A stretch of 63,065 nt of DNA, the filler included, from Reticulomyxa filosa (lineage: Eukaryota > Protista > Foraminifera): NCBI GenBank assembly GCA_000512085.1. It is 24 parts of 24 records of this genome, joined end to end, with 100 filler letters (N's around TTAATTAATTAA, not from the genome) between each part and the next. Parts side by side here need not be neighbours in the genome. Positions count along the whole stretch, not along the records: positions 23,629 to 25,057 come from ASPP01022794.1; 23 more parts are not named here. The stretch is one strand, 5' to 3'. Under the pieces are notes generated by a model. That model did no database searches. It saw nothing but the letters and a program-made list of their open reading frames with translations, and had not been told where the DNA came from. Both the position numbers and the translations under genes were made by a program. Within the stretch, counting starts at the first letter, position 1. Every line of letters starts with the position of its first letter. Below are positions 1-63,065 of the stretch, in pieces.

Positions 1-3000
1 TCACCTTGATGTTGAAGCTCTGCCATCGAATAAGCATGTATTTGTTGTTGTTGTTGCAATTTGTCTGGTTTCAAATATTGTGGTGTGTTGTTGTTATTAT
101 TGGTCGACACGGGGAGCGTCATGCCTGGTGTCTGTTGTAAACTCAATAACAATTGCTTTACAATTTCCTGAGTTATCTTTTCTGTCTGTTCGCTCGTCAT
201 CGCGGTTGTTCCATTGCCATGTTTTTTATTGGGACCAACTTGCGCTTCCTTATTGAACATTTCGACCACTTTGGCAAACTCCTGACGTAATTGCTCGTCT
301 CCAAGGATATGAGACATCAGCTCTTCTACGCCTGGATTTGTTGATGTTCCTTTTGCTTTTGCTTTTCCCTTTGTTTCTTCTTCTTCTTCTTCTTCTTCTT
401 CGTGTTCGTGTTCTTCCGTTTCTAGTGCTGTTTCTTTATTCGTTTGTTTGTTTCGAGGTTTCTCGACTGCTGCAGCTGTCGCAGTTGTCACTTCATTGTT
501 CCCGTCCGTTCCGGTCGTTTCTGCGTCCGAATCAGATTCGCTCCTGCTACTATTTGATTTTTGCTGGTATTGTTCATTGGTAGCGATTCGCATTGCCTTT
601 TCGTCCTTTCGCTCCTTTTCTTCCGATTCATGGATTATCGTTGTTGGACTTCGTCGCTTCGCTTGGTTCTTGTCCGTTTCCAATGTTTGTCTTGCCATCA
701 AGTTATTTCCGTGACCACCTTTTTTGTGGTTCTGTTTTTTTTTCCCCCCCCCCCAAGGACAAGGGAGATGTACAACAACATAGAGCTAGCATTTCTATAC
801 AATATATATGTATGCATATATGTAACTTTGTTTTGGGTATCGTCTTGAGCATCATGTTGCTTCTGCTGCAATTTTTTGGGATCATTTGCATGCTTCTGTT
901 GTGCCTTTTGCTGATTGAATCGATTCAATTTTTGGTCGTCTTCACTCTCATTTGTTTCATTGGCTTCGTGTTCATGTTCATGTTCATGTTCATGTTCATG
1001 CTCGTGCTCGTCTGCTTGTTCACTGGTGCTGTCGCCATCCATTTCAATGTTTGATCCTTCCGTGTGTAAATCGGTGTCACTTTTGGAGAGCTGTTCGTCT
1101 TCCAGTCGGAACGTGCCATGTCTCTCCAATTCAATTTTTTTGTTATGCTTGTTTTTGTTTTTGTCTTTATTTTTATCTTTGTCTTTATCTTTATCTTTTT
1201 CTTTGTTTTTGGTTTGTTTTTATTGTTATTGTCATTGTTGTTGTCACTGTCATTATTATTGTTTTCATCAGTCGCGTTCAAGCCATTCTTCATTTGCGGC
1301 TGAGAAATCCTTTTTTTGTTTTTGTCTACTGTTTGGCCGTGTTTATCGGGTTCATTCTTTGACAGCCTTTTTGCTGGCTCTACTTTATTGGTAACATTTT
1401 TCGTTTGTTCATTTTGATTTTGATTTTGATTCCCTTGATTCTGCTGTTCCTCTTTTTTAACTTTGTATTTTTGCAGACCTTCGTTGTTGTCTTTGCCATT
1501 GAGAAGATTGTTGGTCTGTTCCTTTTTGTTTGCGTCATTAGCAGTTGCTTGCTTCGCTTGCTGTTGTTTTGTGTCAGCTTTCGTGTTGGCCGCCGGTTCG
1601 TTGGCAGCCTGTGGTGCAGCCCTTGTGACCGTGGGCTTTTTTGGTTCTGGTTTCGCTTGTATCACGGGCGACGACGACAGCTCGGGATGCACCGGCCCAT
1701 TCAGTGGAGACTGCAAGGTACTGACCGTGTTGCTAAATTGCGGGGGGCGATTGGAAATCCCTTTTTTTTTTATATGTGTGTGTGTGTGTGATGTTGATTT
1801 GAGCAAATAGTAGTCAAACAAATAACTGTGACAATACACAAAGATATGATATCACAGAAACATAGATAACATAAAAGCGAACCAATGTTTTCCTTGTCAT
1901 CGACTGTGTAAATAAAACCTTCTTCGTCTTCGCTTTCCAAATACATGCCCTGTCGAGATGAGTTGTTTTGCGAGCTGTTTTTGGGTGGATTTGGCGAAGA
2001 GGTTTTCGCTGTCTTGTTGTTTGGCTTGGGATTGTCTTCTCGCGCTTCCATTGCTTTTTGCTTTGCAATCTCGGCACGTGCTGCTGTTGCTACTGCACTT
2101 ACACTAGTAGCGGTAGTGGCAGTGGTAGTGGCCGGGGCTGCTTTTTTCGCTTCTTCTTTGCCTGTCTCGGCTTTTGCTTGAACAGGTCCATTTTTCTGTC
2201 TCTGGGTTGGCGTTTTATCCGCTTCGTCGTTGATTTTTGCTTTTGAAACATTTGCTTTTCCATGTTCGTCTTTGTGTTTTTCTTTTTCTTTTTCTTTTTC
2301 CTCTTCTTCCTCGTTTTCTTCTTGCTTTTGGCTATTGTCATTCTCCTCGTCTTCGTCGTCATCTTCCTCTTCCACATCCTCTATTGCTTCTTCTTCTTCT
2401 TCTTCTTCTTCTTCTTCTTCTTCTTCTTCTTCTTCTTCGTCCAATTCCTCAATATCCTCATTGTCATTTTCATCCACTTCGTCGTCTTCTTCTTCTTCTT
2501 CCTCTTCTTTTTCCTTGTCGTTCTCCTCGTCCTCTTCTTCTTCATCTTCTTCGGTCCCTGTCTCGTCATCGTCGGTATGCTTGTTTTTATGCTTGTATTC
2601 GGGACCGCGCACTTCTTGAGCACTTTGCTTGTTTGCCAACCTATTGAGTGTCGCATTTGAAACATTTGACTTTTTCACATCTTGTTTATTCTCTCTCGAC
2701 TCCTCTGCAAAGTTGTTTCCCACATCAGTCTTTATTTATTTTATTTTGGTTATTATTATTATCATTATTTACTTATTATTTTTAAAAAAAAAAGTCACGT
2801 ATAACAATGGAAATGGAAACACTTGTATGATGATGATACAAAAAATTTATGAACCCTTTTTTTTGTGTGGGTATAGTGTCATGCAAAAAAAAAAAAAACC
2901 CTGAACAATGGAAGGTTTTGGTTTGATTGAGTCTATTTTATCGAGAACGACATTAATGACATCATTTTTGGCAGAGGAGGCTCGACTGTTGATTTGAGAC

Positions 3001-4960
3001 AGCACAATGGCTTTTTTTTTGGGCGTACTTTTGAGGGTCGAAGACGACTTGAAAGAAGGGGAACCAATCAGCGGGAGTATCAATTTTGTTTGAAAGCAAA
3101 CGGGACTGAGTGGAATCATCTACAGGATGTTCCTCTTTGTCGTCGTCCTCATCATTTTCATTATCATCGTCACTATGAACACGATTTTTTTCATTTTCTT
3201 TTTTCTCATCTTGTTCCTGTTCCTGTTCCTGTTCCCGTCCTTTTCCTGTGTCTTGCGATTGGACATGTCTGGGAACAAACAAGCGTTTTGCAGCCTGCGT
3301 GACGGTGGTGTCAATGAAAGAGGCTTGATACTCTAAGCGTTTCATGATATCGACAACGCTAACGCTGCCAATGTCTTTGAGATCAATGGAAGGAGGAGGA
3401 GGAGGAGGGACGACTTGGTCAGTGTCGTCTTTGTGAGCATAGTGTTTATTGAGTTGCATGACCAAGCGAGCCAAGTTTTCCAAAGACTTGTGATTGACCT
3501 GTTGTTCCATTTGCAATTGATGTTGGGACATTTTGTCTTTGTCTTTGTCCCTGAGACCAGTGGAGCCTCGAGCGGGACCGGTTTTGGTGGACGAGTTGGA
3601 CGAAAAGTCCATGGATGGGAACTGATTCGTTTCCGACGAGTTGAGTTTGTGGAAGGCATGGATCAAATCCTCCACACTCAAAAAGCCAGTCTTCTTTTCG
3701 TTTGCGCTTTCCAAGTCGTGTCGAATGCGATGCAGTAGCTTTGGATAAAAATGCCTGATGGCATATGGAAACAGTTGCTCCAATGCGTGTTTCAACAATT
3801 GAGTGGGCGAGGTATATCCATTCCATCCATGTTGTTGCTGTTGTTGAATCTGGATTTGCGATAGTGCAAATATTCGCAATACTCTGATAAACTTGTCAAT
3901 ACTCATCTCCATAAACTTCAAGTTCAACGAGGATACGTATAACGTGCTGCCGTCGGATATCACCAGCTCTTCCAAGGTCGTTCCGTACGTGTGGTCCGAG
4001 TCTTCTTCGCGCTTACGCTGCGATCGCGACGAAGGGGGAAGAGGGGGTGGAAGTGCAAAAGGAGGTTGGCGTGGAGAGACCAATGGTGATACCGTTGTTG
4101 TTGTTGTTGTTGTTGTTGTCGTTGCTTTTGCTTGTATTCCACTACTGCTCTGAGACTGGTCGTCCATACTCTTTGTTTGGGACTTGCTCATCGAATAGCC
4201 ACTGTTCCCACTCAACAGTTTTGGGCTGTTTTTCTTTCCATTGCCGTTCATGTTGCCCAAACTACTTGTTTTGGGATCATGACTATTACCATTACCATTG
4301 CCATTTGCGCTTGGACGAACCTTGGCTGAAGGATCGTTACGCAATCCAAGTGGAGGACGTTTCTTCATCGAGTTCGATGACGCATGTGCTTGCGTTTGCG
4401 ATTGGCTTTGAGTTGTGCTGTTGATAATGGTAGGGTCATTAAAGATGCTCAGACTTGCAATCATGTCTCCGCTTTTGTTTTCTGCATTCGATATTTTGTC
4501 GTCACTCAAATCGCAAAAAAATTCGTGCAATATTTGGCATTTGCTCGGGTCAATGTTTGGCAAATACCCACGCAAACCTTTTTTGTTTGTCAGTTTAAAA
4601 CGATAGAGGAAAGAGAGAAATAGAAATAGAAAGAGAAAGAGAAAAAAAAACTTTCGGCAAAGTCCATAGGGTCCAATGTGCCATTTCCATAAGCATCGAA
4701 TTTCGACAACGATTCATGAATTTGTGACGTAAAGTCTTCGATATCTTGAATCAAGCGATCAAATGGTACCGTAGCAGTATTGGCGGTGGCGGCAGATGCC
4801 CCTTGTTGTTGTGCATCTTTGGCTGTTGCTTCCGCTCTTTGTGGAACGTTTTTCCCTTTCTCTTTTTCTTTGGCTTCCTCTTTTGCAGGCTGCACTTTGC
4901 CTACATTAACAGTCAATTTCACGGACTCGTCCGCACTGTTCTCATTGTTTTTTGTCGAAA
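1..4960 (-). CDS. Large multi-exon low-complexity protein with EF-hand-like motifs (partial, apparent frameshifts)
   Basis: EF-hand-like KFDAYGNGTLDPMDF spliced in frame via a GT-AG intron (4651-4578) to SLRGYLP. Second degenerate loop NEKKTGFLSVEDL. Downstream ORFs 1770-2723, 925-1839 and 698-1129 are E/N/Q-rich and separated by AT-rich introns. May be more than one gene. Confidence 0.55.
2385..2440. repeat. (TCT)n microsatellite encoding poly-Glu on the minus strand
   Basis: Direct trinucleotide run inside ORF 1770-2723. Confidence 0.9.
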
Positions 4961-5037
4961 CGGGGGTTTTTTTTTTATCCTCACTCGAGTTATTGTTCGT
5001 TTTATCATTGGAAGAAGTTGTTCTATTTTCTTCTTGA

Positions 5038-5069
<32 letters not shown>

Positions 5070-5169
5070 NNNNNNNNNNNNNNNNNNNNNNNNNNNNNNN
5101 NNNNNNNNNNNNNTTAATTAATTAANNNNNNNNNNNNNNNNNNNNNNNNNNNNNNNNNNNNNNNNNNNN
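5070..5169. other. Artificial contig-joining spacer (N44-TTAATTAATTAA-N44), first of 23
   Basis: Identical 100-bp spacers start at 5070, 8580, 12604, 14050, 20939, 23529, 25058, 26653, 30342, 32127, 33996, 35671, 37730, 38861, 39961, 42061, 43708, 49156, 51565, 52665, 54903, 56921 and 58455. The palindromic core has stops in all six frames. Confidence 0.99.
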
Positions 5170-6272
5170 AAAAAAAAACGAACCAATTCTGGTATTCCAA
5201 TATAAGATACATTCAATCAACAAGCCTCCCGAAAACACGGCAATGTAATATTCATAGGAACAAATTCGCACAAATAGTTCGTCGAGGATAACATGAAAGA
5301 TGAGAAGTGTGATTGCTACGGTTACCACTCGAAATACTCGATTAAGTTCTTCTATTACCTACATATATATGTAATATATATTAGTGAGTAAGATTTTCAA
5401 TTGGCAAGACAAAACCATCACTTATCCAAATTAGAAATAAACGAACCAGAAAGCTATCTTCAAATGGCGGGACTAGCTTCCACAAGACGGCGATGAACAG
5501 ATAAGGAATGATGTTCATAAAGAAATAGATGCCATAGGCCACGCGCACGTCGATCCACGAATACACCAGCAGGAAAATACTTGTGATAAAAATGATGATA
5601 TAGATGCCCTTGCCGATAGTATGCAAATTTCCAAGAGTCGATCGAAATTTAATAAAGTAGTTGTGTTTGCCAATGTTAGGATTCAGCAATTTTTTCCATT
5701 GTTCTGTCGATGTTGCTTGCGTCCATTTGATTTCATAAAATATCATCCTTTTTTTTTTCATTAAAAAAAAAAAAATATATATATATATATATATATGCGT
5801 ATGTATGTATATATACGCATATATATTCATTTATGTGTGCATATACACATATGAAGATAATATGCTTCAGAGTTTTGTGATTTGAAGGGAAGGAGAGTTG
5901 AATGTAGTGCACAGCCTAACCAAAATCTCCAAACCCAACACAATAAATAGGCCACTCCAGCTAAGAGGGAGATACTTAATGGGAGATGGTATAAGTGATA
6001 AGAGGGCGAGGTAGACTGACAATGCATCGCATCTAACAATTGAAAAGTCATGAAGTAACCTATTTGTGACAAGGAGTGAATTATAAAATAACAAATCTCA
6101 TGCAATGTTATTAGCGCGTATCTTTTTTTAAGACGACATGATTCCTTTGCCGATAAAATTCCAAACTATTCTTCAGTGTTGATATCAAAAGCACAAGTAT
6201 CACTGCTGCTCCTATTCCACCACTTATCAACACCAGCAAATGATTGGAGCGAAAGTAGACTTCGTATTTCAT
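5170..6272 (-). CDS. Multi-pass (about 7 TM) membrane protein, GPCR / 7TM-RGS-like N-terminal part, 3' truncated
   Basis: ATG at 6272 (MKYEVYFRSNHLLVLISGGIEAAVILVLLI), a 1-nt shift in the A7 run at 6123-6129, then successive hydrophobic helices over three exons (..CWVWRFW|MIFYEIKW..PPFEDSFL|VIEELNRVF..). Confidence 0.5.
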
Positions 6273-8547
6273 CACACTTTACAAAATGCAGAACTATTAT
6301 TTATATTTTCAGTTTGCGACCGACAGTCAACCGTCCTTTTTTTTGTTTTCTGCCAGCTTTCGTTTGCTGTTCTATCAAATAGTCCTCAAAACAGAGTACT
6401 TCTAACAAAGAGCGAGTATTGATTGCTCGCATTTGGTGAATTGTTTTAAATCTTGTTTAAACACAATTGTATTAAAAAAAAAAATGAAAACAGTGCGTTG
6501 TACTTATGTGTTATTGGCTGTTTTTTAAAACAGGATAATTTATCATCAAACACAAACAATGAAAAAAATACGCAAATCAAGAATCTATAATTAGTAACTG
6601 TGTTCAAAACTTCTAAAAGGGGTTTTCTCAGACCCTTTCAAATAAAACTGAATCTTGCTGTTCGAGTAATATAGATCATGGAAACCAAAAATGAAGGTGT
6701 TGTCAAAAAAAAAAAACGATATAAGATCAAAGGTGATCATCAGTATATAAAAAATTAAACAAACAGAGGAAGCAGAAGCAACTGAAGACGAATACTTTGA
6801 ACGTGAGCTATTGGACTTTTTGGAAGCAATAGAAACCGTGAAAACAAAGCTAAACAGTTAAGAGAAGAAAACGAAAAGTAAGAAGAGCGGAGAAATGTCA
6901 CAACAGTTTGCATGGGGGCATATACATATATGTATATACATCTATATGAATGTTTGTAAGTGTATGTATGAAACGAATTAAATTGGTACAGAAAAGGAAC
7001 CAATTGGCGATGAGCCAACAGATACAATAATACCAATAATAACCCGGTTCGAGAAGACCAACTGTGAAATGCCAGAAGATCAGTACACACGAGTGTACGC
7101 AGGGCTCAAAATACTGAGTGACTTTGTCATGCCGCAGCCTCAGTTATTCGCACGTTGGACCTCTTTGCCACAAATGTTCAAAGCTGCAAAAGAGTACAAA
7201 GCCAAATATCCTGTCCCAAAAAAAGGTCTTTTTTTTTTTTTTTTTTGTGAAAAGTATTGAGCAGCAAATGACAAAGTAATCAAATAAATGCAATGTAGAA
7301 GGCGTGGATATGACCGAGTTATTAAAATCTGTCAAAGAATTTACCGAATCAGCTACAAGTACTACCATCACTGCCACAACAACCACTACCAATGTTATCA
7401 AAGTTTAGTAATTTTATTTTACTTTTTTCCTAAAAAAAAATTTTTTTTCGCACAAGTCCAATTTCATTCATTTTTCGAACAAAAGCCATTTGCCAAAGTG
7501 GAACTTTTCTTATTAAGGAAAATGCATACACTTTCACACGCACACAGACACAGACACACATACACACACACACGCACACACGAAAAAAACATGGCAATGG
7601 CAAAGCCTTTTTCTGTTGTTGTAAACACCACTTTCACTGTGTCCTCAGCTTACATTCAATCTTGTAAGAATGAAAATGATGAGGATGAGGATGAGGATGG
7701 CGATGAAGACATTAGCCATCCGCCCAAGTACTTGTTCAATAATGCGCACTTTTTTTTTTCTTTTTTTTTTTTTTTTTGAGTGACTTTGTATTGCCACCTC
7801 GATCCTTGTCTCTTCTCTTCTCGTCTCACCAATTGTCTTGTTTGTTGTTGTTGTTATCGCTGCTTTGTCCTTCGGTCCTGCTCCGTGTCTGACTCTGACT
7901 ATGATTGATTGATTGATTGACCGATTGATTTACATTCTCGATTATCGGGACACGTTTCACAATCACACTCATTGGATTTGCAATCTGCGAAATTCCTTTC
8001 ATCCTGTTGGGACAACTGTTTCTCGTAACTATAATGCAAATCGATCCAATCCTTCTTATAATGTTCAACAATTCCCTTTAATCCTGTTCCAATGCCAATT
8101 CCTAATTCAATTCCATTCACATAAAATGTAAAAAAAATAAAATAAATGTTTAAACAAAATTAAATTAAACTAAACTAAAAAGACAAATGAGGAGACGAGA
8201 GACAAGGAAAAAGATGCTGAAAAACCTTTGCATCATGTCAGTCATGCGCATTCCTCCCACCCTTCCCATCAACCTTCAAGATCACATCATTCAAGCAACA
8301 AACGTTCCAGGTAACCATCCAAAAGTCACATCATTGCACCTTTTTTTTTTTCCTTTCTTTTCTCCTTTTCTTTTTTATCCTTCTTACTTTCCGATACTAA
8401 CAACAATCATTATTTCTTTGCCAACAATTATTCAAATTTGATCATTTGCACATTTGTAACTCGTTGTTTGTCCCACTAAGAAATACACCACCAAAAAAAT
8501 TTATAAAAAAAGTTGGAGTCAAAATGAACGCATTAGAATTTTGAAAT

Positions 8548-8579
<32 letters not shown>

Positions 8580-8721
8580 NNNNNNNNNNNNNNNNNNNNN
8601 NNNNNNNNNNNNNNNNNNNNNNNTTAATTAATTAANNNNNNNNNNNNNNNNNNNNNNNNNNNNNNNNNNNNNNNNNNNNATTTTATTTTATTTTATTTTA
8701 TTTTATTTTATTTTATAATAG

Positions 8722-9262
8722 GGGACCTAATCATGCAGCAGATCCTATTGTTACTAGATGGAAAATAGATAAAACAACTAATTCAAAAATAATTGATCCT
8801 ATTTCTAAAAAACCTATTCTTGAATTTATTGCTATTCTTCGTAAAGATGGTGGTGGTTGGGCTATTCCTGGTGGAATGGTTGAATCTGGTGATACTGTAT
8901 CTAATACATTAAAAAAAGAATTTGGTGAAGAAGCTTTAAATTCATTAGATTCTAATCTTACTACTGAACAAAAAAAATCTTTAGAATCTTCTTTAAATTA
9001 TTTCTTTTCTCATTCTCAATTTTCTCATCTCATTTTTAAAGGTTATGTTGATGATCCTAGAAATACTGATAATAGTTGGATTGAAACTGTTGCTGTTAAT
9101 TTTCATGATGATCAAGGTATTTATGCTTCTCGCTTTCCTTTACATGCTGGTGATGATGCTGCTTCTGTCACTTGGATGACTGTCTCTGATCATTTACAAT
9201 TATATGCTTCTCACAAACTTTTCTTACATCAAGTTGCTTTATTTCATCATGCTCATTGGTAA
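8722..9262 (+). CDS. NUDT9: ADP-ribose pyrophosphatase, NUDT9-type Nudix hydrolase (last exon)
   Basis: GPNHAADPIVTRW, WAIPGGMVESGDTVSNTLKKEFGEEA (Nudix box), GYVDDPRNTDNSWIETVAVNFHD, AGDDA, LYASH and terminal AHW are NUDT9 signatures. AG acceptor at 8720-8721. Confidence 0.95.
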
Positions 9263-11915
9263 CCCATCCTTTGCCAGTTACTTTTTTTAAACGACATATG
9301 TCGCTTCGTTCTTATACACAAAAAGACATTTTGGAAAGGAAAGATCTTTTTTTAAGACAAAATTTTAAGTGAATGTCCAAGAGGTACGCAGCATAAGAAA
9401 ATAAAAAACAAAAGTCTTTTCTCAAGCAAGCACATCATTCTTAGTGATAAATTTTTTGCTGAAAAAGATTTTTAAACGCGAAAAACAACAGACAAGAGAA
9501 CCACTAAAACGGAAATATGTTTCTCAAATTGATGTCTCACTTCCACAAAGTGCAAACATACCGTCTTAATGTAATAAGATTGTTGTTTTATGGAAATTTA
9601 ATGAAAAGGTTATGGATGTACATTATTTTGTAAAAAGATTGCAAACCTAATGTTACTTGATAACATCGGTTTCTACACGAGAATCAAACATTTAATGCTA
9701 ATTTTAAAAAATTTACAAGTTATAATATTTATTAGAAGAATCAGTATGAGTTGTAAAAGGAAATCCACTCTGAACTAGCAACACGTTTTTTACGGTGATC
9801 ACTGTGTTTTAATAAAAAAAAACTTGATATAATTGCCTTTGAAACGACAAATAATTAAAGATTTTACAAGTTAAATCTTTAGACACTTTGACGTTTTTTT
9901 TACTAAAGAAAAATGAACTTTTTAACAAAAAAATTTTTGATTGTAAAAAAAAATATCAACTTTCACAAAACTTTAAAACGTATGTAGTGCAAGTCCATAT
10001 TATATATGTCTGGACTCTGAATGATTTGAGGAGCACCAGTGTGTTAAACTTATCACATAACTTTCTTCAATCTTTGTTTGTTTTCTTTCTTTTATTGTGT
10101 CATTTCTCTTTTATTTATTTAATTTACTTTTGTTTTGCCAAAAACCTTCTCTTTTTGAGTAAACCTTTTCGTATTACATTTAGTGCAGTCTATTATAAGC
10201 AGCAGAAGTCCCACATTTGTATTATATGTAGTGATTGATTCTCTATTGGAAGTGTAGACAAAACAAATAATTGAAAATTAGTATCTTTCTTTTTTGATTT
10301 AACATTTTGTATTTTTAAGCAAAAGTTAACCTTCATTGACCAGTGAGACTTGTCTGACGGTTATCCAGTATACTTTTTGCGCTCAAAATTGAACAGCTAT
10401 GTCAAAGCTGAAGTTTCGCCTGCACCGAACTGTGTGAGCACGCAGACCATTTATGCCTGCTTTGTGTTGTTATGCTATCTATTCTTTAAGTGGTAAAATT
10501 AATTTCAACCAAGTTAAAAATTTTGAATGTTTGGGGATGTGAAAATAGTGCGGGCAAAAAAAAGAGTTAAAGCGGTTCTTTTGTTTAAAATAGATTCTAT
10601 TGCGATAGTGACAATGCTTTAGTCAGAAGTATTACTAGTCCGTTATTCATACTGTAGTATGTTGGCTACTACGACATATATTGAATCATCAACATACTTG
10701 GAACTTCATCAAGTTGTTTGTAATTATCTGAAGTTGATTAGTATGAAATTAAAATTAAAACTTCAACTGGTTTGCTTCAACAACTGGCCTTACTACAACT
10801 AGCGTTCCTTTGCTTTGTGACCCAAATTTGTATTGCAGTGCCTTTACATTTATCTAGATATAAAAAAAATTCTCACTTTTACTATTCACGACCAACTTAT
10901 GTGTAATATACAATATATATATATCTGATTATATTGTACAATATTTTGACAGCTAATTCAAAATTTTAAACAAAAATATTTACACAAATACTATATATAT
11001 TGTATAATCGACACATCTTTTCGAAGTCTTAGTTTGTGTGTTTGTTTTGTAATATTTAAAAGACAGAAATCAGCAAAATGAGAAATTTAGCGATTGTGAA
11101 AAATGTGATATAATGTTCAATTGTGGCCCAAATGAGACAATCTAACTCAAACAAATTAGTACTGGTAAGCAGATAAAAAAATTACAATGTCAATTATTTA
11201 GTTTTTCCAGACAAATTCAAAATTGTATTCGAAATAGCTTTAGATATGCAAAAAATGGTTGAACAAGATATACGATTTTTCTTTTGCACGAGGAGCTGAA
11301 TGCTTCTTCGCGAAATGCTTGCGCTGATGACAAAAGCATACTAGTATTTTAAATGTTTTTACTTTTTGTTCATTACTATAGCATTTTCTATTTTTCCAAC
11401 TGTTTTTTACTTTTGCTTGCCAATTATGAAGATCTTTTATTTTTTTTCATCAACAAAACATTATACACAATAACAAATAATTTTTACTTTCTATTTGTTT
11501 ATGTATTATTTATTAATATCATTGGAAACGCTTAAAATTAATCAGAAAAAATACACGTCAAGTGTCTATTTGGTTAGGAAAAAAATTAAAGAAATTTCTA
11601 GTCATAAAAAAATTGCACTGAAAAATCGCAAATCAAATCAAATGTAAATTTTGGCAATAAACAATCTTTTACTTCAAATTGAAATCATTGTTTCAGAGAG
11701 TTCGTTAATGTTCATATAATTCCACTCATCTACACATTAAAGATTACAATAGTTCGTTCATTACCGTCTAAAAAACATTTTTTTGCACTTTTCATCTTTC
11801 CTTTTGTGATATTCTCACAGTTAGAGCAATATGGTTCTTTAATAAGCTATTTTGTGAAAATAAAACGAGAAGAAAAGGGGCATCTTTGTTGATCGAAACA
11901 TTATAAAAAAAAGTA

Positions 11916-12585
11916 ATGGCAGAAGAAAAAGTATCATCTGAAAAAAACACAAAAAAGACTGAAAAAACTGTTTCGAAAGATTTGGATTACATAAAAAGTA
12001 AAATAACAAAGCATGAAAACTTTCCAAAAGAAGGAGTATTATTTTATGATATATTTCCAGCATTAAGAGATTCAAAATGTTTGGATATGATAATAACACG
12101 TCTATTAAGTCATATTTATGATGAATTTGGTAATAAAGTGGATGTTATTTGTGGTTTAGATTCAAGAGGATTTTTATTTGGTACAGTGTTATCACTTCGA
12201 ATGGGAATTGCTTTTGGTATGTAAATATATACATATATAATATATAATATATATAATGTATATATTATATATTTAATATTTTAATATTAAATAAATAGTA
12301 CCTATTCGTAAAAAAGGTACATTACCTGGAAAATGTGTAAGTTTAAAATCAACAAAAGAATATGGAAGTGATGTATTAGAAATTCAATCTGATGCAATAT
12401 TACCTGGTCAATCTGTTATTCTTGTTGATGATTTATTGGCCACTGGCGGTACTCTCAATTCCAGTGTCCAATTAATTCAATTTTTAAATGCCACTGTTTT
12501 GGAATGTATTGTCGTCATTGAATTGCTTCAGCTCAAAGGCAGAGACAAAGTTCCTTCTTCTGTCTTTTCTCTTCTCTCCTTATAA
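11916..12585 (+). CDS. APRT: Adenine phosphoribosyltransferase, complete, 2 exons (11916-12216, 12299-12585)
   Basis: NFPKEGVLFYDI, GLDSRGFLFG, VPIRKKGTLPG, EYG and the PRPP motif VILVDDLLATGGT. In-frame GT-AG intron 12217-12298. Confidence 0.97.
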
Positions 12586-12703
12586 TCTCTTTTTTTTTTG
12601 CTTNNNNNNNNNNNNNNNNNNNNNNNNNNNNNNNNNNNNNNNNNNNNTTAATTAATTAANNNNNNNNNNNNNNNNNNNNNNNNNNNNNNNNNNNNNNNNN
12701 NNN

Positions 12704-13477
12704 TTCGCCATTTTTATTTCAACACAAACACTGTCATTGCATGACACGAGCCCTTGTGGAGGGGTAATAACAAACTCCTCCTCTGCAATATTCGGCTTAT
12801 CATCATCAGAGCACTTTTTTTGTTGGTTTGATTGTGATTTCAAACCATCCCACCAATCAAACAAAACAAGATTATTAAAAAAAATATTTTTTTTTACCTG
12901 GCAAATACAAATGAATTGGTACCAACGAAACGTGTGACGATTTGTCAAAATTAAATGTTTAGTGTAATACGAAAGTTTTGTCAGTTTTTGCGTATCGATA
13001 ATGTAGTGTTCTGGAGACAAAGACAGATTGGTTGCGATTGGTCTGCTATGTTCCTTCTCTTTTTCTGCTTCTATGCATATATGTATTTTTGATCCCAATC
13101 AAATTGATGTTGATCAACAGAAATCACTTAACTTGTCAGCTCTCTTAATTTGTTTTCGAGTTGTTTTATATCTATTTTAAAAAAAACATAAATAAGTGAG
13201 AAGATGACAAAAACATCTGTCGTGCTTCAAGGCCACGACTTGTCTTCAAAAAAGGATTTAGAAATACAACATAACTTCGTGTCAATTTTTTACAAATTTT
13301 TTTTTGTTTTAAAAACGCCCATGTGAGGTCTTGCATTTCTTGTTCGTGGCTAGACGAAGACAAAAAAAGAACATTATTTGTCACAACGATGCATTCTTCT
13401 GCTTTCCATTGAAGCCTTGGATTACATTGTTGGATTTCGTCTATTACTGAAAAATTATTGGATTTAACACTAGCCAT
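12704..13477 (-). CDS. Uncharacterised multi-exon protein, possible ASH/MSP-like Ig segment (3' truncated)
   Basis: ATG 13477, ORFs 13172-13495 and 12652-13098. EFVITPPQGLVSCNDSVCVEIK resembles the ASH/MSP F.I.P..G pattern. Confidence 0.35.
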
Positions 13478-13706
13478 TTGTTCGTTTGATCTCAAAAGTG
13501 GGATTCACCCAAAAAACAGTTTCAAAGTAAACCATTTTTTTAAGTGATATCGTTTTGTTACGAAACTGGAAGTTGAATATTGAAATATTTGAACATTTTG
13601 AAAGAAAAATTAAGAAAACAGTTACGATTTTTGATGCCAGACCATTTTTATATAAAGTGCAATAATTGGGAAATTGGTTCATTGAGATCATCAGTTCAAA
13701 AGTGTA

Positions 13707-14049
13707 TCAATAAACTTGGTAAACATTTAATTTTTTGTCTTTACCGCCAGTAACTAAAAAATTTTTAGAAGGATGGAAGCGAAGATCAGTAATAGAATCA
13801 GTGTGTCCCCTCAAAACAGTAAGTAGCTTATCATTTTTGCACTGAAAGATTCTTGTTCGGTGATCCCAGTATCCCACAGCATAAATTTTTTGGTCATATC
13901 TTCGAACGTCACAACAGGAAATGCCTTCCTTTTTACTTTCAATTTTGATAAAAGGGATCGACTGTTGTTCTTTTTCGTCAGACAAATCGGAAGAAGGATG
14001 AACAGGTGTGAAATAAAATTTCATTTGAGAAAAATCAAAAGAAAAGTGA
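13707..14049 (-). CDS. GNB1L: WD40 protein C-terminus, GNB1L/Asa1-like
   Basis: AVGYWDHRTRIF..LLTVLRGHTDSITDLRF..LVTGGKDKKLNVYQVY-stop matches the GNB1L/Asa1 terminal blades. Confidence 0.7.
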
Positions 14050-14149
14050 NNNNNNNNNNNNNNNNNNNNNNNNNNNNNNNNNNNNNNNNNNNNTTAATTA
14101 ATTAANNNNNNNNNNNNNNNNNNNNNNNNNNNNNNNNNNNNNNNNNNNN

Positions 14150-14180
<31 letters not shown>

Positions 14181-14199
14181 GCATATATATGTAATAAAC

Positions 14200-17100
14200 T
14201 TGTAATTCAATCTGCCAGTCTCGATACAGCTTCGCCAGCTTGGAGTGGGATTTATTGGCAGACTCACGAAGGGACCAGTAGTTGCGCAAATCCCATTTGG
14301 AAAATTTGATGAGTTCTTTCAATTGCTGTTTGATGGGTCCAAACATTGCATTTTTATAAAATTCGACGATCGAGTCGAATTGTTTGTGGAAGGACTTTAA
14401 ATGTGCGATCATATGCAGCAATTGGACTCGAACCTGTTTATCAGATAGTCTTCTCTCGTCGTATCCGCAGGACAGCTCTTGGTTCAATTGTTGGTGGAAG
14501 GCCTCCATCACTTGCAAGCGCAAGTCGAGTTCGCCCAAAGGCGAGTTTTCGATGAACTCGTTCAAGTGGTTGAACATGACATGCAAAAACTTGTCTTTTT
14601 TTTGAGCCTCGGTCAGTATGGTCTCCGGGTCGGGCGTCGGATTGGCGATTTGGGCCATCACTTCGGTGGCCTTGACTCCAAATAGTTCGTGTGGCGATAA
14701 ATGGCTGGATAGGTTCTTGCCGTCTTCCATTTCATCCTGCATGACGTGACTCACTTCGTGTCCCAAGTATTTGCGGAAGCGCTTCTTTTGCTCTTGTTCG
14801 TTTTGCTTATCAAAGTTTCGAATGAGCTCGTCGCTGATCTGCTCCGAGTGGATCAATTGATACAAATAGCACCACGTCTTCATTACATTTTCTGCCAACT
14901 GTCGTTCTTTGCGTTCGAACAACACCGACCACGAGCGGATTTCCAACGATCTCCAGTATCCGATGATTTTGTAGATAGGCTCCAGTTGCGCTGCGATCGA
15001 CGTATGTTTGGCAGCACATCCGTTTTCCCAATCGCCTTGTGCTTTCGAGAGCAGTAGCTCCAGACCAGTTAACACCTTCATCACAGGCGAGCGGATCGAT
15101 ATGTCGCCCAAGTGCATGCACAACTCGCTGATCTCCTGCAATACAGGATGGTTCGGATACACTGACAGCAACGCCGCGATCCTCGTGGACAGCGCTTGCA
15201 AGGGCTTTTGGATCAGTCGCACGTATGCTGGTGACATTTGTGAGTATACGTCCACTGGAGACATATTCACCTGGCCATCCTTCTTCGATTGATGCACCGT
15301 ATACATGTCATGCAGCTGACTGCTGTTGGCCAGACAAGACAAGTGTCCAAATATGTCTGCCCCTTTTTCGAGCCATTGATTGGGGATGTTTGTCGACAGT
15401 AATGAATCTCCTTGTTCCGCATTATCATTGTCACCACTCTTATTATTATTACCATTGTTATTATTGTCATTGCTATTGCTTTTGGATAAAGGGTCTTTCG
15501 CGTTGGTAGTATCGAGTTCCACATCCGTGGCAGTATTGCTGGTGTAGAGATCCACCAAGGCACTTGCGACATGGTGGTGCGCAGACATGCTGTCCATCCA
15601 ATCGTGCGAGGAAGTTTCGTTGCCAAATACGCGCAAAAATTGCTCAAAGATGTGCTTCACGTCTGCCAATGTCAGCTTCACTTCGCCGTGGTATTGACAG
15701 TCGTCCATTTTGAATTGCTGCCTTTTCTGTTCGAGTTTCTGTATTTGCTCTGGTGTTTTGTTTTGAAGGGCCTCGTTTTCCGCCACCAATTCCCTCTCTT
15801 GCTTCTCGGACCACCAAAGGTCTGTTCGACTTTCTTCCTGCTCCATCTCCATCTTTTTGCTCCACGTGCTCGCGTGCTTCTCTCGAATCGTCGGGTCGTT
15901 TGCCAGTTTCGACTCTAGCGACTCCACGTCCTTCTTCATTTGCGTTTTTTTATGTAGCGTTTGACTGGCACGCAAATGCAAGAAATCCAGCAGATAGTCA
16001 GGAAACAATTCGTTTTTCGTTTCTTTCGTTGCTTCTTGTTTGTCATCGATCAGTTGGTATAATGCCTGTTGCATTGAGGACATATTCATATACATACATA
16101 TGTGTATGTACATACATATATATATTATATTTATATGTGCTTTTTCTTACCTCTTGCTCTTCTTTAATCTCTCTTTCTCTTTCTTTTTGGAACTGATACA
16201 ATTGGGCCAAGAGAGTGAACCATTGATCCAACGTACTCAAGTCTTCCCACGACAAGACTCGGACTCCGTTTTGTAGTGGGAATGTCAATGTACAGATAAC
16301 GCTTTTATCCAATCCACTCAAAAGCATCTCTGCAGACAATCTTTTACTGTTGACAATCGTATCTCTTTCGCTGGTCGAATTTTCGTGCACATTTTTGCCC
16401 ATCATCATGTGCTCAGTCTTTTCTTTGATCATTTTGTGCAGCCAAGGTTGCATGAACAGCAAGGCTTCATCAGCGTAGACGCTCACTGGCGATAATAGCA
16501 TTTCAATGCTCTTTGTCATCAGCTCTGTTTCGGTTTTTTTTATCAGCGTTTTATTATTCCAACGTCGTGTCATTTTCCTCGTTGCGCTCTGCGATTGTTC
16601 ATTCAACTCCAGCCATTGCTGCGACTTGTAATTCTCCAGAATGCCGCACAATCCATAGCAAATCATTTCCACTGCATTCGCCAATGGGGCCACAAAGTCG
16701 TTGAAATGACCAAACGTGGTGTTAAGACGTGAGGTCATGTCTTTGGCCAGCGATACAAACGAGCGCAATTGATGGAAGGCATAAGCCAATTCGCGTTTGG
16801 GCGTATCTTTGCTTTGCAATTTCTGGACGGTGTGAAGGACGATGTCATGACTACAATGATGTGTGAAGAAGGTCATGAGCTCATGCCAAAACATTGCAAA
16901 TGTGGTATGGTGCGACTTGGCTTTGCTGCGATACGTCACTTGTCCAAGCAGGTCCATTTTGTATTCCTCCAGAGTATGTTTCTTCGATTGCAACTGATCG
17001 ATGGAATAATTGCGCGTCTTTCCGGTTTGTAACATTTCAATGCGCTTCCATAGCTCCTCTTCGATATCAATGTGGCTCTTTTGCTCCATGCAATCCTCCA

Positions 17101-20100
17101 AGCGAATATTGTATTTGGCATTTGGATCCAAATGTCTGGCTGGGATCAACAACTCCCATCGAAGCAAGCCTAAGAGCACCCAGCAATAGTAGTAATGATC
17201 ACTGTCATTTGTGTCTGTCCCTGTCCTTGTCTCGTCGTTATTTTGGAAATGCAACAGATGTCGATACAATGGCACAAGTAATACGTCTTTTAATGCCAAC
17301 CATCGAATATCTTTACATTCGGATATGACCTGGTCGAATTTGTCTTCATTCCACAAATCCGAGTGTGATTGAGAATTATTCGCGTCTATTTGAAACATTC
17401 GCCAGCAATTGTCCATAAGTGCGTGATGCAGTTCCACTTGTTTGTTATTTTCATACGTCTTTTGCAATGCATACAACGTTAACCCGAACATTGAGAGCAA
17501 ATGTCCTTTGCTCTTTTGTGCATTGTCGCTGTGTCCACCACTGGGTAGGCCATCCTTTGCCAAATGGCGTATCAAGTGCTCCAAAAAGGTAACTACAGAC
17601 TCGCAGTTGCGAATGGACACGTCTCGAAAAGCCAGACCTTTCAGAGTGCTGATCAGTATGGTGGAACGGACACTTTTGTGTAGCATATCAAAACTGCCAC
17701 AGCCAAACATATCTGTGACAAGTTGATGCCAATTGTTCATTTCATCGTGCATGACATTTAAGCAATGCAACCACACACGTTTGCTTTTTTCGCTTTCTTC
17801 GTTCTTTTCACTTTCAACATGTTGTTGTTGTTGTTGCTGTTGTTGCTGTTGCTTCATTACATCGGCAGTCCATATCATCGTTTGCAAATTCACCACATGA
17901 TAGGGATCAATGCTCTTCATTAACAGTCCTTGAGTAATTATACCATGCAGGTCACTTATCATATCCTCGCACTCATTCACATAACTGCTGTGATCGCTTT
18001 CTCTCGTTGTTTGATGCAACGGATTGACCTTGGACAATCCCTTGAACAGCAATGACGGATATCTGGTTAACACTTGGGTATACTCGCCTTTCAGAAAAGT
18101 GCAGGATACAATAGGCGCCAAATACAGCCACACGTGATGCAATTTTGAACTAAAGTTAATCGACTCGGCAAAATTGCGGTACTGTTCCTCTTGCTGCTCT
18201 TTTTCCACCACGTTGTCTTCGTTCGTATCAAAGTACACTTCCAAAAATTTGTCGTCTTCGTGCGTATGTTCGATCGTCATTTTTTGGGTGATTTTTTGCA
18301 AATGCACAGCATATTTGGATTGCACATCCTCCCATTGCTGTTGCAAATAGTGCATTGCATTCTCAATTGTGGTCAACAATTCCAATGCCATGCGATTGTC
18401 CCCGGCTTTGTTCGAATTGTGTTTGGACTGTTTCAATTGCACAATGTCTTGGATCATTGTCTGCTTGCCATCCAAAGTCACCGCCGATGCTACATTGCTA
18501 TGCTCATTCCATTGACCCAAAAACGAAACATGTGCCAATACTTGGGGAAATTGGCATTGCAAAAATTGCAATGTCGATATCGCATTTACCAAGTGATGCT
18601 TCCATTCACTGTTGATCAAATAACATCCTCGCTTGCTATTGCTCGCCTGCAGCAATGGCTGCAACAGTGCCTCGCGACTGTCAGTACTGCCACAATTCCA
18701 ATAGATTTGGGATCGGAAGGATACGATTTGATTCAATCGCATTAAGCGATCGTACAACTGAGCTACTAACACATTGCGAGAAACAAACCCCTGTCCGCCG
18801 TAACGATATAACCGATTCTTTGCCCGGTTTTTGGTATTGACGTCATTGTTCCCGTCACCTCCCACGAGCGTCATCTCGCTCATTTCTGTTGTCGTCACCA
18901 CTGCATGCGTCAATGAGTCCAACAGGTTGCAAAACGCCTCGTTGGCATTGTCTTTTGGGGAAATACCGGTTGCAATGAAAATTTTGTCCATTTGTTTATA
19001 TAATTCGCGGAACCGCATCTAATTGGAATACATTATATTGTAAAGCAATTCATAAATCATATACATGTATTATGTTTATATATGTATAGATATTATATGT
19101 TAGTAACTTGAGTGTTTTGACATTCAAATTCCTTCATTTGTTGCGTGCACGAAAGCCAAATACGACCACGTAAAAAGCAAATTTCTTCACAGTACTTTCC
19201 AATGGATTTGACCTGCGCGCTGCTGTTGCCATAATTGTGCAGCAATTGCTCGCAGATGGAGGACAGCAGCCAATTGATCCACGCGTCCCACTCACGCAAA
19301 AAGGGCACAATGGAGGCGACCCAGGCAACGAGATCGCGACTAAACAGGCGCTCTGACAACTTACGCTTTCGATCATTCGTTGAAATGAGATGTGACAACT
19401 GCACGACGGTGCAATTCGAAATGTCCTCTTCACTTGTCGTTCCAAGTGCTTGAATGTACTGCGTTTCTATCATGTTCCAAAGATGCCAGCGAACAAAGAC
19501 GCAGACCAAACGCTGTACGTCTTGCACAGTACTCAACATAGCCTTGGCTTGTGTGCTTTTGTCAGGATTTATTTGTGTCGTGCAATGTTTGACATAGGCA
19601 TAAATGACATCATTGTTTTGCCACATCAGACTCTTATTTTTTTTTTTTTTTTTTTTTTTTACAACAGCAAAAATAATATGATATTGTTTTTTCTTTTGAA
19701 ATAACTTTGATATAAAAACGTGTAAATATAAAATATAAAAAAAAAAAAAAAACCTGATTCAAAAAAATTTCGGGTTTCAAATTCAAAAGCTCGGCCAATT
19801 GACGCAACATCGTAACGTAACATTGAACAATGGAAGACTGTTGAAATGCTTGAAAGGAAAAGTCAAAAATATCAGCGAATTGTTTCGACGGATGCAATTC
19901 AAGAGCAAGCTTTTGAACGAGAGCTTGATCAATAGTGTCGCGACTCAAATGAATGGCCTCGATCCAAACTCGCCATTGAATGCTATCTTGCACATTATCT
20001 CCGGTCAGTTGAATAAGTCCACAGCATTGGCTTAACAAGTGTTGGCGTCCATATTTCCACTTTTTGGAAAAGTACATATCCATAAACTTGTCCAAAGGAT

Positions 20101-20321
20101 TTGTGGTTGTCTGACTATTGTCTGTGTGTTGTTGTGAGTTAGACCATTTTCTTTTCACAAACTCTTCCAAAATATCTTTGACATTGTCATAGCGCTTTTC
20201 ATTATTTGCATTTTCGGTTTTATCTTTGTCTTTTTGAGACTCTTCTGTTTTTGTAATTTTCTTTTTCGCAGCAGATACTCTTACTGTAAATAGCCGTTGA
20301 TAACCGAGCTGTTTGAAATTT

Positions 20322-20359
<38 letters not shown>

Positions 20360-20938
20360 CATATGCATACACTCATATCTCATTCAAATTAAAAAAGATA
20401 TCACACATACCACAAAAGATGTTCGCAATGCATTTTCGGTATCAGTGTTTTGTTGTATAAGGGCTTGTAGCAATTGTCCCCATTGAAGCAAGGTGCGTTG
20501 AAACTGGAAAATGGCATTGTTGGAGCCACGCTCTGCATGTCCATGCTTCAAGGACAAGTACGTGAATTCCACGGGTGTTTCCGTCGACGAAGACACGCCC
20601 CGAACAAAGTGTCGGAGCAACGCCAAATGAACGTCGATCATCCACTCTCGAAAGCAAAGTGATTTGACGCCGCTTCCAATGAGCAGCTGATGATGCAGGT
20701 CATTTTTGTAAGGAGAGAGTTTGGTTTCCAACGAGTGATGTGTGGCATGGAAGTGGTCCAAGTGATCAAACAGCGGAGCGACGATACCAAACTCGGCACA
20801 TCGATTTCGCATGGCGCGAGAAATTTCTCCAAATTTGCTGTTCATGGTAAAGAAGATACGAAACTCGGGATGGGGCACGACAATACGAGGCTTTCCATTC
20901 ACCAAGCCACATTCGTTCACCAGCAGTACGCCATTGGG
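14200..20938 (-). CDS. MDN1: Midasin (Rea1) AAA-ATPase, internal fragment: end of AAA6 plus linker, at least 5 exons
   Basis: NECGLVNGKPRIVVPHPEFRIFFTMNSKFGEISRAMRNR (AAA6). Linker motifs SPVMKVLTGLELLLSKAQGDWE, WRSLEIRSW, FIENSPLGELDLRLQ and KFSKWDLRNYWSLRESANKSH. Confidence 0.93.
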
Positions 20939-21428
20939 NNNNNNNNNNNNNNNNNNNNNNNNNNNNNNNNNNNNNNNNNNNNTTAATTAATTAANNNNNN
21001 NNNNNNNNNNNNNNNNNNNNNNNNNNNNNNNNNNNNNNTTTTGCCTGTGATTTCTTTTTGTTTTAATTTAGTGTAGATTTTTTGGAGTTTGTTTTTAAGT
21101 TTAGAGTTGTAATATGTTATTTTTTATTGCTTTCATGGGATATTTTTGAAGTTTGATTCGGATGATGTAATTGAATTTTTTTTAAAAAAGTTGACATCTA
21201 TGAATTTCAGTCCTGACTCAAAGACTGTACGTTTAGTGTAAGGTTCTGTTAGACTTTTGTTTTATTTCGTGAGTCACTGGAAAATTTTTTTTTAAGAATG
21301 AAGAACAATTTAAAAAGGATGCAATTCCAATGAAATCAGTACAGCTATTTACTGGCTAAAAAAAATTTGCTTTAAAAATGGTGTTGTTGTATGTCAACTC
21401 AAAACAATGTCCTGACAAAGAGGTTTTT

Positions 21429-21911
21429 TTAATTAGCAAATGAAGTGTTACTGCCCTGGTGTTTGATTAGCGGGCGAAGTGTTGGAATTTGATGCAGGTT
21501 GATTCGAGGGATTATCTTCGTCTTTTTTATACACAGGAATAGTGTACGTGCCAGTTTTCCAGGTTTTTTAGGAAGAGCAGCGCCAATACGTTCGCGCAGA
21601 TTTCCAAAGTTAGATGCCCCAACATAATTGTCTTTTCGTCTGTCATGAGGCAAAAATCTGCCCTCCCGGGCTTCCCATTTTGTATGAACCCTCCCTTTTT
21701 TCGTGTATCCTGCCCCAAGCTTCAACACTCGCATTTCGTCCCTGTAGTTCCTTGGATAAGGATCTCCATATGCTTCTGCCACTAATATCCTTGTTTTGCC
21801 GTGATGAATTTTTTGCCGAATTTCAATCTCGTTCACTAAATTTCGATTTCTTTGAAACTCTTTTCTGTGCATCACACATATACATCTTTTCACTTTCATC
21901 ATTTCAAACAT
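21429..21911 (-). CDS. Basic hypothetical protein (orphan)
   Basis: 160-codon ORF of normal complexity and higher GC than its flanks. No family recognised. Confidence 0.4.
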   Translation of the reverse strand: MFEMMKVKRCICVMHRKEFQRNRNLVNEIEIRQKIHHGKTRILVAEAYGDPYPRNYRDEMRVLKLGAGYTKKGRVHTKWEAREGRFLPHDRRKDNYVGASNFGNLRERIGAALPKKPGKLARTLFLCIKKTKIIPRINLHQIPTLRPLIKHQGSNTSFAN

Positions 21912-22683
21912 AAACGCATCTTAAACACAAACCTTGTTTCATCAATTATGTATTGGCTATGCATTTTATCAGACCCTTTATTTTTTTTACATCAAATATT
22001 ACCACATTGTCAAACATATTTCCCACTAAACTAATTTTAAAAAAATTTTTTAAAAAGAAAATAAGTGTCCCAAAAAAAAGTAGAAATTTCGAACCAACAG
22101 GTTTGTTTGGACATGCGAAGAAGTTGACGATACAAACTAAGGACTTCTGTTCGCAACGTAGGTGCAGATGTCATAATTCACTAGATGTTTTCAAGGAGCA
22201 AATTAATCAAGTGAACTTTTTCTGTTTATCATCAGCTTTGCTTTGAAATGATTTCTAGCTGGTACAACATGCATTTCGATAGAAAATAGGCAAATTTCTG
22301 CATTGAAGCCCTTCACAAACACAAATCCATGTGCCTATGCATTGGACGTTTCATTGTGTTTTTCAAAAAGTAATTTTTAAAATCATTAAATTAAATCGTT
22401 TTTAATTGTAAATTTAAATTTTTTATTTATTATTTATCTGAAAGGCAGTCAGTCAAGAAATGGACAACTCTTTGCTTGACAAGAGAAGGTGTGTAACTGG
22501 CCAGTGGTGTTGTTTTTAAAAAAAGCGGTGAATTTATTTTTTCGATATTGAAGTATTCATTGAAGCATTAAAACTCGGGTTGGGGTATTGATGGCCGAAA
22601 GTAGTGAAAAAACGGAATCCGGTATCATGTGTCTGTTTCGTTTGTATTTGGATTTTTTTTTGTTTACTCTTTCCTCTGCAATC

Positions 22684-23285
22684 ATGGCGAACTTTGTGAG
22701 CGCGCGCGGGCCCCCCGAGAGTTGGAGAGAGAGAAGAAAGTCGAAAAGGAGGAGAGGGGAGGGGAGAGGAGGAAGTGGGAAAAAAAAGCGTCTCACAAAA
22801 ACAGCAACAACAACAAAAAAAAGGAGCACGTAAGTTTCCGACAATAATGCGAGCAGAATTGGCAGGAGGTTATTTCAACAAATTTGTAGTATTTGTAATT
22901 GAAACCCCAAAGGGAGAGACAATTTTGCGAAGATATACGGACTTTGAATGGTTGCGAAGCTGGCTGGTGGCGCTTTACCCGGGGGCATTTATACCCCCAA
23001 TCCCTCCCAAATTACCAGTGACAATGTGGCCAGCGGGCTATTTGTTATCTCGTAAGAAGGAGCTGCAGCAATTCTTGCAACGCATTCAAATCATTCGATA
23101 CTTGGAAAGCGAGGAAATTGTCAAATTTTTCCTGCAATCACACGACCACATTCAAAGCCCGAACAAAGAGGCCGATCTGACCAACAACAGTGCCAGCTTT
23201 GAAAAAGCCAGAAAATCGTGGGATTCCAACCACAAAAAGCCTTCTTTCAACGCACAATTTGAAAACTTGTGTCAAAAATTTCCCG
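22684..23285 (+). CDS. PX-domain protein (sorting nexin), 5' part
   Basis: FVVFVIET..ILRRYTDFEWLRSWLVALYPGAFIPPIPPK..RKKELQQFLQRI..IVKFFL. The exact start and first intron are uncertain. Confidence 0.9.
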
Positions 23286-23628
23286 GTTTTTTTTTTTTTT
23301 TTTTTTTATTTTTTTTTTTTTTAGAATGTGATAATTATCCTAACCTCATTTTACGTATATACATTATACATACATATGTATAATGTATATGTATGTACAT
23401 ATACAAGGAGGAGAGAGAAGAGAGAAAAAGGGAGAAGAATAAATAAATAAAATAAATAATTTTTTTTTTTTTTAGTTGCAACGGTAAATCGCGTCAAGTT
23501 TTTCCTCTCTCTCTCTCTCTCTCTCTCTNNNNNNNNNNNNNNNNNNNNNNNNNNNNNNNNNNNNNNNNNNNNTTAATTAATTAANNNNNNNNNNNNNNNN
23601 NNNNNNNNNNNNNNNNNNNNNNNNNNNN

Positions 23629-25057
23629 CAAACTGCAGTTGCAGTGATGAAGAAGGCAGAACAATTCAATTTGATTGTATCTGAAGATAAGGATTTCTTT
23701 GATAAACAATCAAAAACACACCACCGATTCCATAATATTAAATTGTATGTTCCAAAACATGATGTATATATTGAAATGCAAGCAACACTGAAGAATTTTA
23801 CAACATTGGAAGGATATACTGTGATCGAAAATCCAAAATTAAGCCATTTATTCTATGAACATATTCGAGCATGGAAACCAAATAATTCATCAAAAGAAGA
23901 GGAATTAAAACAAGCAAGTGATGAAACATTGACTAAAATCAATGATATAATTTGTGAGTGGATTGACGAAAAAGAAATCAAAAAAATTGCAAATCGTTAC
24001 AGGCCACATTCAAAAATTCAAATCTTGAAACCTCCACAATTAAAAGAAATAAACGATGAAGAAATCAATGCCAAAAATGATAACAAATTAAAATTAACAA
24101 AATTTGTTTATGATCAACTTTGTAAATTCAATCCAGTGAAAATGAAAGGACAAGCTATTTATGTTATTTTATTTGAATATTTCAAAAAACATATTATGGG
24201 TGAACTGAATCCAGCAAGCTGTGCTGATGTTATATCAATATTGAAAGAATCAAGAAGACAAGAATTAGAAGAAGATACAACAATGTTACAAGCCCTTGAA
24301 ACATATATTCCATTGCATGCAAATAATTATTCATACACCGATAGTGATGATAACAAAAACAGTAACGCACATGATTGCCATCAACATATAGTCAATTTGT
24401 TGACAGAAGAGGAAAAAAGTGTAGTACAAATGCAACAACAAGTAATAGTATTACAAGGGAAATCAGGATCAGGTAAAAGTTTATTCTGTCGTCATTTAGA
24501 AGAAACTTTGTGGGAATCACATGTAAATGGTTCTATAACATCCATACCAATCTATATTTCATTGCCAAAATGTTATAATGAATTAAATGAAAAACAAGTA
24601 ATTATTCAAGCTCTACAAATGAAGCAAATCAGTAAAGAGATAATCGATGTTGTTCGTGAAAATATTTCATTTGTACTTATTTTGGATGGATTTGATGAAA
24701 TATTTGACAAATATAATAAAAATAGTAAAGAAAGATATTTTTATGATCGATTCAATTTAAATGAATGGAATGCAAAAGTAATAGTAACATGTCGAAGTCA
24801 TGTATTAAATGATGAAGATATTAAACATGTTTTAATTGGCTCAAAGAACATTACAACAACATCAATGATATATTTATGGCCTTTTTCAAAAGATCAAATG
24901 AATGGATATATTGATAAATTTGTGAAAATGAATAAAAATAAAGTAAATGATAATTTGGATTGGACAATACAACAATATGAAGAAACATTAAATAATTTTC
25001 CAAATTTACATACAATGATGGAAGAACCATTTTTACTTCGAATGATATTAACTGTAT
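23629..25057 (+). CDS. NACHT (STAND) NTPase with an upstream RelA/SpoT-like nucleotidyltransferase segment, truncated at both ends
   Basis: One open frame spans the whole contig. Walker A GKSGSGKS (24457-24480), Walker B FVLILDGFDE (to 24699), sensor VIVTCR, PFS..Y and PFLLRM motifs. The N-terminal assignment is less certain than the NACHT. Confidence 0.85.
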
Positions 25058-25157
25058 NNNNNNNNNNNNNNNNNNNNNNNNNNNNNNNNNNNNNNNNNNN
25101 NTTAATTAATTAANNNNNNNNNNNNNNNNNNNNNNNNNNNNNNNNNNNNNNNNNNNN

Positions 25158-25196
<39 letters not shown>

Positions 25197-25232
25197 GTAT
25201 GATGTATCCAATGTAATATAATACAAATAAAG

Positions 25233-25809
25233 GTGTACGCAGATATATCACTGGCCATTCGATATTTGCGCACGGGTCAGAGCAGCGCCGATTATCTCTC
25301 TCAGATGCGAATATCTTAATAGTGGACTTGGATGCGCATCAAGGAAATGGACATGAACGTGATTGTAAGGACCTGTACAAGGATGATAAGCACTTATTTG
25401 TAATGGATGCGTACAACGTACAAATCTACCCACGAGATACGTACGCGGCAGAGAGGGTAAATTATCGTGTGGGGTGTCACTTTGGATGCTCGGATAAGCA
25501 ATACTTGGAAAATCTCGAAAAAACCTTCCAATCTATTTCAAGGAAACCGAATATGCCTTGCAAAGGAGACCACGATTTATCATTTACAATGCTGGCACTG
25601 ATTGCTTGGTGGGCGATCCTTTGGGCGGTATGTGCATCAGTTCTGACGGAATTATTGAGAGGGATCAACTGGTATTCCGATATGCTAGGCAATTTAACAT
25701 CCCTGTTCTCATGGTTTTGTCAGGAGGGTATCAGCGCAACAATGCCACTATTATTGGCCAAAGCATTATCAATTTAAAACAAAACGGATTATTGGATTAC
25801 ACACACTAA
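25233..25809 (+). CDS. HDAC11: Histone deacetylase 11 (class IV), 3' part, with two frame breaks
   Basis: VYADISLAIRYL, ILIVDLDAHQGNGHERD, IYPRD, IIYNAGTDCLVGDPLG, ERDQLVF and MVLSGGYQ. Confidence 0.92.
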
Positions 25810-26136
25810 TTTTTTTTTGCCTCTTTTTAGAAAAAGCATCTTTGCATTTTCCTAACGTTTGAACAGGTTCATTGTACTCTTTCCTTCCTTTGTTAATCTT
25901 TTTTAATATATTTCATTTGTACCGTTCGAAAAGCAGATCAACTAGTTTCCCTCCCACAAACAATATCTCACATTTTTTCCGTTCGTGAAATATACAAGTA
26001 GGATCATTTGATGTTAAAATATACTTTGAAAAATGTCTTTCTACAGCAAAGGAACAAAAAGCAGGACAGGGGGAAAGAAAGACTCGCAGTGAGCCAAAAT
26101 TTTTTTAAAAATAGGGGTCCGCAAAGCATTGAAATC

Positions 26137-26366
26137 ATGTCAGTAATTGTTACATTTGGCAATATCTCCAAACAAATTTGTTTGGAGACAATAACCGTCA
26201 AAGAGCTACGAGATAAAATCTGCGAAGCATTTTCAGATGAGCTTGGCGCTTCTGCTGCAAAGGTGAAGATCCAGGACGACGATAATTGTGATGTGGAGAC
26301 AGACGACAACGTCCAAGACGCGCTTGACGATGACAACAAAACCTTTTATATTTTTTTGGACTCAAG
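26137..26366 (+). CDS. Protein with an N-terminal PB1/ubiquitin-like beta-grasp domain (first exon)
   Basis: MSVIVTFGNISKQICLETITVKELRDKICEAF..KVKIQDDDNCDVETDDNVQDAL: beta-beta-alpha-beta pattern with an acidic OPCA-like patch. Confidence 0.55.
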
Positions 26367-27488
26367 TTTTGCATCTTCTTCCGTTGTACTATCATCTTTT
26401 CGAGCCACACACACACACACACACAACGCAATACAAACTTGCATCTCTCTATTTTTTCCTCTCCTAACGTTACGCATTAAAAACAAAAGTTTAAATACGG
26501 ATATATTACAGAAGAGACTGCAATAATTTCGGAGCCAGAGTTTATGGAGACCCCTCCCCCTTGTGTCAGTAAGTGGAGGAAAGGGGGAAGAAGAGGACGT
26601 AACAAAACAAAAAAAAAAAAAAAAAAAAAAAAAAAACAACCAAAAAAAAAAANNNNNNNNNNNNNNNNNNNNNNNNNNNNNNNNNNNNNNNNNNNNTTAA
26701 TTAATTAANNNNNNNNNNNNNNNNNNNNNNNNNNNNNNNNNNNNNNNNNNNNTTTAATCTTTTTGTTTTCATTTTAGGAATCTTCAAGTCACGTAGCCTT
26801 GTATCTTTCGTAATTTTCAACAAAATTTTGAAACCTTTTTTTTGATTATTTGAAATTTTTTAAAAAAATTTTTTTGAATGTTTTAGAAAATTAGCAAAAA
26901 AAAAAGGAATTTAATATTTAAAAACTACAAGATTATATATTTTTTAAAAAAACTGGGTTTAAATCTTTATTTTTTATGGAGAAAATTGATTCTCTTCACA
27001 TAATGCCATTTAGGCATGACCTGATTTTTCGGTGGTGTTCACTTTTTTTTAGACAATACTGTATTATATGTGTTATAAACATCTAAAGTGGAGAAGTTCG
27101 TACTTTTTAAAAAAGAAACAAGTGAATTTAAAAAGAAATTTCTCTTTTTTTTTACACAATCTATAAGTGTTAATTATGTGTATACTATGCCAGACGCGAC
27201 ACGAAAAAATTTGCGAATCCATAGAACATATTCGATTGAGTAAAATGTTGTTAAAAAAATAAGTATTCTACTCTTCTAGTGATTTCTTTTCTTTTGAATA
27301 GTTGTAGAGTTGTACATAGGACTATCCCTTGCTTTATGACATGTGCCAGTGTAATATATTGTTGTATTCTTGCAAGTAAGTCTTATTTATCTTTTTTAAA
27401 TATAATCAAAAAGGGGTTTATGATAAAATTGTTAGTTGAAGACGTCAGAATGTCTACGATTGCAGGTTTATTAGGAAAATGAAAAGCT

Positions 27489-30341
27489 TCAAAATCTGCA
27501 TTCTTGTATACTAACTGCGAGATAATCTTTTAAAGTTGTTTGTAACAGTTTTTCCTGCAATCCCTTGTTGAAAAATGTGTCCTTCATGCAATTGGCCAAA
27601 TGTTGATTCCAATGTTCCCCCGAGTAGTTAATCGGGCTCCATTTAGGATGATATTTCGCCAAGAACGTTCCCCAAGGCAGCTTCTCAGTTTTCCACACTG
27701 AATTGACATTAGCTTTAGAGGAACAGATGTCAGGCCACAGTACCCTGGTGGAAGTTGTGTGAGATCCCACGAACGCACACATAAGGTGCATTCTACTGTG
27801 GTGACTGCTTGTATGATTTGGATCTGAATTTTCACACTTGACTCCACACATTGGACACATCTACAATAACAAAAAAAAATAATAATAATGAAAATGAAAA
27901 AAAACTTTTTTTGCAACAAAACAAAAAATTGAGAAAGTTGTCCAAACTGCCATACAACCCAAGCAGGTACCTCGCATTGTGTTTTTGACATCATTGAGAA
28001 TCTTGCTAAGTATTTGATCAAATTTTGGCACATGAGGTTTGTTTAGATAATTTTTCAATTCATTTGAAATGCGATTCTTAAAAATATCCACTCGATAAAT
28101 TACATTTGTTTCTGTACAAAGATTGTTTAGTTGAAAGGATTAGCATGTTTATGAGCAAACAAAAACATATTAAGGAAATTAGCATAACTTCCTATTGTGG
28201 CTAGTATATGACAGTCTTTAAGATGGTCCTGTTTATTTTATATTGTGTTTGATGTGCAGTTGTCTTTTTTTTTTTTTTAGTTAAAAAAAGTTTATACTTA
28301 ACATAATAGGCTCCAAGCATTATTTTGTTTTCCTCAGCATCTTTTGATTCGATTTTGTAGAATGTGGCTCCCAACTGGAAGTAAGATCCACAATTTGTCG
28401 GATTCGGCTACACAATATGCTAAATATCAGGAGAAAAAAAAAAAGTAAATGATAATATTTTCTTTTTTGTTTCTTTAATGACTTATTGCAAAAAAAAAAA
28501 ATACGCGAAACTTTTTAATATGCTCTAATATTGTTTTACCGTTCCACAAAGGTTGACTCTTTAAATACGACGTATTAGTGTCAAATTCTTTGTTAAAAGT
28601 TTCATAAAATGTTTGTATTGGATTTGTGATCAATTGATATGCGTATTCACACGAACTCGACTCAAATGCTTTTTTCCAGATAATTCCTGTAAGTCTTTCT
28701 GTTCCTATAGTTACTCTTATATTTTCCGTCCTTGCTTCTATGCATTCCCTCACTCTGCCGAAGTGCATTTATATGAGAAGAAACAAGACTTTGTACCAAG
28801 TTCACTTTTTTTTTTTTTTTTTTTTAGTTGTTAAACTTTTCCATTGTCCAATCTTCGAGTTGATCCATAAACTTTGCCACAACATGATCGCTTAATTGCA
28901 CATCTGTTTCTAAACCTTTCACTCGATTGCTAAGTCTGTCCCATCCTGAAATTTGCTCGGCCTCCAATTCTTCTTGTTGAATAGTAGAATATTGCTCACA
29001 CAACCCGTTAAGCTTATCTGTCAAACATTTCTTTGCCCACCAATGAGCAGCGCATCGAAAATTCTCTGACAGCCTCCATTCATTCTATAATGTATTATTA
29101 CTTTGGACTACTGTTTGTTTGCAAAATAACAACAACGACAAACCATGTGTTTTGTATCATGGGCTGACATTCTGGCATCTAAAGATTTGAAAACATTCAC
29201 CCATCCCTCTCTGTCATTTCTACTACCTATTTTAACAATAGTTTCTAAGTCGCTTTTCACCCACTCATTAACAAGATTTTCCAGGGTAGAATTTGACTTT
29301 TCTTTATTAGAAACCAACTGCCATGCCTTCTGTGAAAAGCTCACAGCGACTGCGAATTGATTCTTTTCTGCGGCATCAGCAAATGACATCAATTGAGACT
29401 CACTTGATGGACAACGTCCAGAAATCTTATTCGGTTTAATTATTCCCTCAAAATAAGCATTGTCGAGTTCTCTCAAAATCTGATCCACAGTTTTTAAAAA
29501 CAATATGTATATATAATGTATACATGTATATTGTTTTAACAAACATTTTTTTTTTCATTCTGTGCGTTTTGTTTAATGACTCGGCTTTTTTTATTGAATA
29601 TGTTATCCCACTCTTCTTTAATTTTTCTTTTCATTTTTACAATTATTTTTAATAAGCCCATCAGCCACTGTGTCAATCAATGTTTCCATTTCATTTTTTG
29701 TGTCCCTTATTTCTTTTTCATCGCAAATTTGTTCAAATGCAGTAACACACTCCAATTTGTAATACTCGGAGCGATTTTCAAAGTCCACTTCATATTGTTT
29801 TATTAAATTGTCCGGTACTTTTTCTTTTTGCATTTTTTTAGAAATATCCCTTTGAATTCTGTTTTTTATCGCTTTAAACTCATGGTTCCACTCTTTCTGG
29901 AAAAGGATCATTCGACTGTCTTTTTCGCTCTTGTTGTTCAGCGCTTTTTCTCTTAATTCAGTCACTTTGGAACGGCTTTCTTCACGTAATGTTCTCAGCT
30001 TCTCACTGATATACTCTTGCATCATTTTGTGGTAGGCTTGCAATCGGAAATTAACTGGCAACACATCTTCTAAAAACAAAATTTGATCCCACATTGCAAT
30101 CATCATACGCCTCCATTCTTCCGTGTTTCGATAACTCGAGTCATTGTTTTCATTCAAATACTCGTTGATGGCATTTCTCAGCCCCAGTACTCGTTTCGCA
30201 AACTCAAAATTTGGAGTACCATTTGGATTCAATGCCTTTGTTTTTTTTTCCCCCCACCATAAAATATATATATATATATATATAAATATTGATTTATTTT
30301 ATTTTATTATAATTTGAATGCATTACCGATGGCAAAGGAAC
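27489..30341 (-). CDS. Very large inducible GTPase (GVIN1/URGCP, VLIG-like), C-terminal region, multi-exon
   Basis: Post-GTPase segment PNFEFAKRVLGLR..EEWRRMMIAMWDQIL, a long helical region, and a terminal C..CPMCGVKCENSDPNHTSSHHSRMH..DICSS..W Cys/His module like the GVIN1 C-terminus. The GTPase domain itself is off the contig. Confidence 0.65.
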
Positions 30342-30441
30342 NNNNNNNNNNNNNNNNNNNNNNNNNNNNNNNNNNNNNNNNNNNNTTAATTAATTAANNN
30401 NNNNNNNNNNNNNNNNNNNNNNNNNNNNNNNNNNNNNNNNN

Positions 30442-30479
<38 letters not shown>

Positions 30480-30480
<1 letters not shown>

Positions 30481-30964
30481 ACAATGAACTTGTGTTGGGC
30501 TCATGATATCCCGGGACAAGACATCGATAGTCGACCAAGACTTTTGTGTCGAGGTTCTCGGCGGGTCGACTCAATACACATTGACTGGTCGTAAGACTTA
30601 ACACGGGCGCTGAAAAGTGAGATTGCTGTAAGTTTCTTTCTCGTCGTGATAGTGTACATCGCTTGTCCTCACTACGTAGTAGGTCTTGGTCTTTCTTTAG
30701 GTAGTCCAATAGCAAGCGCTGCTTTTCGTCGTTTTCTTGTAGCAACAACTGCACTTTCAATATCTGAACTTTTAATGAATGTCGGCATGTCTCGTTCTGG
30801 ATTATCAAGTCCCTCACACGGAAGTCTTGCTTCCAGATAGAAAATGGCTCCAAAGATGGAACGTCTAGGTCATCAATGGCAACATCACTATCAGTATTTG
30901 CTTCTTCTTCATCTGCTATTTTTTTATTTTCTGATTGTGCGCTCGACACTTCCTCCATATACAA
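30480..30964 (-). CDS. Uncharacterised coiled-coil protein exon
   Basis: Open frame of normal complexity bounded by intron-like tracts. Confidence 0.4.
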
Positions 30965-32240
30965 CTCACCAGAGGGGGGGGAAAAAAATTTTAAAAAACT
31001 GTGTTATGCCGTAGTAGATATTTAAAAATGTGCTAGTAAAGTACACACTATTATCATATAAAGAAAAAAAATATTATGAGGATTTCTCGTAAGCTGTGTT
31101 AAATTGAAATAAAATAATAATTGAGTATCATGCATTGCATTAGAATATGAAAAAAATACAAACCTATTGTATTATCAGTTGGAAGATATACGGTCTAAAG
31201 CTAAAAAAAAGATCTCCCTAAAATCATAATTACACATATAATAGTCCATTTAAAATTAAATTCAAATTCTTTAACTACACGTTTTCATTGTGACTGTAAT
31301 ATTTGAATAATCTTATATGTTTTTTTGTCATTCTTTGACTAGGATTTCTTATGCTGACTACATATTTGTAATATTAGAACACTGGATAATATCTAACTTC
31401 TATTTTGTCTTAAATGGTAATTTCCAGAAATATCTTGACTATATAAATAGGTTGTTAGTTCTAACAATTGATATATTACATCAAAATTTTATACAAATTA
31501 TGTTAATCATTCAACAGTAGAAAAAATCATTATACCGATTTATCTGCCTGAAAGAGTTGACAAAAAAACTCTGTCAAAAATTACCCTTAATAATAATATG
31601 GGCATTTTCAATGGCTCTCGAAGTTTGTTGAGAGGTTATCGTGTTGGATCAGCTTCATTCAAAAGAGTGTATATACGTTGCTATACTTATCTTTTTTTTT
31701 TATATAATAAACCAAAAAAAAACAAACCAGCACACTACTTTGCGTGGTTCTATTCCACTCTCAAACAAAATAAGCTGATGAACACAACATTGTAAAAACA
31801 AAAAATGATAATATATTCACATATATGTTCCAAGTGACTCTTTTGAAAACCGGAAGTCTCTCATCAGTAATCATTTGCGCCGTTATAATCGCCCATGGCG
31901 GACTAATATATACGAAAATTCCAATTTTAGTTATTTCAGAAGCGGCCCTTCGTTCATGGTAAATTGTTGTTTGTTTCATGTGTGGAACCAAATGTATATA
32001 GCGAATCGAAGAAAAAAATAAATAAAATAAAATAAAATAAACAAAACAAAAAAATAAAATAAAAAAAAAATAAACAAAAGACAAACAAACTTACCAGATT
32101 GCGTGAGACGTATACTTTACATAAACNNNNNNNNNNNNNNNNNNNNNNNNNNNNNNNNNNNNNNNNNNNNTTAATTAATTAANNNNNNNNNNNNNNNNNN
32201 NNNNNNNNNNNNNNNNNNNNNNNNNNTTTTTTTTGCGAAG

Positions 32241-32268
<28 letters not shown>

Positions 32269-32271
<3 letters not shown>

Positions 32272-32802
32272 CGTACCCTGTGATTCTACCCATGCTGCAA
32301 TTGGTGTCAAAACAGCGTCGATTATCCACGGCAGCGTCAGCAAAGCAATCGTCAGGTATGACAATTGAAATGCAGTTCCTTGAAATGTAAAGTGCAACCT
32401 TCCGACAAACAGCAAGTATACACCACCGTTTCCAAGCACGTAACATGCAAGGTTTGGTAGTGTCAACAAATTGAAGTTGTCCTGCGTAAGACAGGTTACA
32501 AATGCAATTGGATTGAATAAGATCGCTCCCAGGTACCATATTGACGAACCTCCTGCGAAAAACCCAAAAAATGGGGTCACACTCTCGCCTTCATTGTCGT
32601 CGTCGCCACTTTTACTCTCCATCCGCAAAATGATCACAGGAATAATGAACCTTTTCACAAAAAACTGGTATATCATCAAACAACATATTGGAAGTGCTAT
32701 TATTGTCAGGAGTAAGGAAAATACTGCCAATACTGTAACAAAGCTTTCTTTTGAAGAAGAAGAACAGCTATAATCTCTATTTATTTTACTTAATTCGCTC
32801 AT
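32269..32802 (-). CDS. Multi-pass membrane protein (GPCR-like), first exon
   Basis: ATG 32802 followed by about four hydrophobic segments and a GT donor before a poly-A intron. Confidence 0.5.
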
Positions 32803-33604
32803 CTTTCTTCAAAAAAAAGCCCAAAAGGTCTTGGACTATATATACTATCTGTTTTTGATTTATTAATAACCAGCTTTTTGGCAATGTTTCCAGAGCAAAT
32901 CCATATTTATTAATTTTGGAACAAAATTTAAGCACATTGATCATATACAGTCGATTTTTTCACATTTTAAGATAAAACACAATTTTATCTACTTCAAATG
33001 TTTTAAATAGATATTGTTAATATAATTACTTGAATATAATGAACATACTGTGCATATAGATATAATTTGGAAATACATTATATTGCAAAGAAAACTGACA
33101 TACCTAAATGCACATCTATAAAGAGAATCGATTTTCTCAACACTTAAACTTAATTTTTTTTAAATATGAAATTGGTTTTATAATAACTTTTTTCAGTTGA
33201 TCAAAAACATCGTTTTTTCAAATGATTTTTTAAAATTTCGCAGGAATGCATAAAATCAAACATGTATTGCTAAGAGTTTTAAATCTGTTTGTTTCTTTTT
33301 TAGACTTTTTTAAAGATTAAAATTTGTAATTAAAATACATGATATCATTTAAGAAGTGCATTAAACAATTTTCAAATAATCAAAAAAAGTAAAAATGGAA
33401 AAAAATAACAAAAAAAAATTAAATGTACATAAATCAACGTGAAATAGACAATCCATGTGATCAAATATGCGTTCTTCATGGAAGCAGATGAAGAATGTAT
33501 ATAATACCCAAGACAACGTGTAGTTTACTAATCACAAAAAACGGAGTGGAAAATTTCGAAGAAAAATTTGAAGGAGTTAGAGAAAAAAAGTCTAAAACAA
33601 AAGG

Positions 33605-33932
33605 ATGAGCATGCAGCGATTGTATCAAGTGGGAGGAGGAACAGGTGTACCATTAGCAGAATTTGATTTGACAATAGAAAAGCAATGGCCGAACGTCAAG
33701 CAAGTATGTACACGTTGGTTCGATACAATAGTATTGACGCATGACAATGAGTTGTTTGTATACCCGAGGAGAATGTCACGCACAATAATAACGTATTTTC
33801 GGGAAAACAAGCTGAATATTATCCGTCTGTACACATCTCCTCATTCGAAGCACATCTTTTTGTTATGTGAAGGCAAGACCAAAAATGAGCAAAGACTGTT
33901 TGCTTTTGGGGGTAATGGTTGGAAGCAGCAAG
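33605..33932 (+). CDS. RCC1-repeat-like protein, first exon
   Basis: VKQVCTRWFDTIVLTHDNELFV and HIFLL..RLFAFGGNGWKQQG resemble RCC1 blades. Confidence 0.55.
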
Positions 33933-34674
33933 GTACACTTTGAAAAAGGTTCAGAGGTGGTGAAAGGAAGAGATGAAAAAAAAAAAAAAAAAAAANNNNN
34001 NNNNNNNNNNNNNNNNNNNNNNNNNNNNNNNNNNNNNNNTTAATTAATTAANNNNNNNNNNNNNNNNNNNNNNNNNNNNNNNNNNNNNNNNNNNNTCTTT
34101 TTTCAATGCAAAAGTAATTAAACCTGAGATTTTCAAAGAAATAATTGTCTAGTGGAATAGCGGGCAAAAACAAATGAAAAGAGCACTATTTTCCAATGTA
34201 AAAACAATCAGACATTGTTTGACGATTTTAATCTCTTTTTTAATTTAACTTTGCGAAGAATGAGTAATAAAAAGTTTATTATATCCTTATAGAAACCAGA
34301 TACATATTCAAAGTCAAGACACGCGATATTATCTATGGTGACAACCATCGCAATAATTGCAAAAAACAATATCCCTGGATGCAGCAATTAGTAAGAAAAC
34401 TGGAATAAAATTCAAATGGTTGTAAAAAAACTAACGTTAGAAAATTGTAGTGAAACTCAAAACAAAAAATTTGGAGAAAAGAGAAATGGAGCAAAAATCC
34501 ACTGCAGCAAATGTTTCAATAATCTTTTCTGGCACATTGGTGCTGGTTGAAATTTAAACCCAACCAAAAAAAGGAAAAAAAATTAAATGACTTTTGCCAT
34601 ATTAAATATCAAAACATGGGAGGAACAGGGAAAAAATCAATGCAAGTAACAAAGCTTGCAAAATTGTTTGATGC

Positions 34675-35670
34675 TTAAAATTTGAACATGTCAACTGAAT
34701 TTCCATTCTGAGTGTTCATATTGGAATCATCGGTAGTGAACATGTTAGTATCTGTAAAAGGATACGTAGCTTCATGCATGTCTTGAGTATGAATTATTTT
34801 ATCATCCCCTTCAAAATAAGTTTTCAATACATCCTCTGCTTTTTCAATTACTTTTTCGTGAGCATCTCGTGTTTGTAATTCCTCGAGCTTGTTAATGTGT
34901 GTGTGCATTCTCAGCACGAAAAAACAAAACAAAAAAACAAACAAAAATCGTAACTATGTCAAGGCCTCCAGCCAATTCAACAAACGATGCATATTGATTG
35001 ATACCCTCAGTTGTGTGTTTTTCTTTTGCTCCAAGCGCACAAATACATCGAATAGCTTCCACAGCAACCATAAGGGTAGGCGAGTGTTTGCTGGATTTTA
35101 TTACATCAAGCAATGCAGGGATTAGTTTTTGATTGACTAAAAAGCGAACCTGTTTCGTGTCGCCAACGGCAACGGCATTGGTTAAAGCCCAGGCCGCCTC
35201 TTTGCGCACAACCGGGCATCCATTCTTCAAAAGGAAGATCAAAGGCTGTATTAAATTGGCTTGGATCACTTGTTCGACGTGTTCAGAGTCAGTGGCAGTC
35301 ACATTGGACACGATCCAACAAGCCTCTTTTTTGATGGTGGAGATTCGCGACCTTAACAATGGTCGTAGCTTGTCTAACAGTTTGCACTTCAACACCCTCT
35401 AACCATAGCATACATATATATATATGTATACATATGTATATGTATACGCACGTGTGTATATGTATATTGACCATTTATTATATCCAAACATAAATATAAA
35501 CAAAAAAAAAAAAAAACAACAACAAAAACAGAAACAAACAACTTTTTGAGGATCACTTGTGTCTGTGTAGGAGTTCCAGTAATCATATTACCAATACACC
35601 GCAAAACAGGGTGCTGTACGAATGGGGACGGGTGTTCCAATAGATTGACCAGTTTGATTAAAAACACCAC
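34675..35670 (-). CDS. KPNA: Importin alpha, C-terminal ARM repeats (3 exons)
   Basis: PVLRCIGNMITGTPTQTQ, IKKEACWIVSNVTA, VRKEAAWALTNA, VELAGGLDI|LEELQ..EKAEDVLKTYF..FKF-stop. Confidence 0.95.
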
Positions 35671-37205
35671 NNNNNNNNNNNNNNNNNNNNNNNNNNNNNN
35701 NNNNNNNNNNNNNNTTAATTAATTAANNNNNNNNNNNNNNNNNNNNNNNNNNNNNNNNNNNNNNNNNNNNAAAGAGTAAATGTTGTTGCCATTTATTGCA
35801 AAAAGCAACAATGTCGTGTTAATCAATAATTGGATCGACTATTTAAAAGTTGCTCCATTATTTTCCAATCAAACAAAAACTTGGATATTGGAAATGTGTT
35901 GGCGGCGCTGGACCCTGCTGAGTGGATACGTGGGCAATATTTTATATCAGCAGTCGGGCCCCTCTCTTTCTACTATCAACTCTCTCAAAAAATCCGCCGC
36001 TGTGGATACGAACAAACTTTCCTGTTATTTGACGCTATACTTCGTTCTTGCGTCCATTGCTTCAAAAAGTTTTTTTTTTTTAACATCTTTATACGTATAT
36101 GTATTATTCATTCATATGTGTGGAATGTGTTGCTTGAAATTTTTGAATAGATATTCAAATGTGTGCAAATGGAGATTGCAAGTCGTTGCTGTCAATATTG
36201 TCATTGGTGCTGAAGTGAATCTCCGTAAAAATAGCAATAGAACAACAATGGCTTGCATCGATTATGGATCATGGTATTATGTTTTGCATAACGTATAATT
36301 TGGGGGAGGGGAAAATGTGAAGGTCCATATCGTGCTCATGATTAATTGAAAGTGGTGAGCTGCGCAACCTATGTTTTCAAGTTATGATATTTTTTTTATA
36401 ATGTGATTGGAAAACATTTGAAACACGTATGATGAATACACAATTATATAACATAGGGCCAATACCTGTCTGTCGAGCAATTAGAAAGTGACTGTGTGGT
36501 TGCGGTGTCAGCAAAGTTCAAACAACGCCAAGTATGGCATGTTCGATTGCAAGCATTTTACTTGCCTCAAATTTTTGCTCAAAAAATGTGTGCTTTTTTG
36601 GAATTGTAGTTTGTTTGTATTTTTGGAATGATAATTTTGACATTCCCAAGTCTCCAGCACATGACATCTTTCTCATTCAATTAAATTTCGTATAAAATTT
36701 TTGAATTTAAATATTTGAGTTTTTGCTGATTCTATCTATGGCCAATTGTACAGCAACCAATCACGAACAACTTTTCCTAGGGCTAAAAACAATCAATATT
36801 TCATAACTACAAAACTAGTTGATCATTCACAAATTGTTAAAAAATATTGAAAAATCGGAATTTATTCAATTTTCAAATAAAATTTCAAAGCTTAAATATA
36901 TGTTTGTCAAATCCTCGTTTCCTTTTTTTTCTGTATAGTCTGTTCTGACTTTTTTTTTCCATTAAAAAAGCTTTCTAAGACAACAGGAACAAGTAAAGAA
37001 AAAGAATTGATAAAACATAATATCTTTCAAATATTGCAAAGAAATAGTGATAATTTCTCAACAATGACAACAAAAAAAATTATTGATTTTGCCAAATGTT
37101 GTTGCACCCAAGATTCCTTCTCTTGTAAACACAACAATTTCATTTCTCTTAAATTAAAATTTGGCGGAAAGAAAATAAAAAAGAGAGGGAGTAGGAATAG
37201 CAAAT

Positions 37206-37729
37206 TTACGGCGTAGTTTCATCTTTGACAGACTTAGAGGCAGGGTTGTGAAATGGTGGCATGGATTCTTTTAAATATACCTCCAAGCCATATTTTTCAA
37301 TGAAAGAGCTTTCACGTGCAAACAATTGGTCCCACATTTCCACGCCAGTTGTTTTCAAAAGTGAGTAGCAAATGCCCATAGACCAAAACAGAGCATTTTT
37401 ATTTTGAGATAGTTTCCACAATTGATCGCAATCTTTGAGTGCTTCTTTAAATGATCGAATGGTGATCAAATCCTTAAATGATATGAGTTCAATCCTTTCT
37501 TTGTTCGGTGTCACACTCTTGTCAAACCATGTCAATTTGAAATGAATACCGTTGTATTCTTTAAATAAAGGCGCAACATCTGTTCAATATATATGTACAT
37601 AACATATATATGTTGATCGATAATCCTGATAGCAAAATATAATGGAATACATACCAAAGTTAGGATTACGAGCATTTAACACAATTAAAATATTTTTTTG
37701 AAACTTTGGAAAATGCAAAATTCCATTGT
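37206..37729 (-). CDS. Uncharacterised protein, last exons
   Basis: ORF 37206-37535 extends upstream to a splice acceptor near 37582. No family recognised. Confidence 0.4.
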
Positions 37730-37829
37730 NNNNNNNNNNNNNNNNNNNNNNNNNNNNNNNNNNNNNNNNNNNNTTAATTAATTAANNNNNNNNNNNNNNN
37801 NNNNNNNNNNNNNNNNNNNNNNNNNNNNN

Positions 37830-38201
37830 TCAGTTTCTGCAAAAATGGAAGAGTCATATCCAGCACCGCGAATGTAACCAATGTGAAGCATTATGCTTGG
37901 AGAACATCCGACACGTGAACACAGCTGGAGAGCCTGGCACAGAGCCAAATGGGTCGTCATTTCAATTACCCTTTGTTTCTTGAGCAAGTATAAAGAGATA
38001 GGAGGGCATTACGAAATCGCCATTCAATTGGACCCGTCGTATGAGCAAGCGCATACCGAGTATAAAAAGTTTTTGTTGCATGAATCTATTTTTTCGTCTA
38101 AGCGAACCAAACATAAATCTCCAACCACTAATGAGGAAGTGTTGGTGTTGGAGAAGAGAATGCAAATGAAGCCAAACGCATTCATGATGCAAGATGCATG
38201 A
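37830..38201 (+). pseudogene. Degenerate TPR-like fragment
   Basis: HFNY..(frameshift)..YKEIGGHYEIAIQLDPSYEQAHTEY, with upstream stops. Confidence 0.35.
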
Positions 38202-38960
38202 TATACTTATCAAGATGGAGATAACTAACATAAGCCAGAATGCGCAAACGTTTTCAATATTGTTTGAAATACTTATAATAATTATTCGTTCTAATAACCT
38301 CTTTTACATGTTTTTTTGTATTTAATGAGTACGAATTAAAATTTGATGTGAGTTCAAAAAGAAAAAAAGTCAATAAAATTAATTCTTTAAGCAACAATTG
38401 GCATTTTTCTTCAATCCAACATTTTTTTAGGTAATAATGGAATATATTTTTCTTTTGATGTTTCAAAATAGCGAAAATAGTTCACATATAAAATTATGCG
38501 TAACATGATGAATATGTTTTTGCTTGTTAGTTTTAAAAAAAGCGAATAAAGGAAAAATCGAAAAAGAAATGATTAAATAAGGCGGCGCCTCAGGAATATC
38601 GTGGAGCCGCTCAATTTAATCTCTTCATTTTCTTTTTTTTAAAATACCATTGGTTGGGGGTGTGATGTTTAGCCTTGGAGTACCGTAATGAAGGATGAGT
38701 AAAGAATTAAGGTGTTATAAAAAGATCTAAGTGTTGATAACAAAATGAAAATACAGTATGTCGCAAAGAAAACTGAACATCTAAAACGATATCTTATGAT
38801 GATAATTAATTTTCTCCATGAAAAATCAACATTTAGACCTTTAATTTTTTTTTTTAAATANNNNNNNNNNNNNNNNNNNNNNNNNNNNNNNNNNNNNNNN
38901 NNNNTTAATTAATTAANNNNNNNNNNNNNNNNNNNNNNNNNNNNNNNNNNNNNNNNNNNN

Positions 38961-39800
38961 GCTGCAATATTATAATAAATTTTGCAATCCCAACATCGTT
39001 TCAATTGTTTCTTTGTCTTTAGTTTTGGTACGTTTAGTACTTTGTTAATGTAACTTGGATTTGCTGACGCTCCGTTTGATGATATGACATGACCAAAGAA
39101 TACTATTTCATTTTGAAAGAATTTACATTTTTCCATTGCCAATCGTAAATTGTATTTATCGAAACGTCGAAATAAATCTCTTAATATTTGTAAATATTTT
39201 CGTTTGTATCAGTTGCAACTAAAGTATAGTCGATATAAATCAACATCTTCTAAATTACTAAAAATATAGTCATAGTAAGTTGAAATATTGCATGTGCGTT
39301 TGTGAAACCAAATTACATTTTATTCTATTTGTATAATCCGTTTGGAGTAATAAATGCAGTTTTGTGCATATCTTTTTTTCGAATTGATACTTGTGAATAG
39401 TCAGACCGTAGTCTAATTTTGATAATATCCGTTTGCCTGACAACTTTTTTAGAGATCATTCATGTTTGGAACTGTCTATTTATCACGAATTATGGCTTGT
39501 TTTAATTTCTGCTAATTGGCGCAAATACGTAATGAGCATACTTTCTTTTTTACTAATAAAATATTTGCAGCAAATTTAGAATAAATTTTCCGTATTATCA
39601 CTATGTTCTAATTTGCTGACTTGCTTTTCTACTATCTTTTGATACATATTATTGATAATATATGTCTTTTGTTTGATAGATTTTACTACATGCTTTAATT
39701 CCAATTTTATTTCGGCGTTTGGTATTTGTCCAATATCGGATGAATTACTATATGACAGTATTTGATTTTTGTTTATCAACTGTTGTATCTCTTTTTTTAT
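38961..39800 (-). mobile_element. Decayed Ty3/Gypsy LTR-retrotransposon pol (reverse transcriptase)
   Basis: LRSDYSQVSIRKKDMHKTAFITPNGLYK*NKM*FGFTNAHAIFQ, IYIDY (YxDD mutated) and EKCKFFQNEIVFFGHVISSNG..PKLKTKKQLKR. In-frame stops and frameshifts. Confidence 0.9.
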
Positions 39801-40060
39801 TTGTTGTTCAATATTATTTACAATTTTTGCACATGATTTAACACTATTGATTGTTCAAAGACTAACATTATTGCACTTCATTTTATTCTTTAGCTCCGCA
39901 GCGTCATTATGTGAACCTAAAGTTGATGTTGAATGTAATTTTTTCATGTTCCAACATCAANNNNNNNNNNNNNNNNNNNNNNNNNNNNNNNNNNNNNNNN
40001 NNNNTTAATTAATTAANNNNNNNNNNNNNNNNNNNNNNNNNNNNNNNNNNNNNNNNNNNN

Positions 40061-40702
40061 GACAAAACTATTTGTTTATGGGATGTTGAAACATCCAAAT
40101 CATTGCGTGCTTTCAATGGACATGAGCATTGGATTTGGTGTGTTAATTTTTCACCATTGCAAAGTAGTAATAATAATGGTAATAACAGTAATAATATTGG
40201 TGTGATTGGTGGTAATGGATATACATTTTGTTCTGGATCATTAGATAACACCGTTCGAATATGGGATATTGAAACAACTAAGCAAGTAACTGTATTCAAA
40301 GGACATGAAAAAGCTGTGGGAAGTGTAAAGTATGGATCAAATGAATTAAGAAATACAATATTATCTGGAGCAGATGATCACAGTGTTCGTTTGTGGGATA
40401 TTCGATCTTGTAAACAAATTCAAGTATTTGATGGACATAAACATTGGGTTTCGGCTGTTGAATATTTACCATTTAGTTCAAATGTGATATGTTCTGGATC
40501 ACTGGACAATACAATTCGATTTTGGGATATTCGATCAAATAAAAATGAACTGTATGTGATCAAAGGAGATGACAAGGAAGATAATGAAATATATTCTCTT
40601 AAATTTATATCATTAAAAAAGAAGGAAAAGGACAATGGAAAAGGAAATGATTTTAATTTATGTTTTGGTTCAAGGACAGGCCATATTCGTGTTTGGGGAT
40701 AA
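40061..40702 (+). CDS. WD40-repeat protein of the expanded family, 3' part
   Basis: GH...WD repeats with family motifs IGVIGGNGYT.CSGS, SVKYGSNEL and WDIRSNKNELY, ending RVWG-stop. Confidence 0.95.
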   Translation, partial: DKTICLWDVETSKSLRAFNGHEHWIWCVNFSPLQSSNNNGNNSNNIGVIGGNGYTFCSGSLDNTVRIWDIETTKQVTVFKGHEKAVGSVKYGSNELRNTILSGADDHSVRLWDIRSCKQIQVFDGHKHWVSAVEYLPFSSNVICSGSLDNTIRFWDIRSNKNELYVIKGDDKEDNEIYSLKFISLKKKEKDNGKGNDFNLCFGSRTGHIRVWG

Positions 40703-41596
40703 ATACAAGTGATGAAAAAATATTGATACAAGTTTATTTTCCATTTTTCAATTATTTATTAATTTTTTTAGATCAAATCCATATGATAAAGCTGATATGA
40801 CATAAATTAGATGATAAAAAAATCAACAATATTATTACTTGAATTGTTGTAAGAGTTAGATATCATTGTTGAATTACTTTTGATATTTTGATTTATAAGA
40901 AACCATTCTCGCTTCTTCTTTATTAAAAGGAACTAATTGAAGTGAAAAACACGTATGCCTAAAAACATGGTTGTGTTGCTAAATCAAGCTTTACTCTCAA
41001 AATGAGTGAAACAAACTAACCGTTGTTCAAAAGCACGACCCCACGGTTTGCAACTTACCCTCTTAATTTTATTTTTTCACTACTCAAAAAAGTCACAACA
41101 TCTAGAATCTTGTTTGTCATATAGCTACAAATGTCCAAAATACACTTTATTTAACCTAAAAGGAAAACAAATCAAATGCTTATTTGTCATGCATTTAAAG
41201 TCTATGTTTAAATCAAGTAAGTTTTTCATTTAAAAATTATGGAAGATGATTCGATTTAAACAAACTTTTCAAGCCAAAACAATTGAAATTAAACATAAAA
41301 GTTGTTTTATTCTTCAAATAAAAAAGTTTCAATTCAAGTGTCGGCACCCAATTTAATAGAAACTTAATCCCAAAAAAAGGTAAATAACGTGATGAAAAAA
41401 CACAACTCATCGCTTATTTGCTATAGACTTTACAAAGGGATACAAAATATTTGATGAAATTGAACTGTATACCAACCACTCTTTGTTCTTTAAAAGGCAA
41501 AATAAAAAAAATAAATCAAAAAAATTGGAAAATGAAATAAAATAAATCCATCCAAAACGAACTCCTATCTATGTTCTTTTACTCATTCGCTCGTGT

Positions 41597-42060
41597 TCAT
41601 CCCCAAATATGAATGGAACCATTTCTTGAGCCGTAACATAGATTAACTTTACCATCACCATTTGTTGTTACATTAGTTTTTTCCTTTTTATTCAATGACA
41701 CAAATTTAAGACACATTATTCCATAATCATCTTTGTCATCTCCTTTGATTATATACAGCTCCTTCTTGTTTGATCGAACATCCCAAAAACGAACTGTATT
41801 ATCTTCTGATCCAGAACATATCACATTTGAACCGATGCCAACTTCGTTACTATTCTTTACAACAAATGGTGAATATTCAACAACATTCACATAATGTTTA
41901 TGTCCATTGAATATTTGAATTTGTTTACAAGATCGAATATCCCACATACGGATACTTTGATCATCTGATCCAGATAATATTGTATTTCCTAATTCATTTG
42001 ATCCATACTTTACACTTCCCACAGCTTGTTCATGTCCTTTGAATACAGTTAATTGCTTGG
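41597..42060 (-). CDS. WD40-repeat protein of the same family, 3' part, convergent with 40061-40702
   Basis: GHEQAVGSVKYGSNELGNTILSGSDDQSIRMWDIRSCKQIQ..., ending HIWG-stop. Confidence 0.95.
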
Positions 42061-42180
42061 NNNNNNNNNNNNNNNNNNNNNNNNNNNNNNNNNNNNNNNN
42101 NNNNTTAATTAATTAANNNNNNNNNNNNNNNNNNNNNNNNNNNNNNNNNNNNNNNNNNNNAAAAAAACAAAAAAAAAAAA

Positions 42181-42434
42181 GTAAAGCAAAACGAGGTGTG
42201 GCCAATGGCGTAAGACGAGCCCAAAAAGGACGCGACGAGACCAATGGCAAGTGCGATGCAGTCAAATAACATATGGCAGGCGTCGGAGATGAGACCCAGT
42301 GAATTGCTTAAATAACCGTAAATAAACTCTACGAACATGAATGTAAAGTTGATCACTAAAAAAAAAAAAATTCTTCGTGCTGATCGATCTGATTCCAGGT
42401 GGTCGTAGAACGAACGCAAGTATTGTAACTTCAT
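42181..42434 (-). CDS. Cation diffusion facilitator zinc transporter (ZnT5/ZnT7/Msc2 group), N-terminal part of the transporter domain
   Basis: RRIFFFLVINFTFMFVEFIYGYLSNSLGLISDACHMLFDCIALAIGLVAS (SLGLISD..HM.FDC signature). Confidence 0.9.
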
Positions 42435-44265
42435 GTACTCTGGCGGAACTTTGCAACACAGTCTATAGATCCATTTGTGAACGGCGAATTTGTTTATTAG
42501 GTTATTGCATAGAACTCGAATCTTCCAGCCCTTTGAGCGATGGTATGGACTTCATTTGTTCAGTTCATTCGTTCGTTTTTTTTAAAAAAAATTGTTTTGT
42601 GTTCTTGTTGCAAACGTTATTCAAGAAAATTTATATAATAAAGATGAATAACTCGGTCAACACAGGCAAATTCCAGGTATCAGGCAACCAGGGCTTTGTT
42701 TTGGGTTTTAACATCTTTTAATATTTGATTATCGTGCAAGAACACCTTTTTTTTTTGTACTTGTTTTTACCCCTGCCACACTGTGGGAACAGTGTAGTCG
42801 TTTGGCTGCGAATTTGGTGCAACGAGTCCTGTTTACAGCTAACTTTTTAAGGTTTAGTCTATTTAAGTTTTCAAAACTTTGGTACAATCATCTACGCTTT
42901 CAAATATTGTCTTCTTTGCGAGCTGCTCAAAGGAAAAAAGAAATGTTAAGAGCAAGAGAAGGAGAGTTTGCAAGATTCTGTGCAGAGGGCCACTTATTGC
43001 CACTGCAAAAACTGAAAAAAATTCATTCAAAAAATGCAATTCAAGGCACTGTTCTATATTGTTAAAGTAGCATTAAAAAGATTTATTTCTAACAATGAGC
43101 GCACTTGAACAAGAGAGAACAAATGCTATTCAATTTTTTTTAAAAAACAACAACCAAAACAAAAAAAAATAGTAATAATGGTAATCGATGCATATTCCAC
43201 GCAAACAAATACTAAGGATGCATACGTGACGAGCCACAAATTGAAGTCAGTTCTTAATTCCAAGTTTGTTAACAACACCCTTTTTCCTCTTGTTTTGACC
43301 TGTCTACCGCCACTGCCTCTTGTTTCGATTTTATCACATTGGGAACCCTTGGCAATGCAAAGAGTCGATGAAACAGGACAAACACACCGGATTAATATAC
43401 GTAATGATAATAGATTTGTAATGTAGATTTGCGTGATAAAGCACACAGTTAATTGGCACATAAACACATAAATCAGACATTAATGTTAAACTTTTTTCGG
43501 ATGGCTTGATTCGCAATATGATAAAATGCTTGGTCAACATTTGTTCCATCTTTAGCCGACGCCTATATATAATTTTCCGTCAACATAAGCATATACACAC
43601 GCAGCCATGAGACATAGATTATTTTTTACTTATGCAAATGCATTTGTACGTTTTCTTTCTGATTGGACTACAGCTGGGAAAATAGTAAGTTGCGACAAGG
43701 GAGGGGANNNNNNNNNNNNNNNNNNNNNNNNNNNNNNNNNNNNNNNNNNNNTTAATTAATTAANNNNNNNNNNNNNNNNNNNNNNNNNNNNNNNNNNNNN
43801 NNNNNNNTAATCTATGAAATGTAGAGCTTGGTAAAAAGACTAAGACAATTCAAAGGATATTCTCTCATGTTGTAAATTTATTGTATCATGTTCATTGGAT
43901 GATAAATTAGAATGTGGAAAAGATATTCAAATAATGTACGACATTTTCCAGATGGATGTTTTTCAAAATGGTAATACAATTGCATTGGGTTTAAAGGATT
44001 GCATAATTCAAATTTGGGGATTACAAAATCATATAAACAATAAAATCTTTCTCAATTTTTTTTTTTGGAATAATTTTTTGAAATGAGATTTGTAAAATGT
44101 CTCAAATATAGTACAATTGAAATAAAATTGGATAATTGATTGTGTAATTTTTTTAGAGTTATTACACATTAGATAGAACAACTACTCCATTTTTTTGTTT
44201 TTTTAAGTTAATCCCGACTTTTTTTTAAAAAAAAAACTGCCTAATAATTGTTCAATATTAACAAT

Positions 44266-46932
44266 ATGAGTAAACAAATCTTTCAAAGTTTGAAAGATTT
44301 ACCCACTTCACTTTTTGAATCTCAATGTGTACTACACAACATGAACTTCTCATTTGTGGAGGTACTCTTAAACGAGATTGCTTTCTTATCATACAATCAA
44401 AGATGAATACAAGTTTATCTGTTCGTATCCATCAAATGTTACATTACAAGGACACTGCGTAGTGAAATTAATAGATGGTAATGAAATAATTTTGTTATCT
44501 TTTGGTGGATATTATAAGCATACATTAATGATGAAATATACAAGTGTTTGGAACAAATCAAAAAAATTAAAGAAATTAAATAATTATAATCAATGGATTC
44601 CTTTTACAGATAAATATAATAATATTATTTATTTTGGAAAAGATAAAGATGATTATAAAGGAATGCGTGCAATAATTGGTGGAAGTAATAATAATTTATT
44701 ATTTATTACTTATAAAAAAAATATTAATGTATTTGATTTGAATAAATCTCAATTAATTAAACAAGATATTTTACCAATTAATAATGAAATATATTATCAT
44801 TGTCTTATATCAAAATTAGAAAATGAAGAAAAAAATTATAAAATGATATTATTTGGTTTTATGACAGGATTATCAATTGAATATAATGAAAATAATAATG
44901 ATTTTCAATTTAATCAATTATATATTTGTAATGATATTATATCATTTCATAAATACGCATATGTTTATATTAATGATGTTATATTATTTTTTGGTGGATA
45001 TAGTAAAAAAGATGGTAAAGATATTATTTCAAAATTAGTGCATAAATATTCAATTCGAGAAAATAAATGGACAACATTTTCAAATACTTTACCAAGTCAA
45101 TTACAAGATTGTATTGCAATATTGAGCAAAGATAAAAAAGATATACATATTATTGGAGGAAAAAATAAAAATCATATTGTATCAACACATATGAAAACAA
45201 AAGTAAGTGAATGGTTGAATGAAGAAGAAATAAAAAAAGGAATAGAATTGGAAATAGAAGAAAAGAATAAGAATGAGAATGAAAATGAAAATATAAAAGT
45301 TAAATTTAAATATTAAATATATTTATAATGATAATTAAATTGTAAATTATATAAAATGAAAATAGAAAAAAGAAGATAAAAAAAATTGGACAAAATGGTG
45401 GAAAGAAAAAAATGAAAAAGATAAAGAGGAAATTATTTCAAAATTTGAACAATTATCAATTAATAATTTTGAAATGTGGTTATTACATCAAAGTAAATGG
45501 AAACATGAATTAAATAATGAAAATATATATGCAATTTATGCTGCAATAGAATCTTATATTGATTATCATTTGATAAATGTTTTGTTTGTTTTTTTTTTTT
45601 TTTTAAAAATAAAAATAAAATTTTATAAATAATACAAAATAAAATAGGAAAAAAATAAAAAATGGATAAAATGGTTAAATCAAAAAGAACAAAAAGATAA
45701 AACAAAAATAATTGAAAATTTTGGAATAATGCAAAATGAACAATTTGCATTATGGTTATTAAATAAATGTAAATGGAAAAATGAAATAACAAAAGATGAT
45801 ATTGATTCTATTCGTTTTTCTATAGATATTTACTCTAATTTTATTACAACTAATCAAGATAATAAAGAAGAAGAAGTTAATTAAATTATGTATATATATA
45901 TTTTTTTTTTTAAAATAAAATAATGAATAAAATAAAATAGTGGATAGCATATATAATAATTGATGAAAGAAAAAAATTAATAAAAATGAAAGAATTAACA
46001 TTTGAAGAACTTTTACGTCAAAGTTATAATTGCTTGGAATTAAAACATTTCCAAAAAATGAGAAACGAATTTTTTAAAATGCAATTAGTTGATATGAAAA
46101 ATAATATTATTGAATCAGATGAATTTGTAAAAAAAGAATTTGAAAATAATGAACCTACATTTGAAATAATTTGGACTTTACTTCAACCAATAACAACTGG
46201 AAGAACAAAAATAATAAAAAATGCATTAGTAATAATGATTGCTATTAGTGAATATATTGATCAAAATGCATGGGTTAATCTTGATAGTGTTAAAGATAAT
46301 GATATCAATAATTTTAAAAGTATATTTAGCCAAGAATTAAATTATACATTTATATGTAATAAAAAATCTAAAATGAATAAAGAAGATGTATATGAATTTT
46401 TAACAGATTTAGTAGCCAAACATAAACTTCATAAAAATAAAAAAATTATGATGGAGTAATAATAATAATAACAGGACATGGAAATAAAGGAGATGTATTA
46501 GTAACAAGTGATGGAAAATCTATATCAATTGATGAAATTAGAGCATTATTTGATTGTAATCAAATGGAATCTTTAAAAGATTATCCTAAAATATTTATTA
46601 TTGATGTTTGTCGTGGTAATAATATTCCTGAAGCTAAAAACAATATTAAAACAAAAGGAAAAAGACAAGAAATACAAAATAATTTTCATAATGATAATGG
46701 TTTTTTAATGATATGGTCAACAACAAAAGGATATCAAGTAAGTGATTTGTCATTATTTAGTGAAAGTATGAAAAATACGATAATATCAAAGTATAAAATT
46801 GGTTATTCATTAAATCAGATGTTAAGAGATATTCGAAATGATATAAAGAGACAGGGTAGTGGCGAATGGTATTGTGTAGAGAGCCAAGACACGGTTGATT
46901 ATGACATAATTTTTCAACAAAGAAATAAGTAA
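44266..46932 (+). CDS. Kelch-like propeller + duplicated helical module + PB1-like domain + caspase-like (C14) protease, frameshifted (pseudogene or sequencing errors)
   Basis: ATG 44266. GG-containing Kelch blades (ICGG, SFGG, IIGG, FFGG, IIGG). Protease motifs NALVIMIAISEY, IIITGHG (His 46477-46479) and PKIFIIDVCRG (Cys 46609-46611). Single-base shifts near 44339, 44381 and 46445. Confidence 0.85.
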
Positions 46933-47324
46933 ATAATTCATTTGGAGACTTTTTTTTCATTAATTATTTTCAATGAATTTAATTATTTTTGTTTTGTTTG
47001 ATCATCAAAAACACTTTTAGCGTTTAAACTCACAAAAAAATCCTCTTTCCAAACTTAATGTTTGGGGGATGAACATACATATTAATGAATTAAGTTTTTC
47101 TTTATTTGTGTAAAAATGAAAAAATTTAATTTATTAAAAAAAAAGATTTGATCAAATGATCGACGGAAACAATGCTAAAAATTGGTTGGTTAAAAATTGA
47201 ACAGTTAGAAGGCATTGAATATTGAGTACACAAGAAGGTAAATTTGGATTAAAGACAATCTCTTTGTGGAATGCTTAAAAGATATATGTTAATTAATGGA
47301 AAAAAATTATTTTATTTGAAACTA

Positions 47325-48693
47325 TCAACAAATATGAATTGAATACCTGGTTGAACCATAACACAAATTAATATCACATACACTATCATTATTGCTTTTT
47401 TTATCCTTTCTTAATTGTAGGAATTTAAGACACATTATTCCGCCATCTCCATTAATAGTATACAATTCATTCTTGTTTGATCGAATATCCCAAAAGCGAA
47501 TTGTTCTATCCCATGATCCAGAACAAATTACATTTGAATTACCACTAACTTTACCAAGACACTTTACTGCAAATGGTGAATATTCAACAGATTGTACACT
47601 ATGTGTATGTCCATTGAACATTTGAATTTGTTTACCAGATCGAATATCCCACAAACAAACACTTTTATCATTTGATCCAGATAATATTGTATTTGCACAG
47701 CCAATATTTCCTAATTCATTTGATCCATATTTTACACTCATCACACGATCTTTATGCCCTTTGAATAAAATTAGTTGTTTGGTTGTTTCAATATCCCATA
47801 TTCGAATTGTTTTATCAGATGATCCAGAGCAAATAGTATATCCATTACCACTAATTACACCGATATTATTATTTTTATTATTGTTATTGCTTTGTAGTGG
47901 TGAAATATCCACACATTTAACAGTATCTGTATGTCCATTGAAAATATGTAAAGATTTGGATGTTTTAACATCCCATAAACGAATACTATCATCAGCAGAT
48001 CCAGAACACAAATATCGACCACCACTAAATGATGAAAATTCAATACAATTAATCCAATTTATATGTTCATTGAATACTTGTAATTGTTGATTATGTTTGA
48101 TATCACAAAAATAAATTGTATTGTCATGTAATGAAAAACAAATGACATTACGACGATTATTATGATAATGATATGGCGAAAATCTTGCACAATACACCCA
48201 ATCTGAATATCCACTGAATACTTGGATTTGTTGCTTGGTCTCTGCATTCCATACACGAGCAGTATTATCATATGATCCAGAACAAATGAATTGATCATTA
48301 TCAAATGTGAAAAAATCAATACTATTCACCCAATCTGTGTGTCCAGTGAAAATATTGGATGATTTAGATGATGAACAAAATATTTCAAAATTGAAAAAGT
48401 TATTTGCCTGTATTAAATTGTAAACATAACAAATAAATTTAAAATTGAATAAAATAAAAAATAAATAAACTTAACATATTTAACAATCATTTTGTCGAAA
48501 TTCTGAATCCATCCTAATTTAATATTTAATACTCTAATCCAATATTTAATAATTACTTCTTCTGTTGATAGATTTATCTTAATTTACAATCAATCAAATC
48601 TTAAAAATCAATTCTTTCTGAAAGACTGTGTAAAATGAAACATACCAGTTGTTGTTGTGTTGATGACTCTTTTTTGCTGACAGGATTTCCCAT
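47325..48693 (-). CDS. WD40-repeat protein of the expanded family, near complete (possibly decaying)
   Basis: ATG 48693, leader exon IIKYWIRVLNIKLGWIQNFDKMIVKY and about 7 WD blades. Ends IHIC-stop rather than the family IWG-stop. Confidence 0.9.
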
Positions 48694-49255
48694 TTTTTTT
48701 TAACTTTTGTTATTTTTTTCCTCTTAAGCTCCTTTTGATGATGACAAGTATGATGCAAGATTTAAACTTGGAACTTTTCTTTATTTATAAAGGGGCTTAC
48801 CAAACTAATATATAAAATAAAATAATTTGGCATATTTTACAAAAAACCATTTTAAAGAATTTTTAATTTGACATGGCCAATTTTAAAGTTGCAAATGAAA
48901 AATAGCTTAAACAATATTTTTTAAGTGTATAAAGTTTATTATATTAATGAATTGATAACACTTTTTTTTTCTTCATATCTTTCATTTTCATTAAATGTAA
49001 CAATTCTTTTTTTTTCTTTTACATACTGCGTGCTGATTTTAATAGCTCTATAAGCTTTTCTGAAGATTAAAGAAATGTGTTGACTTGAGCAAACATTCTT
49101 TAATCAATACAATTTTTGTGAAAAAGTACGGATTTGTTATTGAAAACATCAGACANNNNNNNNNNNNNNNNNNNNNNNNNNNNNNNNNNNNNNNNNNNNT
49201 TAATTAATTAANNNNNNNNNNNNNNNNNNNNNNNNNNNNNNNNNNNNNNNNNNNN

Positions 49256-49286
<31 letters not shown>

Positions 49287-49332
49287 AATGCAATATACTT
49301 AATCCTGGTATTAATATTCTATTGCAGGTAAA

Positions 49333-49422
49333 GCTCCATTACCAGGAGTAGCCCCATTACCAGGAGCAGCTCCATTGCCAGGCGTTGCTCCATTACCAGG
49401 TACAGCCCCATTACCGATTATA
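49333..49422 (+). repeat. 18-bp tandem repeat x5 encoding APLPG(V/A/T) in a terminal exon (49328-49530)
   Basis: GCTCCATTACCAGGAGTA-like units. The frame closes at TGA 49528-49530. Confidence 0.8.
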
Positions 49423-49735
49423 GACCCCTTACAAGGCAAATCTTCAGTACAGGGCAAAAAGACTGGTCACAATACGAACGCAGCCAAGAGTTTTGAAAAA
49501 ATGATTTATTTTAAAAAACCAAGAAATTGATGTGCTCTCCTCTTCTCCCCCTTTTTTGAACACACAAACACAAAATCTTTATGTTTCAAATTCTCTGTTC
49601 TCTTTTCATAACAACGCTGAACGGTTTAAACTTGCGTAAGAAATATGTACACAAATAATAATAATAATAATATGTATTGATAAATATATATATACATATA
49701 TATTTATATATATTATGTATATATGTGCGAATGCA

Positions 49736-51420
49736 ATGCAAGACTCGGAAATGAACAAAAGCAAAGTGCAACAAGGAATGATAAGTGAGATGCAAAGTTT
49801 GCTGATGAAAACAAAGCCGACGAAGAACGACAAGAAATTGGGTGCGATACGTGTGACCAACGAGGAGATCCAGTTGCAAGTGGGTGGAGGAAGGAGCTCA
49901 GTGCATGCAGTGGTGTTGAAAAAAGGTCGCTACCGCACGCTGCTGCTAACATCGGAATGGGACAAAAATTGGGTGAACACGTATCAAGTGTGGACCGCGT
50001 TTGAGCACATTGTGCAATATTTGATCAAACTCCAAAAGTTCAAGAACAAAGAGAGCGACAAAAAGGACGACGAGAAAAGCCAAGACAATTTTGTGGATTA
50101 TATGGAGATGCACAATAGTGATGGCGACAATGACGATAACGACGATGGCGATGCAGATGAACAAAAGGGGACGGGAAAAGCGCAGGCGCAACAAAGAATG
50201 TTACAATGGGGTACTGGTAGCTCACATGAAACCTTGTCCACCATCACGCCCGTAGACCTCACCAGTAGTGATCTGTACGACCAATTGTTGTCCATTAGCT
50301 CTTCCGCCAAACATACCCTTTTTCGAACCGCTTTTGGCAGGGTCTTTAGTTTTGGTTTTAATTCCTATGGGCAATTAGGTTATATATATATGTACATATA
50401 TATACATATACATATATATTATGCACGCTTTTATACACAAACACAAATTCAAATACAACAATACCAAAAATACGTATAACGAATATGCTCCCCTTTTTTT
50501 TTTTTTTAACTACTTTTTTTAGATACACGTGCATCACATAACCATATTGATATAATGTAATTAGGATTGGGCGATAGAGATAGTCGCAGTGCTCCAGCCC
50601 CCATTTTGGCGTTACAAGATAAAAATATTGTGTCCATTGAGTGTGGAAGTAATTACAGTCTGGCTGTTGACAGCAATGGCAATGTGTTACGTTTTTGTTT
50701 TGAAATTATATGTGAACATGGCAAACAAGTGAAATGTAAGCAAAAAAAAAAAAAAATTTGTTTGATGCAGGTATGTCTGGGGCCATACTGAGTACGGACA
50801 AATTGGTGTCAACGCAGACGCATTGGACGTGCTGAAAGCAAAAATGGACGAAAGAGCAAAGAAAAAGCTGCAAAAGCAAAGCAAGATAATACCTATTGAA
50901 AAGTTGCAAAGTGAATATCTTCCAACCGCTTCCAATTCGAAAACAACTTCTTCTGCTTCTGCCGTTGCTCCAATACCTGTGGCCAGTGTCTCATCTATCC
51001 CTCCTACTGTTCCGTTGACGGTTCCAATATCTTCCAATTCCAATTCCAATTCCAATTCCATTGCTACTTCGACCTCACAGTCACGATCACAGCCACAAGT
51101 CAACGAAGAAAAAAAGGAAGACGAAGACCCCGATGAAAATGAAGAAATTGACGAAGAAGCTACGAAATTGTTACAGTCATTGGTATTCGGGACATCCCAA
51201 CAACACTTTGTGGTCTCTCCCATTTTACTGCGAAGTTTGGAACGGTTCAAAATTATCAAAGTCACGGCGGGCAGTCATCACACACTGTGTTTGGACGAAT
51301 CGCATCAGGTCTGGGGTTTGGGGAAAAATGACTTTGGTCAACTTGGCTTGAATGATCCAAGTATCTCACAAACGTGCAATGCATGCGTGATGCCCTTCCA
51401 TCCCGAACAAGAAGAAGGGG
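49736..51420 (+). CDS. RCC1-repeat protein (multi-exon, 3' truncated)
   Basis: HTLFRTAFGRVFSFGFNSYGQLG|LGD, IVSIECGSNYSLAVDSNGN|VYVWGHTEYGQIG and IIKVTAGSHHTLCLDESHQVWGLGKNDFGQLG. Confidence 0.92.
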
Positions 51421-51524
51421 GTTTGTTATACGAACTGAACACATTGCATTTTTTTTTTTTTAATGCGCAACAACACGCAAAACTAAAAGAGGAAAAAAAT
51501 GCTGACTAATTTTATGTACCAATG

Positions 51525-51564
<40 letters not shown>

Positions 51565-52073
51565 NNNNNNNNNNNNNNNNNNNNNNNNNNNNNNNNNNNN
51601 NNNNNNNNTTAATTAATTAANNNNNNNNNNNNNNNNNNNNNNNNNNNNNNNNNNNNNNNNNNNNGCCTTAAATAATAATACTTTGAAAGGTTTAAAAAAA
51701 TTTCTTGCCCACCTTATAAAAGCTTGGTCGAAATTCTCCATAAAAGATAGGTATAGACACACTAGGATATCCACACTCTCTGCCATAAAACTGATTGTCA
51801 TAAACCCTTAACTTGACGCGTATGATCTTTCTGACAGACTCAAATTACTGGATGCCATTATACTCCATACTTTATCTATATATACACGAAATTGAGATAT
51901 ATAAAAGCATGCGTTTTTAAACCCAAGTTTTTCTTTAAGCTACCCCCCTTAGCCAACACTTTTGACTTTCTTTTAAAATATAGCTTAAAATAAGCTGCTT
52001 AATCGTCTTTTATCTTTGTTTTGGCTTATATTCTTTATATCAAAGCTTGTTTTAATGCTCTGCATTGGTTACT

Positions 52074-52664
52074 TCACATACCAAAGTCCATTTCATCTCT
52101 GCTGATACTATGCGAAGGCGTTCTTTGCGCTTGCTGAACGGGTGCAGGTTTATGCAGCTCTGCAGTATGAATATCCTTGTCATGTATCTGGCCTTCTTTA
52201 TTTGCTTTTATAGCTTTATTTCTCTGTGCGTTTGTTCCTTTTATTTCATGATCTATTTGTATTTCCCTATTATGCGATCCTGCTCTATTGTCTATGTACC
52301 TATTACCAATCCTTGTCATTGTTTTTAATCTTTCTATTCTTTTTATGGTATATTCACTCCATACTTTGCTTCATATTTTATCACTTCTTTGGCAATCATA
52401 TTTGCTTTATTATATTCCATTCCTTGCTTTTGATATTCCATTGCCAATTCTTTTAACTTTATCTCCTTATTATTAAACTCCATCATCACCTTATTTGTTT
52501 CTTCAGGAATATAAAATACACTATCTTTATTTGCTCGCCTTGAATCTATTGCCATTAATCTTTCTAATTTATCTTCTAATACTTCTTTATTCTTTACATC
52601 TGCAATACCTGTAATATTTATTTTGCTCTGTAAATGCTTCCTTAACTCTTCTTTCCTTAATACT
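52074..52664 (-). CDS. Intronless hypothetical protein C-terminus, possibly bacterial (one frameshift)
   Basis: ORFs 52343-52555 and 52074-52319 join with one base added at about 52345 (GVNIP/IKRIERLKTM). Ends SISRDEMDFGM-stop. Confidence 0.35.
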
Positions 52665-52764
52665 NNNNNNNNNNNNNNNNNNNNNNNNNNNNNNNNNNNN
52701 NNNNNNNNTTAATTAATTAANNNNNNNNNNNNNNNNNNNNNNNNNNNNNNNNNNNNNNNNNNNN

Positions 52765-54850
52765 TTCTTCTTCTTCTTCTTCTTCTTCATTTTCTTCTTC
52801 TTCTTCGTCCTCCTCTTGTTCCTCCATGTCTTGATCGATATCCTCGCCCATGTCTTCGTCATCATTCTTCGAAGTGGCGAACCATCGATTGTCCAACACC
52901 GAGTTCAACGTCTTTTGGAGAATGTTTTGAAATGATCCACCAATGTGTCCCAGTGACATCGACATTGAGCGTGGCGTGATTGTGGACGCGTGATTCGCTG
53001 GCACTGTCAACGCCTTTGTTTCGAAATTGTGAATCGTCGATGGCATCTTCCGATGGAACATCGAATGTACCGACGATATCGATGTCGACGTAGCTGTAGA
53101 TGCAGGTGCAGCCATTGATGACGACGCTGTTGTCACAATAGGAGTGGCGGGTCCTGTAGGAGCTGAAAAAGCACTGGGAACAAATCGAGAACGCTTGTCC
53201 ATACTCAAAGAGTGATGACGACTTGGCATGGACTGCGTTGTCGTGATGGAGACAGCAGCAATACCACTAGTACCACTAGTACCACTAGTACCATTAGTAC
53301 CATTGGTACCATTGGTACCATTGGCATCATTGGTAGTATTCTTAATAGTGTTATTATTCGTGTTATTGATAGCACTATTGATAGTGCTAGTGCCAGCCAT
53401 TGTAGTAATAGGTGTACTCATCTCATTAATGACCTTTCGAGGAGTCGAAGCTTTGCGAGTATATGTATATTTGCGATGCTGTTCCAATTGCTTTTTTCCC
53501 TTTTCCAACAGTCCATTTGCTGTTTCATAATTGTTACCATGGTCCAGGATTTGTTGCCAGGTCAACTTGTCTTTTTTCAAAACAGGCAAAATCTGTTTCA
53601 CCACTGTGGCTATCACATCGTTCGCGTTTAATTTGGGCCAGTTGCGTTGATTGATCACGCGTGCGGGAACTAAATGTCTGAACACATTTTATTTTGTGGT
53701 AATTTATATATTTTACCAATAATAAATAATACTAATAATAATGATAACAATAATAATATATTATTATTATTATTGTTATTATTATTAGTTATTTGTGTTA
53801 TCAAAACGGTGGCTCTTTCAAAATGACATCTCGGGTGGCAATGATTTGAGCAGCAACACATGGAACAATCATGTGCAACCCAAAGGCGAATAAGAAATCC
53901 CAGAGTCGCATGACTTCGACAATGGGTTTGGTAATGCCAAGGAGAGAGGACATAACAGGGAAAAAGCAAACAAAGGGATGAATGCGATAGTCGTTCAAAT
54001 GATCGGACAGTTCTTTGTCGACCAACTTGATCACTTCGAACACAAGCAAGGTGCTCCCAAAGGCCCCTGCCAATCCATGTTCGGCGGGGAATGTCACCCA
54101 GTACGTAGGCAGATAGTTTTCCAACAGCACGTACAACGTTGCAAAAGCGTCCAATTCGCTCATGTTCAACAATAACATTGCCGCGATCACATCCATCCCT
54201 TGGACATAGCTGCAACCCGTTTTATGACAGTAGCTGTTTAACACACGAATCAACGACTTCTCACTGACACGAGCTTTGAAAAACCCATTCGTTTTGAATG
54301 TCCGCATTGTATCCTTTCGAATCTTGTAATATGACGGACTTCTGTTTTGTATTGTTGTTGCATTATTCTATCGAATGGAAAGTGCAAAATAGTATAGCAT
54401 ATTAGGAATAATAAATGATAACAGAAAACAAAAGAGGGACGGAGGGGACCTATAAAAAAAAAAAAAAAGGTTTTTTTGCTTGTTTATTTTGCGCAGCTGC
54501 TTTTTTTTGCAAAAGGCAATGTATTCTTCGCTGCTGATGCGACTGACGCCTAGCATTGTTTTCCATGCCTTCCCACGCAATGTGGTTTCGACGGAAGACA
54601 TGGGTACATCGGTGCGTGCGCTCTTGCGTGTGCAGTAGATGAAATCAAGCTGCCAATTACCTTCGACATCGTCATCATTCTGCTATTTACCATCGGTACA
54701 GGCGTCGACAATATCGATCGATTTTTGATTGTCTTGGAGGTGCGAATGGGAGTGGTGGACATTTCAATTGGTGATGGCTGAGAAATGACACTACCAATAT
54801 TACTTATAATGCTCAATCCACGTTTTCCATCTCGAGGTGGTGTGGATGCT
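52765..54850 (-). CDS. BUB2: TBC-domain GAP, Bub2/Cdc16-like, with low-complexity extensions
   Basis: LRGKAWKTMLGV, SPSYYKIRKDTMRTF (Arg finger), VSEKSLIRVLN, YVQGMDVIAA (Gln finger) and EVMRLWDFLFAFGLHM..AQII. Confidence 0.85.
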
Positions 54851-54857
54851 CTCTTTT

Positions 54858-54892
<35 letters not shown>

Positions 54893-55039
54893 AAAAAAAA
54901 AANNNNNNNNNNNNNNNNNNNNNNNNNNNNNNNNNNNNNNNNNNNNTTAATTAATTAANNNNNNNNNNNNNNNNNNNNNNNNNNNNNNNNNNNNNNNNNN
55001 NNTTTTTTTGCAATTCTTTTTAAATCATAAGAACAAGAC

Positions 55040-55300
55040 ATTAGTTCAATTTCAATAATCCCGTCAATTGGATTATAGACTTGACATCTGTCATCAAATG
55101 TGGCGCAATTGCCCTTTCATAAAACGCGCAGTTTTGTGTGGAAAGTTACAAGACAAACTGTCATTGATAGACAATAGCGCCAACCATTACTTGCCAATGT
55201 AGGGCAAGTCCCTATTATGGATATCTGAACGTCAAGGGAACGGAGGAATCCCCAGTAGGTTAAACTTCCTCAACAAATTTACTTCTTACTTTTTGCTTTT
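55040..55300 (-). mobile_element. Possible highly decayed retroelement integrase remnant
   Basis: QISIIGTCPTLASNGWRYCLSM and YNPIDGIIE loosely resemble the rve motifs D..GP.P...G.RY.L and Y.PQ.NG..E. Confidence 0.25.
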
Positions 55301-55439
55301 CTTTACTTTCCTTTTGTTATCTTGTTTTATTATTTCAATTTCTTTCGTTTTAGGAAATCAATATTCTCTTCTTAGTAAACACCTCTCGTATTATAGTTAG
55401 TGTACCACTACTATCAGCAGACGTCCCACACCAAAATAC

Positions 55440-56760
55440 ATGAAAAATTGTCATATACAATGATACCATTGCATTATTGTAATGTGTATTGCAAAGGAAA
55501 TGATTTTCAATTCAGAATACATCATCAATTCAAATAATAACTCAATTCATATAAAGGAGGATCATCTTATGAAATAAAAGCCAAGAAAATAAGACAGCAT
55601 GCAACATTTAATTACTCAAAGTAGAAATGCAATGACGAGTAATAAAATAATAAATTTGGTGTCTGAGTTACAAAAATATCTGATAACAGTAATAAAATCA
55701 CCTAAAGTAAAAGATAAGATACGATTATTAACATGATTATAATGGAGATTATAACCAAGTATTTAATGTTGCGAAGTGAACAACAATAACAAGAACAAAA
55801 AAGAAAAGTAATGATAGTACAAGGAAAAACAGAGTCAGAAAAAGTATATTTTACCGTCATTTGGAAAAAACATAGCAATACGAATTTGGATCATATGCAT
55901 TTTCATCAAGCTTGCTTAACCAAGGTTAATTTCACAAATGCATCAATGAATAATATTTACTTTGGAGAATATTCATATTTAGAAGGGACATTTAGATAAA
56001 GTGAGTGCAGTAGAACTTTGGTCAGATTGTTCTAAGATTGCTTTTGTTCATATGACAATGCTCCCAAATGAACCCAAAATTTTGTCATGTTTAAGGGATG
56101 ATAATATTCGAATATGTGACATTTCTTTAGAAAGAAAAATTCAGTTAACAGTGGTAAAATTTCCCCTGATGGTTCTAAAATTGTATCATATTCAAATGAT
56201 AAAACAATCCGAATATTACAACGAAATTGTGGAATACGTTATCTAATGAACAAATTCAGATATTTGATGTCCCGCATATATGATACAAATTTCATCAGAT
56301 GATCCTAAATTTGCATCGTATTAGATAATAATACAATACAGTTATGGGATATATCATCTGGAAAACAACTTTTTTCACGCAAATTAAGTGTATATGTGAT
56401 AATACTAATATTTTCTCCAGATGGTATTACAATTGTGTCTTGTTTAGATTATAGAACAATTGAATTGTGGGATGTATTGACTGGAAAACAAATTCAAATT
56501 TTAAAAGGGCATTCCGATGATATATGTGGAATAAAATTTTCATTAGATGGTTCTAAAATTATTTTGTATTCAAGAGACAAAACTATTCAAACATGGAATG
56601 GTCTTCAGGAAAACAAATTCAAGTGCTAGAAGAACATAATGGTTATATTAATTGCATCAATTTACCTCCTGATGGTTCAAAACTAGTGCCATGTTTAATG
56701 ATAAAACAATTCAATTATGTGGTAGTTATAATTGTAGAATTGTTAATGTAACAGAGACTA
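55440..56760 (+). pseudogene. Decayed pentapeptide-repeat + WD40 C-terminus of an NWD-type (NACHT-WD40) gene
   Basis: NTNLDHMHFHQACLTKVNFTNASMNNIYFGEYSYLEG followed by FSPDG..IVS..D.TI.LWD blades broken by many stops and frameshifts. Confidence 0.8.
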
Positions 56761-58114
56761 TTGTGGTAGATTATATTGGAAAGTAAGCAATTAAACTGGC
56801 TTATCAATGAAAGGGAGTTATTTGGGAAATGAACAAAAAATCATTTGGAACAACGTGATGGAATATTTTGATGTTTTACTTGTTTGAATAGCAAATAGAC
56901 AATTTTTAAAAAATAGTGATNNNNNNNNNNNNNNNNNNNNNNNNNNNNNNNNNNNNNNNNNNNNTTAATTAATTAANNNNNNNNNNNNNNNNNNNNNNNN
57001 NNNNNNNNNNNNNNNNNNNNTTGTTGTTGTTAATCATTATATACTATACCACTTGTGTTTTGTTTTGCTTCTTCTTCCCCTATTTTTGCCTTCTCATTGT
57101 TCAAACAGTTTTTTTAGGAAGAACTTACTTCAACCGCTCCTTCATCTTGATCACCGAGCGAAGTTCCATTCGTTTCTTTCAATGCTTCAAGCTTTTATTT
57201 TTAATCCAATAAAAAAAAAACCTGCTTCTGAAGGGATACTCAGAACGTGCAAATAATGGAAAAACAAAACTGCAACAAATGTTTCTGCCAACGCTTTCTT
57301 CAATTCCTCGGCATTATTACCGAATTGCGAAACAAAATCTATTGAACGTTGTGCTATATGATTAGCCATGATCTTGCATGAAATACAAAATAAATAATCC
57401 TCCCTTTGTACCGACCTGTTTGAGAACAACGGCACAAGCCGCTTTACTAACAAAACCAGCCAAACAAGCCCTTAGTTACAAAGGCACACTGTACAACTGC
57501 AATTTAATAAACAATGACAAAACTACCATTTAAACTAAACGATGTGAACCGTAACAATGATCTGGTTATTATTACCACCGTAGCTATTTACATTTAACGT
57601 ATTATAGAGTTAATGCCTTGCACATTTTACACTGTTGCATATCATTTCTTCAATTAACAAACATTTTTCCATTTTTTTTTACAACTATAATATTATCTCC
57701 TAATATGATTTTATTGTTATTTTTCCTTTTTATTGATAACATTATTTTTAGATAGCAATCGCTCAGAAAACTGCCTTATTTATGAAATGTATCCATTTTT
57801 TTCTTTTTCCTTAAAATAATTTGTTATTGTTAGATATTTTGATCCAAATAACTTGTAATATTTGTTTTCTTTTATTTTGATGTGGCTAAAGTAATATTGT
57901 TTAAAAGCAATGTTCTGCAAACTTAATGTCAAAATGATCAAAATATCCTCATCGATAAATTTATTGTAGTAACTTGAATTAAATTTTATTAATGAAGTTA
58001 TTGTCTGTGCGACAAAGAAAGCAAACACTTGAGCAGCAAGCTGAGCGGGGATCCTTGTTTTAGTGAAGCAATTGAAATCTTTTGGATCAGTCACGAAACA
58101 ATAAAACAAAGTAC

Positions 58115-58294
58115 ATGTCGATTGAACTTGCACAAGACATATTGGATGAATATCAAAGAAAAGAGAAACTTGGCGAAGGCACCTATGGGATTGTGTACAA
58201 GTGTGTCCACATTCCCACAAAGCGTATTGTGGCCCTGAAAAAAATAAAAATTGATCCGAACGAAGAAGGAATCCCTGCAACAACCCTACGCGAA
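58115..58294 (+). CDS. Cyclin-dependent kinase (CDK1/2-like), first exon
   Basis: YQRKEKLGEGTYGIVYK, VALKKI and EEGIPATTLRE, followed by a GT donor at 58295. Confidence 0.92.
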
Positions 58295-58597
58295 GTTAGC
58301 AACAAAAAAGCCACGAGATTTTTTCGCACTTTAAAATATTTTTGCCATGTATTTCGTTTTGGAGAAACGCGTTTTTAGAAAAATATACTTACAATACAAA
58401 TTTTTGGACTTCCAACCCTGTTCCTTCCATTGTCTAATTTAAAAAGAAAGGGGGNNNNNNNNNNNNNNNNNNNNNNNNNNNNNNNNNNNNNNNNNNNNTT
58501 AATTAATTAANNNNNNNNNNNNNNNNNNNNNNNNNNNNNNNNNNNNNNNNNNNNTTCATTCAGTTTTTTTTTTTTTTTTTGCATAAAACAAGTTTTG

Positions 58598-59804
58598 TTA
58601 TCCCCAAATGCTAATTATTCCATTATCAGAACATGATGCAATTGTATTGGCGTCTGTTGAGACATCTACACATTTCAATGTACCAAAACGTATTTTTAAT
58701 CTCTGTACTTCTTGTCCTGATTTTACATTCCACAATCGAATTGTCTTATCAAATGAGCACGATACAATAGTTTGACCATCTGGAAAATACTTTACATCAG
58801 TTACAATATCTGTATGCCCTTCCAATAATTGTAATTGTTTTCCTGATTCAACGTCCCATATTCGAATTGTTTTATCCCATGAACCTGAAACAATGAATTG
58901 ACCATCGGGAGAAAATTTGGCACGTCTAACAATATCAGAATGCCCATGTAATTGTTTTAAGCATGCCACCCGATTTTGTGTGCCATATGCCAATAGTTTT
59001 GTCTTCAGAGGACGACACAATCATTTTACCATCAGGTGAATATTGCACACTCAATATATCATCTATAATAGCCAACTAGTTTTTTAATCATATTTCCACA
59101 ACTTATATTCCACAATCGAATTGTTCTATCATTTGAACATGATACAATATGTTTGCCATCTGAAGAAAAGTTTACAAACCACACCCAATCTGAATGCCCT
59201 TGTAATTCCCTCACTTCTGTCCCCGATTTTAGATCCCACAATCGAACTGTCCTATCTGATGAACATGAAGCCACAATTTGTCCATCGGGTGAAAATTCTG
59301 CAACATTGACAGAATGAAAATGACCTTCAAACATTTCCATTTGCTGTCCTGATGCAACATCCCATATTCGAATTGTTCTGTCATCTGATGCTGACACAAC
59401 TCTTCGGCCATCTGCCGAAAATCGTACGCTATTTATTCCGCCATCATGTCCTTTTAATATTTTCACCAATTGAAAATATTTCCCCTATTTTCAATTGTTT
59501 ACTCATAGACATTGTCATTAAATTCAAATGCAAACATAAAAAAAAAAGGACTCAACATATTCTATAACCATTTTGTCGAAAGCATAAATCCATCCCAATT
59601 CGATATTCAAAACTCGAACCCAATTTTGGATAATCAAATGTATATTCACTTCTGACTGTTTCAAATACATCAATTAACAAAATGTATTTTATAATAATTT
59701 AATAACTAACCTACCAATTGTGGTGCTGTCGTTTCTTTGTTGTTGGCAGAAAAGTTCGTCCTTTCATCAAAGAAAGGACCCGTCGTATTTCGACTTGTAT
59801 CCAT
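58598..59804 (-). pseudogene. WD40-repeat protein (FSPDG subfamily) with frameshifts near 59065 and 58965
   Basis: ATG 59804 and leader IIQNWVRVLNIELGWIYAFDKMVIEY. Blade 4 ([27 protein letters not shown]) is out of frame with both neighbours. Confidence 0.8.
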
Positions 59805-60588
59805 GAGGTGTCTTTTCAAAGAGTAGTCGTTGCCACAAGAAGAGTCAATTACAAAACATGTTAGATGATTTGAAACTTATTAATCTATGAGATTTTCGTT
59901 GAACTTTTCACTGTTCAGTATTATCCCCGTTTATTTTGCTTAATTCTGTTAGAGTTAACGAAAAATAGAAATCTTAAAAAAAAGACAATGAGGTGATAAA
60001 CGAAAAGAAATGAAATGGAAAAAATATCGTTGATACACATTTGTAATTTTTCCAATCAAAAAAAGAAAAGAAAGCAAAAAATAATGATTGTGCCAAACAG
60101 TCCCGTCTGCGTCTGGAGATAATCCATTCTCCCAAAAAACTGGGAATATCCGCCCTGTGACCAGGTCGGATGTTTTATCAGATGATGATACCTTTGTACC
60201 ATGTTCTTATTACAAAACGATTTAAATTTGGGGAACAAAAATGAATCTTTGTTAAAAAACGTGAATCCAATTCTTACATTGAATTTTAAAAAAATAGCAA
60301 AGCAGTAATGTTTGTTTGAAAATTATTTTTAATGTAAAGAGTATTACACAAAATGAACTATGAAAATCGCTCCAAGTTGCCATTTTCCTTTTTTTTTTTT
60401 GAAAGAAAAATAGTAACAAAAACATATTGCATTGCTTCGTATTTGAGAAAGTTTAATTGTTCCTTTTTTTTTTTTAAAAAAAAAAAAGAGTTTGCCAAAC
60501 TAATACGTATAAATTTTTTTAAAGACAGAGGGCACAAAAAAAAAAGAGTGTCACACCACTTTCTCGTATATATTGTTTGTGCCTGACG

Positions 60589-62317
60589 TTACGCAGTGAA
60601 AGCATTAATCTTGTTTTGCACAAACAAAATAATTTCGTCAATTTTGTCTAAGCAATTTGTGTGCTGTGGAGTACAGACGGTAGTGGTAGTAGTGGTAATA
60701 GTAGTGGTGGTGGCGACAGGGGTATGTTTCGATTGTTTTTGTGCAAGAAACTCGAGAGCCGTTTTGGTGTCAAACGAGTTTTTGGAAATCATAAAATTAA
60801 CACAAGAAGACAGGTTTGGGATTGGGACTTTGGCAGCCAAGGCAATGTTTCTGGCTTGCAACCGCATGTGTCCTGCCTGGATGCCTTCTGTCGCCAGCGC
60901 TCTCAAGGCTCCAAAGTTTTGGGCCAATCCAATGCAACACAAAATCTCACCAATTGTCTTCGCGCTCGGGTTGCCAAGCAATTGATGCGTAAACCTGTAT
61001 CCTGGATGCGTTTGTAACGAACCGCCTTTAGTGCCCACAGCAACGGGCAGTTCTAATTCGCCTACCAATTCTTGAGTTTTTTCGTCGATCGTATAATGTG
61101 TCATTGGTTGATAGGCTCTATCTCTGTCTTTTAAACCTATTCAATACATTGATATACGTATACGTATACACACACACACATATGTACATATATACATATA
61201 TATATATATATATGTATACGTGTATGTATACGTATGTTTAGCAAATAATGTGTAGCAAACTTGCAAAAGCATGAGCAGAAGCTTCGATGGCTCTATAGTC
61301 TTGTCCCAACGCGATGCAAACCGAGTCGATGCCATTCATGACGCCTTTGTTATGTGTGCATGCTCGAAACACGTCATCGCATGCAAAGTGGTATGCGTCA
61401 AGAATTTTGGAGGCTACCTCTTTGCCATCGGCACCTTTCCAAGCCAAATTTCGCAGAGGGATGCGGAACGCAGCTTTGCTGCGACGATAGATGCTAAGGT
61501 TGGACAGTATACGTATGCCAACACGTACACGACTGCCAAAGTCAGTCGTACTCAAATCTGCAAATATCAAATCCGACAAATTTTCGCACACGTGATTGAT
61601 CGCATTGGCACCCATGGCTTCGCATACGTCCATGTATACATGTACGCATAAATATGGACTACGTTTCTCCGTCATTGCTTTGGGTTCGATGATCTTGCAC
61701 ACCAGATCAACCACCCCTCCTCCTCGTTTGTGCATGCTCTCGCAGAAATGCGCATTTGCGGTATCGACGTACTCCTGCCTCTTGTCGTGGATAAAATGGA
61801 CCACTTTGGGGATTGTTTCGAGCGGGTCCTGAACAAGCAGTTGAATTTGCCCAATCATCACGTTTTTATCGGTGGAGACGGCCACGAAACCTTTGTGCGT
61901 TGCACTCGACGAAATCAACTTGCATATGCTCGAACATGCCGCAATAATGGAAGGCTCTTCCGTTGCCAAGGGTACTACGTAGTGCTTGTTGTTCATCACC
62001 AATGTTGGCACAATCCCTATTGGCAGACCTAACACGCCGATGCAATTCTCAATCATCTCGTTCGCTGTCGCACTATCCATTTCCAGGTCCCTTTGGCTCA
62101 CCTTGCTCTTTAAGTAATCGCTTAGCACTTCGTACCTTTCTTCCATCGACTTTTGGTGATAACCTGACCACTTCGACAAGTCAACGTTTTTTTGCCCTTG
62201 CGCTTCAATCGTGCTCGAAATTTCAAGTCCTTTCCATATGCTTCCTGATTTCGTCAGGGAGATCTCTATATCGCTCCTACTTTCTGCACGGGATTGTTCG
62301 TTCTCCTTCTTCGACAT
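60589..62317 (-). CDS. mvaA: HMG-CoA reductase, class II (bacterial MvaA type), complete, 2 exons (62317-61261, 61136-60589)
   Basis: MIENCIG, PLATEEPSIIAA, DVCEAMGANAIN, RACTHNKGVMNGID, GQDYRAIEA, GTKGG and GLAQNFGALRALATEGIQAGHM. The GT-AG intron 61260-61137 restores the frame (HAFAS|LKDRDRAYQPM). Confidence 0.95.
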
Positions 62318-63065
62318 TTTGAAAAGATGCTTTTAAAAGAAAAAATATAGAACAAATAATTACTTTAAAAAAAAAAAAGGACTCCCAGCTTTTCAAACGA
62401 AAAAGGAACAAGACACTTTTCACAAACTGCTATCAAAAACACTGTGGTAAATACAATAATTTTACTATTCATGTACTTTTTTTTATGAATTTTAAATTTT
62501 GTTTGTTTGTGTGCACAAGTTGCTTAAAAAGACTTTCAAAAAGTACGACATTTTTAGAGTAAAATTTGACAAATAATTTGTGTATGCTTTCATTATTTAC
62601 AAAGTTTTGCAAATTTGTTTTTTTGATAAAAAATGAAGTATTTTTTGTAACGAACCAGACTAAAAGCGTTTGCATGTTTATGAAAAAAGAGGAGGAACAT
62701 GACCACAGTACAAAAAGGGAGTTCATAACATACAAAAAAAAAATAATAATCCGTAATGTCTTTATCAGACTTGCATGGATTCGAAACAATTCCAAAACGA
62801 AAAGAAGCTTTCCTCAAAAATAATTGTTTTAGTTGAGTAAGATTTGGATGAAGCTACAGCAATATTGTATTAGTTTATGTTTGGGGGGGGGGAGGGAAAA
62901 AAAAAGGAGGAAAGATAAAGTGTGAAATGGTTTATGTTTGTAAATGTCTTAAAACAAATGACAGGGCAATTCTGGGTAAAAATTTGTGTCACTTGTGAGA
63001 GTGCAAGCAAGATGTTTCTGTACAAAAAAAGTGAACAGCGAAGGATTGCGACTTTATGTTGTGTT

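Follow-up and report, generated by a model that had tools for sequence, protein, structure and literature searches.

Does a eukaryote outside the fungi carry a RelA/SpoT-type enzyme at the front of an NLR-like receptor, and what might such an enzyme make? Receptors of the NLR type that carry an enzyme as N-terminal effector are now regarded as an immune design that is ancient and shared across kingdoms, and to our knowledge RelA/SpoT-type effectors of eukaryotic NLRs have been catalogued in fungi alone and never tested. The question is raised by a piece of the foraminiferan Reticulomyxa filosa genome located at positions 23629-25057 of the window, the 63,065-nucleotide stretch of joined genomic parts analyzed here. 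From the sequence alone, an earlier note had read this piece as a RelA/SpoT-like nucleotidyltransferase domain, cut by the contig edge and fused upstream of a NACHT domain, and had proposed that it produces a nucleotide signal, possibly from a substrate other than GDP/GTP.

A truncated NLR-like gene and its family

The 1429-bp contig truncates both ends of an ORF fragment of 476 codons (23629..25056, + strand), which runs uninterrupted in frame +1 throughout the piece; the DNA is 23-31% G+C, and none of the remaining frames of the piece contains an ORF longer than 59 aa. Protein searches identified the fragment as R. filosa ETO11080.1 (RFI_26296, partial; P0001, 100% identical), whose family counts more than 100 R. 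filosa paralogues. Certain paralogues are 72-77% identical to the piece and provide the upstream half that is absent from it, and at least 61 long R. filosa proteins, plus additional fragments, carry the family architecture. When the protein search was inspected for long proteins of other organisms, such as fungal NLRs, all 61 long matches were found to originate from R. filosa.

The NACHT NTPase domain recognized in the earlier note is indeed present (24442..24924, + strand; aa 272-432): it matches PF05729 with an E-value of 1e-10 and 42.2 bits, above the cut-off of 26.7 bits, and contains both the Walker A (GKSGSGKS, 24457-24480, + strand) and Walker B (LILDGFDE, 24676-24699, + strand) motifs. 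A family-specific linker (23884..24402, + strand; aa 86-258), which is mostly helical, conserved among the paralogues and without a match to any known family, connects NACHT to the preceding RelA/SpoT-homologue (RSH) region, whereas the post-NACHT continuation (24925..25056, + strand; aa 433-476) ends at the contig edge, before any repeats. Past NACHT, the paralogues carry pentapeptide repeats followed by as many as 14 WD40 repeats, so that complete members comprise, in order, a Cys-rich domain, the RSH domain, the helical linker, NACHT, pentapeptide repeats and WD40 propellers, and thus display the tripartite NLR layout of N-terminal effector, NOD and C-terminal repeats. The RSH motif lies upstream of Walker A in 52 of the 52 proteins with both motifs, the two being separated by a median of 289 aa. 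The piece represents the central part of an R. filosa NLR-like (STAND) gene with the RSH domain N-terminal to NACHT, as the candidate NLR of the earlier note would require.

Identity of the domain preceding NACHT

Paralogue alignment, profiles and fold show that the stretch before NACHT (23629..23883, + strand; aa 1-85) corresponds to the C-terminal half of a Tas1-like, divergent RSH pyrophosphokinase domain. This half begins at the helix following strand beta2 and ends at the H..YE helix, whereas the donor-site half and the Mg-binding Asp lie upstream, beyond the contig edge; the earlier note had likewise placed the first half off the contig, and this first half can be seen in the paralogues. 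The pre-NACHT residues singled out in the earlier note are encoded in frame +1 where it had placed them. The putative equivalent of the acceptor site, or G-loop, is SEDKDFFDKQSKTHH (23680..23724, + strand; aa 18-32), which includes SEDKDFF (aa 18-24, 23680-23700, frame +1) and THH (aa 30-32, 23716-23724). The latter occupies the place of xGY in other RSH enzymes, its second His being the putative base-stacking position; the correspondence is provisional because the loop has low pLDDT in the AlphaFold model. Downstream, a beta3-beta4 hairpin, HNIKLYV-turn-VYIEMQATL (23731..23790, + strand), modeled with a pLDDT of 87-88, ends in VYIEMQATL (aa 46-54, 23764-23790) and bears the ExQ motif, with the putative catalytic Glu49 at 23773-23775 and Gln51 at 23779-23781. 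The H..YE motif of RSH synthetases falls within the SHLFYEHIRAW helix (23842..23874, + strand; aa 72-82), for which hhalign reports a match of its own to the Tas1-family segment LGHaLYEIyRv (E 0.004) and which aligns with HKYYEDWRV of Tas1 in the comparison of the family profile with the PDB. Both motifs that the earlier note described as kept are in place.

Searches with the lone fragment were largely uninformative for this region. Pfam (E up to 10) and NCBIfam scans returned nothing for aa 1-258, phmmer against the PDB gave no relevant match for the same residues, and a Tas1-family HMM scored 3.6 bits against the first 100 aa, a value matched by 19 of 2000 shuffles and obtained at the wrong alignment place. 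Single-sequence AlphaFold of the fragment reached a pLDDT of 38, an ESM Atlas feature search produced a weak RelA_SpoT lead (0.83), and tblastn yielded no match in phages and a single weak match in plasmids (E 0.8), itself a Tas1 homologue. That the motif match of the fragment exceeds chance follows only from the paralogues with a complete domain.

PF04607 (RelA_SpoT; gathering threshold, 27 bits) matched 7 of 10 paralogues over profile positions 3-91 of 113, with E-values between 7e-5 and 0.016 and scores of 16-23.5 bits, and precomputed PF04607 flags were present on paralogues P0015, P0031 and P0122; neither the fragment nor any of the complete paralogues scanned reached the gathering score. 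A profile built from the alignment of R. filosa paralogues (A1) ranked Tas1 (6ox6) first among PDB entries (E 0.0043); no other entry fell below E 0.1, and those following it, PCNA and SNAP-25, had E-values of 0.14 or worse. The corresponding family of bacterial Tas1 homologues (A2), which matches Tas1 with E 2.6e-46 and additionally the classical small alarmone synthetases, aligned with A1 in hhalign at a probability of 95% and E 2e-8. The fold was examined with paralogue P0002 (residues 120-340), 82% identical to the fragment over the common part, for which AlphaFold produced a model with a pLDDT of 76 and pTM of 0.68. Foldseek placed Tas1 first (E 1.3e-5), followed by RelP, SAS2, Rel and CapRel, albeit with modest TM-scores (0.43-0.48), and the best 17 entries in VIA-align were all RSH synthetases (Z 8.1-11.8), with Cid1, cGAS and CdnE scoring Z < 8; shape matches in the ESM Atlas likewise bear RelA_SpoT. 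A nucleotidyltransferase fold is thus predicted, and the closest recognizable relatives of the R. filosa domain are bacterial (p)ppApp-synthetase toxins of the Tas1/Apk1 family.

The catalytic Glu deserves separate consideration. The hhalign posterior alignment placed HNIKL, rather than EMQ, on the template AEIQI, which would leave the family without a catalytic Glu. We rejected this placement because three lines of evidence put EMQ on ExQ: the end-points of the Pfam alignments in six paralogues locate the Glu of EMQ at PF04607 position 86, where the Azospirillum Tas1 homologue has its invariant Glu; Asp and Glu are 63 residues apart in the R. filosa family versus 64 in the Azospirillum protein; and VIA-align superimposes model residues 21..152 on Tas1 247..368, bringing the EMQ Glu onto Tas1 Glu361. 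Without realignment, hhalign leaves the beta3-beta4 stretch unaligned. Because sequence alone does not align this stretch robustly, the assignment of the catalytic Glu depends on the Pfam end-points, spacing and predicted structure.

Constraint and the acceptor site

Conservation among the paralogues, whose counts are not independent given their close relationship (mean column identity, 0.81), covers the predicted catalytic residues. The catalytic Asp (FDxGRxTI), at Pfam position 26, which is also the site of the invariant Asp in the Tas1-like family, is present in 64 of 64 domains; the Glu and the Gln of ExQ are each found in 61 of 63, so that full-length paralogues retain the two features on which the earlier note had staked its reading. 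H..Y is kept in 61 of 62, and H169, Y172 and W178 of the H..YE helix are at least 98% conserved, as are, at 98%, T126 and H127 of the G-loop equivalent. The basic ATP-donor site, upstream of the fragment, reads xxKxxxRxxxK versus RxKxxxSxxxK: K60 and K68 are at least 97% conserved, the first (basic) residue of RxK varies, and the usual Ser is replaced by Arg, a pattern also seen in Tas1. In nucleotide comparisons, pN in the RSH half was 0.024 and 0.083, with pS of 0.64-0.72 (dN/dS approximately 0.01-0.06), against pN of 0.13-0.21 in the linker and NACHT; pS over all parts was 0.42-0.73. Amino acid changes were 3-9 times fewer in the RSH half than in the NACHT part, and pN of the linker was about 2-9 times above that of the RSH half. 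By these measures, constraint within the piece is strongest in the RSH half.

The earlier note had taken the replacement of GY by HH as a sign that the substrate could differ from GDP/GTP. This argument does not hold well. GYS is invariant in the bacterial Tas1 homologues, whereas the R. filosa family has THH; since the adenine-specific enzymes of the Tas1 family themselves keep GYS, its loss is a poor indicator of a non-guanine substrate. FaRel2, too, retains the stacking Tyr (PMC11782079). The argument is further weakened because the aromatic residue is largely retained, position 128 (the Tyr equivalent, second His) being H in 52, Y in 8, F in 1 and D in 1 of the paralogues. A non-guanine substrate is nonetheless plausible on other grounds, namely that the nearest relatives are (p)ppApp synthetases; Tas1 and FaRel produce toxic (pp)pApp, leading to ATP depletion (PMC11782079). 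The fold does not discriminate, because the structural Z-score for Tas1 (11.8) is similar to that for the (p)ppGpp-making SAS1/2 (11.2), and the substrate cannot be read from it.

Proposed mechanism, alternatives and known systems

We consider it probable that the family encodes NLR-like receptors in which ligand sensing activates a Tas1-like RSH domain that acts as a direct enzymatic effector, producing (p)ppApp and draining ATP. Under this model, the WD40 end would sense a ligand and NACHT would oligomerize, whereupon the N-terminal RSH domains, clustered or released, would turn active and move pyrophosphate from ATP onto an acceptor's 3'-OH, with adenine nucleotides as the likeliest acceptors. 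The product would be (p)ppApp, ATP would be drained, and the affected region of the syncytial cell would be arrested or killed. The RSH domain would then resemble the effector domains of fungal class-1 NLRs rather than a relay, and we rate the signaling role proposed in the earlier note as less likely than a direct toxic one. More tentatively, the NACHT-WD40 switch may gate a Tas1-type (p)ppApp synthetase across the whole family of more than 100 genes, with ATP-draining toxicity as a form of NLR-executed cell death or quarantine.

Other readings of the same domain differ mainly in its target. It could be a tRNA 3'-CCA pyrophosphokinase akin to CapRel, FaRel2 and PhRel, so that the activated receptor would stop translation with no ATP drain. 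CapRel (7ztb, 9erv) aligns with more of the model than any other entry (Z 10.0-10.2 over 172-176 residues) and is itself a sensor-gated immune effector; the remodeled G-loop, with THH for GY, suggests altered acceptor recognition, and in toxSAS enzymes targeting tRNA the positive patch of the acceptor site is smaller (PMC11782079). At the sequence level, however, the only ties of the family are with Tas1 and its homologues, which share with it the DYxGD...DxxRxTI block and the GH..YE..R helix. The A1 profile found neither CapRel nor FaRel2 in the PDB, and an N-terminal basic extension that binds tRNA, as in FaRel2, is not evident. We rate this reading as unlikely. We regard as somewhat less likely still a (p)ppGpp synthetase whose product hits bacteria (prey, symbionts or pathogens) or serves as a stress signal, a role that Dyrka et al. 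proposed for the RelA_SpoT domains of fungal NLRs (PMC4986451). The fold is equally near the (p)ppGpp-making SAS1, SAS2 and RelP (Z 10.5-11.2), some Tas1 relatives, known as exported alarmone synthetases, make (p)ppGpp or both products (PMC12691689), and bacteria are the food of R. filosa. Yet the GY motif is gone, the family profile has no sequence-level match to (p)ppGpp synthetases, and a cytosolic NLR effector would have no obvious access to the bacterial cytoplasm.

A catalytically dead RSH fold, serving as an adaptor or oligomerization module, seems about as improbable as the (p)ppGpp reading. It would accommodate the sub-threshold Pfam scores, the loss of GY, the variable first RxK residue and the uncertain alignment of the ExQ strand, but not readily the conservation of Asp, Glu, Gln, K60, K68 and H..Y, at 97% or above, or the pN of the RSH half, which is below that of every other part of the piece, although constraint alone does not prove catalysis. 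Finally, the resemblance might be due to chance or to a generic polymerase-beta-type nucleotidyltransferase fold, given that the fragment alone is non-significant and the TM-scores are modest. This is very improbable: the Pfam matches in seven paralogues, the HMM match to Tas1 and the hhalign E-value of 2e-8 all converge on RSH, and 17 RSH entries outrank Cid1, cGAS and CdnE structurally. The earlier reading is thus supported and largely right in its domain assignment, and we favor the (p)ppApp-producing, directly toxic receptor.

The claim that the system is undescribed stands only in part. RelA_SpoT-NACHT-WD40 NLRs are known in fungi, for example in Gaeumannomyces graminis and Sordariales (PMC4986451; PMC12258605), and the earlier note had itself mentioned RelA_SpoT effectors in fungal NLRs; the R. 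filosa family is therefore a variant of an existing design, new to another eukaryotic supergroup, the Rhizaria. Our literature search found no earlier report on NACHT/NLR proteins or ppGpp in Reticulomyxa, nor of (p)ppApp or toxSAS enzymes in connection with a eukaryotic NACHT or NLR. The design extends to Rhizaria, where it takes a dominant and massively expanded form, and its enzyme module, under the strongest constraint, has bactericidal (p)ppApp synthetases rather than stringent-response enzymes as its nearest kin. This provides a testable hypothesis for such effectors, in which receptor activation would lead to ATP depletion or translation arrest, and the His, Tyr and Phe residues at the stacking site offer many natural variants for the study of acceptor specificity. 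If the more tentative, family-wide reading is true, R. filosa, a giant syncytial foraminifer, would be the first eukaryote making (p)ppApp, and the receptors might serve immunity or, like heterokaryon incompatibility in fungi, the control of self and non-self on fusion. The family could also shed light on how infection or fusion is policed in large syncytial protists.

Among known enzymes, Tas1/Apk1, the type VI effector of Pseudomonas aeruginosa and a (p)ppApp synthetase (6ox6), shares the RSH fold, superimposing with Z 11.8 and an rmsd of 2.7 over 119 residues at approximately 20% identity. Common to the R. filosa domain and Tas1 are the donor-site block K...R...K(I/V)..DY.GD.....D.(A/G)R.TI(I/L), the ExQ strand, the (G/S)H..YE..R helix and a similar Asp-to-Glu spacing. 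Within the invariant CGYS acceptor motif of the Tas1 family, exemplified by the homologue from Azospirillum oryzae (WP_149198862.1), GYS is replaced by THH, with Tyr in 8 of 63 paralogues; GG.GH..YE corresponds to SH..YE..R.W without the preceding Gly-rich loop, and R. filosa has 18 fewer residues from ExQ to H..YE than Tas1. Tas1 is an injected or secreted toxin with an immunity protein, whereas the R. filosa domain serves as an N-terminal module in a NACHT-WD40 protein of a eukaryote. RelQ/SAS1, RelP/SAS2 and the long RelA/SpoT/Rel enzymes have the same catalytic fold and motif order, but they retain GY and RxK, and they are (p)ppGpp-making regulators of the stringent response rather than modules of NLRs; the R. 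filosa family profile gives no profile-level match to them.

With respect to gating, the closest parallel is CapRel(SJ46), a fused toxSAS-antitoxin phage-defense protein (7ztb) in which a sensor gates an RSH toxin domain for immunity and which matches the P0002 model structurally (Z 10.2 over 176 residues). CapRel(SJ46) is a single small protein with a C-terminal pseudo-zinc-finger antitoxin domain as the gate and tRNA as the target, whereas the R. filosa gate would be a STAND NTPase with WD40 repeats, and no sequence-level similarity between the two was detected. In overall design, the counterparts are the fungal RelA_SpoT NLRs, with the same order of RSH-type enzyme domain, NACHT and WD40; both sets of proteins are found in organisms that are syncytial or filamentous and have large and variable NLR repertoires, and both are presumed to act directly as enzymatic effectors. 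Compared by described layout, the R. filosa proteins, from Rhizaria, add a front Cys-rich domain and pentapeptide repeats before WD40, their RSH domain scores below the Pfam threshold, and the architecture, which is rare in fungi (<1% of annotations; 17 in Sordariales), is hugely expanded.

Gene fragment, paralogue family, and predicted fold

The R. filosa gene fragment at positions 23629-25057 (+ strand, frame +1) consists of one open frame, 476 codons long and truncated at either end, with a G+C content of 23-31% and ORFs of at most 59 aa in the other frames. The encoded sequence matches P0001 at 100% identity; this protein is ETO11080.1 of Reticulomyxa filosa, deposited from a 1429-bp contig as "hypothetical protein RFI_26296, partial". 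A NACHT domain spans aa 272-432 (PF05729, E 1e-10; 42.2 bits, cut-off 26.7), with Walker A GKSGSGKS at 24457-24480 and Walker B LILDGFDE at 24676-24699. The motif strings quoted in the earlier note lie where it had placed them, and its RelA/SpoT match ahead of the NACHT was not demonstrably above chance from the fragment alone, because aa 1-258 had zero matches in Pfam, NCBIfam, or PDB sequences and the profile of bacterial Tas1 homologues scored 3.6 bits against aa 1-100, a value equalled by 19 of 2000 shuffles. A single-sequence AlphaFold model of the fragment was unusable (pLDDT 38).

Support came through full-length paralogues. An exhaustive phmmer search yielded 59 cluster representatives and a word-indexed search 61 long proteins (750-2000 aa), besides many fragments, nearly all from R. 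filosa and a few from environmental assemblies (ENA ERZ27276640 and JGI 3300030741). Paralogues 72-77% identical to the fragment reach 180-360 residues farther upstream and provide the first half of the domain, which, as had been noted, lies off the contig. PF04607 (RelA_SpoT) matched 7 of 10 paralogues over profile positions 3-91 of 113, at 16-23.5 bits, under the 27-bit threshold. Against all PDB sequences, a profile of 21 paralogues retrieved Tas1, the type VI (p)ppApp synthetase of P. aeruginosa (6ox6), at the top (E 0.0043), followed by PCNA and SNAP-25 at E >= 0.14, and the Tas1 alignment spans the K...R...K(I).DY.GD.....D..R.TI block. A bacterial family traced from a weak tblastn match on an Azospirillum plasmid belongs unambiguously with Tas1 (E 2.6e-46), besides matching classical small alarmone synthetases. 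In hhalign profile-profile comparison, the paralogue profile aligned to it with 95% probability (E 2e-8) and, without realignment, in 2 separate significant segments, namely the donor-site half (E 9e-9) and, at E 0.004, the LSH..YE..R.W helix contained in the fragment. On the Azospirillum oryzae plasmid NZ_CP054617.1, locus L001:2854-3573 encodes WP_149198862.1, a 239-aa "hypothetical protein" that forms with about 30 metagenomic relatives this clear family of homologues of 6ox6, falls under the Pfam threshold (21.5 bits), and is flanked by genes for an ABC amino-acid transporter and a carbohydrate-binding protein.

An AlphaFold model of residues 120-340 of the paralogue P0002, built with the paralogue alignment, reached pLDDT 76 and pTM 0.68. 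The Foldseek list was headed by Tas1 (E 1.3e-5 at 21% identity), with RelP, SAS2, Rel, an exported alarmone synthetase, and CapRel next in order. The best 17 entries in VIA-align were exclusively RelA/SpoT homologue (RSH) synthetases (Z 8.1-11.8), led by Tas1 (rmsd 2.7 over 119 residues), whereas the other nucleotidyltransferases Cid1, CdnE, and cGAS remained below Z 8. ESM Atlas shape neighbours are likewise annotated RelA_SpoT. An RSH-type nucleotidyltransferase fold is thus predicted; the absence of any nucleotidyltransferase fold had been named as grounds for rejection.

Catalytic residues, constraint, and probable substrate

Conservation was counted over 64 paralogue domains, which are closely related, so that the counts are not independent events. 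The Asp of FDxGRxTI is present in 64/64, the Glu and Gln of EMQ each in 61/63, the donor-site pair K60 and K68 in at least 97%, and the His and Tyr of SH..YE each in 61/62. The upstream Asp and the ExQ, on which the proposal had been made to depend, are thus retained, the Asp being seen in paralogues only, as the fragment's own gene lacks its 5' half. By the Pfam alignment end-points in 6 paralogues, the Asp falls on PF04607 position 26 and the Glu on 86, where the Azospirillum Tas1 homologue has its invariant Asp79 and Glu143 (spacing 63 residues in the paralogues versus 64). The ranges aligned by structure (21..152 of the model, 247..368 of Tas1) bring the family Glu onto Tas1 Glu361. The hhalign posterior alignment is discordant, setting HNIKL rather than EMQ against the template AEIQI; we regard this as a mis-alignment in a poorly scoring stretch, a point on which sequence alone is not decisive.

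Codon alignments with the genes of paralogues P0003 and P0002 (loci L004 and L005) gave proportions of non-synonymous differences (pN) of 0.024 and 0.083, respectively, for the RSH half (aa 1-85), 0.206 and 0.133 for the linker, and 0.207 and 0.132 for the NACHT; the synonymous proportion (pS) was 0.42-0.73 across the three and close to saturation against the P0003 gene. Within the fragment, constraint is therefore strongest on the enzyme-like half, evidence for a functioning domain rather than a relic in decay. The P0002 gene model omits a NACHT part present in the DNA (L005:3821-3827, versus fragment aa 396-398): by tblastn the frame resumes past a break of 2 residues, and about 60 residues are missing from the deposited protein, probably through a mis-called intron.

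THH occupies the xGY position of RSH enzymes, from which the earlier note had argued that the substrate could differ from GDP/GTP. The argument itself is weak, because GY is not a guanine marker: GYS is invariant in the adenine-specific Tas1 family, and in FaRel2 the G-loop Tyr serves for adenine (PMC11782079). The residue equivalent to this Tyr stays mostly aromatic among the paralogues (H 52, Y 8, F 1). A non-guanine acceptor is nevertheless likely, since at sequence level the family is related to (p)ppApp synthetases only. The most probable chemistry of the candidate enzyme, by analogy, would be transfer of pyrophosphate from ATP onto adenine nucleotides, yielding (p)ppApp and depleting ATP, the route by which Tas1 and FaRel kill (PMC11782079). 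Synthesis of (p)ppGpp and pyrophosphorylation of tRNA-CCA are rival activities; the fold is not decisive on substrate (Z 11.8 for Tas1, 11.2 for SAS1, 10.2 for CapRel). A third rival, a non-catalytic role, would have to accommodate the near-invariant Asp and EMQ together with the constraint on the RSH half.

Domain architecture and proposed mechanism

Complete paralogues comprise, from N to C terminus, a Cys-rich domain (GINL.G.C.N..C ... CP.C), RSH, a helical linker of about 170 aa, NACHT, pentapeptide repeats, and up to 14 WD40 repeats, a layout that, as read from the sequences, is the NLR/STAND plan. The proposed fusion of RSH upstream of NACHT was borne out in 52/52 proteins containing both, RSH preceding Walker A by a median of 289 aa, with which the spacing in the fragment agrees. 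In the mechanism we propose, the repeats would sense a ligand, the NACHT would drive oligomerisation, and the N-terminal enzyme would become active. Family members conserve the linker (170 aa; 23884-24402), NDIICEWI and AIYVILFEYFKKHI being examples; it had no detectable relatives outside the family and may keep the enzyme domain inactive.

The Cys-rich domain (about 100 aa; P0003:30-125 and the same region in P0002, P0004, P0006, and P0011; extended motif GINL.G.C.N..CLA ... CP.C ... NSEHSI) is conserved and corresponds to a part of the fragment's gene that is off the contig. It had no Pfam family besides one weak A9CJY8-like_N match (E 0.0016), unannotated rotifer proteins make up its closest ESM Atlas clusters (score 0.94, 217/256 features), and it could be an adaptor or zinc-binding module ahead of the enzyme domain. 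In P0002, P0003, and many paralogues, pentapeptide repeats (PF00805) separate the NACHT region from the WD40 propellers, a NACHT-pentapeptide-WD40 combination otherwise known from bacteria. P0122 (RFI_08856, 1027 aa) carries RSH twice in tandem (FDxGR at 188 and 570; EMQ at 250 and 632), followed by only one Walker A, at 861; this may be a true duplication or a gene-model or assembly artefact, and the N-terminus of P0008 holds a second copy of the post-ExQ region. The environmental relative P0023 (gene 60-1475 on L002, ENA ERZ27276640, contig k141_134287; only 38% identity to the fragment) is called as a complete protein of 471 aa that has the Cys-rich domain, RSH (FDIGRFTI, IEMQ), and the helical region but no NACHT; the RSH module therefore occurs beyond the NLR context and beyond the sequenced strain.

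Relation to known systems

A search of a library of open-access papers yielded no report of RelA/SpoT-NACHT proteins in Reticulomyxa or any rhizarian, nor of (p)ppApp or toxSAS enzymes tied to eukaryotic NACHT proteins. The system thus appears undescribed for rhizarians, as had been suggested, but not in its design: RelA_SpoT is a listed, rare N-terminal effector in fungal NLRs, including RelA_SpoT-NACHT-WD40, catalogued with no functional test reported (PMC4986451, PMC12258605). Compared with the fungal proteins by description, those of R. filosa share the same design in another supergroup, and differ in a Tas1-like, Pfam-invisible enzyme module, an altered acceptor loop, additional flanking domains, and a very large copy number.
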